This document shows, piece by piece, positions 1 through 64,000 of a DNA stretch of 64,000 bases. The notes under the pieces are model-generated. The model searched no databases. It was given only the letters and a program-made list of their open reading frames with translations, and was not told the DNA's origin. The position numbers were made by a program, and so were the translations under genes. Source of the stretch: Nitrosarchaeum sp. (lineage in GTDB: Archaea; Thermoproteota; Nitrososphaeria; Nitrososphaerales; Nitrosopumilaceae); assembly GCA_965223865.1 (NCBI GenBank), contig OZ245020.1, forward strand, positions 864,001 through 928,000, written 5' to 3'. Within the stretch, counting starts at the first letter, position 1; the number at the start of each line of letters is the position of its first letter.

Positions 1-52
1 AAGTTTAATTTCTGATTGATTTGATCATAATTTACGGTATGATGTATTGTAG

Positions 53-304
53 TTATTGTGATGGCACATCATAAACAAACAATGTGAGTGCAGAACGTAC
101 TCCATTTGTGTATCTTATCTTGGTTCTTACCGTTTCTTTTATTATTTCATTTGGAGCCCTTATCTGTACCAAGATGTCATAGATTCCCTGGATACGATTA
201 ACATCAGTTACGCCAGGGATTGTTCTTATCTTTTCTATGGTAGAATCCATCTGTTTCTCATCACAAGTAAGCAGCACAAAAGAATGTTCAACATTCTCAG
301 ACAA
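53..304 (-). CDS. Stand-alone Lrp/AsnC ligand-binding (RAM) domain protein
   Basis: SFVLLTC...IPGVTDVNRIQGIYDILVQI...IRYTNGVRSALTL pattern; TTG at 304 chosen as start (ORF is open to 346). Confidence 0.8.
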   Translation of the reverse strand: MSENVEHSFVLLTCDEKQMDSTIEKIRTIPGVTDVNRIQGIYDILVQIRAPNEIIKETVRTKIRYTNGVRSALTLFVYDVPSQ

Positions 305-364
305 TGTATGTATATGGATTTTAAAATAATTAAGAATTACAGACACTCTTGTACTACTCTAAGG

Positions 365-619
365 TTATCCTCCTTTGCTTAGTTCTGATTCTCTTATCAT
401 CTCGTCTTGTTCTTGCAGTGCCCTTGTGAGGTCCTTTCTTTCTTGCTTTGTTCCAGTACATGCGAACTTTCCTTGGTTGTATGAATAGTGAGCAGAACCA
501 TCAGAATTTTGCCACTGCAGTTTGTTGGTGTATGGGTGCTTGTAGTTTGACATTCTGCAAGTCAGAGTAGCACCACATGCAGAACAGACCATTGTCGCGC
601 CTTCCTTCTTTTCAACCAT
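365..619 (-). CDS. Small hypothetical protein with CxxC (MVEKKEGATMVCSACG...)
   Basis: ATG at 619 overlaps the restored stop of the upstream Zn-finger gene; 84 aa. Confidence 0.6.
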   Translation of the reverse strand: MVEKKEGATMVCSACGATLTCRMSNYKHPYTNKLQWQNSDGSAHYSYNQGKFACTGTKQERKDLTRALQEQDEMIRESELSKGG

Positions 620-852
620 CTTCTTTGTTTCCTGGAGATGATGCAGATAACATTTCACGAAGTTTCTTTTTGAATTTGGCACTTCGTGGTTTGAGTTCTG
701 AGCTTGAATCCGCAGCATGGGCAATACAGGCCTTCCCAATCAAGAAATATCTCGCACATCTGGCATCTTTTTTGGCCTATAGAGTATCTGAGAGGGCCCA
801 TGCCTCTTGGCGTAGCCTTGTACTTGTAGCATATAGCCTTGCATCCAACCAT
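612..852 (-). pseudogene. Thaumarchaeal small Zn-finger protein (CKxIC...CQMC...CPCCG) with a 1-nt frameshift near the 3' end
   Basis: Removing one base near 693 turns KLRTQTTK into KLRTKPRSAKFKKKLREM...EDG*, ending at 612 and coupled to the next ATG. Confidence 0.6.
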
Positions 853-1124
853 GATGACTCATTACATCTCTTTTGTTTTTATTACTTCTTTTAGCCTTGA
901 AATTTCATATTCCCAAAGTATCTTTGAGGTATGCAAGAAGACTGAGCAGTGCGGCAAATTAGACTATCCCAAAACCTATTGGACTAAGCAATGCGTCTTT
1001 TTTGGTAATCATGACTTAACTGTAATTTTGCAATGTAGTTGACTTTTCAGATCAAAAATTTTTCATACCATAGTATGATTCATGCACAAGATCTATAAAC
1101 CATAACTTTTGAAAAAACCACAAA

Positions 1125-1214
1125 TTGAATGAATCATCTGCATCATGCCCTAGCTGTATGATTGAGCATGCATCAGGAGTTGGATGTTCTTGTGACTGTC
1201 ATAAAGATAGATGA
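1125..1214 (+). CDS. Putative 29-aa Cys/His-rich microprotein (MNESSASCPSCMIEHASGVGCSCDCHKDR)
   Basis: Translated by hand; CxxC...H...CxCxCH; TATA-like ctataaac about 30 nt upstream. Confidence 0.45.
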   Translation: MNESSASCPSCMIEHASGVGCSCDCHKDR

Positions 1215-1283
1215 TAATATCCTTTGCGAATAATTTCTCAACACCGGTTTTAATGTAGAATCCTAAAGCATCTCTGTTAAACA

Positions 1284-1508
1284 ATGCAAATGGCACATAT
1301 ACTAGTAAAATGTGATGATGGAAAAGAAGAGGTACTTGATGATATCAGATCAATTAATGAAGTCAGTGAAATGGAAAAGACATTTGGGGCATACAATGCA
1401 GTAATAAAGATAGAAGCAGAGTCAATTCAAAAAATCAAAAACATAATGGCAAACAAGATACGAAACAGACCTGGAATCCTAAGTACTCTAACTTTGGTTA
1501 CGTCATAA
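1284..1508 (+). CDS. Stand-alone Lrp/AsnC ligand-binding domain protein
   Basis: AHILVKC...TFGAYNAVIKI...IRNRPGILSTLTL. Confidence 0.85.
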   Translation: MQMAHILVKCDDGKEEVLDDIRSINEVSEMEKTFGAYNAVIKIEAESIQKIKNIMANKIRNRPGILSTLTLVTS

Positions 1509-1668
1509 TTGATTGAAATAAAATAATTCTGATTTCTCAGTAAGAGCTATAAGCAAAGATCCTCGCTACCTTATGATGGCATCTGAATCTATTCCCATGT
1601 GGTGGGAAGGACTGGAGAAATTAGAGTCTGACATTGAATGTGAAGCAGACCGTTGAATACTGGTTAAA

Positions 1669-2704
1669 TTATTTTGGATAGTATAACTTTGTGAAGATAA
1701 AGTGCCCAAGCTCCAGTATCGCATCTTCTGCATCCTTGCCTGAAAGATGCACATATTTTTTTACCATGTCCGAACCAGGACTCCAGTTTCCATAGACGCG
1801 AAGTGTCTGGTCTGAGAGTTTCTTTGATAGTATGGTAAGCTGCGAGTGTCTGAACAAATAGTTCCAGACGCGTCTCTTAATTTCAGCTTTTGCAGTGCAG
1901 CGCTTGAGCTGCTCTCTTAGATATCCATATGAGACCTGTCTAGTTTTTGATTTGGGGGAGTATGAATACCACAAGGGTGCATGCGGATCATCTCGCAGCG
2001 GATGGTCATGCATCCATTCAAGCAACGGCTTGAAGGATACCACCAGCAACACGCTTGTTTCCTGTCTTTCCATGGGTGCTTAGCAGAACATAGTTTTCCT
2101 TAAACTCCACTCCTCCCACTTTCAGGTTTAGCAGCTCACCTGGTCTGAATGCACCTTCAAACATTGACCAAAACATTGCACGGTCACGTCTGTTTGTTGT
2201 TTTGCTGATAATCTGCTGTATCTCCTGTATGTCTAACAGATCCTCTGATCTGATCTTTTCTTCCTTGCTGTTGTACTTGCTTGGCTTTATCCAGGAAACT
2301 TCTTTGCAGTATCCGTCATCTCTGTTTCCTATCTCGTCTTTTTTTGCATAGTGCACCAGTCTTAGCAGAGTCAGTGCAAAGGCCTGTCTGCTTTCACCAC
2401 CATAGTCTCTTGAGAGGATATCTGACAGTACTGTCTCACAGTCTTTTTTTGTCGCATCTGCAAGTCTGACATTTATCTTCTCAAATGCCTCAAGCAACGG
2501 CCTTATTCTGTCGCCATACACCGATATCCTGCCGTCTGACAATCCAAACAACTTTAGCTTTTCTAGGAACTGAATTCCAATGTCACCATCCTTGCATTGC
2601 AGCAAACGATTCTTGGCATATTGGATTCTACGCCAATACCTGTGAATATCAATTGGTCCAGTGTTGTATGGCTTTTCCTGTGTTTGGTTTTTCTGATTGC
2701 TCAT
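1669..2704 (-). pseudogene. Tyrosine recombinase/integrase (archaeal SNJ2/XerD-like), frameshifted at about 2050
   Basis: N-half has FEGAFRPGELLNL (catalytic R) and GKTG (K); C-half has YLFRHS, YGNW and KKYVHL (catalytic Y); the halves join as GKTGNKRV-LLVVSFKPLLEW if 2 nt are restored. Confidence 0.85.
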
Positions 2705-2791
2705 CCTCTCTTCAAAAAAACATTGAGCATTTTGACTTAAGGTCAATTTTTTTCCCGATTTTAGGGGTGGGTGTGCAATCTTACTTGTGTA

Positions 2792-2906
2792 TGCCGGGGG
2801 CGAGTTTCGAACTCGCGACCTCCAGATTATGAGTATTGCCTTAGTTGGAGAACCGCTAGAGTTTACCAAATGAACTGGCACTCTAACCCGGCTGAGCTAC
2901 CCCGGC
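2792..2906 (-). tRNA. tRNA-Met(CAT), probably the elongator, with a 40-nt intron (2835-2874) at non-canonical position 30/31
   Basis: Acceptor GCCGGGG/CCCCGGC-A; D-arm GCTC/GAGT; spliced anticodon arm CCAGA-CTCATAA-TCTGG; T-arm GCGAG-TTCGAAA-CTCGC; bulge-helix-bulge TGCC-AGT / GGCA-ATA. Confidence 0.92.
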
Positions 2907-2967
2907 ATGTTATATGGCTAAAAATTTGGGAAATTAAATGCTACGTATGCAATTTTAATTGAATTTT

Positions 2968-4635
2968 TTATTGTTTTATAATTTCTAACCAATTCAATTT
3001 TTCATTTTGAACCCAAAGGAATTTTTTCTGAAGAGCTGATGTGTACAATTTCTCCCATTCAGCACCAACCTCATCTGTCCAAGACTTGAATACGCGTGGG
3101 TCAATATAGTTTCTAAGTGAAGTTCCCAGATTATAGTCTCTCGTCTTTTCAGATAGTTCAATTTGCAGCTTTAATTTCTCGATTCTTTCTTTGTGTTTTG
3201 TTTTTTGCTTTTTGATTTGTCCATTGAGTGTCTTGATCCTTTTTTCTTTGTTCTTCTTCTGTGTTTCAGTTTTTGGCTGAGAAACTTCTACTTTTTTTAA
3301 GGTCTCTTGGGTTTTTACCCAAGGCTTGTCTTTGTCTATTTTTTTGAGAGTGTCTTTTTTCTTTTGTAGTGATTGCTCAAAAGTCTTGGGAATTGTTCTT
3401 TTGTGATTACACATTACAGCTGCTTCCAAATTTGCAAGTTTTGCATGGTAAAGTTTCTCATTTGCAGTTTTCATTTTAATATTGCTATGATCTTTAAGAT
3501 AGTTTTTAACTACAGTAGTTGCTAAATATGTTCTGAAAACTTTGGCAGTTAATCCCTTTACTATACTAGAGTAGTATGCATTAACATGTCTTGATGTAAT
3601 GTCATGAAAAATTTCGTCTTTAGGTTTTTTGTTTTGAATTAATTTTTTTAGATTTTCTTGAAATTGTTTGTCGTGTCCTTCTGCTTTTACTGTCTCTTGC
3701 CATCTTACGCTATCTTTTCCCAAAAAGTCAAACTCTATTGTGTTTTCAGTAATTTTGATATGTTCATTTCTTAATGTTGTAGCACCAACAGTATCTGCCT
3801 CATCTGGATCCTTTTCATCTCCTACTCTCATTGCAGTCCTGTAGATGAGATAGCATGCAGTAGCAATCCTGCTAATTTTTGGATCTTTACTTTTCATGTC
3901 TTTTACAATTCTGTCTTTTATTTTTTCAATCTCTTTTGACAAATTAACTGCCTTTTCGTATTTTGCCTTGTCTCTATCTTGTTTTAGTCCTGCAGTATCT
4001 GCCAACCATACATACTTTCTTTTCTGAGTCAAAAAATCTGTCCAACCTGCAAGCCACATTGAATCTCTGTCATGAATAATCTTTCCCCAGTCTCCTTCAG
4101 GAACTTTGGCTTCTTTTCCTAGATTCAAAGTTACATCTTTTGGAGTGACTCTGGGTTTCCATCTACCACGTAATGGATGCTCCCCCCTCCCAATGAAAAT
4201 TCCTGGGGGTTCAGCCATGTAGTTTGCAACTTCAACTTCTTTGCCATCCATTATTGCAATTCCGAATTTTTCTTTGAGTTTTTCACGTAGTTCTTTTCGT
4301 TTTGCTGCAAGTGCCTTTTTTTCTTCTTTTGACATCATCTCCTTGAGATCTTTTTCCTTGTCTACTATCTTGTAGGCTGAAGAAAAATCAATGTCTTCAT
4401 ATGAAATATTTTTCAATTTTGATGGAAGGGTTTTTGCAAAATCTGTAGCAAAGTTCTTCTGAAAAACCTTGTCTTGAGAATATGGTGTATCTTTCTTTTT
4501 TGCCCATTGGTAGACCATTTCTTCTTGGTTTACATCTAGTTCTATGCTTTCTCCTTTGATCTTTACCTTAATTCCCTGTTTCTCATAGGCAGGTGGGAAC
4601 AATATCCCATTATGTTGTAGTGTTTTCCATTTCAT
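2968..4635 (-). CDS. top1: DNA topoisomerase IB (eukaryote-like, thaumarchaeal)
   Basis: KWKTLQHNG, EPPGIFIGRGEHP, RVGDEK, FLGKDS, KVFRTY, CNHKR, SLRNYIDPR. Confidence 0.95.
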   Translation of the reverse strand: MKWKTLQHNGILFPPAYEKQGIKVKIKGESIELDVNQEEMVYQWAKKKDTPYSQDKVFQKNFATDFAKTLPSKLKNISYEDIDFSSAYKIVDKEKDLKEMMSKEEKKALAAKRKELREKLKEKFGIAIMDGKEVEVANYMAEPPGIFIGRGEHPLRGRWKPRVTPKDVTLNLGKEAKVPEGDWGKIIHDRDSMWLAGWTDFLTQKRKYVWLADTAGLKQDRDKAKYEKAVNLSKEIEKIKDRIVKDMKSKDPKISRIATACYLIYRTAMRVGDEKDPDEADTVGATTLRNEHIKITENTIEFDFLGKDSVRWQETVKAEGHDKQFQENLKKLIQNKKPKDEIFHDITSRHVNAYYSSIVKGLTAKVFRTYLATTVVKNYLKDHSNIKMKTANEKLYHAKLANLEAAVMCNHKRTIPKTFEQSLQKKKDTLKKIDKDKPWVKTQETLKKVEVSQPKTETQKKNKEKRIKTLNGQIKKQKTKHKERIEKLKLQIELSEKTRDYNLGTSLRNYIDPRVFKSWTDEVGAEWEKLYTSALQKKFLWVQNEKLNWLEIIKQ

Positions 4636-4710
4636 TTATCATCACTTGAAAATTGCGGACTTTGACAAAAACTGGATTCTATGTGTATATCAAGTTACCG
4701 TAGGTATCAA

Positions 4711-5541
4711 TCAACTAGGAAATAGCTCTTTGCTCATGTATTTTTCAAATTCAAGGTCTGTCTTCATCTTTTTTGCCTCCATAAACATTGCCGCATCAGT
4801 TCCTACTATGTATCTGGGGAGGATCTCCTTGTCATGTATTGCCTTGAGGACCATTTCGGCAACTTGGACAGGTTCAGTTCCCATCTCTGCCATCATCTTA
4901 AGACCTGCAAGAATGTGTTCTGTAAGTTCTTTATATTTAGGATCTACTTTTGATTCTGGAATCCTCATTGAATCAAAAAAGTTAGTTTTGATTACCCCTG
5001 GCTCTATCATTGTTGTTTTGATTCCAAACATTCCAAGCTCATATCTCAAACATTCGCTTAGGCCTTCTAACGCAAATTTTGTACTGATATAAGCCGGTGA
5101 TCCAGGTAATCCCATTCTTCCTGCAACTGAGCTAATATTTACTATAATTCCGGAATTTTGTTTTCTCATTATTGGTGCCACTTCTTGAATAATTCTTATG
5201 ATGCTAAAGAAGTTGGTCTCAAACTGTTTTCTAAAGTCTTCAATAGAAACATCTTCAGTACAACCAAATTGACCATATCCTGCATTGTTTACCAAAACAT
5301 CAATTCTTCCTGAATCTGTAACTATCTTCTTAATAGCAGATAAGATGGATTCTTCTTTATCTACATCAAGATCTATTACTTCCATTGAAAGATTTTCATT
5401 TTTTGCAATCTCTTTTAGCTTTTGACCTTTATTGATGTCTCTCATACTTGCAAAAGTCTGATATCCATCTCGTGCAAGCGCTAATGATGTTTCATATCCT
5501 ATACCAGATGAACTGCCTGTTACAAGGGCTACCTTATGCAT
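4711..5541 (-). CDS. Short-chain dehydrogenase/reductase
   Basis: TGSSSGIG, NNAG, YISTK. Confidence 0.92.
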   Translation of the reverse strand: MHKVALVTGSSSGIGYETSLALARDGYQTFASMRDINKGQKLKEIAKNENLSMEVIDLDVDKEESILSAIKKIVTDSGRIDVLVNNAGYGQFGCTEDVSIEDFRKQFETNFFSIIRIIQEVAPIMRKQNSGIIVNISSVAGRMGLPGSPAYISTKFALEGLSECLRYELGMFGIKTTMIEPGVIKTNFFDSMRIPESKVDPKYKELTEHILAGLKMMAEMGTEPVQVAEMVLKAIHDKEILPRYIVGTDAAMFMEAKKMKTDLEFEKYMSKELFPS

Positions 5542-5583
5542 GTTGTTACTGGATTTTTGTTATATTTATCCCATTTTGATTTG

Positions 5584-8097
5584 TTATACTAGAGGTCTGT
5601 CTCCCTTTGTTGCATCAATTAATTCTGTTTTTTCACCTTGATTGATCCTACGAAGAACTTCAAGCGAAGAATATTTGTGCAAAAATTCATTATTGTTTCC
5701 GCATCTATATGAAAATGTACAGCGTGGGCATCCTGCTTCATTTTTGCATGGACATTCTTTTACAATGAACATACTTCTCTCAAGGGCCTTTTCAAATCTG
5801 TCATAAAGTGCCTTACTTGCTCCATTTCCACCAATAGCACCATCATAGATGAAGATCAAACCAGATGTACCAAGTGAAATTCCTCCCAAATCTTGAGATA
5901 CTCCTCCAGTAATCATGTTGCTTCCTTCAATCACTACATGTTCTGTTGCATGATAGCCGCTAGCCTCAGTATATTCTTCGTCATTTGCCTTTTGGATTTC
6001 TTCGAGAGGTCTTGGGGCATGAAAGACTATTCCCTTTGTTACAAAATCATATTCTAATGGATAATCAAGTAGTACTTTTTGACCTTGGGTAATTTCTTGT
6101 CCCAATTCAATATTGACATAACCATAAACTTTTTTCTGAATGTGAAGCTTACAAAATGCAACTTCCAAACCAAACACTCTTCTTCTTTCAAATATAGTTT
6201 CGATTGTAGGCCATTCCTCTGTTAATGATTTTGTATAATATGGATAGTCTTTTGGGATCCTCTCAAGCTTTGCATAGTTTTTCTCTGGATATCTAAATTC
6301 TTTCACTCGATAACGTGTTCCAGCTAGAAAATAAATTGCATCCTTGTGAAGTTCTTCTAATGCAATTGGAAGAATTCTATCACCTACTTTTTTATCATTT
6401 AAGAAAATATCAACTGATTTTCCAATTCCTCTGATGCTGTAATCATTTAACATTGAACCAATTTTATCAAAATCTGGAATTATTCTGTTATTGAATAAAA
6501 CCAAGTTTTTTTTCAAAAGATGATAGTCAATTACATCTTGATGTTCCTTTAACTCGTGTTTTGATATTGGCTTGTCACATGCCATTGATAAAACTTGAAA
6601 TTCTTCAACGAAAGGATTTTTTGGATCAATGTATGTTCTTTCAACATCTTCAAAATAATCATCTGGATGGTTCTTGTAGTATTGAGATATGGGATCGTTT
6701 CCAAGCGTCAAAAATGCATATCCCCTCTGGGCTTTTCTTGCAGCTCTTCCAATTCTCTGAATTAATCTGTTTACTGGTATTGTTGATGAAATTACACAGT
6801 CAACGTTTCCAACATCTATCCCAAGCTCAAGAGTTGGAGTACATGAAATGGCAGGTAATACATCTTCTTTGAAATCTCTTTCTACTGCTTTTCTGTAATT
6901 AGCCATTAGTCCTGCCCTGTGAACCTTGATGTTGATTTTTTGTTTTCTAGCCTGGATTGCCAAAAGCTCAGAGTTTAGGTGGGAATTGTTAAAGACCATC
7001 GTTTTGTGATTTTTATCAGTCATTTTTTTTGTCAAATCTACCATCAATGCTCTCTGAGTTCGAAGTGATGGAAAAAGCATAACAAAATCGGTTTGTCCTT
7101 TTTTGCCCGACCCATGAATTAGATTCATTTTTTCTCCAAACAACTGTTGACAAAAGTCTTGTGCGTCTTCAAGGGTAGCTGATGCTGCCACAAATTGAAT
7201 TTTGTTTCTGCAAATTCTCTTGAGTCTTTTAATTATATAATGAACATTTGAACCAAAAATTCCAGAGTAAACATGTGCTTCATCTACAATCAATATTTTG
7301 AGTGTTGAAAGTAACGAGGCAAACTTTGTTTGATGCCATAAATGGTAATGTATCACATCAAAATTTGTAACAAGAATCTGTGGCGGATTTTCAAGAATTT
7401 CTCTTCTTTCATTTTGTTTTGTATCTCCATCAAATACTCTCACATGCACTCCGATTTTTTCTGCAAATTTTTGGATTTTTGGATACTGATCACGTGAAAG
7501 AGCCTTTGTAGGATATACAAAAACAGCATAAACCTTCGAAGAATCTTGTATTTCTTTTTTGATCTTTTGAATCACAGGAATCAAAAATGCCTCAGTTTTA
7601 CCTGATGCCGTTGGTGCTTCTATTACTATATTTTCTCCAAATGAAATTTCTTGTATTGACTCTTCTTGGAATTTATAAAACTGCTTTATTCTTATCTCTT
7701 TAAGATGATTTGTTATGGATTCGTCTAGCCCAATATCTTCTACTTTACATCCCATTTCAGGATCAGGGGTTTTCAGAATTTTATATTGTGATATATAGTC
7801 CTTTTTTGAATAAAGAATTGATTTTGTAACGATATCAGGCTTTTTTTTGCCAATCAACTCTTTGATTTCAACTTCGTCTCTAACTATTCCTTCGTCTTTG
7901 AGATTATTCGCAATTCCTTTTTCAGTTACAAGCCCTTCGTCAAATCTTGATAAAAATTCTAAAAATACTTCGTCAATGTTTTTTGAAAATTCTAACAGAT
8001 CTTCAATACCGCAATTATCACATGAAATATGTATTTTTTTGTTGAAAGTTTTTTGAATTTCAAGTTTTGATTTACATTTGGGACAAGAGAATTTCAC
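5584..8097 (-). CDS. DEAH-box helicase with C-terminal DUF1998 Zn domain (Hrq1/MrfA/SftH family) and N-terminal Zn ribbon
   Basis: APTASGKT, DEAH, ASAT, LELGIDVG, QRIGRAAR, CPCKNEAGCPRC...C; N-terminal CPKC/CDNC. Confidence 0.9.
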   Translation of the reverse strand: MKFSCPKCKSKLEIQKTFNKKIHISCDNCGIEDLLEFSKNIDEVFLEFLSRFDEGLVTEKGIANNLKDEGIVRDEVEIKELIGKKKPDIVTKSILYSKKDYISQYKILKTPDPEMGCKVEDIGLDESITNHLKEIRIKQFYKFQEESIQEISFGENIVIEAPTASGKTEAFLIPVIQKIKKEIQDSSKVYAVFVYPTKALSRDQYPKIQKFAEKIGVHVRVFDGDTKQNERREILENPPQILVTNFDVIHYHLWHQTKFASLLSTLKILIVDEAHVYSGIFGSNVHYIIKRLKRICRNKIQFVAASATLEDAQDFCQQLFGEKMNLIHGSGKKGQTDFVMLFPSLRTQRALMVDLTKKMTDKNHKTMVFNNSHLNSELLAIQARKQKINIKVHRAGLMANYRKAVERDFKEDVLPAISCTPTLELGIDVGNVDCVISSTIPVNRLIQRIGRAARKAQRGYAFLTLGNDPISQYYKNHPDDYFEDVERTYIDPKNPFVEEFQVLSMACDKPISKHELKEHQDVIDYHLLKKNLVLFNNRIIPDFDKIGSMLNDYSIRGIGKSVDIFLNDKKVGDRILPIALEELHKDAIYFLAGTRYRVKEFRYPEKNYAKLERIPKDYPYYTKSLTEEWPTIETIFERRRVFGLEVAFCKLHIQKKVYGYVNIELGQEITQGQKVLLDYPLEYDFVTKGIVFHAPRPLEEIQKANDEEYTEASGYHATEHVVIEGSNMITGGVSQDLGGISLGTSGLIFIYDGAIGGNGASKALYDRFEKALERSMFIVKECPCKNEAGCPRCTFSYRCGNNNEFLHKYSSLEVLRRINQGEKTELIDATKGDRPLV

Positions 8098-8205
8098 AAT
8101 ATATCAAAATGATTTGTAATAATTCGTGATTTATTGTTTGAGTAGTATGTTGTTGATTTTGAGTTTCACGACATTATTAAAGTGGGTTTCTGTCCTTTTT
8201 TTAAA

Positions 8206-8979
8206 TTGAAAAAAATTGAGATTAATAAAATTTATAATTCAAATTGCATAGAAGGAATGAAGTCTATTCAAAAAAGTAAGATTGATTTGATTATTACAGA
8301 TCCTCCTTTTGCAATTAATTTTAAGGCTAAAAAAGCAAATTATAACCGACTTTCCTCACGAGTCATGTCAGGATATAGTGAGATCAAGGCTAAAGACTAC
8401 TATGATTTTACATTCGATTGGATGAGTCAGGCATTTCGAATCCTTAAAAAATCTGGAAGCATGTATGTTTTTTCTGGCTGGAACAACCTCAAAGATATTC
8501 TAAGGGCATTAGATGATGTAGGCTTTACAACTATTAATCACATTATATGGAAATATCAGTTTGGAGTTGTTACAAAAAAAAAGTTTGTCACATCTCATTA
8601 TCATTGTCTTTATGTTTGCAAAGATGACACTAAACGAAAGTTTTATCCATTTACAAGATTTAAAAAAAATTCTAAAACAAAAGAAGGTCGTAGCTTACAC
8701 TATAAAGATAAAGAAGATGTTTGGGAAATCAAAAGAGAATATTGGACTGGAGATGAAAAAACTCCGACCAAACTTCCTGCTGAATTAATTGAAAAATTAT
8801 TACAATATTCTAGTAAAAAAAAAGATATTGTTTTAGATCCTTTTCTTGGTTCTGGTCAGGTTGCAGTTGTTAGTAAATTAATGGGTAGACAATTCTTGGG
8901 ATTTGAAATTGTCCCAGAATATTTCAAATTTGCAAAAAAACGACTAGACAAAAACTTGTATCGTATAAAATCTGATTAG
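8206..8979 (+). CDS. Orphan N4/N6 (beta-class) DNA methyltransferase
   Basis: Motif IV TDPPF precedes motif I VLDPFLGSG; PTKLP; no adjacent endonuclease; TTG at 8206 likely start. Confidence 0.9.
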   Translation: MKKIEINKIYNSNCIEGMKSIQKSKIDLIITDPPFAINFKAKKANYNRLSSRVMSGYSEIKAKDYYDFTFDWMSQAFRILKKSGSMYVFSGWNNLKDILRALDDVGFTTINHIIWKYQFGVVTKKKFVTSHYHCLYVCKDDTKRKFYPFTRFKKNSKTKEGRSLHYKDKEDVWEIKREYWTGDEKTPTKLPAELIEKLLQYSSKKKDIVLDPFLGSGQVAVVSKLMGRQFLGFEIVPEYFKFAKKRLDKNLYRIKSD

Positions 8980-9329
8980 CTTTTTTGATTGTTTTCAGGA
9001 TCATCGATCTTTTTTTGGCCAATTTTATTTGAAATGATCTTTCTCAACTCATCATCTGATTTTTCATCTATTTTTACTCCTAGTGATTTTGCAATCATTT
9101 CAAGTTTCTGTCTTTCGTTTTCTACCGGCCGTGAAACATCAAGGTTATGATTAGTAACATCTTTCATGTGGTTTTGAACTTCATCTTTTGCCTTTTTGTA
9201 TTCGTTAACTGCTTTTCCTAATTTTCTTGCAGCCCCTGGTAGCTGATTAGTTCCCAAAATCAATACTAGTGCTACAAAAATTATGATTATCCATTCACTA
9301 CCTACAATGTTTAATGAATAATCAAACAT
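8976..9329 (-). CDS. tatA: Twin-arginine translocase TatA/E family subunit
   Basis: GSEWIIIIFVALVLILGTNQLPGAARKLGKAVNEYKKA. Confidence 0.85.
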   Translation of the reverse strand: MFDYSLNIVGSEWIIIIFVALVLILGTNQLPGAARKLGKAVNEYKKAKDEVQNHMKDVTNHNLDVSRPVENERQKLEMIAKSLGVKIDEKSDDELRKIISNKIGQKKIDDPENNQKS

Positions 9330-9465
9330 ATCCTAGAATGTTCTTATTTGAAATTAAATCTAATGTCGGAGATTTGTGCCTAAATCTGCACTTTTTTTGT
9401 ATTTCTAAAAATCAATAGGGAGAATATCAATATTAATTTAAAGAACATCTGATTACAGTCTAAAC

Positions 9466-9780
9466 ATGAAAAAAGTTGAAGTGATCATTCGACCTGAACT
9501 AAAAGATAAGGCAGTTGCTGCAATCAAAAAAGTTGGGGTTGGAGGAGTTACTGTTTTTCCTGTGCAGGGTCAAGGAGCTCAAGATCCACCACTTGTAGGC
9601 CAGTATTTCTCTAAGGACATGATAATCTGTGTAGTTGATGATCCAAAATTAGATGATATTCTTAATGCAGTTGCAGATGTAGCATGTACTGGCGAAAAAG
9701 GAGATGGCAAAGTCTTTGTAATGCCCGTAGAGGATGCACTTGACATTTGTACAAAGAAACGTGGAACAACTTCCATCTAA
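9466..9780 (+). CDS. glnB: P-II family nitrogen regulator (short T-loop)
   Basis: MKKVEVIIRP, GxG, TGEKGDGKVFVMPVE. Confidence 0.9.
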   Translation: MKKVEVIIRPELKDKAVAAIKKVGVGGVTVFPVQGQGAQDPPLVGQYFSKDMIICVVDDPKLDDILNAVADVACTGEKGDGKVFVMPVEDALDICTKKRGTTSI

Positions 9781-9793
9781 TTTTCTTTTTACT

Positions 9794-10951
9794 TTATAAT
9801 CTTTGAATTCTTTTAGGTTCTAGTTTTCGTCTAGAAAGTATTGCAATAACTGTTACTCCAATTCCTATGACACAAAATATCAGATATGGTGCTTTATCTC
9901 CAAATGACTCTGTGAGTGGTCCTCCTAATGTCGGTCCTATTGCCCAACCTATGCCAAAAACAGTTTCATACGCTCCGATTATTTTTCCAGAAATATTCTT
10001 TCTAGTTTTACTAAGAATAATTTCAAGTGTAAGTGGAAAAAATATACTAAATCCAAATCCCATCAAAATTAGAGCAGCTCCAAATATTATGATCGAATTT
10101 GATACAACTGAAAGTGCTAGCCCTACTGAAACAGCAACAGTAGCTGCAATTAGTGTTTGACTGGTTTTTCTTGAAAATTTCCCTGCAAGTGCAAGCGATG
10201 CAACTCTTGAAATTCCAAAAACAAAATACAGATACAAAATATCTGTATCTGACATTCCATTATCGTTTAGAAAAGCAGGATATATTGATAAAATTATTCC
10301 AAAACAAGAGGTACAAAATATCAACAAGATTATGACTTCTGGAAATTTTTTCATCTCTTTGATTGATGATAAGGAGAATCTTTCATGATGGTTTACAATA
10401 TTTTTCTTTGATACTAGTAGAGCAGATATTATTGCAGTGGCCAAAATAAATGCCGTAATTTGGAATAATACTCTATAGGTGATGTCAAAGCCTTCAAGAA
10501 ACGCATTTCCAAATAATGGGCCTATCATAAAGCCTATTACAAAAAACATTGTAAACCAAGAAATATTTTTGACTCGATTTTGCTCTGTACTATGATTTGA
10601 AATTATTGATTCACATGGAGGCCAGAAAAATGCATGTGCCACTCCTGTCATTATTCGAAATCCCATAATTTCTGGAACTGATTGTGCAACAGAAAGTAAG
10701 TAAATTGATGCCGAGTTTATTACAGCCCCTAGTGCAAGAAGATATCCATTATTGAATCTGTCTAAAAGAATTCCTACAAACACAGGAATGAACATGTAAG
10801 GAATAAAGTTTGTAAGTCCAATCAGACCTAGCTCAGAATATGATGCTCCAATAATGTTTTTTGCAAATAATGGAAGAATTGGACCATGCAAACCATAAGA
10901 AATCCCTATAATTAATCCTGTAATATTTACTAGAATCAGAGCTCTTTTCAT
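9794..10951 (-). CDS. MFS transporter
   Basis: About 12 hydrophobic helices; GILLDRFN motif A. Confidence 0.88.
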   Translation of the reverse strand: MKRALILVNITGLIIGISYGLHGPILPLFAKNIIGASYSELGLIGLTNFIPYMFIPVFVGILLDRFNNGYLLALGAVINSASIYLLSVAQSVPEIMGFRIMTGVAHAFFWPPCESIISNHSTEQNRVKNISWFTMFFVIGFMIGPLFGNAFLEGFDITYRVLFQITAFILATAIISALLVSKKNIVNHHERFSLSSIKEMKKFPEVIILLIFCTSCFGIILSIYPAFLNDNGMSDTDILYLYFVFGISRVASLALAGKFSRKTSQTLIAATVAVSVGLALSVVSNSIIIFGAALILMGFGFSIFFPLTLEIILSKTRKNISGKIIGAYETVFGIGWAIGPTLGGPLTESFGDKAPYLIFCVIGIGVTVIAILSRRKLEPKRIQRL

Positions 10952-11637
10952 TTGTATGCGGCAATCATTATTGCCCCGCCCATAAGATCTTTCTCAAATT
11001 CTACTCTGGAAAATTTTTCTAGCAACATATCTTCTAATTTCTTGTTTTTTGGCCATCTCTTGTATGTACTATAAAGTGTTCCAAATTTTAAGCCCAGTTT
11101 TCCTCCTGCAATCAATGCCAGTATTGGAAGAATGAATCTAAGATAAAATGAAACTCCAAATCTGATAAATGCCTCATCGGGTTTTCCCAAGTCTACAATT
11201 ACAAATCTTCCATCTTTTTTTAGGACTCTATGGATTTCTGAAATTGCAATTCGTAAATTTATTGCATCTCTAAGAGAATATCCACATAAAACAGCATCAA
11301 ATTCCCCATCTCTAAAAGGAATGTGTTCAAAAACACCATTTGCCATGTCTGGGGTTTTTTTAAAAAATGTGCTGGTGTTCTTTAGCATTGGAACAAGTGG
11401 ATCATAAAGCGTGATTGATATTTTACCATTACAGATTTTTGATGCTGTCTTTGACATGTTGCCAAATCCGGAGCCTGCATCAAGGATTTTGTTTCCTGGA
11501 ATAACTCTACCTGAAATGCCTCTGTTTCTGTGTTTGACGTCTTTTCCAAGTGAAATATATGAATTTACTTTGTCATAAATTGGTATAATTTCTTGAAGAA
11601 CTTCTATTACTTCTCCCCAGTAACTTCCTAATCCCAT
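10948..11637 (-). CDS. Class I SAM-dependent methyltransferase (UbiE/MenG-like)
   Basis: ILDAGSGFG, IPFRDGEFD, EIHRVLKKDG. Confidence 0.85.
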   Translation of the reverse strand: MGLGSYWGEVIEVLQEIIPIYDKVNSYISLGKDVKHRNRGISGRVIPGNKILDAGSGFGNMSKTASKICNGKISITLYDPLVPMLKNTSTFFKKTPDMANGVFEHIPFRDGEFDAVLCGYSLRDAINLRIAISEIHRVLKKDGRFVIVDLGKPDEAFIRFGVSFYLRFILPILALIAGGKLGLKFGTLYSTYKRWPKNKKLEDMLLEKFSRVEFEKDLMGGAIMIAAYK

Positions 11638-11683
11638 AATTTATCGTCTCTACAAACTAATTTGAATAGTTTTAAAATTTCAA

Positions 11684-12409
11684 TTATTCCTTAGAAAACT
11701 TTGCTGCATTTTGAGCATAAGTTTGTAAATCTGATTCAGATACTTTTTCAAACATTTTTCTCTCTGAAGTGACTTTTGCCATCTTGATATGGTTTAGTCC
11801 TTCTTTTTGTTCTGCCTTTAGATTGATTGCTGCAATAGCCAATGATGCCGCATCATCTAAACTTATTTCTACATTGTAATTTTTTTCTAAGAATGCGTTT
11901 ACCTCATCAGAACCTGCACCAATTGCAATTGCCGCATACTGAACATAAGTTCCACTTGGATCAGTTACATAGATTGATTCTCCTTTCTGATCAACTCCTG
12001 TAATGATTAGTGCAACACCATTTGGACGAACTCCTGAATACTGGGTAAATTGATGTGATTGATCTGCTAAATGTTTTGCAACTGTTGCAACTTCAACTGA
12101 TTCATCATATGTCATCTTATTACCCTGAGAAAATAACCTTGCATTGTCTACCTGCACACGTGCATCTGGAATGTATCCTGCAGCAGCTACACCAATGTGA
12201 AAATCTACTTGAAAAATTTTCTGTGTAATATTTGAAGTCTGTAAAGCTCTCGGCTTTTCTTCAACAGCCATAATGACTCCTTGATTGGTTTTGATTCCAA
12301 TTGCCAAAGTTCCTCTTTTTACTGTCTCTAAGGCGTATTCCACTTGGTAGATTCTGCCATCTGGTGAATACATTGTTGGGGTCATATCATAACCACGTGA
12401 TGCCATCAT
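11684..12409 (-). CDS. psmA: Proteasome subunit alpha
   Basis: GYDMTPTMYSPDGRIYQVEYA signature. Confidence 0.96.
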   Translation of the reverse strand: MMASRGYDMTPTMYSPDGRIYQVEYALETVKRGTLAIGIKTNQGVIMAVEEKPRALQTSNITQKIFQVDFHIGVAAAGYIPDARVQVDNARLFSQGNKMTYDESVEVATVAKHLADQSHQFTQYSGVRPNGVALIITGVDQKGESIYVTDPSGTYVQYAAIAIGAGSDEVNAFLEKNYNVEISLDDAASLAIAAINLKAEQKEGLNHIKMAKVTSERKMFEKVSESDLQTYAQNAAKFSKE

Positions 12410-12531
12410 GTCATCACGAGTTCATCCTCAGTCAATTTAAGGGTAATTATCTTTGCAAAATTTGTAATAGATTAGGAAAAGATCTGGGAATATTGTTTTA
12501 AGCAATCATGACAAATTATGAGTAGATATAC

Positions 12532-12918
12532 ATGACTAGTGCTCAACTATTGGAATTCAAACAACTCCTCAATTCTAGATCTGAATATGAGCCTAGAAAA
12601 ATCGATAAACAGACTCGAAAATTGCTTCTTTACTTGTTTACAAGTACAAGAGGAGGTTTTACAAGACTCCGAATCATCATTCTCTTATTACAAAAACCTC
12701 TCAATACTCATCAACTAGCCCAAGAACTACAATTAGATTACAAAGCCATTCAGCATCACATGCAGGTATTAGAGAAAAACAATTTGGTAACAAAAATTGG
12801 AGAAAAATATGGTGCGATTTTTCATCTGTCTAATTTTTTGGAAATTAATATTAGTGCATTAGATGAGGCAATTGATAAACTAGATAGAAAACTAAATCAC
12901 AAAAAAGTATACTTGTAA
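12532..12918 (+). CDS. ArsR-like winged-helix transcriptional regulator
   Basis: TRGGFTRLRII...NTHQLAQELQLDYKAIQHHMQVLEKNNLV. Confidence 0.85.
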   Translation: MTSAQLLEFKQLLNSRSEYEPRKIDKQTRKLLLYLFTSTRGGFTRLRIIILLLQKPLNTHQLAQELQLDYKAIQHHMQVLEKNNLVTKIGEKYGAIFHLSNFLEINISALDEAIDKLDRKLNHKKVYL

Positions 12919-12989
12919 TTTAATATTTCAAAAGCGATCTAGTTTTTTGAATCAAACTTAATATAATATTAATAGAATGAAAAATTGTC

Positions 12990-14264
12990 TTGGTTAAAAA
13001 CGATCCTTTTGAAAATGCAACAAAGCAAGTCAATGACGCATGCGATATCTTAGGAATTAAAGACAAAGGATTACGTGAATACCTTGCTACGCCAAATAGA
13101 GTTTTGAGAGTTAAAATTCCAGTAAAAATGGATAATGGAAAAATTAGAATATTTACAGGTTTTAGAAGTCAGCACAACAATGATCGAGGTCCATACAAAG
13201 GGGGTATTCGTTACTTTAATCCAGAAGGTGGTGTTGAGTACATGGAACGGGAAGTCATGGCACTTTCATCTTGGATGACTTGGAAATGTGCAATTGTTGA
13301 TATTCCATTAGGTGGAGGAAAAGGTGGAATCTATGTTAATCCAAAAACTGAAAAACTTAGCGATGATGAACTTGAGAGACTAACTAGAGGGTTTGCCTAT
13401 AAGATTGCTGAAGTTATAGGACCTGAAAAAGATGTTCCGGCACCAGACGTTTACACAACTGGAAGAGAGATGACACAGATAATGGATACTTTTAGCAAAC
13501 TAAATGAAAACAAATTTTCTCCAGGCGTAATTACTGGAAAGCCAATATCTATGGGTGGTTCTCTTGCAAGAAATGTTGCAACAGGTTTAGGTGCAGCATA
13601 TTGTGTAAGGGAAGCTGCAAAAACCCTAAAGATAAATCTTAAAGGCGCCAAAGTTGTTTTGCAGGGATTTGGTAATGCATCAACATTTGCAGGAGAATAT
13701 CTCGAAAAAATGGGAGCCAAAGTAATAGCAGCTAGTGATTCAAAAGGTTCTATTTTAGTAGAAAAAGGTGTTAAAGTCAGTAAATTAATTGAACATAAAG
13801 AAAAGACAGGCTCTGTAGTTGGATTCCCAGGAAGTAAGAAAATTTCAACTGAAGAACTTCTTACTACAAAATGTGATGTTCTTGTCCCAGGCGCATTAGA
13901 GAATCAAATTAATGCAAAGATAGCAAAGAATCTCAAATGTAAAATTATTGCAGAAGCTGCCAATGGTCCAACATTACCTGAAGCAGATCCAATCATTTAT
14001 GATAAGAAAATTTTGGTAATCCCAGATATTTTAGCAAACTCTGGTGGTGTATGTATCTCATACCTGGAATGGGTACAAAATAACATGGGTTACTATTGGA
14101 GCTTTGATGAAGTTGCAAACAAGATGGAGGCAAACATTACAAAGGGATTCAAAGATGCTTATGCTTTGTCAAAGAAACACAAGATTGACATGAGAAAGGC
14201 AACAATGGCTTTGGCAGTTCAACGTGTTGTTGAGGCATTCACCCAAAAAGGAATCTGGCCATAA
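12990..14264 (+). CDS. gdhA: Glutamate dehydrogenase
   Basis: GPYKGGIRY, MTWKC, GGGKGG, DVPAPDV, QGFGN. Confidence 0.95.
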   Translation: MVKNDPFENATKQVNDACDILGIKDKGLREYLATPNRVLRVKIPVKMDNGKIRIFTGFRSQHNNDRGPYKGGIRYFNPEGGVEYMEREVMALSSWMTWKCAIVDIPLGGGKGGIYVNPKTEKLSDDELERLTRGFAYKIAEVIGPEKDVPAPDVYTTGREMTQIMDTFSKLNENKFSPGVITGKPISMGGSLARNVATGLGAAYCVREAAKTLKINLKGAKVVLQGFGNASTFAGEYLEKMGAKVIAASDSKGSILVEKGVKVSKLIEHKEKTGSVVGFPGSKKISTEELLTTKCDVLVPGALENQINAKIAKNLKCKIIAEAANGPTLPEADPIIYDKKILVIPDILANSGGVCISYLEWVQNNMGYYWSFDEVANKMEANITKGFKDAYALSKKHKIDMRKATMALAVQRVVEAFTQKGIWP

Positions 14265-14265
14265 A

Positions 14266-14643
14266 CTAAACTAAATAAGATTCATAACAAATCAATTGTT
14301 CAATAAACATTATTTTTCCCTTAGTGATGACTCTGAGCCTTTTTTTAAAGGAAAGATCAATTCTAGTTCTTCTTTGTAATAATCTAATTGTTTTTCCAGT
14401 TAGTGTTCTTCCTTTTCTATCTCTATCAAAAAGAATTATCAATCTATCATACTTTGCAACAGAATCTGCAAAATTTACCATTCCTCCAAACCTGTGAAAT
14501 TCTAAAACTTTTCCAGAAAATCCTACCTTTCTGAGAGCTGCTGTGTCTCTTTTTCCTTCAACAATAACTACACTTTTTTTCATAGAGTTTAGATGAGAAA
14601 TAAAATTCTTTATCTCGTCAACCTCTTGCTCTGTTACAAGCAC
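14266..14643 (-). CDS. Small TOPRIM-domain protein
   Basis: VIVEGKRD...LFDRDRKG. Confidence 0.85.
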   Translation of the reverse strand: MLVTEQEVDEIKNFISHLNSMKKSVVIVEGKRDTAALRKVGFSGKVLEFHRFGGMVNFADSVAKYDRLIILFDRDRKGRTLTGKTIRLLQRRTRIDLSFKKRLRVITKGKIMFIEQLICYESYLV

Positions 14644-14693
14644 ACTTTAGAATTGGCTTTAACATATTAAGCACTTTTGGTAAAAAATCAAAT

Positions 14694-15377
14694 GTGAGTG
14701 ATGTCTTACTAATACAGAATACTCGAATTGAAGGTTCTGGATATTTGGGCGAATTATTAAAACAAGATGGTTTTGAACTTTATTCTGTTCATGCAAAAAC
14801 AGAAAAACTCCCTGAAAAAGATTTCTCACTAGTAGTTATTTTAGGTGCACCAGAAAGTGCAAATGATGATTTAACATATCTATGGGAAGAACAAAAACTT
14901 ATCAAAAAAAATGTAGAAAAAAATACTCCCGTGCTTGGGATTTGTTTGGGTTCTCAATTAATTGCAAAAACATTTGGAGCCAAAGTATATTCTGGTCCTA
15001 AAAAAGAAATTGGCTTTTATGATGATTTAATTCCAGATGGAAACTCAAAATTGTTTTCAGGGTTTGAGAATCCTTTTACTGTTTTTCATTGGCATGGTGA
15101 TACTTTTGATTTACCGACAAAAGCAGTTCGCCTTGTTTCTTCACAGAATTATTCAAACCAAGCATTTCAAATAGGTTCAGCAGTTGGACTTCAGTTTCAT
15201 TTAGAAGTAAATACGGAAATGGTGAATCTTTGGTTAGATAAAACTAAAGAAAAGTTAGAAAAACTTCAGTACATTAAACCTGATAAAATTCGAGCAGATA
15301 TTGATAAAAATATTCCAATTGTCAAAAACAATATGAAGAATTTTTACAATAATTTTAAAACATCTTTCGATCTTTGA
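14694..15377 (+). CDS. Class I glutamine amidotransferase-like protein
   Basis: LGICLGSQL nucleophile elbow; QFHLE. Confidence 0.9.
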   Translation: MSDVLLIQNTRIEGSGYLGELLKQDGFELYSVHAKTEKLPEKDFSLVVILGAPESANDDLTYLWEEQKLIKKNVEKNTPVLGICLGSQLIAKTFGAKVYSGPKKEIGFYDDLIPDGNSKLFSGFENPFTVFHWHGDTFDLPTKAVRLVSSQNYSNQAFQIGSAVGLQFHLEVNTEMVNLWLDKTKEKLEKLQYIKPDKIRADIDKNIPIVKNNMKNFYNNFKTSFDL

Positions 15378-15415
15378 CCAAAGTTTAATATACTGAGTTT
15401 TGATTTTATCGATAG

Positions 15416-18334
<2,919 letters not shown>

Positions 18335-18653
18335 GCTATCCCAAATTTCCTTTATTTTCTATTTTTGTTGGTTTATTTTAAATTCCCCTGATGGATTAAT
18401 TTTCATTTGAATTTTTTCATATTGTTTCTGAGATCTCAATATTTTCCTCATCAATAATCTGAATCTTGTGTCTTGAAACCAGAATGCAATACTAATGTGA
18501 ATTAACTATGAATCAATCAGAACAAGGAACTTTTGCAATTCTCTGAAAAAATAATTTTTTCTATACTAATGTTTGAAAAATGTATTAAATTTTAAATAAT
18601 TTTTAATCAAATTAATGGTTTCTCTTAAATAATTTTTTTCATTATTTTAGGTA

Positions 18654-18893
18654 TTGACTACTGCTTTTGTTTTAATAAATAGTGAACTAGGAAAGGAAGA
18701 TGATATTATTGAAAATCTAAAACATATAGATTCAGTCAAAGAGGTGCATGGCACGTTTGGGGCATATGATGTTGTTGCAAAGGTTGAGCACAATGAAAAA
18801 GACAAGATACGAGAAGTCATAACTTGGGGAATAAGGAAAATAGATTATGTCCGATCCACCCTAACACTTATGGGAATCGATGGACAAAACTAG
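18654..18893 (+). CDS. Stand-alone Lrp/AsnC ligand-binding domain protein
   Basis: AFVLINSELG...VHGTFGAYDVVAKVE...IRKIDYVRSTLTL. Confidence 0.88.
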   Translation: MTTAFVLINSELGKEDDIIENLKHIDSVKEVHGTFGAYDVVAKVEHNEKDKIREVITWGIRKIDYVRSTLTLMGIDGQN

Positions 18894-18898
18894 AAAGT

Positions 18899-19435
18899 AT
18901 GCCAGAATATTATGTATTATTGGTAAATGATACTGGAACTGATGACTCTGTAATATCTAGTTTAAAAAATATTGAAACAGTCAATGCCGCATATGGTGCT
19001 TTTGGACCATATGACGTCATTGTTAAACTTGAGTGCCCTGATGAAATTAAGATAGAGCAAGATATTTCACGTAAAATTAGGAAACTTCCTCAAATTCGCT
19101 CGACATTAACTCTGGAAATTCATGAAAATGGCGGTTTTAGGAAAATAAGTAAGGTTGAAAATGAAGTTTTAGAAAAACATATGGTACAAGCTTATGTTAT
19201 GATTCATTGTAATCATTCTCATGAGTCTCAAGTCATAGAAAATTTAAAGAAAATTCCAGAAGTTATTGAGACTAATATTTTAGTAGGTTCCTATGAGTTA
19301 GTCTGCAAAATTATTGCACCTACTTATAACGAGATCTCCGAAGTTATTGGAAAAAAAATTAGAAAAATGGAAAATATCAAATCTACTATTACATTAAACC
19401 TAGTTGGAAACCAAGGATTTCAAAAATATTCATAA
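18899..19435 (+). CDS. Tandem (double) Lrp/AsnC ligand-binding domain protein, no HTH
   Basis: Two RAM repeats (FGPYDVIVK...IRSTLTL; VGSYELVCK...IKSTITL); ATG at 18899. Confidence 0.85.
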   Translation: MPEYYVLLVNDTGTDDSVISSLKNIETVNAAYGAFGPYDVIVKLECPDEIKIEQDISRKIRKLPQIRSTLTLEIHENGGFRKISKVENEVLEKHMVQAYVMIHCNHSHESQVIENLKKIPEVIETNILVGSYELVCKIIAPTYNEISEVIGKKIRKMENIKSTITLNLVGNQGFQKYS

Positions 19436-19461
19436 CGGCATCAGAGTAGAACAATATACAA

Positions 19462-19617
19462 CTATGACATTAAATAATTCATTTTGTCTTTTGTATGAAT
19501 GGTGGGTTCTGCACACTGACCACATTTTGGTCTAATTATCTCGGCATCATAATCAACTTCACCAATAATATTTTTACAACCTGAACAACGGATTGTTTTG
19601 GTATCGTAAATATTCAT
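19462..19617 (-). CDS. 51-aa Zn-ribbon microprotein (MNIYDTKTIRCSGCKNIIGEVDYDAEIIRPKCGQC...)
   Basis: Hand-translated; two CxxC; GGAGG RBS inside the end of the upstream gene. Confidence 0.7.
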   Translation of the reverse strand: MNIYDTKTIRCSGCKNIIGEVDYDAEIIRPKCGQCAEPTIHTKDKMNYLMS

Positions 19618-19622
19618 ATGAT

Positions 19623-19790
19623 TTATCCTCCTGTTGCCGCATCAAACAATGCACATTCACATTCATCTCTCTCTCCACAGTATGGACAAGTACAATGGCA
19701 ATGTGGAAGTGAATTATGACATATGCTACAATTAATGTAGTTTCCTTCATTATTTTCTAATAATGGGATAGAATAGTCAATTTCTTTCAT
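19623..19790 (-). CDS. 55-aa Cys/His-rich microprotein (…CSICHNSLPHCHCTCPYCGERDECECALFDAATGG)
   Basis: Hand-translated; 8 Cys and 3 His; TATA-like ttataata upstream. Confidence 0.7.
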   Translation of the reverse strand: MKEIDYSIPLLENNEGNYINCSICHNSLPHCHCTCPYCGERDECECALFDAATGG

Positions 19791-19940
19791 GTTTCATATG
19801 CTTGCAGGTGGTATTATAATTTGAATTACAATAATCTAAAAAAATGTTCAATTTCTTTATTATTACTAAATGATTTTTCAGTTAATGCATAAATCACAAA
19901 AAAAACAATTATTGAAAATATTGACAGAAAAATTATTTTT

Positions 19941-20384
19941 CTAAATTAATCTAAAATCCTCTTTTATTGTATTGAGCACCATATGAGTTACGGTATTTTC
20001 AACATTTGGAACTGCGGATAATTTCTTAACAAATTCACTTAATTCTTGTCGGCTTTTAAATTTTCCAATCAATAAAACATCTGCAGGTCCAGTAATATCA
20101 TAGACTGCACAAATATCATTATTTTCAGCAATTTTTTGTTCGACTTCTAACATTTTTCCTTTTCCTGTTGTGACTTCAATTATTGCAGTTAAATCATATC
20201 CTAGTAACTGATCATTCAAACGGGCAGAATAACCTGTAATAATTTTTTTTTGTTCTAATTTTTTAATTCTCGTGATAACTGTTACAGTTGATAATCCTAG
20301 TTTGTGTGCTAATTGTCTAGATGATAATCTTGCATCAACTAACAAATTTTTTAAAATTTTAATGTCAGTTTCATCTAAATTCAT
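19941..20384 (-). CDS. Lrp/AsnC family transcriptional regulator
   Basis: LDETDIKILKNLLVDARLS HTH plus VYDITGPAD RAM domain. Confidence 0.93.
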   Translation of the reverse strand: MNLDETDIKILKNLLVDARLSSRQLAHKLGLSTVTVITRIKKLEQKKIITGYSARLNDQLLGYDLTAIIEVTTGKGKMLEVEQKIAENNDICAVYDITGPADVLLIGKFKSRQELSEFVKKLSAVPNVENTVTHMVLNTIKEDFRLI

Positions 20385-20570
20385 ACTATCAATTATCTAA
20401 ACAAATATTTAAGAATTATAATATTATCTTATTATATTTTCATCAACTGAAAATTCCTCTTAATATTTATCAAATATAACTAATCTTTAATTTTAAAACA
20501 CCATATTTTTTGAAAATTAATTCTGATTTTTTTGGATAATCTTAAGTAATATTCTCGTATACGGTTTTGT

Positions 20571-20972
20571 ATGGTAAGTGAAATTTATGAAAAAGTTCTA
20601 CAAAGAATTATGGATTCAGACGTAAACATTAGGCATGGTATTATAACTGATTTGGATGGAAACATTGAAATCGTTAAACATCGAGAAGGAATAACAAATT
20701 ATTTATCTCCTGAAGAAACTGAACTTTCTCTTAAAAGAGCAGCAAGTGCATGGAAAGCAAGAAAACAATTGAGCCCAAAGATTGGTAGAGGACTTTATGC
20801 CTCAGCAGCATTTGAAAAAATTACAAGAATAACTTTTCCAATGGGAGAAAACCATCTAATCTTCGTAAGCCTTGGTTCAGATACCATGAGAACTGATCTA
20901 CATCAAGGTGGTTCAAAACAAATTATCGAACATGTTCTGAATATTCTAAGTGGTGACTATACAAAAGAGTAA
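20571..20972 (+). CDS. Thaumarchaeal hypothetical protein (roadblock/profilin-like sensor fold, tentative)
   Basis: IRHGIITDLDG...REGITNYLS...IGRGLY...FEKITRITFP pattern. Confidence 0.6.
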   Translation: MVSEIYEKVLQRIMDSDVNIRHGIITDLDGNIEIVKHREGITNYLSPEETELSLKRAASAWKARKQLSPKIGRGLYASAAFEKITRITFPMGENHLIFVSLGSDTMRTDLHQGGSKQIIEHVLNILSGDYTKE

Positions 20973-21315
20973 TCCTCCTTTTACCGTTTACTGCCATCTA
21001 CATTTTTCTGAAAAAAAATTACAAATAACCTTAGTTGTTATTATTGATTTTTTGTGTTTACTCCGATGAATTGAATATGTTTAGAGATTCAATTCTAATT
21101 TTCTTGACATTAAATTTTGTCAATTAAACGGAGGTCAAAATTATTATAAATAGAATGCATCCCTAAATTTTAATGATGTATTTTTTAAATGGGATTTGTT
21201 TTGATTAAAATCATAAGATACTTCTAAAAATGTATTTATTTCTTTTAAAGATTTTTAAAAATTTATTTAGTTATTATCCCTATATTCTTAGATATTAGAA
21301 AATTAACAAACTCTT

Positions 21316-21486
21316 ATGACTTTACTGAAAACAACACGATTGACAAAACAAGATGACAAATATGAGATTGAAATCCCACCAGAATGTATAGAAAAACTAG
21401 GCTGGCAAAATGGTCTTGTTTTAGAAATAGATGTCCAAGATTCTAAAGCAATAATAAAAAAACTACAAGGCTTCGTTGGTGTATAA
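21316..21486 (+). CDS. AbrB/MazE/SpoVT family DNA-binding protein (56 aa)
   Basis: Hand-translated: YEIEIPPECIEKLGWQNGLVLEIDVQDSKAIIKK. Confidence 0.8.
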   Translation: MTLLKTTRLTKQDDKYEIEIPPECIEKLGWQNGLVLEIDVQDSKAIIKKLQGFVGV

Positions 21487-21509
21487 AGTACATTTTTAGA
21501 CTTGGAATT

Positions 21510-21521
21510 TAGCTTAAGCTA
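21510..21521. promoter_or_regulatory. Perfect palindrome TAGCTTAAGCTA, candidate regulator site (copy 1)
   Basis: Intergenic, upstream of the Fe-S carrier gene; identical copy at 35353-35364. Confidence 0.35.
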
Positions 21522-21608
21522 CTATTTTTTAAAACTCCTTAAACCACTAATTCTTGATTTCCTATTAGGTTCAGTGTGAAAAGCTTATTATAATTTGAAG
21601 CAGCATTT

Positions 21609-21968
21609 TTGACTATTATGGCATCTGAACAAACACAGAAGATGATTACTGTTACTCCAAAAGCAGCAGAAAAGATCAAAGAATTCATGAAAGAAGAAAC
21701 CGAGAAACCTGAATATTTACGAGTATATGTTCAAGGTGGAGGTTGTTCTGGTCTGTCATACGGCATGGGCTTTGAAAAAGCACCAGAAGAAGATGACTTG
21801 GTTATGGAGGAGAATGGAGTAAAACTTCTAGTAGACAGCTACAGTGTAGATCATCTAAAAGGTGCAAACGTGGACTATATTGAAAGCCTAATGGGATCTG
21901 GATTTAAAATCAATAATCCAAATGTTGTAAAATCCTGTTCATGTGGTCATTCATTTAGCACTGAATAA
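21609..21968 (+). CDS. erpA: HesB/IscA/ErpA A-type Fe-S carrier
   Basis: GGGCSGLSY, NPN, SCSCGHSF. Confidence 0.92.
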   Translation: MTIMASEQTQKMITVTPKAAEKIKEFMKEETEKPEYLRVYVQGGGCSGLSYGMGFEKAPEEDDLVMEENGVKLLVDSYSVDHLKGANVDYIESLMGSGFKINNPNVVKSCSCGHSFSTE

Positions 21969-22118
21969 ACTACATCGCTATTTTTCATTTTTAGACTGGT
22001 TTAGTGAAAACTAGTTGATTTTTTGTAAATTTCATTATTTTTTGCTTGTTTCATTGCGATACCCTCATATATCGAAACTAGAAATTGAAATTATGATAAT
22101 TAAGGAGATGAATAATTT

Positions 22119-23261
22119 ATGCCTCAATCAGGAATTGTCAAATATCATGTTAAACTTTCCTTTGAAGTTGATGGGCTCGTTGAAAGAGCAGACATAATCG
22201 GAGCAATCTTTGGCCAAACAGAAGGACTGTTAGGCCCTGAGATGAATCTAAATGAACTGCAACGAGTTTCAAAAGTTGGACGTATAGAAGTAAATTCAAA
22301 ATCTACCGCTAATACAACAGCAGGAGATGCTCTAATTCCAATGAGTACTGATATTGACACTTGTGCGTTAATTGCAGCAGGAATTGAGAGTATTGATAAG
22401 GTCGGTCCTTTTGATTGCAGCTTTAAACTGGATTCCATTGATGATGTTAGAGCAGCAAAGAAAGACGATATTGTAAAACGTGCAAAGGAAATCAAACAGC
22501 GCTGGGCAACAAAAACTGTTAGTGAAGGCGAAAGCATGCTAAAAGATGTTCATGCCGGTGATTCTGGAAAACTTACAACATATGGACCATCTAAATTAAC
22601 ATGTAGTTCTGGAGTCTTTGACTCAAACTGGATAATTCTAGTGGAAGGAAGAGCTGATGTGATCAATCTTCTAAGAGCTGGTTATGATAATTCAATTGCT
22701 ATCGAAGGAGCAAAAATAGATGAATCTATCAAAGAACTATGTTCCTCAAAGGATAACATTGTTGCATTTACTGATGGTGATAGAGCAGGTGGATTTATCC
22801 TTAAAGAACTCAAATCAGTTGTTCCAATTGATTATGATCTACGAGCTGATACTGGAATTGAAGTTGAAGAGTTGACTCCTGAAAGAATTGATGAACTTCT
22901 TAGCCCCATAGCTGAAGAAATTAAATCTGGCGTTCCTGTACCTACCTTGAAGAGTGAAAATGACAAACCTATTGCCGAAATGGCAGCTAAAATTTACCCC
23001 GACCTTAATGAAACACTAGAAGCAATTGCATTAGATGAAAGCCAAAAGGAAATATTTAAAGTTCCAATTAGCGAAGTTGTTAGCAAACTATCAACACAAT
23101 CTGGAATAAAATATCTCTTGCTTGATGGTATTATCACACAGAGACTTTTAGAAGGTGCAAAAAATGCTGGCATTGAGTGCGTAATAGGCCATAGAGTTGC
23201 AAAACTAACAAACTCTGATGGATTAACCCTTAAAACATTCGGTGACTTGGGAATAGCATAG
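22119..23261 (+). CDS. dnaG: Archaeal DnaG (primase-like, exosome-associated)
   Basis: GAIFGQTEGLLG, VEGRADV, DGDRAG. Confidence 0.95.
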   Translation: MPQSGIVKYHVKLSFEVDGLVERADIIGAIFGQTEGLLGPEMNLNELQRVSKVGRIEVNSKSTANTTAGDALIPMSTDIDTCALIAAGIESIDKVGPFDCSFKLDSIDDVRAAKKDDIVKRAKEIKQRWATKTVSEGESMLKDVHAGDSGKLTTYGPSKLTCSSGVFDSNWIILVEGRADVINLLRAGYDNSIAIEGAKIDESIKELCSSKDNIVAFTDGDRAGGFILKELKSVVPIDYDLRADTGIEVEELTPERIDELLSPIAEEIKSGVPVPTLKSENDKPIAEMAAKIYPDLNETLEAIALDESQKEIFKVPISEVVSKLSTQSGIKYLLLDGIITQRLLEGAKNAGIECVIGHRVAKLTNSDGLTLKTFGDLGIA

Positions 23262-23270
23262 GTCTACTAG

Positions 23271-23954
23271 ATGACTGAACTAAAAACTCAGCACATCTTA
23301 ACTCTCGCCTATCTTCTTTCAAAAGGAGCAAAAAATAACTTTGTTACCTTCACGACATCTTCGTTAGGAAAAAACATAAAAAAATCTCAACAGGCTGCCT
23401 CTAAACATCTCATAGAACTTGAAAATAATCAATTCATTGAAAGAATAATTAGTGGACGAAACATTTCAGTTAAAATCACTCAAAAGGGATTTTCAGAAAT
23501 AATCCGGCTATCAACAATTCTTCAAAAAAGTCTAGACTCATCTCCCTCTGATGTGGAACTCCAAGGAACTTTAGTTTCAGGGATGGGAGAAGGAGCCTAC
23601 TATATGTCTCTTAAAGGTTACACAACACAATTCAAATCTAAAATTGGTTATATTCCCTTTCCTGGAACTCTGAACGTTAAATTAGACAAAAAAGTACATC
23701 AAGAGGTAATTAAACAATTTGAGACTTTGAATGGTATTATGATAAAGAGTTTTTCAGATGGAAAGCGGACCTACGGGTGGGTAAAATGCTTTCCTGCAAA
23801 AATTAATCAGACAATAGATTGTCAATTAATAATTTTAGAGCGAACTCATCATGATAGTTCGATTATTGAATTGATCTCAAAAATTTGCATCAGAAAATCT
23901 GGTAAATTAAAAGATGGCTCCAAAATAACAATTAAGATCCCAATCCAATCTTAA
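23271..23954 (+). CDS. ribK: CTP-dependent riboflavin kinase with N-terminal HTH
   Basis: SQQAASKHL, SGMGEGAYY, PFPGTLN, ERTHH. Confidence 0.92.
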   Translation: MTELKTQHILTLAYLLSKGAKNNFVTFTTSSLGKNIKKSQQAASKHLIELENNQFIERIISGRNISVKITQKGFSEIIRLSTILQKSLDSSPSDVELQGTLVSGMGEGAYYMSLKGYTTQFKSKIGYIPFPGTLNVKLDKKVHQEVIKQFETLNGIMIKSFSDGKRTYGWVKCFPAKINQTIDCQLIILERTHHDSSIIELISKICIRKSGKLKDGSKITIKIPIQS

Positions 23955-23972
23955 ACCATACCTCAGACAAAA

Positions 23973-24446
23973 GTGATTAATACAACAATTGAGTCATCCT
24001 TGTTGAGTTTGTTTAATCAAATTACAGTTGCAATTATTACTCCAACTCATGATAAAAAATCGTTTGATCTTGGATTAAAAATGGCAAAGAAACTTGAATG
24101 CCCTCTTTCCATTATAGAATGCTTCTATCAACAGCCCCCAATGTTTCATTTCTTTGAAACAAAAGCAGATAAAAAATCTCTTCAAAATAGAAAAGACAAA
24201 ATTAAATCAGAATTAGTAAAATGGGAAAAAATTGCAGAAAAAGAAAACGTTCCAATAAAAACTAAATTTGCATTGACTGATTCTATTGCACATTGGGTAA
24301 TTGATTATGTAATAGAAAATGATGTTGATCTTTTAATTGTGGATTATCCCAAACTTTCAATGACAGAATCTACCCACTATGATGATATTATTAACACAAT
24401 TCATCATAAAGCAAAATGTCATATTCTTACTACAAAACAATATTGA
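23973..24446 (+). CDS. Universal stress protein family
   Basis: IAHWVIDYVIENDVDLLIV...HKAKCHIL. Confidence 0.75.
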   Translation: MINTTIESSLLSLFNQITVAIITPTHDKKSFDLGLKMAKKLECPLSIIECFYQQPPMFHFFETKADKKSLQNRKDKIKSELVKWEKIAEKENVPIKTKFALTDSIAHWVIDYVIENDVDLLIVDYPKLSMTESTHYDDIINTIHHKAKCHILTTKQY

Positions 24447-24452
24447 TTCAAA

Positions 24453-25070
24453 TTAAATTCCGTGAATTGATTCACCATACTCTTTTTCAATCTTTGAACT
24501 AGAGCTGTCCGGAATTGGCGATTGTAATCTTGCAACTTTTGCATCTAGTTTTATCCGTATACATCCATCTTTGATGAATTTTTCTTGATGAACCTGATCA
24601 TATCCTAAAGCAATAATTTGAGGCCTTACACGATTTACTGTCTTGAAAATATCATCTTCTTGGCCCACAAGACAAAGGTCTACCATTACCAAAGAGTTGA
24701 CTAATTCTTGGCGTTGGTCTTGACTGTGTAGAGGTTTTCGTTTTTTCATCTTTATTGTAGTGTTGTCTGTTGCAACCACTACAACTAGAACATCACCAAG
24801 CAGACGTGCCGCGTTTAAGGTGTAAATGTGACCTGGATGAATAATGTCAAAGACTCCTCCTGCTAAAACTACCCTGAGGGAATTTCTGCCAAGTTCCGTT
24901 AATGTTGTTCTATCTTCATTTACGAGTTGACTTTTTATCAATTCGTCAATTTTTGAATTGATAATATTTTCTGAAATTTTATTTTTTTTTTGGATAATAT
25001 TCATTGGAGATTTTCCCTTTAGTTGGCCTACGTATATTGCCGTCAAGATTGATTTTTCTAATAATTCCAA
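24453..25070 (-). CDS. ribL: FAD synthase (cytidylyltransferase family) with N-terminal extension
   Basis: GGVFDIIHPGH, ALGYDQ, SSSKI. Confidence 0.8.
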   Translation of the reverse strand: MELLEKSILTAIYVGQLKGKSPMNIIQKKNKISENIINSKIDELIKSQLVNEDRTTLTELGRNSLRVVLAGGVFDIIHPGHIYTLNAARLLGDVLVVVVATDNTTIKMKKRKPLHSQDQRQELVNSLVMVDLCLVGQEDDIFKTVNRVRPQIIALGYDQVHQEKFIKDGCIRIKLDAKVARLQSPIPDSSSSKIEKEYGESIHGI

Positions 25071-25112
25071 TGCGGTTTATCCTATCTTCTCTCTCTTTAA
25101 TTCATCGTTTAA

Positions 25113-26150
25113 CTACATCTTTGGATCTAGACCTTTAGCTAATCTTAGAGCATCTATGAGCCCATCAGCATATCCAATACTCAATATTGCTACTTCATCT
25201 TGGCCATCTTCCAGAAACTTTTCTGCATCTTGAATATACAATTCAGCATTTTCCAAAATTATTTGAAATTCTTTTTTGTCTTTGTAATATGGTTCTATCT
25301 CTCCTAATGCCTCTCTTATCATTGGCACATATTTCCTCATCATTTGTTTTGATATCTTTATTGTATACTCAGAATTGTCTATTGGCTCGTCAAGACATTT
25401 TGAAAATATTTTCAGAGCGTCTGATTCTGTAAAGTGTAATCTTCCTGTAATTATTATTGTATGTGGTGGTTTCCCAAAGTCTGTTTTCTTTAGATTTGAA
25501 ATTTTTCCAGAAACTATTGATTGATTTTTAAATCCAATTCTTGATGCAACGATTGCATACGTTGATTGATTAATAACATTTCTTCTCTGACCTTTTTCAG
25601 TTTCAATTAATCCCAAAAGAGCATCTTTTGGATCCAAGAAAAAGTCCTTGTCTTGATTATATTCTAGTAATAATACAGTGTGATTTCCTTCTATGATGTT
25701 TTTGTAAATGATATAGTAGGGTGTTGTAAGGGATTTCATTTCACTCATTATGGTTGCAATTCTTCCAACTTTGTAAAAATGAAGACCACATTCCCCTATA
25801 AGTGAGGTAAGTGAAGAGGCTGCATGAATTGAATATGTCTTTATTTTCTGCTCAATTGCTCTTGCCCTTAATTCAATATGAGTTGTTGCAATATATGGAT
25901 CCCCGTATGATAATAATACTGTTTTTTTCTTTTTTGCATTTTGTAAAATCTCATTTCCATCTTCTACTAGCCATCTTTTGGCAGGTTTGAATTTTCCTTT
26001 AACCAATTTTTTGATTTTTGTAAAATCTGATTTACCAATTGGACTGGTGAATTGTTCAAGGTATACGATATCTGCTTTTGCTAAGATATCTATTGCCTCA
26101 ACTGAAATCGATTTTGAACCTGAAACTCCAAGTCCTATAAACCAAAGCAT
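25113..26150 (-). CDS. dph5: Diphthine synthase with C-terminal DUF357-like domain
   Basis: LWFIGLG, YLEQFTS, GDPYIATTH, HTVLLLE; C-terminal YIQDAEKFL...YADGLIDA. Confidence 0.92.
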   Translation of the reverse strand: MLWFIGLGVSGSKSISVEAIDILAKADIVYLEQFTSPIGKSDFTKIKKLVKGKFKPAKRWLVEDGNEILQNAKKKKTVLLSYGDPYIATTHIELRARAIEQKIKTYSIHAASSLTSLIGECGLHFYKVGRIATIMSEMKSLTTPYYIIYKNIIEGNHTVLLLEYNQDKDFFLDPKDALLGLIETEKGQRRNVINQSTYAIVASRIGFKNQSIVSGKISNLKKTDFGKPPHTIIITGRLHFTESDALKIFSKCLDEPIDNSEYTIKISKQMMRKYVPMIREALGEIEPYYKDKKEFQIILENAELYIQDAEKFLEDGQDEVAILSIGYADGLIDALRLAKGLDPKM

Positions 26151-27277
26151 TACTGCATCTTTCTATCATGGAGTCTTTTTAAGTGCTGTAGAGTTTTCTT
26201 GAGAATTTCAATTCCTCTGAGATATTCATCAATTGAAACCTTCTCATCAATAGTATGGGCCTCATGAGGGTCTCCAGGACCATATGTTACCACTGGTATA
26301 TTCCATTGGTTTCCAATTACATTCATGTCTCCTGTACCAGTTTTTCTGATTAATGTAGGTCTTGAATGCTCTGTTTCCATTATTCCCAAAGTAAACGCTC
26401 TTACAAGCGGCGAGTTATGTGGAGCCTCAAAGGGTTCTGTTTCATCGAGAATTGAATAAAATACTTCGACATCTCTTTTCTCTGCAATTTCTTTTACAAG
26501 ACTAGAAATTTTTTGTTCTACAGATTTGCAATTCATATCTACTGGAATTCTAATGTCGAAAGTTGAAACACATTCTTTTGGTGTAACATTGTGACTTGTA
26601 CCCCCGTTAATTTCAGTTAAAGTTACAGTTAGCAACATACCTTTTGTTCTGTTTTCTTGTCCTGATTCCAAACTTTCTTTGAACTCTTTTACAAATATCA
26701 TTGATTCTTGAATTGCATTTTTTGAAAGCCACGGAGCACTTGCATGTGCACTATCTTGAACACTTACCTTGAGATTTATTGCCAGTCTTCCTTTGTATGC
26801 GATTGTAACTTGTTTAATTCCACTTGGTTCTCCAAAAATCGCATAATCTACATTCATATCATTTTTAACCAAATTCTTGATTCCTGTTGCGTTTCCTTCT
26901 TCATCTACTGCACCGACAAATGTAACCGTTCCATTGTTGTTTTGAATTGATGCAGCTGCAAAAAGCATTGCCATTAATGGTGCCTTTGCATCTGATGCCC
27001 CTCGTCCATAAAGAGAATCTCCTTCTTTTCTCACCTTTACTTTTCCTGGAACTACATCCATGTGTCCACAAAGGAGAATTTTTGGGGAACCTGATCCTTT
27101 CTTTGCAATGATGTTACCAACTTCATCAATGTGAATATCTTCAAATCCTAAATCATCACATTTGTCAGCCAAAAATTCTGCCATCGGCTTTTCGCTTAGA
27201 GATGGGGTGTAAAGCTTTAGTGCTTTTTCAAGCATCTTCACGGCAAATCTTGGTGTTACAGTAAACGTTGTGTCCAA
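26150..27277 (-). CDS. lysK: [LysW]-lysine/[LysW]-ornithine hydrolase (M20)
   Basis: GHMDVV, GRGASDAKA, DEE, KTGTGDMN, YGPGD..AHT; context. Confidence 0.9.
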   Translation of the reverse strand: MDTTFTVTPRFAVKMLEKALKLYTPSLSEKPMAEFLADKCDDLGFEDIHIDEVGNIIAKKGSGSPKILLCGHMDVVPGKVKVRKEGDSLYGRGASDAKAPLMAMLFAAASIQNNNGTVTFVGAVDEEGNATGIKNLVKNDMNVDYAIFGEPSGIKQVTIAYKGRLAINLKVSVQDSAHASAPWLSKNAIQESMIFVKEFKESLESGQENRTKGMLLTVTLTEINGGTSHNVTPKECVSTFDIRIPVDMNCKSVEQKISSLVKEIAEKRDVEVFYSILDETEPFEAPHNSPLVRAFTLGIMETEHSRPTLIRKTGTGDMNVIGNQWNIPVVTYGPGDPHEAHTIDEKVSIDEYLRGIEILKKTLQHLKRLHDRKMQ

Positions 27278-27283
27278 TTCTTA

Positions 27284-28129
27284 TTATTTTGATTTGAGGG
27301 CATAATCAAGCATTAATGAAGGGATATCAACACTACATACTCGAACTGTATTTTTGTACTCTGTTGTGTTATTGACCTCATGAACCACTAATCCTCTTTC
27401 ATCACTTTCCATCAAATCTACTCCTACTATGTCTCCTTGAACTGCATTTTTTGCCTTAATACACATTTCTTCCATCTCGGGTGTAACTTTACACTCTTCT
27501 GCTATTCCTCCCAAAGCCATGTTTGTTTTCCAGTTTCCACTTCCCGAAGTTCTATAGATAGCTGCAACAATTTTATCTCCTACCATAATTGCTCTAATGT
27601 CTCTTGGGGGTCGTTTGACAAATTCCTCTAAATAATGAATCTGATAAATTGGATACATGTTTTCCCTGCTTTCAATAATTCCTTCTGCAGAATCCTTGTC
27701 ATTCAATTTTGAAATTAATCTCCCCCAACTCCCAACAGTTGGTTTTATTACTTTTGGATATCCTTGTGTCTCGAGTGCCTCTAAAGCTGCATCTTTAGAA
27801 AATGCAACCGTTGCATATGGTGTTGGAACTCCTAACTTTTTCAGAAGCATATGTGTGAAAAGTTTGTTTCCTGCAAAAATTCCTGTATTTAGACAATTAA
27901 TTACCTTAACTCCTAACCCTTCTAATGCTGCAGTAGAGTGCAAGTTTCTGTAATAACTAACACATCTCTGAATAACTACTCCATAATCTTCTGGTTTTTT
28001 TTCTAATTCTACAGCTAATTTTTTACAATCAACCATCTGAATATTGATATTATTTTTTTTACCTGCCTCTAAGAGTGCCTTTTCTTCCCAACGGATGGTA
28101 TCGTAAAGAATTGTAACTTCAGGGCTCAC
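27284..28129 (-). CDS. lysX: alpha-aminoadipate--LysW ligase (ATP-grasp)
   Basis: GSWGRL loop, WKTNMALGG, EVNNTTEYKNT (Asn-type LysX signature); GTG start overlaps the lysW stop; next to homocitrate synthase. Confidence 0.88.
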   Translation of the reverse strand: MSPEVTILYDTIRWEEKALLEAGKKNNINIQMVDCKKLAVELEKKPEDYGVVIQRCVSYYRNLHSTAALEGLGVKVINCLNTGIFAGNKLFTHMLLKKLGVPTPYATVAFSKDAALEALETQGYPKVIKPTVGSWGRLISKLNDKDSAEGIIESRENMYPIYQIHYLEEFVKRPPRDIRAIMVGDKIVAAIYRTSGSGNWKTNMALGGIAEECKVTPEMEEMCIKAKNAVQGDIVGVDLMESDERGLVVHEVNNTTEYKNTVRVCSVDIPSLMLDYALKSK

Positions 28130-28293
28130 TGTCCCCAATCCTCGCCAACCGTTTGGGCAGGCTTGAGATCGAAACCATCTGAACCTTTTGCTAATTCAAA
28201 ACTTGCGCCGCATTCCGGACATGTTACAATTTCTCCCTCCAATGCATCACTTGGAATTGAAATTTCTGCATCGCATTCTTCACATTTTGACAT
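28126..28293 (-). CDS. lysW: LysW amino-group carrier, lysine-branch copy, C-terminus EDWGQ
   Basis: Hand-translated MSKCEECDAEISIPSDALEGEIVTCPECGASFELAKGSDGFDLKPAQTVGEDWGQ. Confidence 0.92.
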   Translation of the reverse strand: MSKCEECDAEISIPSDALEGEIVTCPECGASFELAKGSDGFDLKPAQTVGEDWGQ

Positions 28294-28315
28294 ATTTTTT
28301 CCTCATTCTTCCTCT

Positions 28316-29482
28316 TTATTTGTCATTAATTATCTTTTTTTCAAGTCGGTCCTCAAGTGGAATCTCAATGAGATCTCCCATTCTTAGTCCTTTGAGACCT
28401 GAAGCCACTGCTTTTGCATGCTCATCATCTTTTTCCAGTCCTAACAAAGACATCAGGTAAGCAGCACCTGTTTTACCTGCCAGTTCACCAAATACAATCC
28501 TCCTTCTATTCCCTACAGCTCGTGGCGGGATTGGTTCATAGGCTGCGGGATTTCTGAGAATTGCTGCAAGATGAGTTCCTGCTTTGTGTTTGTATGCTGA
28601 AGAACCAACAATTGGTTTAGAGTCATATGGTTTGATTGATGTGTATTCCTCAATAAGTCTTGACAAATCTAGAAGCATATCTAGTCTGAAGTCATTTGGT
28701 GATTTGTATAGGTATGTTAATGCAACTGCAACTTCGGCAAGGGGTGGAATTCCTGTTCTCTCACCAATTCCATCAATCGTGGTATGAATTTGGTCAACTC
28801 CTGCATCACATGCAGCAAATGCATTGGCAACAGCAAATCCAATATCATTATGAACATGTGCATCAAGTGGTACATCAATAACTTCTCGCACCTTTTTTAC
28901 AAAATTATACATCCCGATAGGACGAAGAATTCCAACAGTATCTGGCAAACTAATTCTGTCTACTCCAGCATCTTCAATGGCTTTACACATATCAAGTAAA
29001 AATTCTGGTTCTGCCCTACTCCCATCTTCTACTGTAAATCTTATTTTTAATCCATGAGATTTTGCATATTCTACGGTTTCAACTGCTCTTTCCATTGCTT
29101 TTTCTCTTGAAATTCTTAACTTGTCTTTAAGATGAATATCTGAAATGCCAAGATAAGCAGCACACCATTTTGCATCACAACTTAATGAAACGTCAATGTC
29201 TTCTTTAAGTGCTCTACCATGTGAGACAATGTCTGCTTTTAACCCTTGTTTGATGATAGTTTTAGTTGCTTCTCTGTGATCATCTGAAACAACTGGTGAG
29301 ATTTCTATTTGATCTACTCCAAAATAATCTAGCATCCATGCAATTTGGATTCTTTGCTTGTTGGTAAATGAAACTCCTGGATGTTGCTCTCCTTCTCTCA
29401 GAGTGCTGTCTAGTACTCTAATTTTCTTTGGATTTTTTTCATATGCATTGTACAGATTTGCATAGTGATTCGGATCTTTCAT
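28316..29482 (-). CDS. Homocitrate synthase (DRE-TIM family)
   Basis: LDSTLREGEQ, HVHND, GIGERTG, HKAGTH; lys cluster context. Confidence 0.85.
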   Translation of the reverse strand: MKDPNHYANLYNAYEKNPKKIRVLDSTLREGEQHPGVSFTNKQRIQIAWMLDYFGVDQIEISPVVSDDHREATKTIIKQGLKADIVSHGRALKEDIDVSLSCDAKWCAAYLGISDIHLKDKLRISREKAMERAVETVEYAKSHGLKIRFTVEDGSRAEPEFLLDMCKAIEDAGVDRISLPDTVGILRPIGMYNFVKKVREVIDVPLDAHVHNDIGFAVANAFAACDAGVDQIHTTIDGIGERTGIPPLAEVAVALTYLYKSPNDFRLDMLLDLSRLIEEYTSIKPYDSKPIVGSSAYKHKAGTHLAAILRNPAAYEPIPPRAVGNRRRIVFGELAGKTGAAYLMSLLGLEKDDEHAKAVASGLKGLRMGDLIEIPLEDRLEKKIINDK

Positions 29483-29523
29483 TACATAAATCGCTAACTT
29501 TAATCAAGAATATAAATATATTC

Positions 29524-29599
29524 GTACTAAGGTCGTTTTATTTTGTAATTATTGATCCTAATTTAGTTAGTAATTTTAAAAATGAAACGAAAGTCGTTC
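29524..29599. promoter_or_regulatory. Two LysM-like boxes (GTACTAAGGTCGTTT 29524-29538; AAACGAAAGTCGTTC 29585-29599) upstream of the TATA box of the hcs-lysW-lysX-lysK unit
   Basis: Semi-palindromic 15-mers; the proximal box abuts the TATA-like TATATTTATA (minus strand, about 29509-29520). Confidence 0.55.
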
Positions 29600-30018
29600 T
29601 AGGCTATTTTTCTTAGAATAATGACAGTATTGGTGTCAATTACTCCTGGAATTTTTCTTAGTGCGTCAATACTATTATTGATTTCTGTAATGTTTGATGC
29701 ACTGATAATTGTCGTAATGTCGTACTGTCCAGTAATTTCGTATACTACCTTTACACCATTTAGTTTTGCAAGTTTTGCTGATACCTTGGATGTGTCAGTT
29801 GCTGAATCCACTGATACTAAAACAATTGCGCTTGTTGTATTTTCTTCTCCAAGTTCTAAAGTGAACTTTTTGATTGTACCATTATCTACGAGTTGCTTTA
29901 CTCTTCTTCTTACAGCTGATTCAGAGAGCTTTAGCTTCTTTCCAATATCTACAAATGACTCTCTAGAATCCTCTTTAAGGTATTCGATAATTTTTTCATC
30001 AACTTTATCCTTGTACAT
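29599..30018 (-). CDS. lysM: HTH-type Lrp-family regulator LysM
   Basis: DKVDEKIIEYLKEDSRESF...LSESAVRRRV; YEITGQYDI; context. Confidence 0.88.
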   Translation of the reverse strand: MYKDKVDEKIIEYLKEDSRESFVDIGKKLKLSESAVRRRVKQLVDNGTIKKFTLELGEENTTSAIVLVSVDSATDTSKVSAKLAKLNGVKVVYEITGQYDITTIISASNITEINNSIDALRKIPGVIDTNTVIILRKIA

Positions 30019-31186
30019 TACGAATTTCTTCCTCCTTAGTAAGTACAATATCTAGTGTTTGTAAAACCTTTGCTATGTCTTCTTCAGATATTACTAAGGG
30101 CGGTAAAATTCTAAGAATATTTCTTCCTGAATATAGCATCAAAACTCCTTCTTTGATTAGGTTCATGAGGATGTTTCTTACTTCAAATTTTAACTCAACC
30201 CCTATCATTAGGCCTTTTCCTCTGATCTCTCTTATTATGGTGTGTTTTTCTTTTAGACTTTCTAATCCTTCTTTGAAAATCCTTCCCATTTTTTCTGAAT
30301 TTTCAATCAACCCATCTTCAGTTATTGCTTTTAGTGCTGCAATTCCTGCTGCGCAAGAAAGTGGATTTCCTCCAAACGTTGATGAATGTTCTCCCTTGCT
30401 AATTGAAGCAAGAATATTTGATCTGACAAGTGTTGCTCCCATTGGAACTCCTCCTGCAATTCCCTTTGCAAGACACATGATGTCTGGTGCTGTATTCCAA
30501 TGGTCACAAGCCCATAATCGACCTGTTCTTCCTAAACCTGCTTGAATTTCGTCAAAAATCAGAAGAATTCCTTTTTCATCACATAGTTTTCTAACTTCTT
30601 GCAAGAATCCCTCTGGAGCTACATTAATTCCACTCTCCCCTTGAATTGGTTCTAGAATTACAAATGCTGTATCATCATTTACTACAGAACGAAGTTCATC
30701 AACATCTCCAAAGGATACATATGAAACTTTTTCAACTAGTGGCGCAAATGCTTTTCTATATTTTGGATTAAAAGTCAAAGAAAGTGCTCCAAATGATTTT
30801 CCATGATATGATCCTTTCATTGCGACCATTCCTTTTTTTCCGGTGAACTTTCTTGCAAACTTCATTGCAGCTTCTACTGCTTCTGCACCACTGTTGTTAA
30901 GATGCACTTGAGTCAATCCTTTTGGTGCAAGACCAATTAGTTTTTGCAAAAATTCTTCTCTTGTTTTATTGTAAAGTGAGCTATGGACCGTAATTATTTT
31001 GTCTACTTGATCTTTAATAGCTTTGTTTACTTTTTCATTTTGGTGTCCAACAAGTGCTACTCCATATCCGCCCATACAATCAATGTACTCTTTTCCATCA
31101 ACATCCCATACATGAGCTCCTTTTCCTTTTTCAATAGTAACTGGAAATCTCTGATACAGATTTCCCATAAATTGATCTTCACTCAT
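30005..31186 (-). CDS. lysJ: [LysW]-aminoadipate semialdehyde/glutamate semialdehyde transaminase
   Basis: NSGAEAVE, EPIQGESG, DEIQAGLGRTG, LAKGIAGG. Confidence 0.92.
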   Translation of the reverse strand: MSEDQFMGNLYQRFPVTIEKGKGAHVWDVDGKEYIDCMGGYGVALVGHQNEKVNKAIKDQVDKIITVHSSLYNKTREEFLQKLIGLAPKGLTQVHLNNSGAEAVEAAMKFARKFTGKKGMVAMKGSYHGKSFGALSLTFNPKYRKAFAPLVEKVSYVSFGDVDELRSVVNDDTAFVILEPIQGESGINVAPEGFLQEVRKLCDEKGILLIFDEIQAGLGRTGRLWACDHWNTAPDIMCLAKGIAGGVPMGATLVRSNILASISKGEHSSTFGGNPLSCAAGIAALKAITEDGLIENSEKMGRIFKEGLESLKEKHTIIREIRGKGLMIGVELKFEVRNILMNLIKEGVLMLYSGRNILRILPPLVISEEDIAKVLQTLDIVLTKEEEIRNVQG

Positions 31187-31982
31187 GTTTTATCACAGTA
31201 CAGTTATCATGAGAAATCGCTGATGATATAGGGTTTTCTTTTTGTCCATTTGCAATAATTGCTTCTTTTACTCCCATGTCAAGTGCTTCAGTAGATGCTA
31301 AGATCTTTTTTTCCATTCCTGGTCCAATCTTTGGTCTGATTTCTTTTGCTTCAGCCAAAGTAAGATTTGTAACAAGTTTGTCATCCATTAATAGACCATC
31401 CACATTTGTAATGAACAGAACCTTGTCTGTCCCAACTTTTCCTGATACATATGCTGCTGCTCTATCTCCATCTACATTGAGAAATTCTGATTCTTCACTT
31501 ATTGCAATTGGTGATATTACTGGAACGAGGCCCTGATCAAGCAATGATCTGATAAATTCAGCATTAATATCGGTTATTTTTCCTGTATATCCACCATCTA
31601 TTGCCTGTTTTCGGCCCTTTTCATTGACAATCAGAAGTTTCTTTTTTCTATCTGCTTGAATGATTTTTGCATCAACTCCGGATAACCCTATGGCGTTTAT
31701 TCCATTTTTTTGAAGCATCTGAACAATTGTTTTGTTGATTCTACCTGACATTACCATTGTGAAAATTTCTGCAGTCTCTTTGTCAGTATATCTACTCTTT
31801 ATTCCACTTGGTGATGTAACAAACTTTGGTTCTTTTCCTAGCTGTTCACAAACTTTGGTAACTTCTTTTCCACCACCGTGAACTAAGATGAGTCCTTCAG
31901 TTTCTGCTACTTTTTTTATGTCTGCAATAGTTGACGGATGTAAATTATCTACTACACTTCCACCAATTTTGATAGTGATCAT
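31179..31982 (-). CDS. lysZ: [LysW]-aminoadipate/glutamate kinase
   Basis: IKIGGS, VHGGG, SRYTD, NVDGDRAA, GMEKK. Confidence 0.92.
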   Translation of the reverse strand: MITIKIGGSVVDNLHPSTIADIKKVAETEGLILVHGGGKEVTKVCEQLGKEPKFVTSPSGIKSRYTDKETAEIFTMVMSGRINKTIVQMLQKNGINAIGLSGVDAKIIQADRKKKLLIVNEKGRKQAIDGGYTGKITDINAEFIRSLLDQGLVPVISPIAISEESEFLNVDGDRAAAYVSGKVGTDKVLFITNVDGLLMDDKLVTNLTLAEAKEIRPKIGPGMEKKILASTEALDMGVKEAIIANGQKENPISSAISHDNCTVIKHE

Positions 31983-31984
31983 TT

Positions 31985-33031
31985 CTATACTGGTGTAAGT
32001 GGTGTGTATCTTAGGCCATCCATTTCATTAAAACCGCACATTACATTCATGTTTTGAATGGCTGAACCTGCTGCGCCTTTCATGAGGTTATCTGAGGCAG
32101 ACAATGCAATCAATCTGTGATTGTCTTCATCAAGATCAAAACCAATATCACAAAAGTTTGAACCAACCAAAAATTTTGGATCTGGGAATTTGTACAAACC
32201 TTTTTTATCTCGAATTAACCTGACAAATTTCTCCTCGCCATAATTTTGACGATAAATTTTCCACAATTCCTTTTCCTCAACTTCTTTTTTCATAAATGTG
32301 TGATTCGTACACAATATTCCTCGAACTACGTCTACTGCATGAGGACTCATAGACACATGAATCTTCTTTCCTGCAATCTCGCTTAACTCTTGTTCTATCT
32401 CACCAGTATGTCTATGCTTTGCTGGTTTATATGGTCGAATAACTCCTGCTCTCATTGCATGTGCTGTTCCTGAACCGGAACCTGCACCTGATGAACCAAT
32501 CTTTGAATCAACTACAATGTGATCAGTATCAATAAGATCATTTTTGATTAATGGTGTAAGAGCAAGCATTGATGTTACTGCCATGCATCCTGGACAAGAA
32601 ACTAGTTGAGTTTTTTTGATTTCTTCTCTGTGCAGTTCTGGTACTCCAAATACTGACTTTGAAAGGTAATCAGGATGTGGATGCTCCCATCCATACCATT
32701 TTCCGTAATCCTCAGGATTGTGTAATCTGTAATCTGCGCTCAAATCAATAATTTTGATTCCTCTGTCATACAGGGCTTTTACAATCTCAGTTGCTGTTCC
32801 ATGTGGGACAGCAGTAAAGACAAGATCGCATTGGTCTGAAATTTTATCATAATCTAATTCAGAAAATGTCAAATCTGTAAACCCCTTCAAACTTGGCTGA
32901 ACTCTGTGAAGGTATTCTCCAACATGTTGCCTTGAGGTAACAGTTGTGATCTCAACATCGGGATGATTTACAAGTAAACGTAGTGTTTCTCCTCCTACAT
33001 ATCCTGATGCTCCAACAACACCTACTTTCAT
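31985..33031 (-). CDS. lysY: [LysW]-aminoadipyl/glutamyl-phosphate reductase (ArgC family)
   Basis: GASGYVGGE, DLSADYR, CPGC, HRHTGEI, DNLMKGAAG. Confidence 0.93.
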   Translation of the reverse strand: MKVGVVGASGYVGGETLRLLVNHPDVEITTVTSRQHVGEYLHRVQPSLKGFTDLTFSELDYDKISDQCDLVFTAVPHGTATEIVKALYDRGIKIIDLSADYRLHNPEDYGKWYGWEHPHPDYLSKSVFGVPELHREEIKKTQLVSCPGCMAVTSMLALTPLIKNDLIDTDHIVVDSKIGSSGAGSGSGTAHAMRAGVIRPYKPAKHRHTGEIEQELSEIAGKKIHVSMSPHAVDVVRGILCTNHTFMKKEVEEKELWKIYRQNYGEEKFVRLIRDKKGLYKFPDPKFLVGSNFCDIGFDLDEDNHRLIALSASDNLMKGAAGSAIQNMNVMCGFNEMDGLRYTPLTPV

Positions 33032-33059
33032 GATACACCTCCTCGTAAAGGAGTATAAT

Positions 33060-33917
33060 TTATTTCCTAACGTGGTTTAGTGCAAATTCTACCATTTCTT
33101 TTGGAATATTTCTTTGAGCAACTCTGGCCAATCCTTTGAATTCAACAGTGTTGTTGACTTCGTGAACAACAAGACCATTTTCTTCATCTTCCATCATATC
33201 AATTCCTAAAATGCCTCCACCCATTGCTTTTGATGCCTTTGAGGCCATGTCCTCCATCTCTTTTGAAATATCACATAATTCAGGATCGGCACCTAATGCA
33301 ATGTTTGTTTTAAATCCTCCTGAAGACTTTCTATACATTGCTGCAATTGGTTGATCGCCTATTGTAATCACTCTAATGTCTCTTGGTGGTCTTTTTACTA
33401 ATTCTTGAAGGTAGTAAATTCTATCATGTGGACTATCGGTAATGTCTCTGATTTCAGATACTGCATCCATTGCATCCTTGTCTTTTATTGGCATTACTCC
33501 ACGGCCCCAACTGCCAATGACTGGTTTTATTACCATTGGATATCCTACTTTTTCTATATTCTTAGCTGCACTTTGACTTGAAAATGAAAAATATGTTTTG
33601 GGAGTCGGAATGTTATGTTTTTTCAAAAGTAATGTCATAAACATCTTGTTTCCACAAAGATTTGCGACATCAAATTTGTTAAAGACTGGAACATCCATAA
33701 ATTCTAGACTGGCGGTAAAATGAAGTCCTCTAAAATAGCTAATACATCTTTCTAGTACCACATCTCCAAAGTCAAAATCATCCTTCTTACTATCTGTGTT
33801 AATCTGGGTAATTTTTGCATCAAGCATCATTGTATCATGTCCAAGGTTAGATGCCTCTTTTTGAAGCATTTTTTCTTCCGTTCTAAGACGGTCAAACACA
33901 ATACAAACTTTGGACAT
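33060..33917 (-). CDS. argX: Glutamate--LysW ligase (ATP-grasp)
   Basis: GSWGRG, FKTNIALG, EVNNTVEFKGL (Gly-type ArgX signature); downstream of argG. Confidence 0.82.
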   Translation of the reverse strand: MSKVCIVFDRLRTEEKMLQKEASNLGHDTMMLDAKITQINTDSKKDDFDFGDVVLERCISYFRGLHFTASLEFMDVPVFNKFDVANLCGNKMFMTLLLKKHNIPTPKTYFSFSSQSAAKNIEKVGYPMVIKPVIGSWGRGVMPIKDKDAMDAVSEIRDITDSPHDRIYYLQELVKRPPRDIRVITIGDQPIAAMYRKSSGGFKTNIALGADPELCDISKEMEDMASKASKAMGGGILGIDMMEDEENGLVVHEVNNTVEFKGLARVAQRNIPKEMVEFALNHVRK

Positions 33918-34084
33918 TACTCTCCCCAGTCTTCGCCTACGCTTTCTGCTTGTTTTAGCTCAACATTTGATCCGTCTTTTTTGGCGATTTCAAAGTCAGC
34001 ACCACAATCAGGACAGGAAATAATTTCTCCTACTGAGGCATCGTCTGGGATGTTTAGTTTTGCGTCACATTCTGGGCAGTTCAT
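33917..34084 (-). CDS. lysW: LysW/ArgW amino-group carrier, arginine-branch copy, C-terminus EDWGE
   Basis: Hand-translated MNCPECDAKLNIPDDASVGEIISCPDCGADFEIAKKDGSNVELKQAESVGEDWGE. Confidence 0.93.
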   Translation of the reverse strand: MNCPECDAKLNIPDDASVGEIISCPDCGADFEIAKKDGSNVELKQAESVGEDWGE

Positions 34085-35280
34085 GTTTTTGATGACCTCT
34101 TCTCTTGTAATTTATTAGCTTCTGTTGACTGCATTCCCCACAATTCAACAAATCCTTTGGCCAATCTTTGATCAAAAGTTGATTCTGTACCATAAGTTGC
34201 AATCTCATGGCTATACAATGAGTTCTTTGACTTTCTTCCAACCACTCGAATGCTTCCTTTGTATAGCTTGAGTTTTACTGTTCCTGAAACTGGTTTTTGG
34301 GATGTTTCAATGAATCCATCTAGATCTTTTCTTAATGGATCTTGCCATAATCCAGAATATACAAGATATGACCATTCATCGTCAATTATTGATTTAAACT
34401 TGTTTTGATGTTTTGTGTGGACCATCTTCTCCAAGTCAGTATGTGCCTCAATTAGGCATGTTGCTGCTGGAGTTTCGTAGACTTCACGTGATTTTATTCC
34501 TACTACTCTGTCTTCAATATGATCAACAATTCCTACTCCTGCATTTCCTGCCTTTTTGTTAAGGTATTCAATTAATTTTATGGATTCTAGTTTTTTATCA
34601 TCAACTTCTACTGGAACTCCTTTTTCAAATTTTATCTCCAGATATGTAGGTTTGTCAGGAAGATTTTTTGTTTTGACCCAAATGAATGCATCATCTGGAG
34701 GTTCATTGTAAGGATCTTCTAGTACTCCTCCTTCAATTGCTCGTCCCCATAGATTTTGATCAATGCTAAATTTTTTTGCAACAGTGTCAATTTGAATTCC
34801 ATGTTTTTCGGCAAACTTTAATTCAATAACTCTATCCAAATTTTTATCACGAATTGGTGCAATGATTGGGAGATTAGATCCTGAACGCAACGTGATGTCA
34901 AATCTTACTTGATCATTTCCTTTGCCAGAACATCCATGTGCAAGTGATGTTACTTTTTCTTTTCTTGCAATTTCTAATACTTTTTCAGCAATTAATGGTC
35001 TTGCAAGTGCGGTTGCAAGACAATATTTTTTCTGATAGAGTGCGTTTGCCTTTATTGATGGAAAAATGTAATCTCTTACAAACTCTTTTCTTGCATCAAT
35101 GTTGTAGTGTTTTTTTACTCCCAGTTTTTTTGCTTTCGCTGCAATCTTTTTATGATTATCTCCTTGTCCGACATCAACTGTAACTGTAATAACATCCATG
35201 TCATGCTCTTCTTGAAGATACTTTACAACGACTGATGTGTCTAATCCACCAGAAAATGCAAGAATTCCTTTTTGAGTCAT
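34081..35280 (-). CDS. argG: Argininosuccinate synthase
   Basis: LAFSGGLDTS, AHGCSGKGNDQVRF, SIDQNLWGR, KSREVYE. Confidence 0.96.
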   Translation of the reverse strand: MTQKGILAFSGGLDTSVVVKYLQEEHDMDVITVTVDVGQGDNHKKIAAKAKKLGVKKHYNIDARKEFVRDYIFPSIKANALYQKKYCLATALARPLIAEKVLEIARKEKVTSLAHGCSGKGNDQVRFDITLRSGSNLPIIAPIRDKNLDRVIELKFAEKHGIQIDTVAKKFSIDQNLWGRAIEGGVLEDPYNEPPDDAFIWVKTKNLPDKPTYLEIKFEKGVPVEVDDKKLESIKLIEYLNKKAGNAGVGIVDHIEDRVVGIKSREVYETPAATCLIEAHTDLEKMVHTKHQNKFKSIIDDEWSYLVYSGLWQDPLRKDLDGFIETSQKPVSGTVKLKLYKGSIRVVGRKSKNSLYSHEIATYGTESTFDQRLAKGFVELWGMQSTEANKLQEKRSSKT

Positions 35281-35352
35281 AAAACATATTTTCGGCTGTA
35301 TTTTGGAATTTATCTTTTGTGATAATACAAAAACAAACTATGATTTTTTGAC

Positions 35353-35364
35353 TAGCTTAAGCTA
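35353..35364. promoter_or_regulatory. Perfect palindrome TAGCTTAAGCTA (copy 2)
   Basis: In the argG / ABC-transporter divergent promoter, just upstream of TATA-like TTATTTAA. Confidence 0.35.
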
Positions 35365-35405
35365 AAATTCGGTGATTATTTAACCTCCTAATATAACGGT
35401 GTTTT

Positions 35406-36428
35406 ATGAAAATTAGATCAGCAATTTTTGGTGGAATTGCAGTAATAGTTGTTATTTCAATTGTCGGATTTGCTACTAGTTTTGATGAAAATAGGCATGA
35501 AAACAAGCTGCGAGTAGCGTATTTTCCAAACATAGGTCATGCTATTCCAATTGTTGGAATGGAAAAAGGGATCTTTAAAAACCAAATAGGGCCAGATACC
35601 CACATTGAACCAAGGCTATTTGATAGTGGCCCCCAAGTAATAGAATCTCTCTTTGCAGGTTCTGTTGATATTGCCTATGTTGGACCAGGTCCTGCAATCA
35701 ACGGATTTTTAAAATCTGAAAACAAAAATGTGAAAATTTTATCAGGTGCTGCAAGCGGTGGTGCAAGCTTTATTGTTCACCCGAATTCAAAAATTAATTC
35801 TGTTGCTGACTTTGTAGGAAAGCGAATTGCATCTCCGCAAATTGGAAATACACAGGATGTATCATTGCGAAACTATCTTAATGAAAATGGATTAAAGCCA
35901 GCAGAGAGAGGCGGCTCTGTTGTTGTACTAAATATCCCAAACCCAGACATTTACACTTTGTTTACAAAAGATGAGATTGATGCTGCATGGGTTCCTGAAC
36001 CTTGGGCATCACTTCTTGTGCAAGAACTAAATGGCAAAAGGTTGTTCTTTGAGGAAGATCTTTGGCCTGAAAAAAAATTTGCATCAGTTGTTTTGATCGG
36101 GAGAGATGAGTACGTCAAAGAAAATCCTTTGGTAATTCAAAACTGGCTAGAATCTCACACAAAAACAATCAACTGGATAAATGAAAATCCTGAAGATACT
36201 AGAATTATCTTTAATCAATTTATGAAAAACACGATGGGCCAGTCATTGTCTGATTCAGTTATTGATGAGTCCTTATCTAATTTAGAAATTACATCTGATC
36301 CTCTAAAAGAATCCATTTCTACAATTGCACAAAGAGCAGACTCTTTGGGTTACCTTGGACGAGATGGATATGACTTGGAGGGAATTTACTTTGAAATAAA
36401 TTCAAATGACCAACCAGGAGAGTTTTGA
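35406..36428 (+). CDS. ABC transporter substrate-binding protein (SsuA/NitT/TauT family)
   Basis: Signal anchor; YFPNIGHA, SGP, YVGPGP, GNTQD, VPEPW. Confidence 0.88.
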   Translation: MKIRSAIFGGIAVIVVISIVGFATSFDENRHENKLRVAYFPNIGHAIPIVGMEKGIFKNQIGPDTHIEPRLFDSGPQVIESLFAGSVDIAYVGPGPAINGFLKSENKNVKILSGAASGGASFIVHPNSKINSVADFVGKRIASPQIGNTQDVSLRNYLNENGLKPAERGGSVVVLNIPNPDIYTLFTKDEIDAAWVPEPWASLLVQELNGKRLFFEEDLWPEKKFASVVLIGRDEYVKENPLVIQNWLESHTKTINWINENPEDTRIIFNQFMKNTMGQSLSDSVIDESLSNLEITSDPLKESISTIAQRADSLGYLGRDGYDLEGIYFEINSNDQPGEF

Positions 36429-36434
36429 TAATTT

Positions 36435-37193
36435 ATGGCAACACTTGAAGCTAAAGACATTGTGAAATATTTCAAACATGACAGCCACAAGCTAAAGGCA
36501 CTTGGGGGCGTAAACCTCAAAGTCGAAGACGGTGAGTTTGTCTGTCTCGTGGGCCCATCTGGATGTGGAAAATCTACCTTTCTGAGAATTGTTGCAGGGC
36601 TTGAAAGCCCTGATGAGGGCCAAGTTCTATTTGATGGCAAGCCTGTAACGACTACTGGGCCTGAAAGAATAATGGTATTTCAGGAAGGAGCGTTGTTTCC
36701 ATGGCTCAAAGTGCAAGATAATGTAGAATTCGGCCTAAAGATGACAGGAATCCCACCTGAGGAGAGGACCCAAATTTCAAAAAGATACCTTGACATGATG
36801 CAGCTGACAAAATTTGCAGACTCTTACACATACCAACTCTCCACTGGAATGAAGCAGAGAGTGGCTATAGCTCGAGCGCTAGTGATGGATCCTGATGTGT
36901 TACTAATGGATGAACCATTTGCAGCACTTGATGCGCAGACACGAGACTTGCTCTTAGTTGAGATGCAGCTAATCTGGGAGAAAACAAAAAAGACAATATT
37001 GTTTGTAACACATAATGTTGCAGAAGCTGCAGTACTTGGAACCAAAGTTGCGGTGTTTAGTAACAGGCCATCTAAAATTAAAAAACTGATGCCAGTTGAC
37101 TATAAAAGACCAAGACTTGCAGAAGATGAAAATCTCTTACCATTACAGCAAGAAATCCTATCAGAACTACGACCTGAGGTAAAAAGGAGTTAA
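36435..37193 (+). CDS. ABC transporter ATP-binding protein (SsuB/TauB family)
   Basis: GPSGCGKST, LSTGMKQR, LMDEPF. Confidence 0.92.
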   Translation: MATLEAKDIVKYFKHDSHKLKALGGVNLKVEDGEFVCLVGPSGCGKSTFLRIVAGLESPDEGQVLFDGKPVTTTGPERIMVFQEGALFPWLKVQDNVEFGLKMTGIPPEERTQISKRYLDMMQLTKFADSYTYQLSTGMKQRVAIARALVMDPDVLLMDEPFAALDAQTRDLLLVEMQLIWEKTKKTILFVTHNVAEAAVLGTKVAVFSNRPSKIKKLMPVDYKRPRLAEDENLLPLQQEILSELRPEVKRS

Positions 37194-37197
37194 TGTT

Positions 37198-37956
37198 TTG
37201 AAGAAAAATATTTTGTTAAAGAAAATATTGTTTTACATTGTAATTGTTGCAGTATGGCAACTAGTTTCAATGTCGAACATTTGGCCCAACAATATATTTC
37301 CGTCCCCCTATGAGGTCGGCGAGGACTTAGTTTACACTGCAGCTGATGGAAGCTTGTTTTTTGGAATAGGGACTAGCATACTGAGACTTTTGGTTGGTCT
37401 TGCAATTGCAATTGGCGGAGGAATAGTTCTTGGAATCTTTATGGCAAGAGTTGAAGTTGTAAACCAAACTATAGGTTCTTTGGTTTTGGGGTTGCAATCA
37501 ATTCCCTCTGTTGCTTGGGTGCCGCTTGGAATACTTTGGTTTGGATTGACTGATGCTGGAATTATCTTTGTTACTGCAATTGGTGCAATCTTTGCAGTAA
37601 CTATCAATACGTATACTGGTGTCAAAAACATCAATCCTCACTTTATAGAGGCAGCAAGAAACATGGGTGCAAAGGGAACTCAGCTTATAACTAGTGTGTT
37701 GATTCCAGCTGCATTTCCATACATGATTTCAGGATTTAAGCAAGGTTGGGCATTTGCTTGGAGAGGGGTAATTGGAGCTGAACTCTTGTTTTCTTTCTTG
37801 GGATTGGGATTTTTGTTAAATGTTGGACGTCAGCTAAATGATGTTTCCCAGGTTATTGCGATAATGCTTGTAATCATGATAATTGGAGTTGTCGTTGATG
37901 GCGTAATATTTAAGAGACTAGAGGACAAGGTAATGTCTCGTTGGGGTTTGAGATAA
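37198..37956 (+). CDS. ABC transporter permease (SsuC/TauC family)
   Basis: QSIPSVAWVP, EAARNMGA, AELL. Confidence 0.9.
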   Translation: MKKNILLKKILFYIVIVAVWQLVSMSNIWPNNIFPSPYEVGEDLVYTAADGSLFFGIGTSILRLLVGLAIAIGGGIVLGIFMARVEVVNQTIGSLVLGLQSIPSVAWVPLGILWFGLTDAGIIFVTAIGAIFAVTINTYTGVKNINPHFIEAARNMGAKGTQLITSVLIPAAFPYMISGFKQGWAFAWRGVIGAELLFSFLGLGFLLNVGRQLNDVSQVIAIMLVIMIIGVVVDGVIFKRLEDKVMSRWGLR

Positions 37957-38254
37957 CTCGTTTTTTTTGGTTCAAATTTTAATAGGAGCATGGAGTTTGC
38001 AAGGGTTTTGGCACCATACCTTCCAAGCAAGAAGCACTGAAAATAATCATCTAGCGATTTATCCTCTCAAAATTAGTGCAAATCGCCAACTGCTCTTATT
38101 TTCTATTTTTCCAGAAAAGTAACGATGAATATTCCTATTGCCGTAAGAATTCAAAGAATTATGGATCCATATTACTAGATAAGGAATTTGAGAACTAGTG
38201 AATTTTTGAATAAACAAAATAAGTTTTTTAATCTGATAAAAATTCAAAAACATA

Positions 38255-38440
38255 ATGGAAGAAGAATCAGCAATAAAGATCCTCTACGAAAATAAAGACG
38301 CCAAATGCAAAAATCCAAATTGCAGACATGTGATGGAATCGCATTTACATTTCAAAAAAATCAAAGATGACAGAGTCCCTCTGATATATTGTTCTGAATG
38401 CAGAGCACAAGGCACTGAATGCAACCTAACAAAATTTTGA
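38255..38440 (+). CDS. 61-aa Cys/His Zn-binding hypothetical protein
   Basis: CKNPNCRHVMESH...CSEC...C. Confidence 0.6.
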   Translation: MEEESAIKILYENKDAKCKNPNCRHVMESHLHFKKIKDDRVPLIYCSECRAQGTECNLTKF

Positions 38441-38528
38441 CTAGATGATTCAAGCAATATCTGCAAATATGTTTCTTAGCGCATTCATGATGTCTCTAAA
38501 TTAATAGATGAATGCTCGTTTGTCTGAA

Positions 38529-39635
38529 CTATTTGCCTTTGCTTATCTTTAATGAAACTGCAAAAGCACAGATAATAATTGCAATTGCAAAGTACATCAC
38601 AGAAACATAGTCAAATGCAAATGCAATACTTCCTGCAATCACTGGGCCAATAACTGTTGCAATTGATAATGTCGAGCTAAAAATCCCTGTTGATGTTGAA
38701 CGTGGATTGTTCTCCATTAAATGGAAATTTCCACCAATAAACAAAAATGCCCAAGTAGCACCAACTAATGCCATAAAGGGCATTGCCATCCACCACTCAG
38801 TAACTACTGACAAACCCACAAAAACAAATGTTGTACTTCCAATTCCGATTTTGAATTTTGTAACATTTGATAAATTGATTCTAGTTGCCATCACATTCAT
38901 CAAAATAAATGCAGTTAGCGTGTTTGCAACATATACAATTGAAATGTGGTACAATTCTCCTCCCAACCTCTCCACTATCATTATTGGAAGAATGACCCAT
39001 ACTGCTGATGCTCCGATATGCCTGAGTAATAATGATAAGAAGAGAAACTTGTTTTTTGAAATTACCTTTTTTGTGGTACCTGGCTCTAGCTCTTTTTCTT
39101 GTTCTGGATTTGGCAATCTCATTGTAAAAATTAATCCAATGATAAATGATGCCGCACTGATTAGAAAAATGAGTTTAAGATCATTTGCAATTCCTGCAGC
39201 TGCAATTCCTGCAAGCCATCCTAATGCATGAAATGAAATTACAGTTGCTGCCCTTTTTTTCTCATGGTTTGCCTCATATGCATAAGCTATCATTGCAGGA
39301 ATCATTATGCCACTTGCAATTCCAGCTGCAATTCTAACCAGAAACAACAATCCAATATCATCTGCAAAATAATGCAAGCCAAATGCTGCAGCACATCCAA
39401 TGAAGCCTAACCTGATGAATTTGAGTCTGGTCCCTTTCTTGTCTGAATGTCTTCCAAAGTAGATTTCAGATAAAATCTGGGCAAAACTAAATGAGGCTAC
39501 AATTAACCCAATCTCAAAAACAGAATCTGTAACCCCTTTTGCAATGATGGGCATGAACACAAATACGATTGATATGCCAGCGTGTTGAAAAAAAGTAGCA
39601 CTACGAACTAAATTGTTTACTTGTAATTTTTGCAT
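38529..39635 (-). CDS. MFS transporter
   Basis: Multiple TM helices; GRHSDKKGTR motif A. Confidence 0.88.
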   Translation of the reverse strand: MQKLQVNNLVRSATFFQHAGISIVFVFMPIIAKGVTDSVFEIGLIVASFSFAQILSEIYFGRHSDKKGTRLKFIRLGFIGCAAAFGLHYFADDIGLLFLVRIAAGIASGIMIPAMIAYAYEANHEKKRAATVISFHALGWLAGIAAAGIANDLKLIFLISAASFIIGLIFTMRLPNPEQEKELEPGTTKKVISKNKFLFLSLLLRHIGASAVWVILPIMIVERLGGELYHISIVYVANTLTAFILMNVMATRINLSNVTKFKIGIGSTTFVFVGLSVVTEWWMAMPFMALVGATWAFLFIGGNFHLMENNPRSTSTGIFSSTLSIATVIGPVIAGSIAFAFDYVSVMYFAIAIIICAFAVSLKISKGK

Positions 39636-39732
39636 AAAGGTACAATCAAATCATCTTCTGCCTAATTTGAACATACGTATCAGTGCAAGTCTTCTCAAAA
39701 GAGTTAAACTCCCCTGAGATGTCTCAAAATAA

Positions 39733-40695
39733 TTGATAAAAAAAGAACCTTTCCTCGAAGCTCTCAAAAACAAAGTTCTACTTTTTGATGGTGCAATGGG
39801 TACTGAAATTCAAAAGTATAATCCAAAAACTGAAGACTTTCCAGACAACCAAGACGGATTTAATGATGGTCTGGTGTTGACACATCCTGAATGGATAAAA
39901 CAAATCCATAAAAATTATTTGGATGCAGGTTCGGACTGCATTGAGACAAACTCATTTGGTTCAAACAAAATCAAACTTGATGAGTATGGATTTGGCCGAC
40001 AGACAGTAGATTTTAACAAAAAAATTGCAGAGATAGCAGTTGAGGTTTGCTCAGAATATGAGGACAAACCAAGATATGTGATTGGCTCAATGGGACCTTC
40101 TGGATACCTTCCAAGCTCAAATGATCCAGATCTGGGACAAAAACCACTTGATGAAATCCAAGAAGCATTTGAGCTGCAGGCAGAAGGGCTTATTCTTGGC
40201 GGAGTAGACGCATTGCTAATTGAGACAAGCCAAGATATCTTAGAGGTAAAACTAGCCATTGAGGCATGTCACAATGCAATGAAGAAAGCTGGAAGAAAGG
40301 TTCCAGTCATTGCAAACACCACACTTGACCAATATGGGAAAATGCTTCTTGGAACAAACATTCAGGCTGCATACACAACTGTCTCAGATATGAGCATTGA
40401 TATCTTTGGTCTTAACTGCTCCACTGGCCCTGTTGAAATGACTCCAAGTGTAAGATGGCTTGATGAGCAGGATGATCACGACTTGTTGGTTGTACCAAAT
40501 GCTGGAATGCCAGAAAATGAAGGAGGACAAGCAGTCTATAATATGACTCCTGAGAAGATGGGTTCTGCACTTGGTGACTTTCTAAAACAATACAAAAAGA
40601 TCCGAATAATTGGCGGTTGCTGTGGAACAAACCCTCAGCACATAGCTGTCCTACGTAAAGTAATTGACGAAAAAACAAAATCTGTTGAGGGTTAA
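39733..40695 (+). CDS. metH: Methionine synthase, homocysteine-binding module (split MetH, N-part)
   Basis: FDGAMGT, ETNSF, GLNCSTGP, PNAG, GGCCGT. Confidence 0.92.
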   Translation: MIKKEPFLEALKNKVLLFDGAMGTEIQKYNPKTEDFPDNQDGFNDGLVLTHPEWIKQIHKNYLDAGSDCIETNSFGSNKIKLDEYGFGRQTVDFNKKIAEIAVEVCSEYEDKPRYVIGSMGPSGYLPSSNDPDLGQKPLDEIQEAFELQAEGLILGGVDALLIETSQDILEVKLAIEACHNAMKKAGRKVPVIANTTLDQYGKMLLGTNIQAAYTTVSDMSIDIFGLNCSTGPVEMTPSVRWLDEQDDHDLLVVPNAGMPENEGGQAVYNMTPEKMGSALGDFLKQYKKIRIIGGCCGTNPQHIAVLRKVIDEKTKSVEG

Positions 40696-40726
40696 GTATT
40701 TACAAAAACTCTGATATTTTACCACA

Positions 40727-43228
40727 TTGACTGTTCCAAGAGTTAGCTCTGCATTAAAAGCCGTAGACATCAAACAGCAGCCACCCCCCCTAATCATTGG
40801 AGAGAGAATCAACACACAGGGCTCAAGAAAAGCAAAACAATTGGTACTAAATGATGATTATGATGGATTAGTTGACTTGGGGCGAACTCAGGTTGAAGAC
40901 GGGGCACACTGCCTAGATGTATGTGTAGCTACAACTGAACGCTCAGACGAAAAAAAATTCATGTTAAACCTTGTAAAAAGACTCAGTCTGGAAATTGACG
41001 CACCTTTAGTAATTGACTCTACTGATCCTGACGTGATTGATGCAGCTGTTAGACAAATTCCTGGAAAACCGATAATCAACTCTATTAATCTTGAAGGTGA
41101 TGGAAGCAGATTTGAAAAACTTGCACCTGTCATGGCAAAGTATGGCCTTCCTGCAATTGCCTTGTGTATTGGACCAAAAGGAATGGCCAAGACTCCACAA
41201 GAAAAACTAGATACAGCAGAATTGCTCTATGAGACTGGAAAAAAATATGGTCTAAAGATTGAGCAATTTATTTTTGATGTTTTGACATTTACCCTTGCAA
41301 CAGGAGAAGATGAATTTCTTGATGCTGGAAAAAACACTCTGGAAGGAATCAGACTGGTAAAAGAAAAATTTCCAAACTCTTTTACAACTTTGGGACTGAG
41401 CAACATAAGTTTTGGCCTTGTCCCTTATGCAAGAAAGATCCTAAACTCTGTTTTTTTGTATCATGCAGTAAAATCAGGACTGGATACTGCAATAGTTAAT
41501 GCAAAAGAAATTATCCCATATGGGGAGATTGATGAAAAAGAAAAAAAACTTTCCGAAGACCTCATCTTTAATGTTCACTCCAATGCATTATCAGAACTGA
41601 TCTCTTATTTTGAAAAAGCAGGCCTTCAAAGTGTCAATTCTGCAAAAAAAGTAGATGTGGACCCGTCATGGACTGCTGGCAAACGTGCGTACTTTAGAAT
41701 AGTAAACAGGCTCAAAGACGGAATCACAAACGATGTAGTATGTGCAATTGCTGATAAAACTGGCAATAAAGAAATAATTGCAGACAATGATGGGGTATTG
41801 TCACTAGATGCACCACCAGAAATTACTCATGATGCTGCCATAAAAACACTAAATGAAAATTTGCTTCCTGCAATGAAAGAAGTAGGTGACAAGTTTGGTT
41901 CAGGAGAATTGATCCTTCCATTTGTTCTTAAATCGGCTGAATGCATGAAAGCTGCAGTAGGAGAGCTAGAAAAATATCTGATAAAAGAAGAAGGCTCTAG
42001 CAAAGGTAAACTTGTTCTTGGAACCGTTTACGGTGATGTTCATGATATTGGAAAGAATTTGGTAAAAACCATATTCCAAAATAACGGATATGCCGTATAT
42101 GACTTGGGAAAGCAAGTTCCCCTACAAAAATTCTTAGAAAAAATTGATGAGGTAAATCCTGATGCAATTGGTCTTTCTGCATTACTTGTATCGACATCAA
42201 AACAAATGCAGTTTTTTGTAGAGCATGCCAGAAAAAATAACATGAGTATTCCAATTTTGTGTGGTGGTGCTGCAATTAACAGCAATTACATAAACCGAAT
42301 AGCAAAACAAGATGGTATTTACGAACCTGGTGTATTTTATTGCAACACAATGTTTGAGGGATTAAAGACAATGGATGCTTTGGTTTCAGATGAAAAACCA
42401 AAACTATTGTCTGAATGGAGAACAAAATTAGAAAATTGGAAAGAAAAAAATGCACCTGTAGTTGATACTGCCAATCTTCCAAAAAGTGAAATCAAACCTG
42501 TTACTCCCCCCATACCTCCAGTAATTGGTGAGCCGATTCGACTAAAGGAAGGACAAATCAATATGGATGAAGTGTGGGGATTGATTGACAAAAAATCCCT
42601 ATTCAAATTATCATGGGGTCTAAGAGGCAAGGCAGGCTCTGAATCAGAGGCAGATCATGAAACTTTGCTTAATGAATGGAAAATTAGGATAATAAAAGAG
42701 AAACTCTTTGAGCCTGAAATTGTCTATGGATATTTTAGATGTCACAACAAAAATGGCAAACTAGTAGTTGAAGGCCAAACAGATGAGACGATAGAATTTG
42801 ATTTTCCGCGTTCCACAAAAACTCCTCATCTTTGCCTGACAGATTATTTTGGAGATGATGATGTAGTTGCATTTCAATCAGTTACGGTAGGAAGTAAGGT
42901 TGCAGAAATTATTGAAAACTGGAATAAAGAAGACAAGTATACTGATGCATATTATTTGCATGGACTAGCCGTAGAAGTTGCAGAAGCCCTAGCAAGTTGG
43001 ACTAACCAAAAAATAAAATCTGAATTAAAAATAGGTGATAAAGGTGGTTTGAGATACAGTTGGGGATTTCCTAGCTGCCCTGATGTTGCACAACATCATC
43101 TAGTTTGGAAACTGTTGGAACCCGAAAAATCTGGAATGACACTAACTGAATCAGGACAAATAATTCCAGAGCAATCAACTGCTGCAATTGTTATTCATCA
43201 TCCAGAAACCAAGTATTTTGTTCTCTAA
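40727..43228 (+). CDS. metH: Methionine synthase, pterin-, B12-binding and activation modules (split MetH, C-part)
   Basis: IGERIN, GLSNISFG, GDVHDIGKN, SALL, RYSWGFPSCPD. Confidence 0.92.
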   Translation: MTVPRVSSALKAVDIKQQPPPLIIGERINTQGSRKAKQLVLNDDYDGLVDLGRTQVEDGAHCLDVCVATTERSDEKKFMLNLVKRLSLEIDAPLVIDSTDPDVIDAAVRQIPGKPIINSINLEGDGSRFEKLAPVMAKYGLPAIALCIGPKGMAKTPQEKLDTAELLYETGKKYGLKIEQFIFDVLTFTLATGEDEFLDAGKNTLEGIRLVKEKFPNSFTTLGLSNISFGLVPYARKILNSVFLYHAVKSGLDTAIVNAKEIIPYGEIDEKEKKLSEDLIFNVHSNALSELISYFEKAGLQSVNSAKKVDVDPSWTAGKRAYFRIVNRLKDGITNDVVCAIADKTGNKEIIADNDGVLSLDAPPEITHDAAIKTLNENLLPAMKEVGDKFGSGELILPFVLKSAECMKAAVGELEKYLIKEEGSSKGKLVLGTVYGDVHDIGKNLVKTIFQNNGYAVYDLGKQVPLQKFLEKIDEVNPDAIGLSALLVSTSKQMQFFVEHARKNNMSIPILCGGAAINSNYINRIAKQDGIYEPGVFYCNTMFEGLKTMDALVSDEKPKLLSEWRTKLENWKEKNAPVVDTANLPKSEIKPVTPPIPPVIGEPIRLKEGQINMDEVWGLIDKKSLFKLSWGLRGKAGSESEADHETLLNEWKIRIIKEKLFEPEIVYGYFRCHNKNGKLVVEGQTDETIEFDFPRSTKTPHLCLTDYFGDDDVVAFQSVTVGSKVAEIIENWNKEDKYTDAYYLHGLAVEVAEALASWTNQKIKSELKIGDKGGLRYSWGFPSCPDVAQHHLVWKLLEPEKSGMTLTESGQIIPEQSTAAIVIHHPETKYFVL

Positions 43229-43977
43229 AGTTGCTTCATTGTTTCTTTTGCAAAGGCAAAATCACTTGGAGATGTGATTAGAACATCACCTGCTATTTTG
43301 TGGATTTCTTTGATAAAATTTGCAGGATCTTTTTTGTATTCTGACCAATCAAGCTCCAAAAATTTTGCAGAATTCTCATTTTTTTCAGAAGGCAACAAAA
43401 TACACGGAATAACTCGGAAACTCTGCGGTCTCAATTTTTCAGAAATTCTTCGTACTTGTTGTTCTGAATGAATTACTTGTGTCATAAAGCCTGCAGGATG
43501 TGCTCCAATTTTTTTTTGAATTTTTTCAAAGTTTGGATTACTGGGTAGAGATAGAAAAAAATCTGTCTTTCCTGCAAAATCTGATTCATTTAATTGCTTT
43601 ACTACTTGACTAGGAATCAATCCTGAATCGTATGGTTTATCTTTTGAAGGATCTCCCTTCAGTACAAGAATTCCATCCAAACCCATCTCAATTGATCTTT
43701 TGACTGTATCTTTAATTTCACTCATGTTTCTATCCCTTACCCGCATACTGATAGTTATTTTCAAATGAGGGTGATTCTTCTTGAGAATTTTTCCTGCAAT
43801 CAATGCAGAAACTCTTCTAGTTCCTAAAACCGAATCAGTAATGTGAATTCCATCACATAATGAATTAATGTCTGAGACTCTTTTTTCCAAATTTTCCAAT
43901 AATGTTTTGACTTTATCACTTGATTCGTCCTCTCCATCAGGAATCTTTGGCGGATTTATCTCATAGATTACAGTCAT
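43225..43977 (-). CDS. metF: Methylenetetrahydrofolate reductase family protein
   Basis: YEINPPK, ITDS, RVRDRN, LKGDP, FMTQ; adjacent to metH. Confidence 0.8.
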   Translation of the reverse strand: MTVIYEINPPKIPDGEDESSDKVKTLLENLEKRVSDINSLCDGIHITDSVLGTRRVSALIAGKILKKNHPHLKITISMRVRDRNMSEIKDTVKRSIEMGLDGILVLKGDPSKDKPYDSGLIPSQVVKQLNESDFAGKTDFFLSLPSNPNFEKIQKKIGAHPAGFMTQVIHSEQQVRRISEKLRPQSFRVIPCILLPSEKNENSAKFLELDWSEYKKDPANFIKEIHKIAGDVLITSPSDFAFAKETMKQL

Positions 43978-44053
43978 AATGAATTTCCAAATTTACTTGG
44001 TTAAAACCTTTGAATGATTAAATTCAATAACAATAATTTAATTTACCATATTA

Positions 44054-44623
44054 TTGATTTTGGAAAAAATAAAATCAGTACTTACTACTCCTTTGGACCC
44101 TTTACCAAGAGTTGATGAAAACAACAGAATTGCATCTGTATTGATTTTGATTTATGGTGGTGACCCAAAAATTTTAATGACAAAAAAATCACACATACTA
44201 AAACTTCATGCAGGAGAAATTGCCTTTCCGGGAGGAAAACATGATCCTGAAGACAAGGACTTGCTTGAAACAGCATTAAGAGAAGCAAGAGAAGAGATCA
44301 ACTTGAGTATCAGAGATGAACACGTAATTGGACAGTTAAATCCTGTAACCACTTTAAACTCAAAATTTACTATTTATCCATTTATTGCAGTTGTAAATTT
44401 ATTGCCAAGACTCAAAGATAATTTGGAAGTTGAAACTATTTTGAATATTCCACTTTTTCCTTTATTAAAAACAATGTCGAATGATATAGATCCTGCACAT
44501 AGGTTAATCGAGGAGATGTATACTTTTACTTTCCAGGATCATCTAATCTGGGGCGCTTCAGCTAGAATGTTAAAACAGATTTATGATATTTTTTCAAAAA
44601 ACAATTTTTTAGAAACTAAATGA
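44054..44623 (+). CDS. Nudix hydrolase, CoA pyrophosphatase family
   Basis: HAGEIAFPGG...ALREAREE; IWGASA. Confidence 0.9.
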   Translation: MILEKIKSVLTTPLDPLPRVDENNRIASVLILIYGGDPKILMTKKSHILKLHAGEIAFPGGKHDPEDKDLLETALREAREEINLSIRDEHVIGQLNPVTTLNSKFTIYPFIAVVNLLPRLKDNLEVETILNIPLFPLLKTMSNDIDPAHRLIEEMYTFTFQDHLIWGASARMLKQIYDIFSKNNFLETK

Positions 44624-44685
44624 TGGCTATAGATGACTTATTTAATGAGATTCATTTAAAAAGAGCTCTTCGTGCCTGAAACCTA

Positions 44686-44844
44686 ATGGCTGCACGTAAG
44701 TCGTCTCCAAGAAAAATCCGTTTGCTAAAGAAGACAAAACAAGCTTCTCCAGTACCGGCATGGATTATTCTCAAGACAAAGAGATCAGTTAGAACAAATC
44801 CAAAACGTAGAGCTTGGAGATCAACGGATGTGGAGGTCGGATAA
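44686..44844 (+). CDS. rpl39e: 50S ribosomal protein L39e
   Basis: Hand-translated MAARKSSPRKIRLLKKTKQASPVPAWIILKTKRSVRTNPKRRAWRSTDVEVG. Confidence 0.95.
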   Translation: MAARKSSPRKIRLLKKTKQASPVPAWIILKTKRSVRTNPKRRAWRSTDVEVG

Positions 44845-45264
44845 ATGTCCCAGGATTTAGAAAGAGTTTATACTATCAATTTGGGCAAAGCATTGCTTTC
44901 ACAAAGCCAACACAGAGCAGTTAGGGCAATCAATATGATTAAAGAATTTGCTCGTCATCATATGAAAGTTGAAGACATAAAAATTGAAGAAGACCTTGCT
45001 CACCAAATTTGGTCAAAGGGAGTTCGAAGTCCTCCAAGAAAAGTCAGGGTTCGAATGAGTAAGACTGACGAAGGTTATGTTCTCGTATCCCCATATGAAG
45101 AAGAAATTGAAACTAAAGAACCACCCAAAGTAGAAGAACCACCTAAAGAACCACCCAAAGTAGAAGAACCACCTAAAGAACCACCCAAAGTAGAAGAACC
45201 ACCCAAAGTAGAAGAACCACCCAAAGAATCTTCAAAGAAAGAAACCAAACAAGATTCTAATTAA
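44845..45264 (+). CDS. rpl31e: 50S ribosomal protein L31e with P/E/V/K-rich C-terminal extension
   Basis: ERVYTINL, RAVRAI, IWSKG...PPRKVRV. Confidence 0.95.
   Translation: MSQDLERVYTINLGKALLSQSQHRAVRAINMIKEFARHHMKVEDIKIEEDLAHQIWSKGVRSPPRKVRVRMSKTDEGYVLVSPYEEEIETKEPPKVEEPPKEPPKVEEPPKEPPKVEEPPKVEEPPKESSKKETKQDSN
45115..45228 (+). repeat. Coding tandem repeats (30-nt and 18-nt units: PPKVEEPPKE / PPKVEE) in the eL31 tail
   Basis: ccacccaaagtagaagaa repeated four times, with ccacctaaagaa spacers. Confidence 0.9.
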
Positions 45265-45314
45265 TCAAGAAAACAAAATTATTTCAACAATCAGTTTGCT
45301 ATTCTAAATGATTT

Positions 45315-46583
45315 CTATATCACTATGATTTTTCGTTTGATCAAATTCTCAAGTGAATTTAGAAAATCATCATCTGAAATTTTATCTTCAGCCCACCATC
45401 CAGCAGTTATCTTAATCCATGAAGGAATCTTCCAGTTAGATTCTGCAGTAACTCCTTTCAGAGGAGCTGATATGATCTCTTTTTCAAGTAAAAACTCCAC
45501 TCCTTCTAAAAATTCAGAATCTGATATTTGCTCTGTAGACCACCATTCTGAATTTGTTTTAACCCATTGGGGAACTTTGGGCATTTCTGGAGGCAATCCT
45601 TTCTCAAATCCCGTTATTTTTAGTACTCCTTGAGAGGTTGGGCCTACAGTGAATGCAACATGCCAAAATCCCATATCGTCTATGCTCTGAATAAATTCTA
45701 TTGGCTCATCATTTAGAGTTACATCAAATTTCTCTTCTCCTGAAATTGGGGGAAACTCAAAGTTTGCGTAAGTTTCTAATGGATAACTGTTGTATCCTCT
45801 TATGGTAAGCTCAGTTCCTTCTTCATTGAATTTTGCTGCAGAGTACCATGCACCAGAATCATATCTAAAATCAAAGTCACCCTCATTCTTCTTTGTGGTA
45901 ATTGGAATCACAGTAGTGTCAACTGGCGCAAAACAGCTATAGTAAAACACATCTTCAGTAATAGATGGGTCAGGATACATTGAAAATTCTCTAATTTCCC
46001 CAGGCTCTATTTTTTCAATGAATTCAATATTTTGAGCTATGTCAAGAACTCTTTCATATCCGTGAACTACTGCATAAATTTTCGGATAGTATACTGTCTC
46101 ATCTCCAGTATTTTGAATTCTTCCTGTAATGTGGCCATCCTTGTGTTTTACCAAAGTTTTGTCGTAGATGACTTCAATCGGGATTGAATTCTTTATTGTT
46201 TTCTCAAATTCCAGTTCTGGAGGCATTAGAATGGGAATATTGCCCACAACCTCTGGAAATTTGACCTTAAATGGAATTTCTTTTCCTGAACTCAATGGAA
46301 CATGTTCAATTGTTTTTGAGAGCAGCTCCGAATTATCCTTTACAGAAACAGTGATGACAGGAATAACCGAAAAGTCATTTTGGTTTTTTACGTTTCCAAC
46401 TACAGTGTAGATTCCATTTGAATCAAAGTATCCTAGATACTCATCATCTGGAATAATAATTTCGGCAAATGCTATTTGGGGAACAACTAACACTCCAAAA
46501 AGGACTAGGGTTAATGCAAAGTATTCTGATTTTATCCCATTACAAATTGCCAAAGCCCTAAAGCTTGTTTTAAAAAGTTTCAT
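45315..46583 (-). CDS. Secreted/surface protein with two C-terminal thaumarchaeal (V/I)PxW(V/I)K...WW domains
   Basis: Signal peptide ending AFA; VPQWVKTNSEWW...ISDSEF and IPSWIKITAGWW...ISDDDF. Confidence 0.7.
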   Translation of the reverse strand: MKLFKTSFRALAICNGIKSEYFALTLVLFGVLVVPQIAFAEIIIPDDEYLGYFDSNGIYTVVGNVKNQNDFSVIPVITVSVKDNSELLSKTIEHVPLSSGKEIPFKVKFPEVVGNIPILMPPELEFEKTIKNSIPIEVIYDKTLVKHKDGHITGRIQNTGDETVYYPKIYAVVHGYERVLDIAQNIEFIEKIEPGEIREFSMYPDPSITEDVFYYSCFAPVDTTVIPITTKKNEGDFDFRYDSGAWYSAAKFNEEGTELTIRGYNSYPLETYANFEFPPISGEEKFDVTLNDEPIEFIQSIDDMGFWHVAFTVGPTSQGVLKITGFEKGLPPEMPKVPQWVKTNSEWWSTEQISDSEFLEGVEFLLEKEIISAPLKGVTAESNWKIPSWIKITAGWWAEDKISDDDFLNSLENLIKRKIIVI

Positions 46584-46756
46584 CTGTTATTACTTCCAAT
46601 TAATTGTACTTTTGTTGCTTTTCCTTAATATAATATATCTATAAAACTAGAGTTGATTTTTAGAAATAATAAAAAAGTATCTAATTATTGTGAATTGATT
46701 ATTTTGTAACTGAGAATATTGCAAAAATGCCTTTTTTTGTTAATTTGTTTCTGTAC

Positions 46757-47707
46757 TTATTCTAATTGATACAAATCAATCTTGCAGTCAATACTGCAAT
46801 CAGGATGTGACCAATCAAGTGTGTCTTCTTGTGGAATTATTCCAAGAGGATCATAGTTTTCAAATTTTGTCATTCCTTGAATAGATGATAACATAACAAC
46901 TTTAGATTCATCTGACGCCCCAGCTGATATGTCAATTTGTGATTCTTCATTTAAAATATCGCTTGTCAGATTTGTAATTGAATTTAATATTCCAACTGGA
47001 ATGTTGTCTCCTCCCACCACATAAAGTATTGAACGCTTTACAGAGTTCGAAGGAGCATTATTGTAAAGCATTTTCAGTGAATCTCTAAGCGATTCCTCGA
47101 TATCTTGACCTTCTTTGCTTGTTGTTAGAATACTGGTCTCTGATATAATTTCTGATGATCCTAAGGATTTCACAACGTGCATGATGGCATTGTTTGCTAT
47201 TTCGTAACACTGTTTTGGATTCAAATCTGGATTGCTCTCTAGCATGGAGTCATTATCTAACACAATAGTACAGTCTGAATCTTCTCTGATTCTTTTCAAA
47301 GCAATTCCAGAGTTGAAGATTCTGTCTTTTTCATATTTGAAAGGCATGATTGCAAATGAAATTAATCCCTTGCATGTTTCTTTGCAAATCTCTGAAATCA
47401 CTGGGGCTATTGCAGATCCTGCCTTTCCAGCCATATTTGTCATAAGAACAATTGTAGAATATCCTGAAATCTTTGATCTTATTTGGTCCGTCACCTTGTA
47501 TGTGGAGCCTCGAATTAGTTGGACAGATGGGTTAACTACTGAATCAGTTGAAACCTTGATGGATGTATAATTGGAAGGTAAATCCTTCTGATCATTGCTT
47601 ATAATTAGACAATCTGAATTTAGTATATTTCTTGCTTGAGTGGCCAATTTCAAACCCACTCCTCCTACACCTATAACCAAGATCGGTTCTTTTACTTGAA
47701 AACTCAA
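46757..47707 (-). CDS. ftsZ: Divergent thaumarchaeal FtsZ/tubulin-like protein
   Basis: VIGVGGVG, degenerate tubulin loop MAGKAGSA, IMPFKYE, VLDND. Confidence 0.82.
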   Translation of the reverse strand: MSFQVKEPILVIGVGGVGLKLATQARNILNSDCLIISNDQKDLPSNYTSIKVSTDSVVNPSVQLIRGSTYKVTDQIRSKISGYSTIVLMTNMAGKAGSAIAPVISEICKETCKGLISFAIMPFKYEKDRIFNSGIALKRIREDSDCTIVLDNDSMLESNPDLNPKQCYEIANNAIMHVVKSLGSSEIISETSILTTSKEGQDIEESLRDSLKMLYNNAPSNSVKRSILYVVGGDNIPVGILNSITNLTSDILNEESQIDISAGASDESKVVMLSSIQGMTKFENYDPLGIIPQEDTLDWSHPDCSIDCKIDLYQLE

Positions 47708-47780
47708 TTCAAGTCTTATTCTATGATTTGGATAAAAAACCTTCTTACGTTATTTTAATCAAATTTTCGATCTAAAAAAA

Positions 47781-49049
47781 TTAGCTTACGACCTCTCCAA
47801 GCAAGATGTGGGTAGATGCATCTGTAATCTCAACAATACAATTTTGTCCGATCTTGACATTCTCTCTTACAAAGACTGGTTTGTAAGCAAAGTTTCTTCC
47901 CTTGATACCTTCATCTGTTTTTTCATTGAATAGAACTTTTCCTTTCCAACCTATCCATTTTTTGTTATTCTCCAATGTTATCTTGTCAATTAAATCAAAA
48001 ACTATCTTACTTCTTCTCTTGACCTCTGAAACCTCAATCTGCTTCCATTCTGCAGCCTCAGTTCCGGGCCTTGCACTATACTTTGAGAGGTTTACTACAT
48101 CTGGCCTTGTTTCTTCAAGTAATTTTACGGTCTTTTCAAAATCCTCTTCTTTTTCTGATGGAAATCCAACTATGATGTCAGTAGAAATCGTAAAATTCGA
48201 AAATTTATCTTTGACTTTTTTTACAATTTCTCTGTACGTTTCTGAAGTGTGACCTCTCTTCATGTCGTTAAGTACTTGGTTACTACCACTTTGTACTGGA
48301 ACGTGGAGAAATTTGTAGACTTTATCATTGTTGTATGATTCAATCAAGTTTTTCTTTATTCTGGGCATGTACATGGGATTCATCATTCCAACACGTATCA
48401 TGAAATCCTGTGGTATTTCTGAGACTGCATTTATCAATGATGGCAAATCAGTTCCGATCTCAAATCCATAACAACCATTGTCTGTTGATGTCAGCCAAAC
48501 CTCTTTGCATCCTTCTCTAATTTCATTTTCCACCTGCCTTACAATATCGCCAATCCTATAGCTGCTCAAATCTCCTTTTGATAATTTGGTTTGACAGAAT
48601 GTACATTCACTCATACACCCACTTGCAATCTCTACTATCCCGACAACTGGATTTAGTCTTACTTTGGGTAATCCTACCTTTGATAGGTCAGAATCTTCAA
48701 GTGCTACAACTTTTTTCCCCTTTAATGTAGAATCAATTACCTGTAATGTTTTTCCCAATGAATTTGGGCCAAGCAAGCTGGAGTTTTTTGTAAATTTCTC
48801 CACTGTTTCTTTTTCAGCTTTTGGAAGACATCCAGCAACAATGAGTGGTTTTGTTTTTAGTGATTTGATTCTGTGTATCATCTTATTTGCAGTGGCATCT
48901 TTTACTGAACATGTAACCACAATGTTTAGATCAGACTCTGCAGAATCTTCAGCTAAAGTATGTCCTCCATTTTTGATCAGCCCTGAAATCATTTCAGAGT
49001 CTGCAAAACTAGCAGAGCATCCATATGCTTCTACGAAAATCTTTGCCAT
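47781..49049 (-). CDS. mtaB: tRNA t6A37 methylthiotransferase (e-MtaB/CDKAL1 type, radical SAM)
   Basis: YGCSAS, GCMSECTFC, RVGMMNP, TDIIVGFP, TRAM domain. Confidence 0.9.
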   Translation of the reverse strand: MAKIFVEAYGCSASFADSEMISGLIKNGGHTLAEDSAESDLNIVVTCSVKDATANKMIHRIKSLKTKPLIVAGCLPKAEKETVEKFTKNSSLLGPNSLGKTLQVIDSTLKGKKVVALEDSDLSKVGLPKVRLNPVVGIVEIASGCMSECTFCQTKLSKGDLSSYRIGDIVRQVENEIREGCKEVWLTSTDNGCYGFEIGTDLPSLINAVSEIPQDFMIRVGMMNPMYMPRIKKNLIESYNNDKVYKFLHVPVQSGSNQVLNDMKRGHTSETYREIVKKVKDKFSNFTISTDIIVGFPSEKEEDFEKTVKLLEETRPDVVNLSKYSARPGTEAAEWKQIEVSEVKRRSKIVFDLIDKITLENNKKWIGWKGKVLFNEKTDEGIKGRNFAYKPVFVRENVKIGQNCIVEITDASTHILLGEVVS

Positions 49050-49051
49050 AT

Positions 49052-50413
49052 TTATCCAAAAAGAGAATCTATTTCTTTATTACTCATCAAGTTCTTAGAA
49101 ACAACCAATTCTCTAATTGTTTTTCCAGTCTTGAGTGATTCTTTGAATAACTCTGCTGATTTTAGATAACCAATTTTTGGAGTAAGTAGGGTTACAATTA
49201 CTGGGCTGTTTTCAATATCTTTTCTCAACTTTTCTTTGTTTGCAGTCAGTCCATCAATTAGGTTTGCAGAAAATATTGGAAAGAAATTCTTTATCATGTC
49301 TGTAGACTCTAAAACACATTTTAGCATTCCAGGCAGCATTACATTTAGCTCAAATTGCCCACTCTGAGCAGCATAAGATACTGCAGTGTCATTTCCAATT
49401 ATATTAAAGCAAATCATATTCATGCATTCAGCAAGTGATGGATTTACCTTACCGGGCATAATTGAAGAACCTGCATGAACTGCTGGAATTCCTAATTCAG
49501 CCAAGCCTGCAATGGGACCTGATGCCATTAATCTGATGTCATTTGAAAGTTTTCCAACTTCAAGGGCCAAATTTCTCAAAGCCCCTGAAAGATTTACAAC
49601 TGCAAATTTACTCTGCAAACCATGTTGCATGTCTTTTTCGGGTTTTAATGGAAGCTTTGAAATCTTTGCAAGTTCTGAAATTGCAATTTTTCTGTATCCT
49701 TTAGGTGTGTTAGCACCTGAACCAACTGCAGTTCCTCCTAATGCAACATTTTGTAGTTCTTTTTGAGCTAGTAAAATTGCATTTCTTGCTTTAGAAATTG
49801 AAGTAACATAAGCTTCAAACTCACTTCCTAATGTTACTGGAAGTGCATCCATCAGATGAGTTCTTCCAATTTTTTTAAATGATGAGAATTGCTTTGCCTT
49901 CTTGGTTAGTGACTTTATCAAAATATCTATAACTGGAATTGTCTCTTTGAGGTTCATCAAAATTGCAACATGCATTGCAGTGGGATATGTATCATTGCTT
50001 GACTGAGACATGTTGACATGGTCATTTGGGTGAAGATGCTGGTATTGTCCTTTCTTTTTATGAAGTACTTCTAGTGCAACATTTGCAATTACTTCATTCG
50101 AATTCATGTTAAAGGCAGTTCCTGCACCGGAGTTTATCATGTCTACAACAAACTGATCTACATATTTTCCTGCCAAAATTTTATCACATGCAGAAACAAT
50201 TGCCTTTCCACGTTTTGTATCAATTGCCTTTGCCTTCATATTGGCAATGGCAGCAGATCGTTTTATCATTACAAAAGACTTTATGAGATTTTCATGTGCT
50301 TTATTTCCCGTTACATGGTATTGCTTGATCGCCCTACCTGTGAATGCTCCATAATATGCGCTTGAAGGAATTTTGACTTTGCCAAGTGAATCTTCATCTA
50401 ATCGAAATTTCAT
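49052..50413 (-). CDS. fumC: Class II fumarate hydratase / aspartate ammonia-lyase family
   Basis: SQSSNDTYPT, GRTHLMDA, GSSIMPGKVNP. Confidence 0.85.
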   Translation of the reverse strand: MKFRLDEDSLGKVKIPSSAYYGAFTGRAIKQYHVTGNKAHENLIKSFVMIKRSAAIANMKAKAIDTKRGKAIVSACDKILAGKYVDQFVVDMINSGAGTAFNMNSNEVIANVALEVLHKKKGQYQHLHPNDHVNMSQSSNDTYPTAMHVAILMNLKETIPVIDILIKSLTKKAKQFSSFKKIGRTHLMDALPVTLGSEFEAYVTSISKARNAILLAQKELQNVALGGTAVGSGANTPKGYRKIAISELAKISKLPLKPEKDMQHGLQSKFAVVNLSGALRNLALEVGKLSNDIRLMASGPIAGLAELGIPAVHAGSSIMPGKVNPSLAECMNMICFNIIGNDTAVSYAAQSGQFELNVMLPGMLKCVLESTDMIKNFFPIFSANLIDGLTANKEKLRKDIENSPVIVTLLTPKIGYLKSAELFKESLKTGKTIRELVVSKNLMSNKEIDSLFG

Positions 50414-50524
50414 GTCGTTTACTCTAATTTTTCCCCATTATTCATTCTTTTTCAAAAATTTTCATAAATTCATAATTCTCAGCAATGACAATTATTATAT
50501 AGGATTCACTAGTCATCGTGCTTA

Positions 50525-51931
50525 ATGAATAAGCGTGTTAGTATGCTCTTTACTATCGCAGCAATAGCTGTAGTGGGAGCCTCCTTATTCGGAAGCACAT
50601 ACACACAAACCCAGATTACTGGACAATCTCTTGATGCATCAAAATTAGATGTTGATGTAATGGAGAAGATCCATCAAATGGGCGGTTTAGAGCTTGTAAT
50701 GCCTCAAGCATTTGCAGAAACTGATTGTGGCGTGTTAGAAAACTCTGGACGTACTGTTCATGAGTTCAATTTGGAAGGTTACAGTGTTGAGCTCCCAATT
50801 ATGGGTGGCAAGACTTACAATGCCATGACCTTTAATGGAATGGTCCCAGGACCAACATTAAGAGTCACACAAGGTGATGTTGTAAAGATGACACTTCACA
50901 TTCCAGATTGGGAAGTTACTGGTCACGGTAACGACATGCACGCATCACAAATGTCTGCTAGTCACTTCGAATCTGTAAATCCAGGTGAGACTAGTCAGTA
51001 CTGTTACATTGCTGAAGCTGCTGGTACCTTCAAGTACCATTGTTCTGGTGTCAAATTAGTTGGCATGGACCAACACGTACTTTCCGGCATGTACGGAATT
51101 GCAATTGTTGATCCTGCAAATGGATACAAGAAACTAATGGTAGAGAAGACTAGTGGTAGTGGTGTATTAGACAGACAATTCTACGATGCAGATGCATTAG
51201 AGTTCCAATTCCAATACAATCAGTTGTACCTAACACCTGAAGGCAACTATGATGCCGGAGCAATGTTCAAGCATCAAAACACTGCCACAGTTGTTAATGG
51301 AATGCAATTTGGTTATGTACCAAACATGGCACACAACTTACTTGTAAATGGTGATACCAAAAAGAACATCTTTGTTGCACAACCATGGAATGGACTTGAA
51401 CACAAGCAATACCAATCACAACTCTTGTTTGTTGAAAATGATCAACACGTGAGACTCTTTGTACACAACCAAGGTAACGAACCAGTATATTACCACATTG
51501 TTGGTGAAATCTTGGACAGAGTTACACAAGGTAACAGAGTACAATCCGCTGCAACTGAGACATGGTTGATTGGCGGTTCTCAAGGTGCAATCATTGATTT
51601 GGTATTTGATGAACCAGGTGCATACGCAGCAGTTAATCACGACTATGCAGCAATTTACACAGGTGCAGCTACAGTCTTTGTAGCAGGTGATCCATTTGGC
51701 TTGAACCCAGTTCTAGTTGAAAAAGGTGTCATTGAAGCACCAGTTGCCTCTTATGCTTATGCATTAGGTAACCCAAGTGATGCAGTCCCACCAATGGGAA
51801 TGAACAGTATTGCACATCCTGCAATTAACATTCATGGTCTATACACTGATGAAGTAGCTTCTGAAATGCAAGATAATGGCATGATTCCATTATGGGAAGT
51901 AATTCCTGTAGTGGCAGAAATGCTTTCTTGA
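50525..51931 (+). CDS. nirK: Copper-containing nitrite reductase (AOA type)
   Basis: Signal anchor; HGNDMH, YHCSG...HVLSGM, YYHIVGE, VNHD copper ligands. Confidence 0.9.
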   Translation: MNKRVSMLFTIAAIAVVGASLFGSTYTQTQITGQSLDASKLDVDVMEKIHQMGGLELVMPQAFAETDCGVLENSGRTVHEFNLEGYSVELPIMGGKTYNAMTFNGMVPGPTLRVTQGDVVKMTLHIPDWEVTGHGNDMHASQMSASHFESVNPGETSQYCYIAEAAGTFKYHCSGVKLVGMDQHVLSGMYGIAIVDPANGYKKLMVEKTSGSGVLDRQFYDADALEFQFQYNQLYLTPEGNYDAGAMFKHQNTATVVNGMQFGYVPNMAHNLLVNGDTKKNIFVAQPWNGLEHKQYQSQLLFVENDQHVRLFVHNQGNEPVYYHIVGEILDRVTQGNRVQSAATETWLIGGSQGAIIDLVFDEPGAYAAVNHDYAAIYTGAATVFVAGDPFGLNPVLVEKGVIEAPVASYAYALGNPSDAVPPMGMNSIAHPAINIHGLYTDEVASEMQDNGMIPLWEVIPVVAEMLS

Positions 51932-51999
51932 TAATTTAACATCTCTTTTTCTTTTTATTATTTGAATGAATTATATTCTGTAGCTTTTTTTTCTAGTGT

Positions 52000-52932
52000 A
52001 TGGGATTTGATGACACAGTTTTAATTTGTGATGAAGTTGATCCACTTTTAAATAAAATTCTTGAAGATAATGGTTTGAGGGTTTCATACGAACCAGAAAT
52101 TACTCCCGAACAAATTCTTGAAAAAATTTCTAATTTCAATATTGTAATTGTTCGAAGTAGGACTACGATAACTAAAGAAATGATTGACAAAGCAGAAAAT
52201 TGTAAGGTTATTGCTCGTGTAGGTGTAGGTCTTGATAATATTGATCAAGAAGCTGCAAAAACCAAAAACATTCGTGTGATTAATGCAGTAGAGGGAGCAA
52301 TGAATGCAGTAGCTGAATTAGTTTTGGGACTGATGTTATCTTTGGCAAGACAAACTACTAGAGGAGATCGAGGAGTTAGAAATGGCCAATGGCTGAAAAA
52401 AGAATTGAAGGGAACAGAACTCAAAGGAAAATATCTTGGAATTATAGGCCTTGGCAATATTGGAAAAAGACTGGGCCGACTAGCAAGGGCATTAAACATG
52501 AACATTATTGGCTATGATGTCATTCCAATAGATGAAGAATTCTCAAAAGAAGTGGGCTTGATGAAAGCTGATTTAGACACTTTGTTGCAAAGCTCTGATT
52601 ATGTCTCAATTCATGTTCCACTACTTGATTCAACTTATCACTTGATTAATGCTCAAAAAATGAGTATGATGAAAAAGACTGCAAAAATTATCAATACATC
52701 TAGAGGTGGAGTAGTAGATGAGGAGGCCCTTTATGATGCCATTAAAAATGGAAATTTGGGTGGTGCTGCCTTAGATGTGTTTGAAAAAGAACCTGCAGTT
52801 GGCAACAAGCTTGCAGAATTAGACAATGTAATCCTAACACCGCATATTGGTGCTCAGACAAAAGAGGCTCAATCCTTGGCAGCAAATGTGATTGCCGAAA
52901 AAATTATCCAGATTCTCAGAGGCGTTATCTAA
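52000..52932 (+). CDS. serA: D-3-phosphoglycerate dehydrogenase family
   Basis: RVGVGLDNID, GLGNIG, NTSRG, TPHIGAQT. Confidence 0.88.
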   Translation: MGFDDTVLICDEVDPLLNKILEDNGLRVSYEPEITPEQILEKISNFNIVIVRSRTTITKEMIDKAENCKVIARVGVGLDNIDQEAAKTKNIRVINAVEGAMNAVAELVLGLMLSLARQTTRGDRGVRNGQWLKKELKGTELKGKYLGIIGLGNIGKRLGRLARALNMNIIGYDVIPIDEEFSKEVGLMKADLDTLLQSSDYVSIHVPLLDSTYHLINAQKMSMMKKTAKIINTSRGGVVDEEALYDAIKNGNLGGAALDVFEKEPAVGNKLAELDNVILTPHIGAQTKEAQSLAANVIAEKIIQILRGVI

Positions 52933-53031
52933 ACCATTTATTCTGCAAAAATAACTAAAAAAGCTTGACTCATACGTGATTTAATCTAGTCTAATTCTTT
53001 TTAAGATCAATCTAGAGGTTAACAATACATA

Positions 53032-53847
53032 TTGAAAAATCAGGGTTTAGAGGATATACAAAACGAACAAACAAAGTCCATTCCAAGTATTTCCTCATTG
53101 CTTAAAATTTCAATAGGGTTGGTTATTGTTGCAATAATTTCTACGTCTTTTGTATATGCTGATACAACATCTGTTTCTATTGATGGAATTTCTTATGATG
53201 TTGAATATACTGGAGAAGGTGTTTCTGTTACAGGAGTTGAGGCTGATTTGGATTTTATATCCCTAATTTTTTCTGTTGATGTTACAGGCTCACCTGGAAC
53301 GCTGAGTGTGACTCTTGATAGAGGTTTCTTTGACTCAAAATTTGAAGGAATTGATGAAGAATTTTTTGTAATAGTAGATGGAGTAGATATATCATTTGAT
53401 GAAGAAAAATCATCTGCTTCTAGAATTCTAACTATGGAATTACCTGAAGGAACCGAGGATATTGAAATTATTGGTTCTGTCTTTGGTTCACCTATTCAAG
53501 AACCTCCAGTTGTAGAAGAGCCACCTATAGTGGAAGAACCCATTGTAGAAGAACCTCCAGTCGAGGAACCCCCAGTAGTAGAGGAACCTATTGAAGAAAC
53601 TCCTAAACCTGAGAAGCCATCTACCCCAGTTGTAACTCCAGAGGAAACAAAACCAAGAACTGAATGTGGACCAGGAACTATTCTAAAAGATGGAGTATGT
53701 GTAGTCAAACCAGCACCTCCTGCCACCACTGACATCAGAGGTATGGGAGCTGAATTAGTAACTTCTATAATTGTGGGATTCATTATTGCAGGTGCAATCG
53801 GAATTATTATTGCCTTGATATCAAAAGCAGGAAAGCGTAGAGACTAA
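53032..53847 (+). CDS. Membrane-anchored surface protein (PEFG-like Ig domain, Pro/Glu linker, CGPGT motif, C-terminal TM)
   Basis: DEEFFVIVDG...EDIEIIGS; EPPVVEE linker; ECGPGTILKDGVC. Confidence 0.7.
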   Translation: MKNQGLEDIQNEQTKSIPSISSLLKISIGLVIVAIISTSFVYADTTSVSIDGISYDVEYTGEGVSVTGVEADLDFISLIFSVDVTGSPGTLSVTLDRGFFDSKFEGIDEEFFVIVDGVDISFDEEKSSASRILTMELPEGTEDIEIIGSVFGSPIQEPPVVEEPPIVEEPIVEEPPVEEPPVVEEPIEETPKPEKPSTPVVTPEETKPRTECGPGTILKDGVCVVKPAPPATTDIRGMGAELVTSIIVGFIIAGAIGIIIALISKAGKRRD

Positions 53848-54356
53848 CATTTAGAATTTTCTTGATTCATTAATTGATCAAAATCAAAACCAGAATACTG
53901 TGTATTTACAGTATATGGAATAACACCTATGATAGGAGTGTCAATACTAACTAGGACAAATAGTTGTCTTGCATCAATTCTGTTATCTCCTCCATCAAAC
54001 TGAAAATCCATAATCATAAACAGACGCTGCGAATCCACATAATTCTCTGAAGAGAATTTTCCCTGGATTATCTTTGATTCAGAGCCATTAATTTCAAAAT
54101 TCTCTATTGTATATGTCCCTTTATCTTGCATTTGATAAAATGTAATTATATCAATATTCTTAAAATTTGCAGGAAATGATGATGTATTGCATATCTCTAT
54201 ACTTCTATTATTAGACATCTCAAAGAAACTAAATTTTCCTGGCTCAATCCATCTGTATTCTAATTGTTCTGCAGCATAGATGTTTAGTCCTGAATATGCA
54301 AAGGGAATGATTATAGCAATTATTGCAATTATTGTTATTACTGTGTGTTTGTTCAT
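53844..54356 (-). CDS. Membrane-anchored hypothetical protein
   Basis: N-terminal TM helix; 170 aa ORF. Confidence 0.65.
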   Translation of the reverse strand: MNKHTVITIIAIIAIIIPFAYSGLNIYAAEQLEYRWIEPGKFSFFEMSNNRSIEICNTSSFPANFKNIDIITFYQMQDKGTYTIENFEINGSESKIIQGKFSSENYVDSQRLFMIMDFQFDGGDNRIDARQLFVLVSIDTPIIGVIPYTVNTQYSGFDFDQLMNQENSKC

Positions 54357-54364
54357 TTTGCCTT

Positions 54365-54997
54365 CTAAATTACAATTATTCCTACTTTGATTAGATGTTG
54401 TAAAGCTTGCGCAAAATCGTTATCTGAGATTCTTTCTTCAATCCACCATGCAGCATTTATCTTTACCCAACTTGGAATTTCAGCTTCTGTTGTTTCTGTG
54501 TCTATTTGTGTTTCTGGAATCACAATGATCTCTTTTTCAATTAGAAATTCAATTCCATCACTAAATGAAAAATCTGAAATCTGATCAGTTACCCAATAGT
54601 ATGTTAGCTGCTTTATCCATGAAGGAATACAAACATTACCTGTGTCTACCAGTTCAAATTCTGCGGTGGTTTTGGTTCCAGAATATTCTACATCGATAAA
54701 GTATTTTCCTAACGGAAATACTTCTGCCTCAAATGGAGCTAAGGATGGAACTGGATTTTGTAAATTTGAAATTTGGATAGGAATCGCACTGCTGCCTTTT
54801 CCCGTCTCATCTCTAATATGAACAATTGCGGGATCCCCTGTTATTTCAGAAACTTCAATTGTATAGAATAATTTTTCACAGTAACTATAAGCAGTCTTTT
54901 CCATAATGATGCTAACAGTTGGTTCTGCATAGGAACTTGGGAAAATTGTAAAAATTAATGTAAAAATTATCACAACAATAGTTTGGATGCTTTTCAT
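54365..54997 (-). CDS. Secreted protein with two IPSW(I/V)K C-terminal domains
   Basis: Signal peptide; IPSWIKQ...ISD and IPSWVKINAAWW...ISDNDF. Confidence 0.7.
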   Translation of the reverse strand: MKSIQTIVVIIFTLIFTIFPSSYAEPTVSIIMEKTAYSYCEKLFYTIEVSEITGDPAIVHIRDETGKGSSAIPIQISNLQNPVPSLAPFEAEVFPLGKYFIDVEYSGTKTTAEFELVDTGNVCIPSWIKQLTYYWVTDQISDFSFSDGIEFLIEKEIIVIPETQIDTETTEAEIPSWVKINAAWWIEERISDNDFAQALQHLIKVGIIVI

Positions 54998-55077
54998 CTT
55001 TCTGATTCCTTATTGGCTTAATAAAAGTCTCAAAGAATTACTCAGGAATACTTTTTAAGAACTGTGACTAGTTTTTA

Positions 55078-55183
55078 ATATCGAGTTTTCTGCGGATGCA
55101 ACTCTTTGAGTGTGTGGTTTGTGAAACCCACCTCATAGAGCATTTTAATCAGGAATATTGTCTGTGTTTGGCGATTTACAGTT
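55078..55183 (+). ncRNA. Candidate structured ncRNA (possible H/ACA-like guide)
   Basis: Long hairpin 55102-55140, ATCG/CGAT basal stem, ACA followed by 3 nt at 55178-55183, TATA-like TTTTTAAG at 55052-55059. Confidence 0.45.
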
Positions 55184-55210
55184 ATTAATGGGCATTTAAT
55201 TAATGCCGAT

Positions 55211-55666
55211 ATGCCTAGTCGACAAGACCAAGTTTGGATCCAGCTTTGGAGGGATAATGGTCCAAATATACGAGAACGAATAGTAGGATGGCGTAAGCAA
55301 AATGCCATCACTCGAATTGAAAAACCTAGCAGATTGCAAAGAGCAAGAAGATTAGGTTACAAGGCAAAACAAGGTATCATAGTAGTCAGAATGAGAGTAG
55401 GAACTGGTGGTATGAGAAAACCAAGACCTACTGGTGGCAGAAGGCCAAAACACCTTGGTGTTGTCAGAATAAAGGCAGATGATAACATGAAGACCGTTGC
55501 AGAAAGAAGAGTTCTTGAGAGATATCCAAACATGAAACTTTTGGGTTCATACTTTATCTATAAAGATGGTATGCACTACTGGTTTGAGGTAATTTTAGTA
55601 GATCCTGCACATCCCAGAATTGCTCAAGATAAAGAATTAAGAAAAAGACTAGCATTAGTTGCATAA
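55211..55666 (+). CDS. rpl15e: 50S ribosomal protein L15e
   Basis: RARRLGYKAKQG, GRRPK, AERRV, YWFEVILVDPAHP. Confidence 0.96.
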   Translation: MPSRQDQVWIQLWRDNGPNIRERIVGWRKQNAITRIEKPSRLQRARRLGYKAKQGIIVVRMRVGTGGMRKPRPTGGRRPKHLGVVRIKADDNMKTVAERRVLERYPNMKLLGSYFIYKDGMHYWFEVILVDPAHPRIAQDKELRKRLALVA

Positions 55667-56483
55667 ATTGAAACCAACATTTTTGATTCCACTACTATTA
55701 CTTTTGATAATCACACCTGCGTTTGGTCAATTACTATCTGATAAAACTGGCCTTGTAACTCGTTTTGATGTTGAATCAGGTGGACATACATTTGAAGTTG
55801 AAACTGTTTCAAATTTTGATGTAATAGATCATGAATTCAATAAGGATGAAAAACGATTAACCCTTTTCATTAATAGTGGTTTGGAAAATAATTTGGGTGA
55901 AATGATTATTCCAAAATCACTCCTTAATGGCAATTTTACCTTTTATCTAAATGACTCAGAGTATAACCCAAAAATTAACTCAAATGATAAGATTTTATTT
56001 TTAACTCTAAATTTTACTGGAGTAGGTAATAACAAATTTGACATCATAGCAACTGATACTATTAACACCCTTGAAGAAAAATCTGAATCTGTTCTCACTG
56101 AAATTCCTCCATCTGAAGGCGGAGGTTGTCTTATTGCAACTGCAGCGTATGGAACAGAACTTGCTCCTCAAATACAACAACTCCGAGAAATACGTGATCA
56201 AAAGTTAATAAAAACAGAATATGGAAAATCATTTATAGATTCATTCAATAAATTTTATTATTCGTTTAGTCCTCAAATTGCTGATTATCAAAGAGAACAT
56301 CCTTTTTTCAAAGAATCGATAAAATTACTTTTAACTCCAATGGTTTCCTCTCTTTCAATTTTAAATTATGCTCAATTGGATAACGATTTACAGATTTTGA
56401 TAGCAGGAATTGGTGTTATTTCACTTAATGTGGGAATGTATCTTGCTGTACCTGCAATATTGATAGTGAGGTTGAAGAAATGA
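55659..56483 (+). CDS. CFI-box-CTERM domain surface protein
   Basis: GGGCLIATAAYGTELAPQIQQLREIRD...FNKFYYSFSP. Confidence 0.85.
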   Translation: MHKLKPTFLIPLLLLLIITPAFGQLLSDKTGLVTRFDVESGGHTFEVETVSNFDVIDHEFNKDEKRLTLFINSGLENNLGEMIIPKSLLNGNFTFYLNDSEYNPKINSNDKILFLTLNFTGVGNNKFDIIATDTINTLEEKSESVLTEIPPSEGGGCLIATAAYGTELAPQIQQLREIRDQKLIKTEYGKSFIDSFNKFYYSFSPQIADYQREHPFFKESIKLLLTPMVSSLSILNYAQLDNDLQILIAGIGVISLNVGMYLAVPAILIVRLKK

Positions 56484-56566
56484 AAAAATCCATAATTGGC
56501 GCCATTGCAATAATTGCAAGCGTTATTATCTACTATTCCGTATGGTCTCTTTTGTTTAGCATCTAA
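56480..56566 (+). CDS. Putative 28-aa single-TM microprotein (MKKSIIGAIAIIASVIIYYSVWSLLFSI)
   Basis: ATGA overlap with the upstream stop; GAGGT RBS-like sequence. Confidence 0.45.
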   Translation: MKKSIIGAIAIIASVIIYYSVWSLLFSI

Positions 56567-56622
56567 TATTGGGTTTTAAAATCGGTCCGATTATTTTTAT
56601 TTTATTTTGGTTACAATAATTT

Positions 56623-56703
56623 ATGGATAATGCCAAAATTGCTTTGATTGGTGGATTTTGTATTGTTGTGGCATTGTCAGTTTCAATTGTATTTGTTAGA
56701 TAA
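56623..56703 (+). CDS. Putative 26-aa single-TM microprotein (MDNAKIALIGGFCIVVALSVSIVFVR)
   Basis: Hand-translated hydrophobic ORF. Confidence 0.4.
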   Translation: MDNAKIALIGGFCIVVALSVSIVFVR

Positions 56704-56746
56704 TTTTTGATAATTCCTAAAATATTAGTACAAAAAATCATGAATT

Positions 56747-56992
56747 GTGGGCAAAAAAGAAGCACTAGAATTTTTGAAAAAAAGTAATAAATCAATAATT
56801 AAGGCATGGGAAAACTATAAGCTTGAAATCGGGCGTACTGAAAACACTAAACTTGATGATGTATTCAAACAGATGTTCAAAGCCTGGACTCTCTCAAATC
56901 AAAGAGCAATAGACCTTCTGGAAAACAGATCAAAGAAAAGTCAAAAAACCAAAACAAATAGAGGCAAAAAAGTTACAAAACCTAACAGCTAA
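56747..56992 (+). CDS. Hypothetical basic protein
   Basis: 81-aa ORF filling the intergenic gap. Confidence 0.55.
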   Translation: MGKKEALEFLKKSNKSIIKAWENYKLEIGRTENTKLDDVFKQMFKAWTLSNQRAIDLLENRSKKSQKTKTNRGKKVTKPNS

Positions 56993-56995
56993 ATA

Positions 56996-57658
56996 CTATT
57001 CTTCAATTAACTTTTGAATCATTGCCTCGACGTTTGTAGATTGTCCAAAAGATACATCTCTTAGAATCCCTTTTCTATCCACCAAAATGGTAGATGGGGT
57101 CCCCTGAAGGGCAAACTTTTCAAATGTTTCAGCAGAATATTCTTTTGATTTCATATAGTCCTTTACTCTTTGTATGATTTGCTTCTTGTATTCTTCTGGT
57201 TGTGAGTCAAAGTCTGGAATCTGTGGATAAATAAATTGAAGGATTTTTTCTTGGCTTACTTCTCCTGTAGTTTTTGTCAGTTTATCCATTGCAAGAGGAA
57301 ATGGTATCTTATATGGCATCTTATTTCCTGCTTGTAATTGCCCATATGTAGATAATGCCTTTTGAGTTTCGCCAATAACCTCTCCTGTCTCGGCAAGCAT
57401 TTTCAAATTATCTAATGTATTTTTATCAAAATCCTCAAATGCTGTAGCAACTCCTAATACTCGGACTCCTTCGCCTTTGTATTTGTTGTAAATATTGATT
57501 GCCTCAGGAATTCCATAAAGAAAACATCCAGGACAATTCACCTGAAAAACTTCTACTAAGACAATGTGGTCTTTTTCCTGATCAAAATTTGTCGGTGCTC
57601 CTTGAACCCATTCAGATACACCAAAATTTGGGGCTTTTTGTCCTATTACTGCACTCAT
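56996..57658 (-). CDS. Thioredoxin-fold redoxin (TlpA-like)
   Basis: IGQKAP, FQVNCPGC, QGTPSTILVD. Confidence 0.85.
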   Translation of the reverse strand: MSAVIGQKAPNFGVSEWVQGAPTNFDQEKDHIVLVEVFQVNCPGCFLYGIPEAINIYNKYKGEGVRVLGVATAFEDFDKNTLDNLKMLAETGEVIGETQKALSTYGQLQAGNKMPYKIPFPLAMDKLTKTTGEVSQEKILQFIYPQIPDFDSQPEEYKKQIIQRVKDYMKSKEYSAETFEKFALQGTPSTILVDRKGILRDVSFGQSTNVEAMIQKLIEE

Positions 57659-57897
57659 AATGTTCGATAATTTTTTTCTATTAAATACATAACTGGTATA
57701 GCAAATATGACATTAAATAACAGATTCATGAAACAAACAGGTAACTTCTCTTAGAACTTATTTCAAATAGGGAAAAAATCCTGATAGTCTAGAATTTAAT
57801 CAAATTCGTCAAAAAAGACATCCCTGTCTCTTTCTTCATCTAATATTAGTAAATGATAGAGAATACTTCTTCTACGAGACAGGTTATATTCAGTCAT

Positions 57898-58119
57898 TCA
57901 ATCTTGAGGGTTTTGTCTCAGAAAAATTGATGATTGGTTTGTGATCCTTTGATTCCAGAATGTACACAGCTTCTGAAATTCTTCAATATTGTTATTCATG
58001 AACCAAATAAAATATCTAGATAATACTTCATTAACTCTTACATCTTCTGATTTGTTTTCTCTACTTTCTATATTTACATCAGAAAGTTCCTTTTTTCGTT
58101 GCTGTAATACTGTTTTCAT
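57898..58119 (-). CDS. Hypothetical protein
   Basis: 73-aa ORF divergent from the RHH-like gene. Confidence 0.45.
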   Translation of the reverse strand: MKTVLQQRKKELSDVNIESRENKSEDVRVNEVLSRYFIWFMNNNIEEFQKLCTFWNQRITNQSSIFLRQNPQD

Positions 58120-58156
58120 GACGGAATTTACAAATTAGTAGTATATGGGCTCTCTG

Positions 58157-58190
58157 ATAACAAGATTAACAAATGTTAACAAATGATAAA
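58157..58190. repeat. 10-bp direct repeats (TTAACAAATG x2 plus degenerate flanks) in a divergent promoter
   Basis: ataacaaga ttaacaaatg ttaacaaatg ataaa. Confidence 0.6.
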
Positions 58191-58212
58191 TAATTGTTTG
58201 TACCAATAAAAA

Positions 58213-58731
58213 ATGATGTCTAATCTTATCGGAGTAAGACTAAACAAAGAAGATCACGATGAATATCTAAAGATAGTAAAGGAAAATGGAACAAATCCTT
58301 CTGCAATGACTGCCAAAATTGTACATGATTGGTTACGTTTTCAGCGAACTAAACAATATCGAGGTGATATCACTCTTTCAGGTGAGATTCTTAAAAAAAG
58401 ACACGATGCGATAAAGAAAAATGAAATTGGCAAAATCGTGGATCACAATGCTAAGGTTATCATATCTGAAATGGAGTTTCAGGTGGATGACCTTGACTTT
58501 ACAGAATTGAGCAGAAGGATATTGGAATGGAATAGGGAAAATGGAATTGCAATGATTATGCGAGACAGAAAAGACAATACTGTATTCATGCAAAAACATT
58601 CTCTTGGTGCAATTTGGTCTGAGATCCAATGCAGGATGTATTGCAAAATGTTTGAAATCATTGGCGAGACTATCCGATCTTTCAAGTATGATTCCAGCTC
58701 ATTTAGTTTTGAAGTAATTAGATATAACTAG
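58213..58731 (+). CDS. Putative regulator: N-terminal ribbon-helix-helix plus C-terminal alpha/beta domain
   Basis: LIGVRLNKEDHDEYLKIVKENGTNPSAMTAKIV; KHSLGAIWS. Confidence 0.65.
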   Translation: MMSNLIGVRLNKEDHDEYLKIVKENGTNPSAMTAKIVHDWLRFQRTKQYRGDITLSGEILKKRHDAIKKNEIGKIVDHNAKVIISEMEFQVDDLDFTELSRRILEWNRENGIAMIMRDRKDNTVFMQKHSLGAIWSEIQCRMYCKMFEIIGETIRSFKYDSSSFSFEVIRYN

Positions 58732-59223
58732 ATAGAAAAAATTTAAAACAAAATTACTTGTGAAAAAATCAAAAATAATTTTCCATCGTGATTATGGCTA
58801 ATTACATTCAAATATTTTAATACCCTGAATATCTAGTTTTTCTAAATTTTTTAATCTTAATGTTTACTTGATTTTAATCTTCCTTTATATCTAATCTCAA
58901 AACCTATGTTAATTAGAATCTGACTATGTTGATTTGTAACTCATATCAAACCTTTCCATCATTTAGTATGTCATTTGTCACAAACTTATTCTGACTAGAT
59001 TATTTTATATCAATATCTATCTTCATTCAATTCGTCTTCATCGTTTTCTCTTCTAGATGGCCGTATGGGAATGTAAATGATTGACAACAAGATCTACTTT
59101 CCAGTTTAGTATTTAGATCTGACTGATAAATCATTAGTGACTGTTTTAAGCAAACCTCAGAATTTTCATATGTGCTGCCAATAGAACTCATGCCTGTTTA
59201 TCTATTGACTGACATTTGCGTCC

Positions 59224-59252
59224 AAAAGATGGGCGATTAGCCCATCTTTTTT
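59224..59252 (+). terminator. Perfect 11-bp hairpin with T-tract (AAAAGATGGGC-GATTA-GCCCATCTTTT-TT)
   Basis: Inverted repeat seen directly; no annotated gene upstream. Confidence 0.5.
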
Positions 59253-59625
59253 AAAATAACACTACTTTTAAAATTTCTTCATATACTCTTACTTAATTGA
59301 GGAAGCATTTGACTATCTTAACCAATTTCAGTTAATGTAGAGTCTAAATTTGATTCAAAATTAGAAAAAAATTGGAACTTAAGATCAATAACGACAAATT
59401 ATTTGATGACAGTTCCAATTACCTTGGATGTGATCATTTAGTATTTAGATGGTGCTCATGATTTCTATGAACGAATCATTCATGAATTTTTTTAAACAAA
59501 ATTTTCCATTTTTATCTATGGAAAATCGCAATAACCAGAATCAATCATGGGAAGAAGTTAGAGGATTATCTTGGATATTTTTTGAAGAATAATTCTATAA
59601 TTTGTACATCCTACTTTGATTTTAA

Positions 59626-60108
59626 TTATTTTATTGGAAAACAAATAACAAAATCTAGTTTGTTTACATAATATCTTGTGATTGGTTTTTTAAAATTAGG
59701 TGTAATGAAAGTAATTCCTTTGTAACTTTGAAATTTTTTCAAAAGATAATTAATTTCAATGTTTGCATATCTGTCGTGAGAATTGATTTTACTTCGTTTA
59801 CCAAATAAAGCATCTGCCTCATCAAAAAATACAACACCATACATGCCTTTTGCTCTTTCAAGTATTGTGTTAAGGTTTTTTTCTGTCTCACCAATATATT
59901 TTGATGAAACATTAGGAAGTTCAAATATGTAAAGCAATTTATCTTTGGAGTTATTTTTTTGATTTTGTTTGTTCTTCAAATAGTCTTGATCTTCTCTTAG
60001 ATTTTCTGAATTTAGTAACTTGTCCGACAAATAAACTATTTTTCTTTTTGACGTGTTCTTAGGGTTTGTCTTGCTTTTCACAGTTTTTCTAGTATACTTT
60101 GAGATCAA
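59626..60108 (-). CDS. Truncated AAA+ ATPase fragment lacking Walker A (possible pseudogene)
   Basis: SKYIGETEKNL, FFDEADALFGKRS, HDRYANIEINYLL; no GxxxxGKT. Confidence 0.7.
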   Translation of the reverse strand: MISKYTRKTVKSKTNPKNTSKRKIVYLSDKLLNSENLREDQDYLKNKQNQKNNSKDKLLYIFELPNVSSKYIGETEKNLNTILERAKGMYGVVFFDEADALFGKRSKINSHDRYANIEINYLLKKFQSYKGITFITPNFKKPITRYYVNKLDFVICFPIK

Positions 60109-60268
60109 CTATGTCTCTGTTAATTCCTTGATAAATTTAGAATTTACTAATCTTCATAATTGAATTCAATTCTAATGAAAATTGGTAAATGTTAATCATA
60201 AATCAATTTCAAAATATTTGGGTTATTTTGAGTAACCTAATATAGGACACAGAAAACCTCAAAATTAA

Positions 60269-60757
60269 ATGCAAGTAGTAACTGATGACAGACTTCAACT
60301 GTTTGCCAAAATGGAATCAAAATACGAGGAAAAAGATACTGAATATTTCGTGAAACTTTTAGATCATCCTGATTATGTCGTAAGGACAAGAGCAACTTGT
60401 ATTTTAGTTGATTTTGGAGGAGAGGACAAAGTTCCTTACATTGCCAAAGTTCTAAAAAATGATGAAAATGAACTCGTAAGGCATGAAGCAGCTTTTTCTC
60501 TTGGCCAAATGTGCTATTCTAGTGCAATTGAGCCCTTAGCAGATGCAACACTTCATGATCCTAGTATGTTTGTGAGACACGAAGCTGCAATTGCACTTGG
60601 TGTGGTAGGCTCCAAAGAGGCAAAAGAAACTCTAGAAAAGGCACTGAATGATACCGATAAGCCAGTCGTGGAGTCAGCTATTGTTGCATTGTCTAATATT
60701 CAGTTTATGGAAAAGTTAAGTAAGAACGAAAAGTTTGCAAAGTTAACGGGTGGATAA
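60269..60757 (+). CDS. HEAT-repeat (PBS lyase-like) protein resembling one half of deoxyhypusine hydroxylase
   Basis: VRHEAAFSLGQM and VRHEAAIALG His-Glu motifs in four HEAT repeats. Confidence 0.8.
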   Translation: MQVVTDDRLQLFAKMESKYEEKDTEYFVKLLDHPDYVVRTRATCILVDFGGEDKVPYIAKVLKNDENELVRHEAAFSLGQMCYSSAIEPLADATLHDPSMFVRHEAAIALGVVGSKEAKETLEKALNDTDKPVVESAIVALSNIQFMEKLSKNEKFAKLTGG

Positions 60758-61558
60758 ATGAATTTTTCAGTTGGTATTATTGCTGCGGTTGGTATGCTTG
60801 TAGCAATAAGCTTAGCCATGATATCCTCAGATCCTGATTTTGTTATAAAACCGACATCTGAGCCAATTACAATACCTGAAGAAAAACCAACTATCTGTAC
60901 AATGGAATATGATCCAGTTTGTGGAGTTGATGGTGTGACTTATGGAAACCAGTGTATGCTTGATGCTGCTGAAATTAAACTAGATTATCAAGGAGAATGT
61001 GTGATGGCTCAACCAGAACCAGAACCAACTCCAGAACCAGAACCAACTCCAGAACCAGAACCAACTCCAGAACCAGAACCAACTCCAGAACCAGAACCAA
61101 CTCCAGAACCAGAACCAACTCCAGAACCAGAACCAACTCCAGAACCAGAACCAACTCCAGAACCAGAACCAACTCCAGAACCAGAACCAACTCCAGAACC
61201 AGAACCAACTCCAGAACCAGAAATATCTCCTTCCTCATCCAAATTATCGGCATCGCCGATAGACTATACAGTTGACATTGCAATAGGTTCCGGAGTTCCT
61301 GGATGTGAAGAAACCCTTGAATGTTATCTTCCATATTCTCTAAATGTTCAAGTTGGTGATACTGTAATTTGGGACAATATTGATACTGCAGCACATACCG
61401 TAACTTCAGGTAGTCCTACTGAAGGTGCTGATGGGTTCTTTGATTCTAGTCTTTTTATGTCTGGCAATACTTTTGAGGTTACTTTTGATGATTCTGGAAC
61501 TTATCCTTACTTCTGTATGGTTCATCCTTGGATGACTGGAAAAGTAATTGTTGAATAA
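60758..61558 (+). CDS. Membrane-anchored Kazal-domain, Pro/Glu/Thr linker, plastocyanin-like blue copper protein
   Basis: [20 protein letters not shown]...GEC; HTVTSG and YFCMVHPWM type-1 Cu ligands. Confidence 0.88.
61013..61222 (+). repeat. Perfect 18-bp tandem repeat CCAGAACCAGAACCAACT x11 plus 12 nt (PEPEPT linker)
   Basis: Counted directly; all units identical. Confidence 0.95.
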
Positions 61559-61560
61559 TT

Positions 61561-63639
61561 CTAAAGTGCTGTAACTTTACTGCCATTTTCATTTGCTTCA
61601 AATTTGTAAATTCTTTCTACATTGGAGTCTTCGAAAATTTCAGCATCATGGGTAATTATAATAAATTGCATTGGAGTTACAGAATTTGTTATGTCCGATA
61701 ATTGTGACAATACTCCAACCAATGATTTTTTTCGTTCTACATCAAGATGGATTGTAGGCTCGTCCATAATCATCAAATTGAGATTAGATGCTCCAAGAAG
61801 ACTAGCCATGCCTAATCTTAATGCTAATGCCACACTTACTTGTTCTCCTCCACTAAGTGATTCTAAATCTAACATTTCGTTTTTAGAAAAACAGGCAATT
61901 GAAATTTCTCTTGTTTTCTCTGATAATTGTATTCGGTGAATTTTTGTATTAAGTAGTATAAGATATTCTGACGCTTTTGTAGATATTGTATTTAATGCCC
62001 ACGAACGAAGACTTGTTGCAACTGGCCCATCTCTACTAAAAATATTAGTTTGAATACTGTCTAATCTATTAACATATTCTTTGACAAATTTTACTTCTTT
62101 AATGGCCTCCTGCGTTGATTTAATTTGTTCTTCACCTTGCATAATTTTTTCTGAAATTGCTCCTATCTGTTGATCAATTTGTGATAAAGTGACTTGTTTT
62201 TCATTAATTTCTGTTCTTAGATTTTGAAATTTATTTTCATCAAAATTTTTTGTCTCTGATTCGAGTTTTAAAATATTTTCAAAAATCATTTTTGCATGAG
62301 AGTCTATCTCTGAAATTTCTAATAGATTGTAACTAGCTGACAATGGAATATTTTGAACATTTTGTTTTTTTATTTTGATTTCTTCTTGGATTTTTATAAT
62401 ATCTTCTTTAGTGTTAATAGCATGGGCTCTTAGTGTTGCTTCTGCCTCCTTTGCACTTTGTAATTTCTCAGAGAATTCACTTCTTTTTTTATTGTATATA
62501 GTATACTCTTTTTGGGTATCAAAAATTTGCTGTTGAATTTTTTTTAATTCTTGTTTTAGATGCTCTTCTTGAAATAATGGATTTAGCTTTTCTACTTTAG
62601 AGTCACAAACAGGGCATTTGTTATTCTTTAACTGTAATTTTGTAGCAAGATTTTGTTTTTCTTTTAATGATCCTACTTGACTTGTCATCTCTTGAATTTT
62701 CTTTTGTGTTTCCTGTAATGCTTCCTCTATTTTTTGTATTTTTAATTCCAAGTCATTTCTTAGGCCTGAGTACTCAAAACACCCTTCACAATCGCTAATT
62801 TTACGTTCTTTTTCGTTAATTTCATGCTGAATTTCATGAATTGCTCTTTTTGCATATTCTTGTAGCTCTTTCTTTCTCTGTTCTAGTTGACTGATTTTTT
62901 CAATTTTTGGAGTATCTTTCTCTAATCTCTCCCTTAATTTTGATAATATATTTTGAAGTTGATTTTGTTTTGAAATTAAGTTTTCTTTTTGTGGTTTTGC
63001 ATCTTCTATTTCTTTTTGATATTTTTCTAAATCTCTTTGTAAAATATCAATATGTGTATCATCATAACCAATACTTTCTCTGATCTTTTCACGAAAATCT
63101 TTGTATGCTACTTTCATTGCTTCAGATGCAATGTCAAGCTTGTCTATTCCAATTATTGCATTTAGTAGTTCTTTGAATTCTTTTGGTTTTGCTTTGATGA
63201 TTGAATTTAATTCTCCTTGCTGAACAATTGATGCTATTTTCAGTTTTTCAAAATCCAAACCTATTGTTTTTTCTATTTCACGAGTCATGGACTCTCCGAA
63301 CTGTTTTCTTTCTCCTACAGCAATTTCAACAATCTCTCCGTTGATTATCTCAGAAAATTTAGCTGCCAAACTTCCTTTACTGTCAATTTTTCTTGTACTC
63401 TGATATTGTCTGCCATTTACCGAAAACTCTACTTTGGCAAATCCTTGATTAGAGCCACGTTTGATAAGTCCTTTATTTGATTTTCTGGTGTGTTGTCCAA
63501 ATAAAGCAAAAGTTATTGCATCAATGATGCTAGATTTTCCTGCACCATTGTTTCCCACAAATACTGTTACTCCATTATCAAAATCTAATTTGGTTTCAGA
63601 ATGTGACAAAAAATCTCCTAATTCGATTGATGTAATCAA
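61561..63639 (-). CDS. rad50: Rad50/SbcC ATPase
   Basis: GNNGAGKSS, Q-loop VQQGE, Zn hook CPVC, LSGGE, MDEPT, H-loop ITH. Confidence 0.92.
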   Translation of the reverse strand: MITSIELGDFLSHSETKLDFDNGVTVFVGNNGAGKSSIIDAITFALFGQHTRKSNKGLIKRGSNQGFAKVEFSVNGRQYQSTRKIDSKGSLAAKFSEIINGEIVEIAVGERKQFGESMTREIEKTIGLDFEKLKIASIVQQGELNSIIKAKPKEFKELLNAIIGIDKLDIASEAMKVAYKDFREKIRESIGYDDTHIDILQRDLEKYQKEIEDAKPQKENLISKQNQLQNILSKLRERLEKDTPKIEKISQLEQRKKELQEYAKRAIHEIQHEINEKERKISDCEGCFEYSGLRNDLELKIQKIEEALQETQKKIQEMTSQVGSLKEKQNLATKLQLKNNKCPVCDSKVEKLNPLFQEEHLKQELKKIQQQIFDTQKEYTIYNKKRSEFSEKLQSAKEAEATLRAHAINTKEDIIKIQEEIKIKKQNVQNIPLSASYNLLEISEIDSHAKMIFENILKLESETKNFDENKFQNLRTEINEKQVTLSQIDQQIGAISEKIMQGEEQIKSTQEAIKEVKFVKEYVNRLDSIQTNIFSRDGPVATSLRSWALNTISTKASEYLILLNTKIHRIQLSEKTREISIACFSKNEMLDLESLSGGEQVSVALALRLGMASLLGASNLNLMIMDEPTIHLDVERKKSLVGVLSQLSDITNSVTPMQFIIITHDAEIFEDSNVERIYKFEANENGSKVTAL

Positions 63640-64000
63640 TTTTCTTTCTCCTTTTTGAATCTCTGAAAATTTTCTACAATGATTTGTACTGCATCCTTTG
63701 TTTGACCTGTTGATAAAAGTGGGAGTAATTCTTTTATGGCAAAATTTGCTGCTTGTTGTGATCCGAGTATTTCTGTTGATAATCTAAACACCTCATCATC
63801 AATCAGATTAGGCCTATCTAGAAAGACTGAAGACTCTGATGCCTTTTTTGAGGATATTCTCCAAAAACATCTCAGAGTAAGTGCCTGCAGGCGTGAAATT
63901 TGTGCCTGAATTTGGTCTATTTCGATTTTTTCACCTTGGATTTTTAACTCAACTATTGGCTTTCTTTGAATTCCTGAAATTTTCTCAGAAATCTCATCAA
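63636..64000 (-). CDS. mre11: C-terminal part of Mre11/SbcD nuclease (partial, runs off the window)
   Basis: Open frame (…KPIVELKIQGEK…NFQRFKKEKEN*) whose TGA overlaps the rad50 TTG; identity inferred from context. Confidence 0.7.
   Translation of the reverse strand, partial: DEISEKISGIQRKPIVELKIQGEKIEIDQIQAQISRLQALTLRCFWRISSKKASESSVFLDRPNLIDDEVFRLSTEILGSQQAANFAIKELLPLLSTGQTKDAVQIIVENFQRFKKEKEN

What the first reader, a model, noticed from the sequence alone, without database searches (positions are those of the whole stretch)
28126..28293. Lysine-branch LysW carrier ends in Gln (EDWGQ) instead of the catalytic Glu
Seen: the unannotated 55-aa lysW between homocitrate synthase and lysX ends GAG GAT TGG GGA CAG TGA (EDWGQ), whereas the second copy ends EDWGE. 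Established: LysX/ArgX join the substrate amine to the gamma-carboxyl of the C-terminal Glu of LysW, and Gln has no such carboxyl. Inference: if real, this carrier needs a maturation step (deamidation), uses different chemistry (the C-terminal alpha-carboxyl), or acts as a non-carrier regulator. Any of these would be an undescribed variant of amino-group-carrier biology. It is only one base from GAG, so a sequencing error must be excluded.
Basis: partly seen in the sequence, partly recalled or inferred. Interest (0 to 1): 0.75.

Follow-up and report, generated by a model that had tools for sequence, protein, structure and literature searches.

The report
Glutamine-ended LysW carrier in ammonia-oxidising archaea
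A tiny carrier protein that ammonia-oxidising archaea use to build lysine ends in glutamine instead of the glutamate that every studied carrier uses as its attachment point; this ending is conserved, so the carrier probably has to be switched on by removing an amide group first.

Summary
Window 28126-28293 (-) encodes a 55-aa LysW ending EDWGQ. The second copy, 33917-34084 (-), ends EDWGE. The Gln ending occurs in 155 of 301 genomes of the order, only in the four families that carry amoA and in none of 134 genomes of the other 16 families. Both CAG and CAA encode it. Inside the ammonia oxidisers both paralogues switch between E and Q at least 7-9 times, and no other residue was ever seen. Some genera have only Q-ended carriers, and one has a single Q carrier serving both LysX and ArgX. 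The Q form must therefore be a working carrier, not a regulator. LysY, LysZ and LysK are single-copy and shared by both carriers, and LysX shows no substitution that tracks E versus Q partners. The best reading is a pro-carrier whose Gln is deamidated to Glu before first loading, as PupQ is by Dop. LysK, which cleaves the same kind of gamma-glutamyl amide, is the default candidate, but this is inferred. No paper found mentions this ending.

The parts
28126..28293 (-). lysW (lysine-branch amino-group carrier), 55 aa, four zinc-ribbon Cys (C4, C7, C25, C28), ends EDWGQ
   Evidence: NF041070 88.2 bits over cut-off 75; solved LysW 3vpb_E E 3.4e-10
28129..28131 (-). CAG codon for the C-terminal Gln55, the position of the attachment Glu in studied LysW
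   Evidence: aligned with the terminal E of 3vpb, 3wwl and 5k2m; no listed read difference here
27284..28129 (-). lysX (ATP-grasp ligase, GSWGR motif present); GTG start overlaps the lysW stop as GTGA. An upstream TTG at 28138 is the alternative start
   Evidence: TIGR02144 323 bits over cut-off 275.6
26150..27277 (-). lysK, M20 [LysW]-lysine/ornithine hydrolase; single copy in the genome; candidate Gln55 deamidase (inferred)
   Evidence: TIGR01902 284 bits over cut-off 163.1, NF003367 283.8 below cut-off 363; single tblastn hit in G000; 5xoy_A E 6.4e-54
28316..29482 (-). homocitrate-synthase-like gene directly upstream of lysW-Q
   Evidence: TIGR02146 377 bits, below cut-off 413.55, so named from context
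29599..30048 (-). LysM-type Lrp regulator
   Evidence: NF040947 192.5 bits over cut-off 180
30005..31186 (-). lysJ/argD aminotransferase, shared by both carriers
31179..31982 (-). lysZ/argB kinase, single copy, shared
31985..33031 (-). lysY/argC reductase, single copy, shared
33060..33917 (-). argX-like second ATP-grasp ligase (GSWGR present)
   Evidence: TIGR02144 291.4 bits; groups with arg-linked ligases in the tree
33917..34084 (-). second lysW/argW, 55 aa, ends EDWGE
   Evidence: NF041070 92.4 bits
34081..35280 (-). argG, head of the arginine-side cluster
   Evidence: NF005458 175 bits below cut-off 250; its distribution does not follow Q

Best explanation
The gene encodes a real, working amino-group carrier made as a pro-form. 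Its C-terminal Gln55 cannot be loaded as such. The side-chain amide is hydrolysed to give Glu55. After that, LysX attaches alpha-aminoadipate to the gamma-carboxyl, and the shared LysZ, LysY, LysJ and LysK enzymes process it as in Thermus and Sulfolobus. Each later cycle starts from Glu, so deamidation is needed only once per molecule. The most economical deamidase is the pathway's own release enzyme LysK, because Gln is the same gamma-glutamyl amide with NH3 in place of lysine. This mirrors Pup, where Dop both deamidates PupQ and removes Pup from its targets. Shown here: the Gln is real, conserved, selected at the amino-acid level and present on carriers that must function. Inferred: the deamidation step. 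Speculative: that LysK performs it.
For: 1. Real and conserved. The EDWGQ-stop pattern is in 155 of 301 genomes of the order: f1 72/73 plus G000, f15 73/73, f9 7/11, f4 2/9, and 0/134 in the other 16 families. Gln is written CAG or CAA (f15: 14 CAG, 10 CAA), while neighbouring synonymous sites vary freely.
2. Must be functional. Only 23 of 73 f15 genomes have any EDWGE-stop. Protein searches find two Q-ended LysW and no E-ended one in G112, G176, G142, G053, G241 and G196, and a single Q-ended LysW in G038, G088 and G205. In G038 the layout is argG-argX-lysY-lysZ-lysJ-lysM-hcs-lysW(Q)-lysX-lysK. ArgJ was found in 0 of 5 such genomes.
3. E and Q are interchangeable and nothing else is allowed. 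At least 9 changes of the partner's end occur on an 81-row ligase tree, 7 of them forced by starred branches. All combinations occur. Other end residues were zero among 112, 120, 197 and 77 LysW ends; these sets partly overlap.
4. Same chemistry downstream. LysY, LysZ and LysK are single-copy in G000 and serve both the E and the Q carrier.
5. The ligase does not 'see' the difference. In 52 LysX sequences and 6 independent E-versus-Q contrasts, no column changes consistently and none discriminates. GSWGR is kept in both ligases.
6. Independent parallel. In another lineage, Q-ended LysW (L176-L178) sits in arg clusters whose last gene is an EgtC-like Ntn gamma-glutamyl-amide hydrolase or glutaminase fold instead of M20 LysK.
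7. Precedent. PupQ is deamidated by Dop, which is also the depupylase (PMC8599861, passages read).
8. All 40 LysK of ammonia oxidisers share 5 substitutions against 11 LysK of non-oxidisers (a sixth differing position, 40, is not uniform among the oxidisers). One of the five is Ser95, next to the invariant Asp96.
Against: No deamidation has been observed, and no mass or activity data exist. M20 enzymes are not known to me as primary-amide hydrolases (recalled), and LysK would lack the lysine part of its substrate.
If LysK in general could do this, Q should appear wherever LysW occurs. Yet 0 of 134 genomes of the non-amoA families in this order have it, and 21 metagenomic E-type clusters with M20 lysK were seen against 0 Q-type ones.
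The LysK substitutions specific to ammonia oxidisers lie on a single branch, so they are not independent evidence.
If Q were merely tolerated it should drift. Instead, in f1 the lys-linked copy is Q and the arg-linked copy E in all but 2 of 74 genomes. This points to a function of Q that the model does not explain.
The lack of ligase adaptation is also compatible with a ligase that tolerates both ends.
A weak LysA-like match below cut-off exists in the four f15 genomes. Lysine by another route is therefore not excluded there; the argument for those genomes rests on arginine.
Confidence: 0.55

Rival explanations
1. LysX and ArgX use the Gln carrier directly. The ATP-grasp enzyme phosphorylates the amide oxygen, or uses bound phosphate, and the substrate amine displaces ammonia. 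This gives the usual gamma-glutamyl isopeptide, or an amidine, without a separate deamidase.
For: It needs no extra enzyme, which would suit the recurrence of Q in unrelated lineages. In Dop's glutamine-synthetase-like site, the amide oxygen of PupQ is proposed to attack ATP (PMC8599861, passage read). Either ligase can have a Q partner.
Against: No ATP-grasp enzyme is known to me to activate an amide (recalled). LysX partnered with Q and with E shows no consistent substitution in 6 contrasts. Q is absent from 134 genomes of the sister families that have the same ligases.
Confidence: 0.15
2. A dedicated deamidase not yet recognised converts Gln55 to Glu. It is not LysK and not the class I GATase. 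The pro-carrier idea holds, but the enzyme is different.
For: In this order Q is restricted to the amoA-bearing families, which suits a factor specific to that group. The other Q lineage has a glutaminase-type hydrolase in its cluster.
Against: No candidate was found. G000 has no stand-alone class II GATase. The class I GATase does not track Q. No extra conserved gene lies in the cluster.
Confidence: 0.14
3. The ligases attach the substrate to the alpha-carboxyl of the last residue, as the related RimK does on protein S6. The side chain may then be Glu or Gln.
For: LysX and ArgX also score as RimK-family ligases (TIGR00768, 280 and 258 bits). A free alpha-carboxyl is present on both E and Q ends.
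Against: The single LysZ, LysY and LysK would face adducts of a different geometry from those in every studied system. If the side chain were idle, residues other than E and Q should appear, and none does. The EDWG motif and GSWGR motif are unchanged (PMC10433800). In the other Q lineage the release enzyme has the fold of a gamma-glutamyl-specific hydrolase.
Confidence: 0.08
4. The stand-alone class I glutamine amidotransferase at 14694-15377 is the LysW-Gln deamidase.
For: It is a glutaminase-type fold without a synthase partner. It lies 6-13 kb from the lys cluster in several f1 genomes and in G027.
Against: It was not found at E <= 1e-10 in Q genomes G009 and G016. In Q genome G082 the only hit is a 522-aa GuaA-like frame at 2.2e-9. 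It is present in 9 of 9 E/E ammonia oxidisers tested and in E-only G037 and G028.
Confidence: 0.03
5. Artefact or dead gene: a sequencing error, a pseudogene or a non-carrier regulator, with the E copy doing all the work. Alternatively the Gln codon is read as Glu through Glu-tRNA(Gln).
For: GAG is one base away. Archaea make Gln-tRNA via Glu-tRNA(Gln) (recalled).
Against: It is conserved in 155 genomes with both Gln codons and confirmed in contigs of 4 runs. Genomes with Q carriers only exist. Misreading would affect all Gln codons and give too little carrier.
Confidence: 0.02

Closest known systems
LysW/ArgW amino-group carrier proteins of Thermus thermophilus, Sulfolobus and Thermococcus (PDB 3wwl, 3vpb, 5k2m)
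   Same: About 55 aa, a four-Cys zinc ribbon, an acidic tail EDWG-x at the very C-terminus, the gene next to lysX, and shared LysZ/Y/J/K enzymes.
   Different: The last residue is Gln, not the Glu whose gamma-carboxyl is the attachment point. E54A in Natrinema ArgW gives arginine auxotrophy (PMC10433800, passages read). All three solved LysW end in E.
Pup and Dop of actinobacteria (PupQ deamidated to PupE before ligation)
   Same: A small protein is conjugated through the side-chain carboxyl of its C-terminal Glu. Some species encode Gln and others Glu. In Pup, the enzyme that removes the cargo also deamidates the Gln form (PMC8599861). The E/Q alternation among relatives is seen here too.
   Different: There is no homology. 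Pup is disordered and its enzymes are glutamine-synthetase-like, whereas here the ligase is ATP-grasp and the hydrolase M20. No deamidation has been shown for LysW.
RimK, which adds Glu to the C-terminus of ribosomal protein S6
   Same: LysX and ArgX belong to the same ATP-grasp subfamily (TIGR00768). The target is a protein C-terminus.
   Different: RimK uses the alpha-carboxyl, whereas LysX in studied systems uses the gamma-carboxyl (PMC10433800).
EgtC, the Ntn hydrolase of ergothioneine synthesis (PDB 4zfj, 4zfk, 4zfl)
   Same: The 220-aa protein ending the arg clusters of the other Q-type lineage has this fold (TM 0.72-0.76, E 2e-11) and starts Met-Cys. The title of 4zfk shows that EgtC was solved with glutamine. 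That EgtC cleaves a gamma-glutamyl amide is recalled.
   Different: The NCBIfam EgtC score is far below cut-off (52 against 218.65 bits). The protein is not present in this window's genome.

Membership tests
LysW/ArgW amino-group carrier protein (NCBIfam NF041070, Pfam PF21344) | Profile score above the curated cut-off | tested here: met
   NF041070 88.2 bits against 75. TIGR01206 (bacterial lysW) gives 32.8, below 53.2.
LysW/ArgW amino-group carrier protein (NCBIfam NF041070, Pfam PF21344) | Small zinc ribbon with two CxxC pairs | tested here: met
   C4, C7, C25 and C28 in the 55-aa product; aligned with solved LysW.
LysW/ArgW amino-group carrier protein (NCBIfam NF041070, Pfam PF21344) | C-terminal EDWGE motif whose last Glu gives the gamma-carboxyl for attachment | tested here: not met
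   It ends EDWGQ. The motif definition comes from PMC10433800.
LysW/ArgW amino-group carrier protein (NCBIfam NF041070, Pfam PF21344) | Gene linked to lysX and to lysZ/Y/J/K | tested here: met
   hcs-lysW-lysX-lysK, with lysJ, lysZ and lysY within 5 kb. The same layout is found in relatives.
LysW/ArgW amino-group carrier protein (NCBIfam NF041070, Pfam PF21344) | Covalent loading by LysX and release by LysK | not testable with these tools
   Needs biochemistry or mass spectrometry.
Pro-form conjugation tag of the PupQ type (works-like comparison, not homology) | The C-terminal residue alternates only between Gln and Glu among relatives | tested here: met
   At least 9 switches on the ligase tree. 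No other residue occurs in the sets.
Pro-form conjugation tag of the PupQ type (works-like comparison, not homology) | An enzyme deamidates the Gln form before ligation | not testable with these tools
The candidates are only inferred.
Pro-form conjugation tag of the PupQ type (works-like comparison, not homology) | Sequence or fold relation to Pup, PafA or Dop | tested here: not met
   LysW is a zinc ribbon, LysX is ATP-grasp and LysK is M20.

The most novel reading that the evidence does not exclude
Amino-group carrier proteins have a second, so far unrecognised state: a Gln-capped pro-carrier that selection maintains as a licensing switch. The enzyme that releases the product also uncaps new carriers. 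That enzyme is M20 LysK in ammonia oxidisers and an EgtC-like Ntn hydrolase in another lineage. Carriers therefore enter the cycle only when release is possible. This would be an independent reinvention of the Pup/Dop logic in primary metabolism. The boldest variant is that LysX itself transamidates the Gln amide, which would be new chemistry for an ATP-grasp enzyme.
Probability: 0.3. Interest if true: 0.9.

Novelty: new variant of a known kind. Interest (0 to 1): 0.78.

Why it matters
The C-terminal Glu is treated as the defining, essential residue of LysW-type carriers (PMC10433800). This work shows that a globally abundant group, the ammonia-oxidising archaea, routinely encodes Gln there. 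Some genera have no Glu-ended carrier at all, yet they must still make arginine and probably lysine through this pathway. Either a maturation step is missing from the textbook pathway or the ligation chemistry differs, and both options can be tested directly with a few recombinant proteins and one mass measurement. There are practical consequences too. Metabolic models and annotation pipelines that gap-fill the pathway (PMC6038301) overlook a needed step. Heterologous use of these carriers would fail without the activating enzyme. The side finding of an EgtC-like hydrolase in place of LysK suggests an unrecognised release enzyme for this pathway family.

Tried and rejected
Sequencing error: rejected.

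Non-carrier regulator: rejected by the Q-only genomes.

Class I GATase as deamidase: its distribution does not fit.

A stand-alone class II GATase or EgtC-like gene in G000: none. tblastn with the three metagenomic proteins gave nothing below E 0.98. PF13230 and PF13522 hit only three long frames of 478, 588 and 593 aa.

Ligase adaptation to Q: none found.

LysK substitutions specific to ammonia oxidisers: real, but they lie on one branch and are also present in E/E oxidisers. They are only a lead.

Taxonomic origin of the non-AOA Q-type LysW: mostly not resolved. The genome-contig scan with alignment A1 returned 80 loci, all but one labelled Nitrososphaeria-type; the exception is L128. The search for homologous proteins with P0143 found only P0143 itself. 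Two ESM Atlas calls gave no taxa. The profile search A2 gave a few names: Melioribacteraceae for P0343 and 'archaeon' for P0271. That profile was built from 5 Q and 2 E sequences, so its 33 Q of 120 is biased.

DAP route in Q-only genomes: TIGR01048 gave below-cut-off matches (236-255 bits against 297.9) in the four f15 genomes and none in G000, so this is not settled.

Complex prediction was not used, because LysW with LysX or LysK is a textbook pair and a pass would not separate the models.

Literature: 'EDWGQ' gave 0 papers. 'LysW' with 'deamid' gave 1 paper, judged from its listing only. 'LysW' with 'C-terminal' and 'glutamine' gave 19 papers (16 listed), none relevant by title or abstract. 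'LysW' with 'Thaumarchaeota' gave 3 papers, and passages of PMC6038301 were read. One search was a loose two-of-four-terms search; none of its 15 listed papers holds 'LysW'. The key LysW papers in subscription journals are not in the library, and supplements are closed. An earlier mention cannot therefore be excluded.
Full report
OBSERVATION. The minus-strand ORF 28126..28293 encodes a 55-aa protein with two CxxC pairs. It ends ...GEDWGQ, with codons GAG GAT TGG GGA CAG TGA. The TGA overlaps a GTG that is the likely start of lysX (GTGA); a TTG nine bases further up is an alternative start. NCBIfam calls the protein LysW/ArgW (NF041070, 88.2 bits, cut-off 75). It calls the downstream genes LysX (TIGR02144, 323 bits) and an M20 LysW-lysine hydrolase or deacetylase (TIGR01902, 284 bits). 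The upstream gene is homocitrate-synthase-like but below cut-off.

The whole minus-strand layout is argG, lysW(EDWGE), argX, lysY, lysZ, lysJ, lysM, hcs, lysW(EDWGQ), lysX, lysK. In the window's genome there are exactly two lysW, two ligases, and one each of lysY, lysZ and lysK. Both carriers therefore feed the same downstream enzymes.

NOT AN ERROR. The best-hit orthologue ends EDWGQ in 27 of 29 loci from relatives: all 24 genomes of the same family, plus G027, G032 and G038. G035 and G036 end in E. Of the 120 nearest protein clusters, 112 end EDWGQ and two more end VDWGQ or DDWGQ. One cluster, P0021 (89% identical, 24 contigs), ends EDWGE. Five carry run-on tails from gene callers. Contigs of four runs from three studies cover the site. 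The listed rows show variation at 28132 and at 28118-28125 but not at 28129-28131; 36 rows were not displayed.

DISTRIBUTION. A DNA pattern for EDWGQ plus stop was found in 155 of 301 genomes sampled from the order. By family: f1 72/73 plus the window's genome, f15 73/73, f9 7/11, f4 2/9, and 0/134 in the other 16 families. The pattern also admits TGG in the stop position, which gave at least one false site, in G038. The matching pattern for EDWGE plus stop is in 225 of 301, but in only 23 of 73 f15 genomes.

Archaeal amoA (PF12942) is present in 27 of 28 Q-bearing genomes of the 41-genome set. The one miss, G002, is 60% complete. It is present in none of the 13 single representatives of the other families. 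All 10 tested f4 and f9 genomes have amoA, including seven with E/E carriers. Within this order, then, Q was seen only among ammonia oxidisers, but not every ammonia oxidiser has it. Record titles of the genome-contig scan identify the f15-type sequences as Nitrososphaera, Nitrosopolaris and Nitrososphaeraceae.

BOTH PARALOGUES SWITCH. Reading the carriers and their neighbours in 95 loci gives every combination:
- lys-linked Q with arg-linked E: the window, most of f1, f15 genus g52, f9 g27, f4 G027 and G082;
- the reverse, arg-linked Q with lys-linked E: f15 g70 and g79;
- Q/Q: f15 g67, g56, g45, g78, g75, and f1 G023;
- E/E: f1 G279, f9 g54 and g63, most of f4;
- a single Q-ended carrier and no arg-linked copy: f15 g33 and g76.

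On a FastTree of 81 ligase sequences, the partner's end residue changes at least 9 times, 7 of them forced by well-supported branches. No residue other than E or Q ends any LysW seen, although single-base neighbours of GAG and CAG would also give K, D, G, A, V, R, L, P and H. The counts are 93 E and 19 Q of 112, 87 E and 33 Q of 120 (biased profile), 47 E and 150 Q of 197, and 72 E and 5 Q of 77.

Gln is encoded by CAG and CAA. In f1 the neighbouring Asp and Gly codons are saturated with synonymous change (GAT 14, GAC 14; GGG 14, GGA 11, GGC 3). Even so, the lys-linked end stays Q and the arg-linked end stays E in all but two of 74 genomes.

WHAT THIS EXCLUDES. A dead gene or a pure regulator is excluded, because genomes with only Q-ended carriers still have ArgX, LysX and the full enzyme set and no ArgJ (0 of 5). 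A below-cut-off LysA-like frame in the f15 genomes leaves lysine by another route formally open there.

It is absent from Q genomes G009, G016 and G082. It is present in all nine E/E ammonia oxidisers tested and in two E-only non-oxidisers.

MECHANISM. In studied systems the substrate amine is joined to the gamma-carboxyl of the terminal Glu. The EDWGE tail is read by a GSWGR motif of the ligase, and E54A abolishes function (PMC10433800, passages). Both ligases here keep GSWGR. Three results point to the same linkage being made on a Glu that arises from the Gln:
- the single LysZ, LysY and LysK handle adducts of both an E and a Q carrier;
- LysX sequences partnered with Q or with E show no consistent difference in six independent contrasts;
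- only E and Q alternate.

This is the pattern of Pup. Some actinobacteria encode PupQ and others PupE, and Dop both deamidates PupQ and removes Pup from targets (PMC8599861). By the same logic the release enzyme LysK, which hydrolyses the gamma-glutamyl amide to lysine or ornithine, is the simplest candidate. One slow turnover per carrier molecule would be enough.

Two hints support this, neither decisive. First, all 40 LysK of ammonia oxidisers, E/E ones included, share A58, K/R60, S95, Y/H274 and L/I297 against 11 LysK of the other families. S95 directly precedes the invariant Asp96 of GRGASDAK, where Thermus LysK has Val. That Asp96 is a metal ligand is my recollection of the M20 family. 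Second, in an unrelated, unidentified lineage, Q-ended LysW sits in argH-argG-argF-lysW-argX-lysY-lysZ-lysJ clusters. Their last gene is not M20 LysK but a 220-aa protein starting Met-Cys. Its model (pLDDT 84.8) matches the Ntn hydrolase EgtC best (TM 0.72-0.76, E 2e-11). That fold is the glutaminase domain of class II amidotransferases. In the same scan, 21 E-type clusters carried M20 lysK. One E-type cluster (L184) carried the Ntn gene.

AGAINST THE MODEL. Nothing shows deamidation. If M20 LysK in general could do it, Q should not be missing from 134 sister-family genomes. The strong conservation of 'one Q, one E' in f1 suggests that Q has a role of its own, such as licensing or flux partition, that the model does not explain. 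Direct use of the amide by the ligase, an unknown deamidase and alpha-carboxyl ligation all remain possible.

NOVELTY. No paper in the searchable library contains EDWGQ. The searches combining LysW with deamidation, glutamine or Thaumarchaeota gave nothing relevant. The SCM1 metabolic model mentions only the arg-linked LysW and gap-fills the lysine branch (PMC6038301). Subscription papers and supplements could not be searched. I rate this a new variant of a known kind. It is widespread in an ecologically dominant group, it recurs elsewhere (P0343 labelled Melioribacteraceae, P0271 'archaeon'), and it can be tested directly.

Noticed in passing
L176:7668-8333, L177:8407-9069, L178:4870-5535, L184:11198-11857: An unidentified non-AOA lineage has arg clusters (argH-argG-argF-lysW-argX-lysY-lysZ-lysJ) ending in a 220-aa Met-Cys-start protein with an EgtC-like Ntn hydrolase fold instead of M20 LysK. 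Three of the four have Q-ended LysW. It looks like a non-orthologous release enzyme for the carrier pathway.
   Followed up: partly
L045-L048 with L057, L059, L060 (f15 g70); L042 with L055 (g79): In these Nitrososphaeraceae genera the arrangement is the reverse of the window: the arg-linked carrier ends in Q and the hcs-linked one in E.
   Followed up: yes
L032 (G038:C1:2638300-2658299): This genome and its genus lack the arg-linked lysW altogether. argG is followed directly by argX, and the only LysW, which is Q-ended, sits next to lysX.
   Followed up: yes
window 26150-27277 and LysK of relatives (L262-L309): LysK of all 40 ammonia oxidisers examined shares A58, K/R60, S95, Y/H274 and L/I297 against 11 LysK of non-oxidiser families. 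S95 is next to the invariant Asp96.
   Followed up: partly
L128 (NZ_DATCVJ010001056.1, 1504 bp): A short contig of a MAG labelled Chitinophaga carries a Nitrososphaeraceae-type Q-ended lysW. This is probably a binning contaminant.
   Followed up: no
window 25113-26150 (-): The diphthine synthase (dph5) ORF is 345 aa, whereas the profile covers only residues 1-250 (258-position model). It therefore has a C-terminal extension of about 90 aa with no family match.
   Followed up: no
G033:C1:1233015-1234103 and G010:C11:317536-318654: In G033 (f10) the LysK match lies in a 627-aa open frame, a possible fusion. In G010 the LysK match contains one in-frame TAA.
   Followed up: no
P0006, P0018, P0026, P0029: Some database entries extend LysW past its TGA stop into the lysX region (…EDWGQW…). 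These are gene calls made with a TGA-reading code, and they hide the true C-terminus.
   Followed up: no
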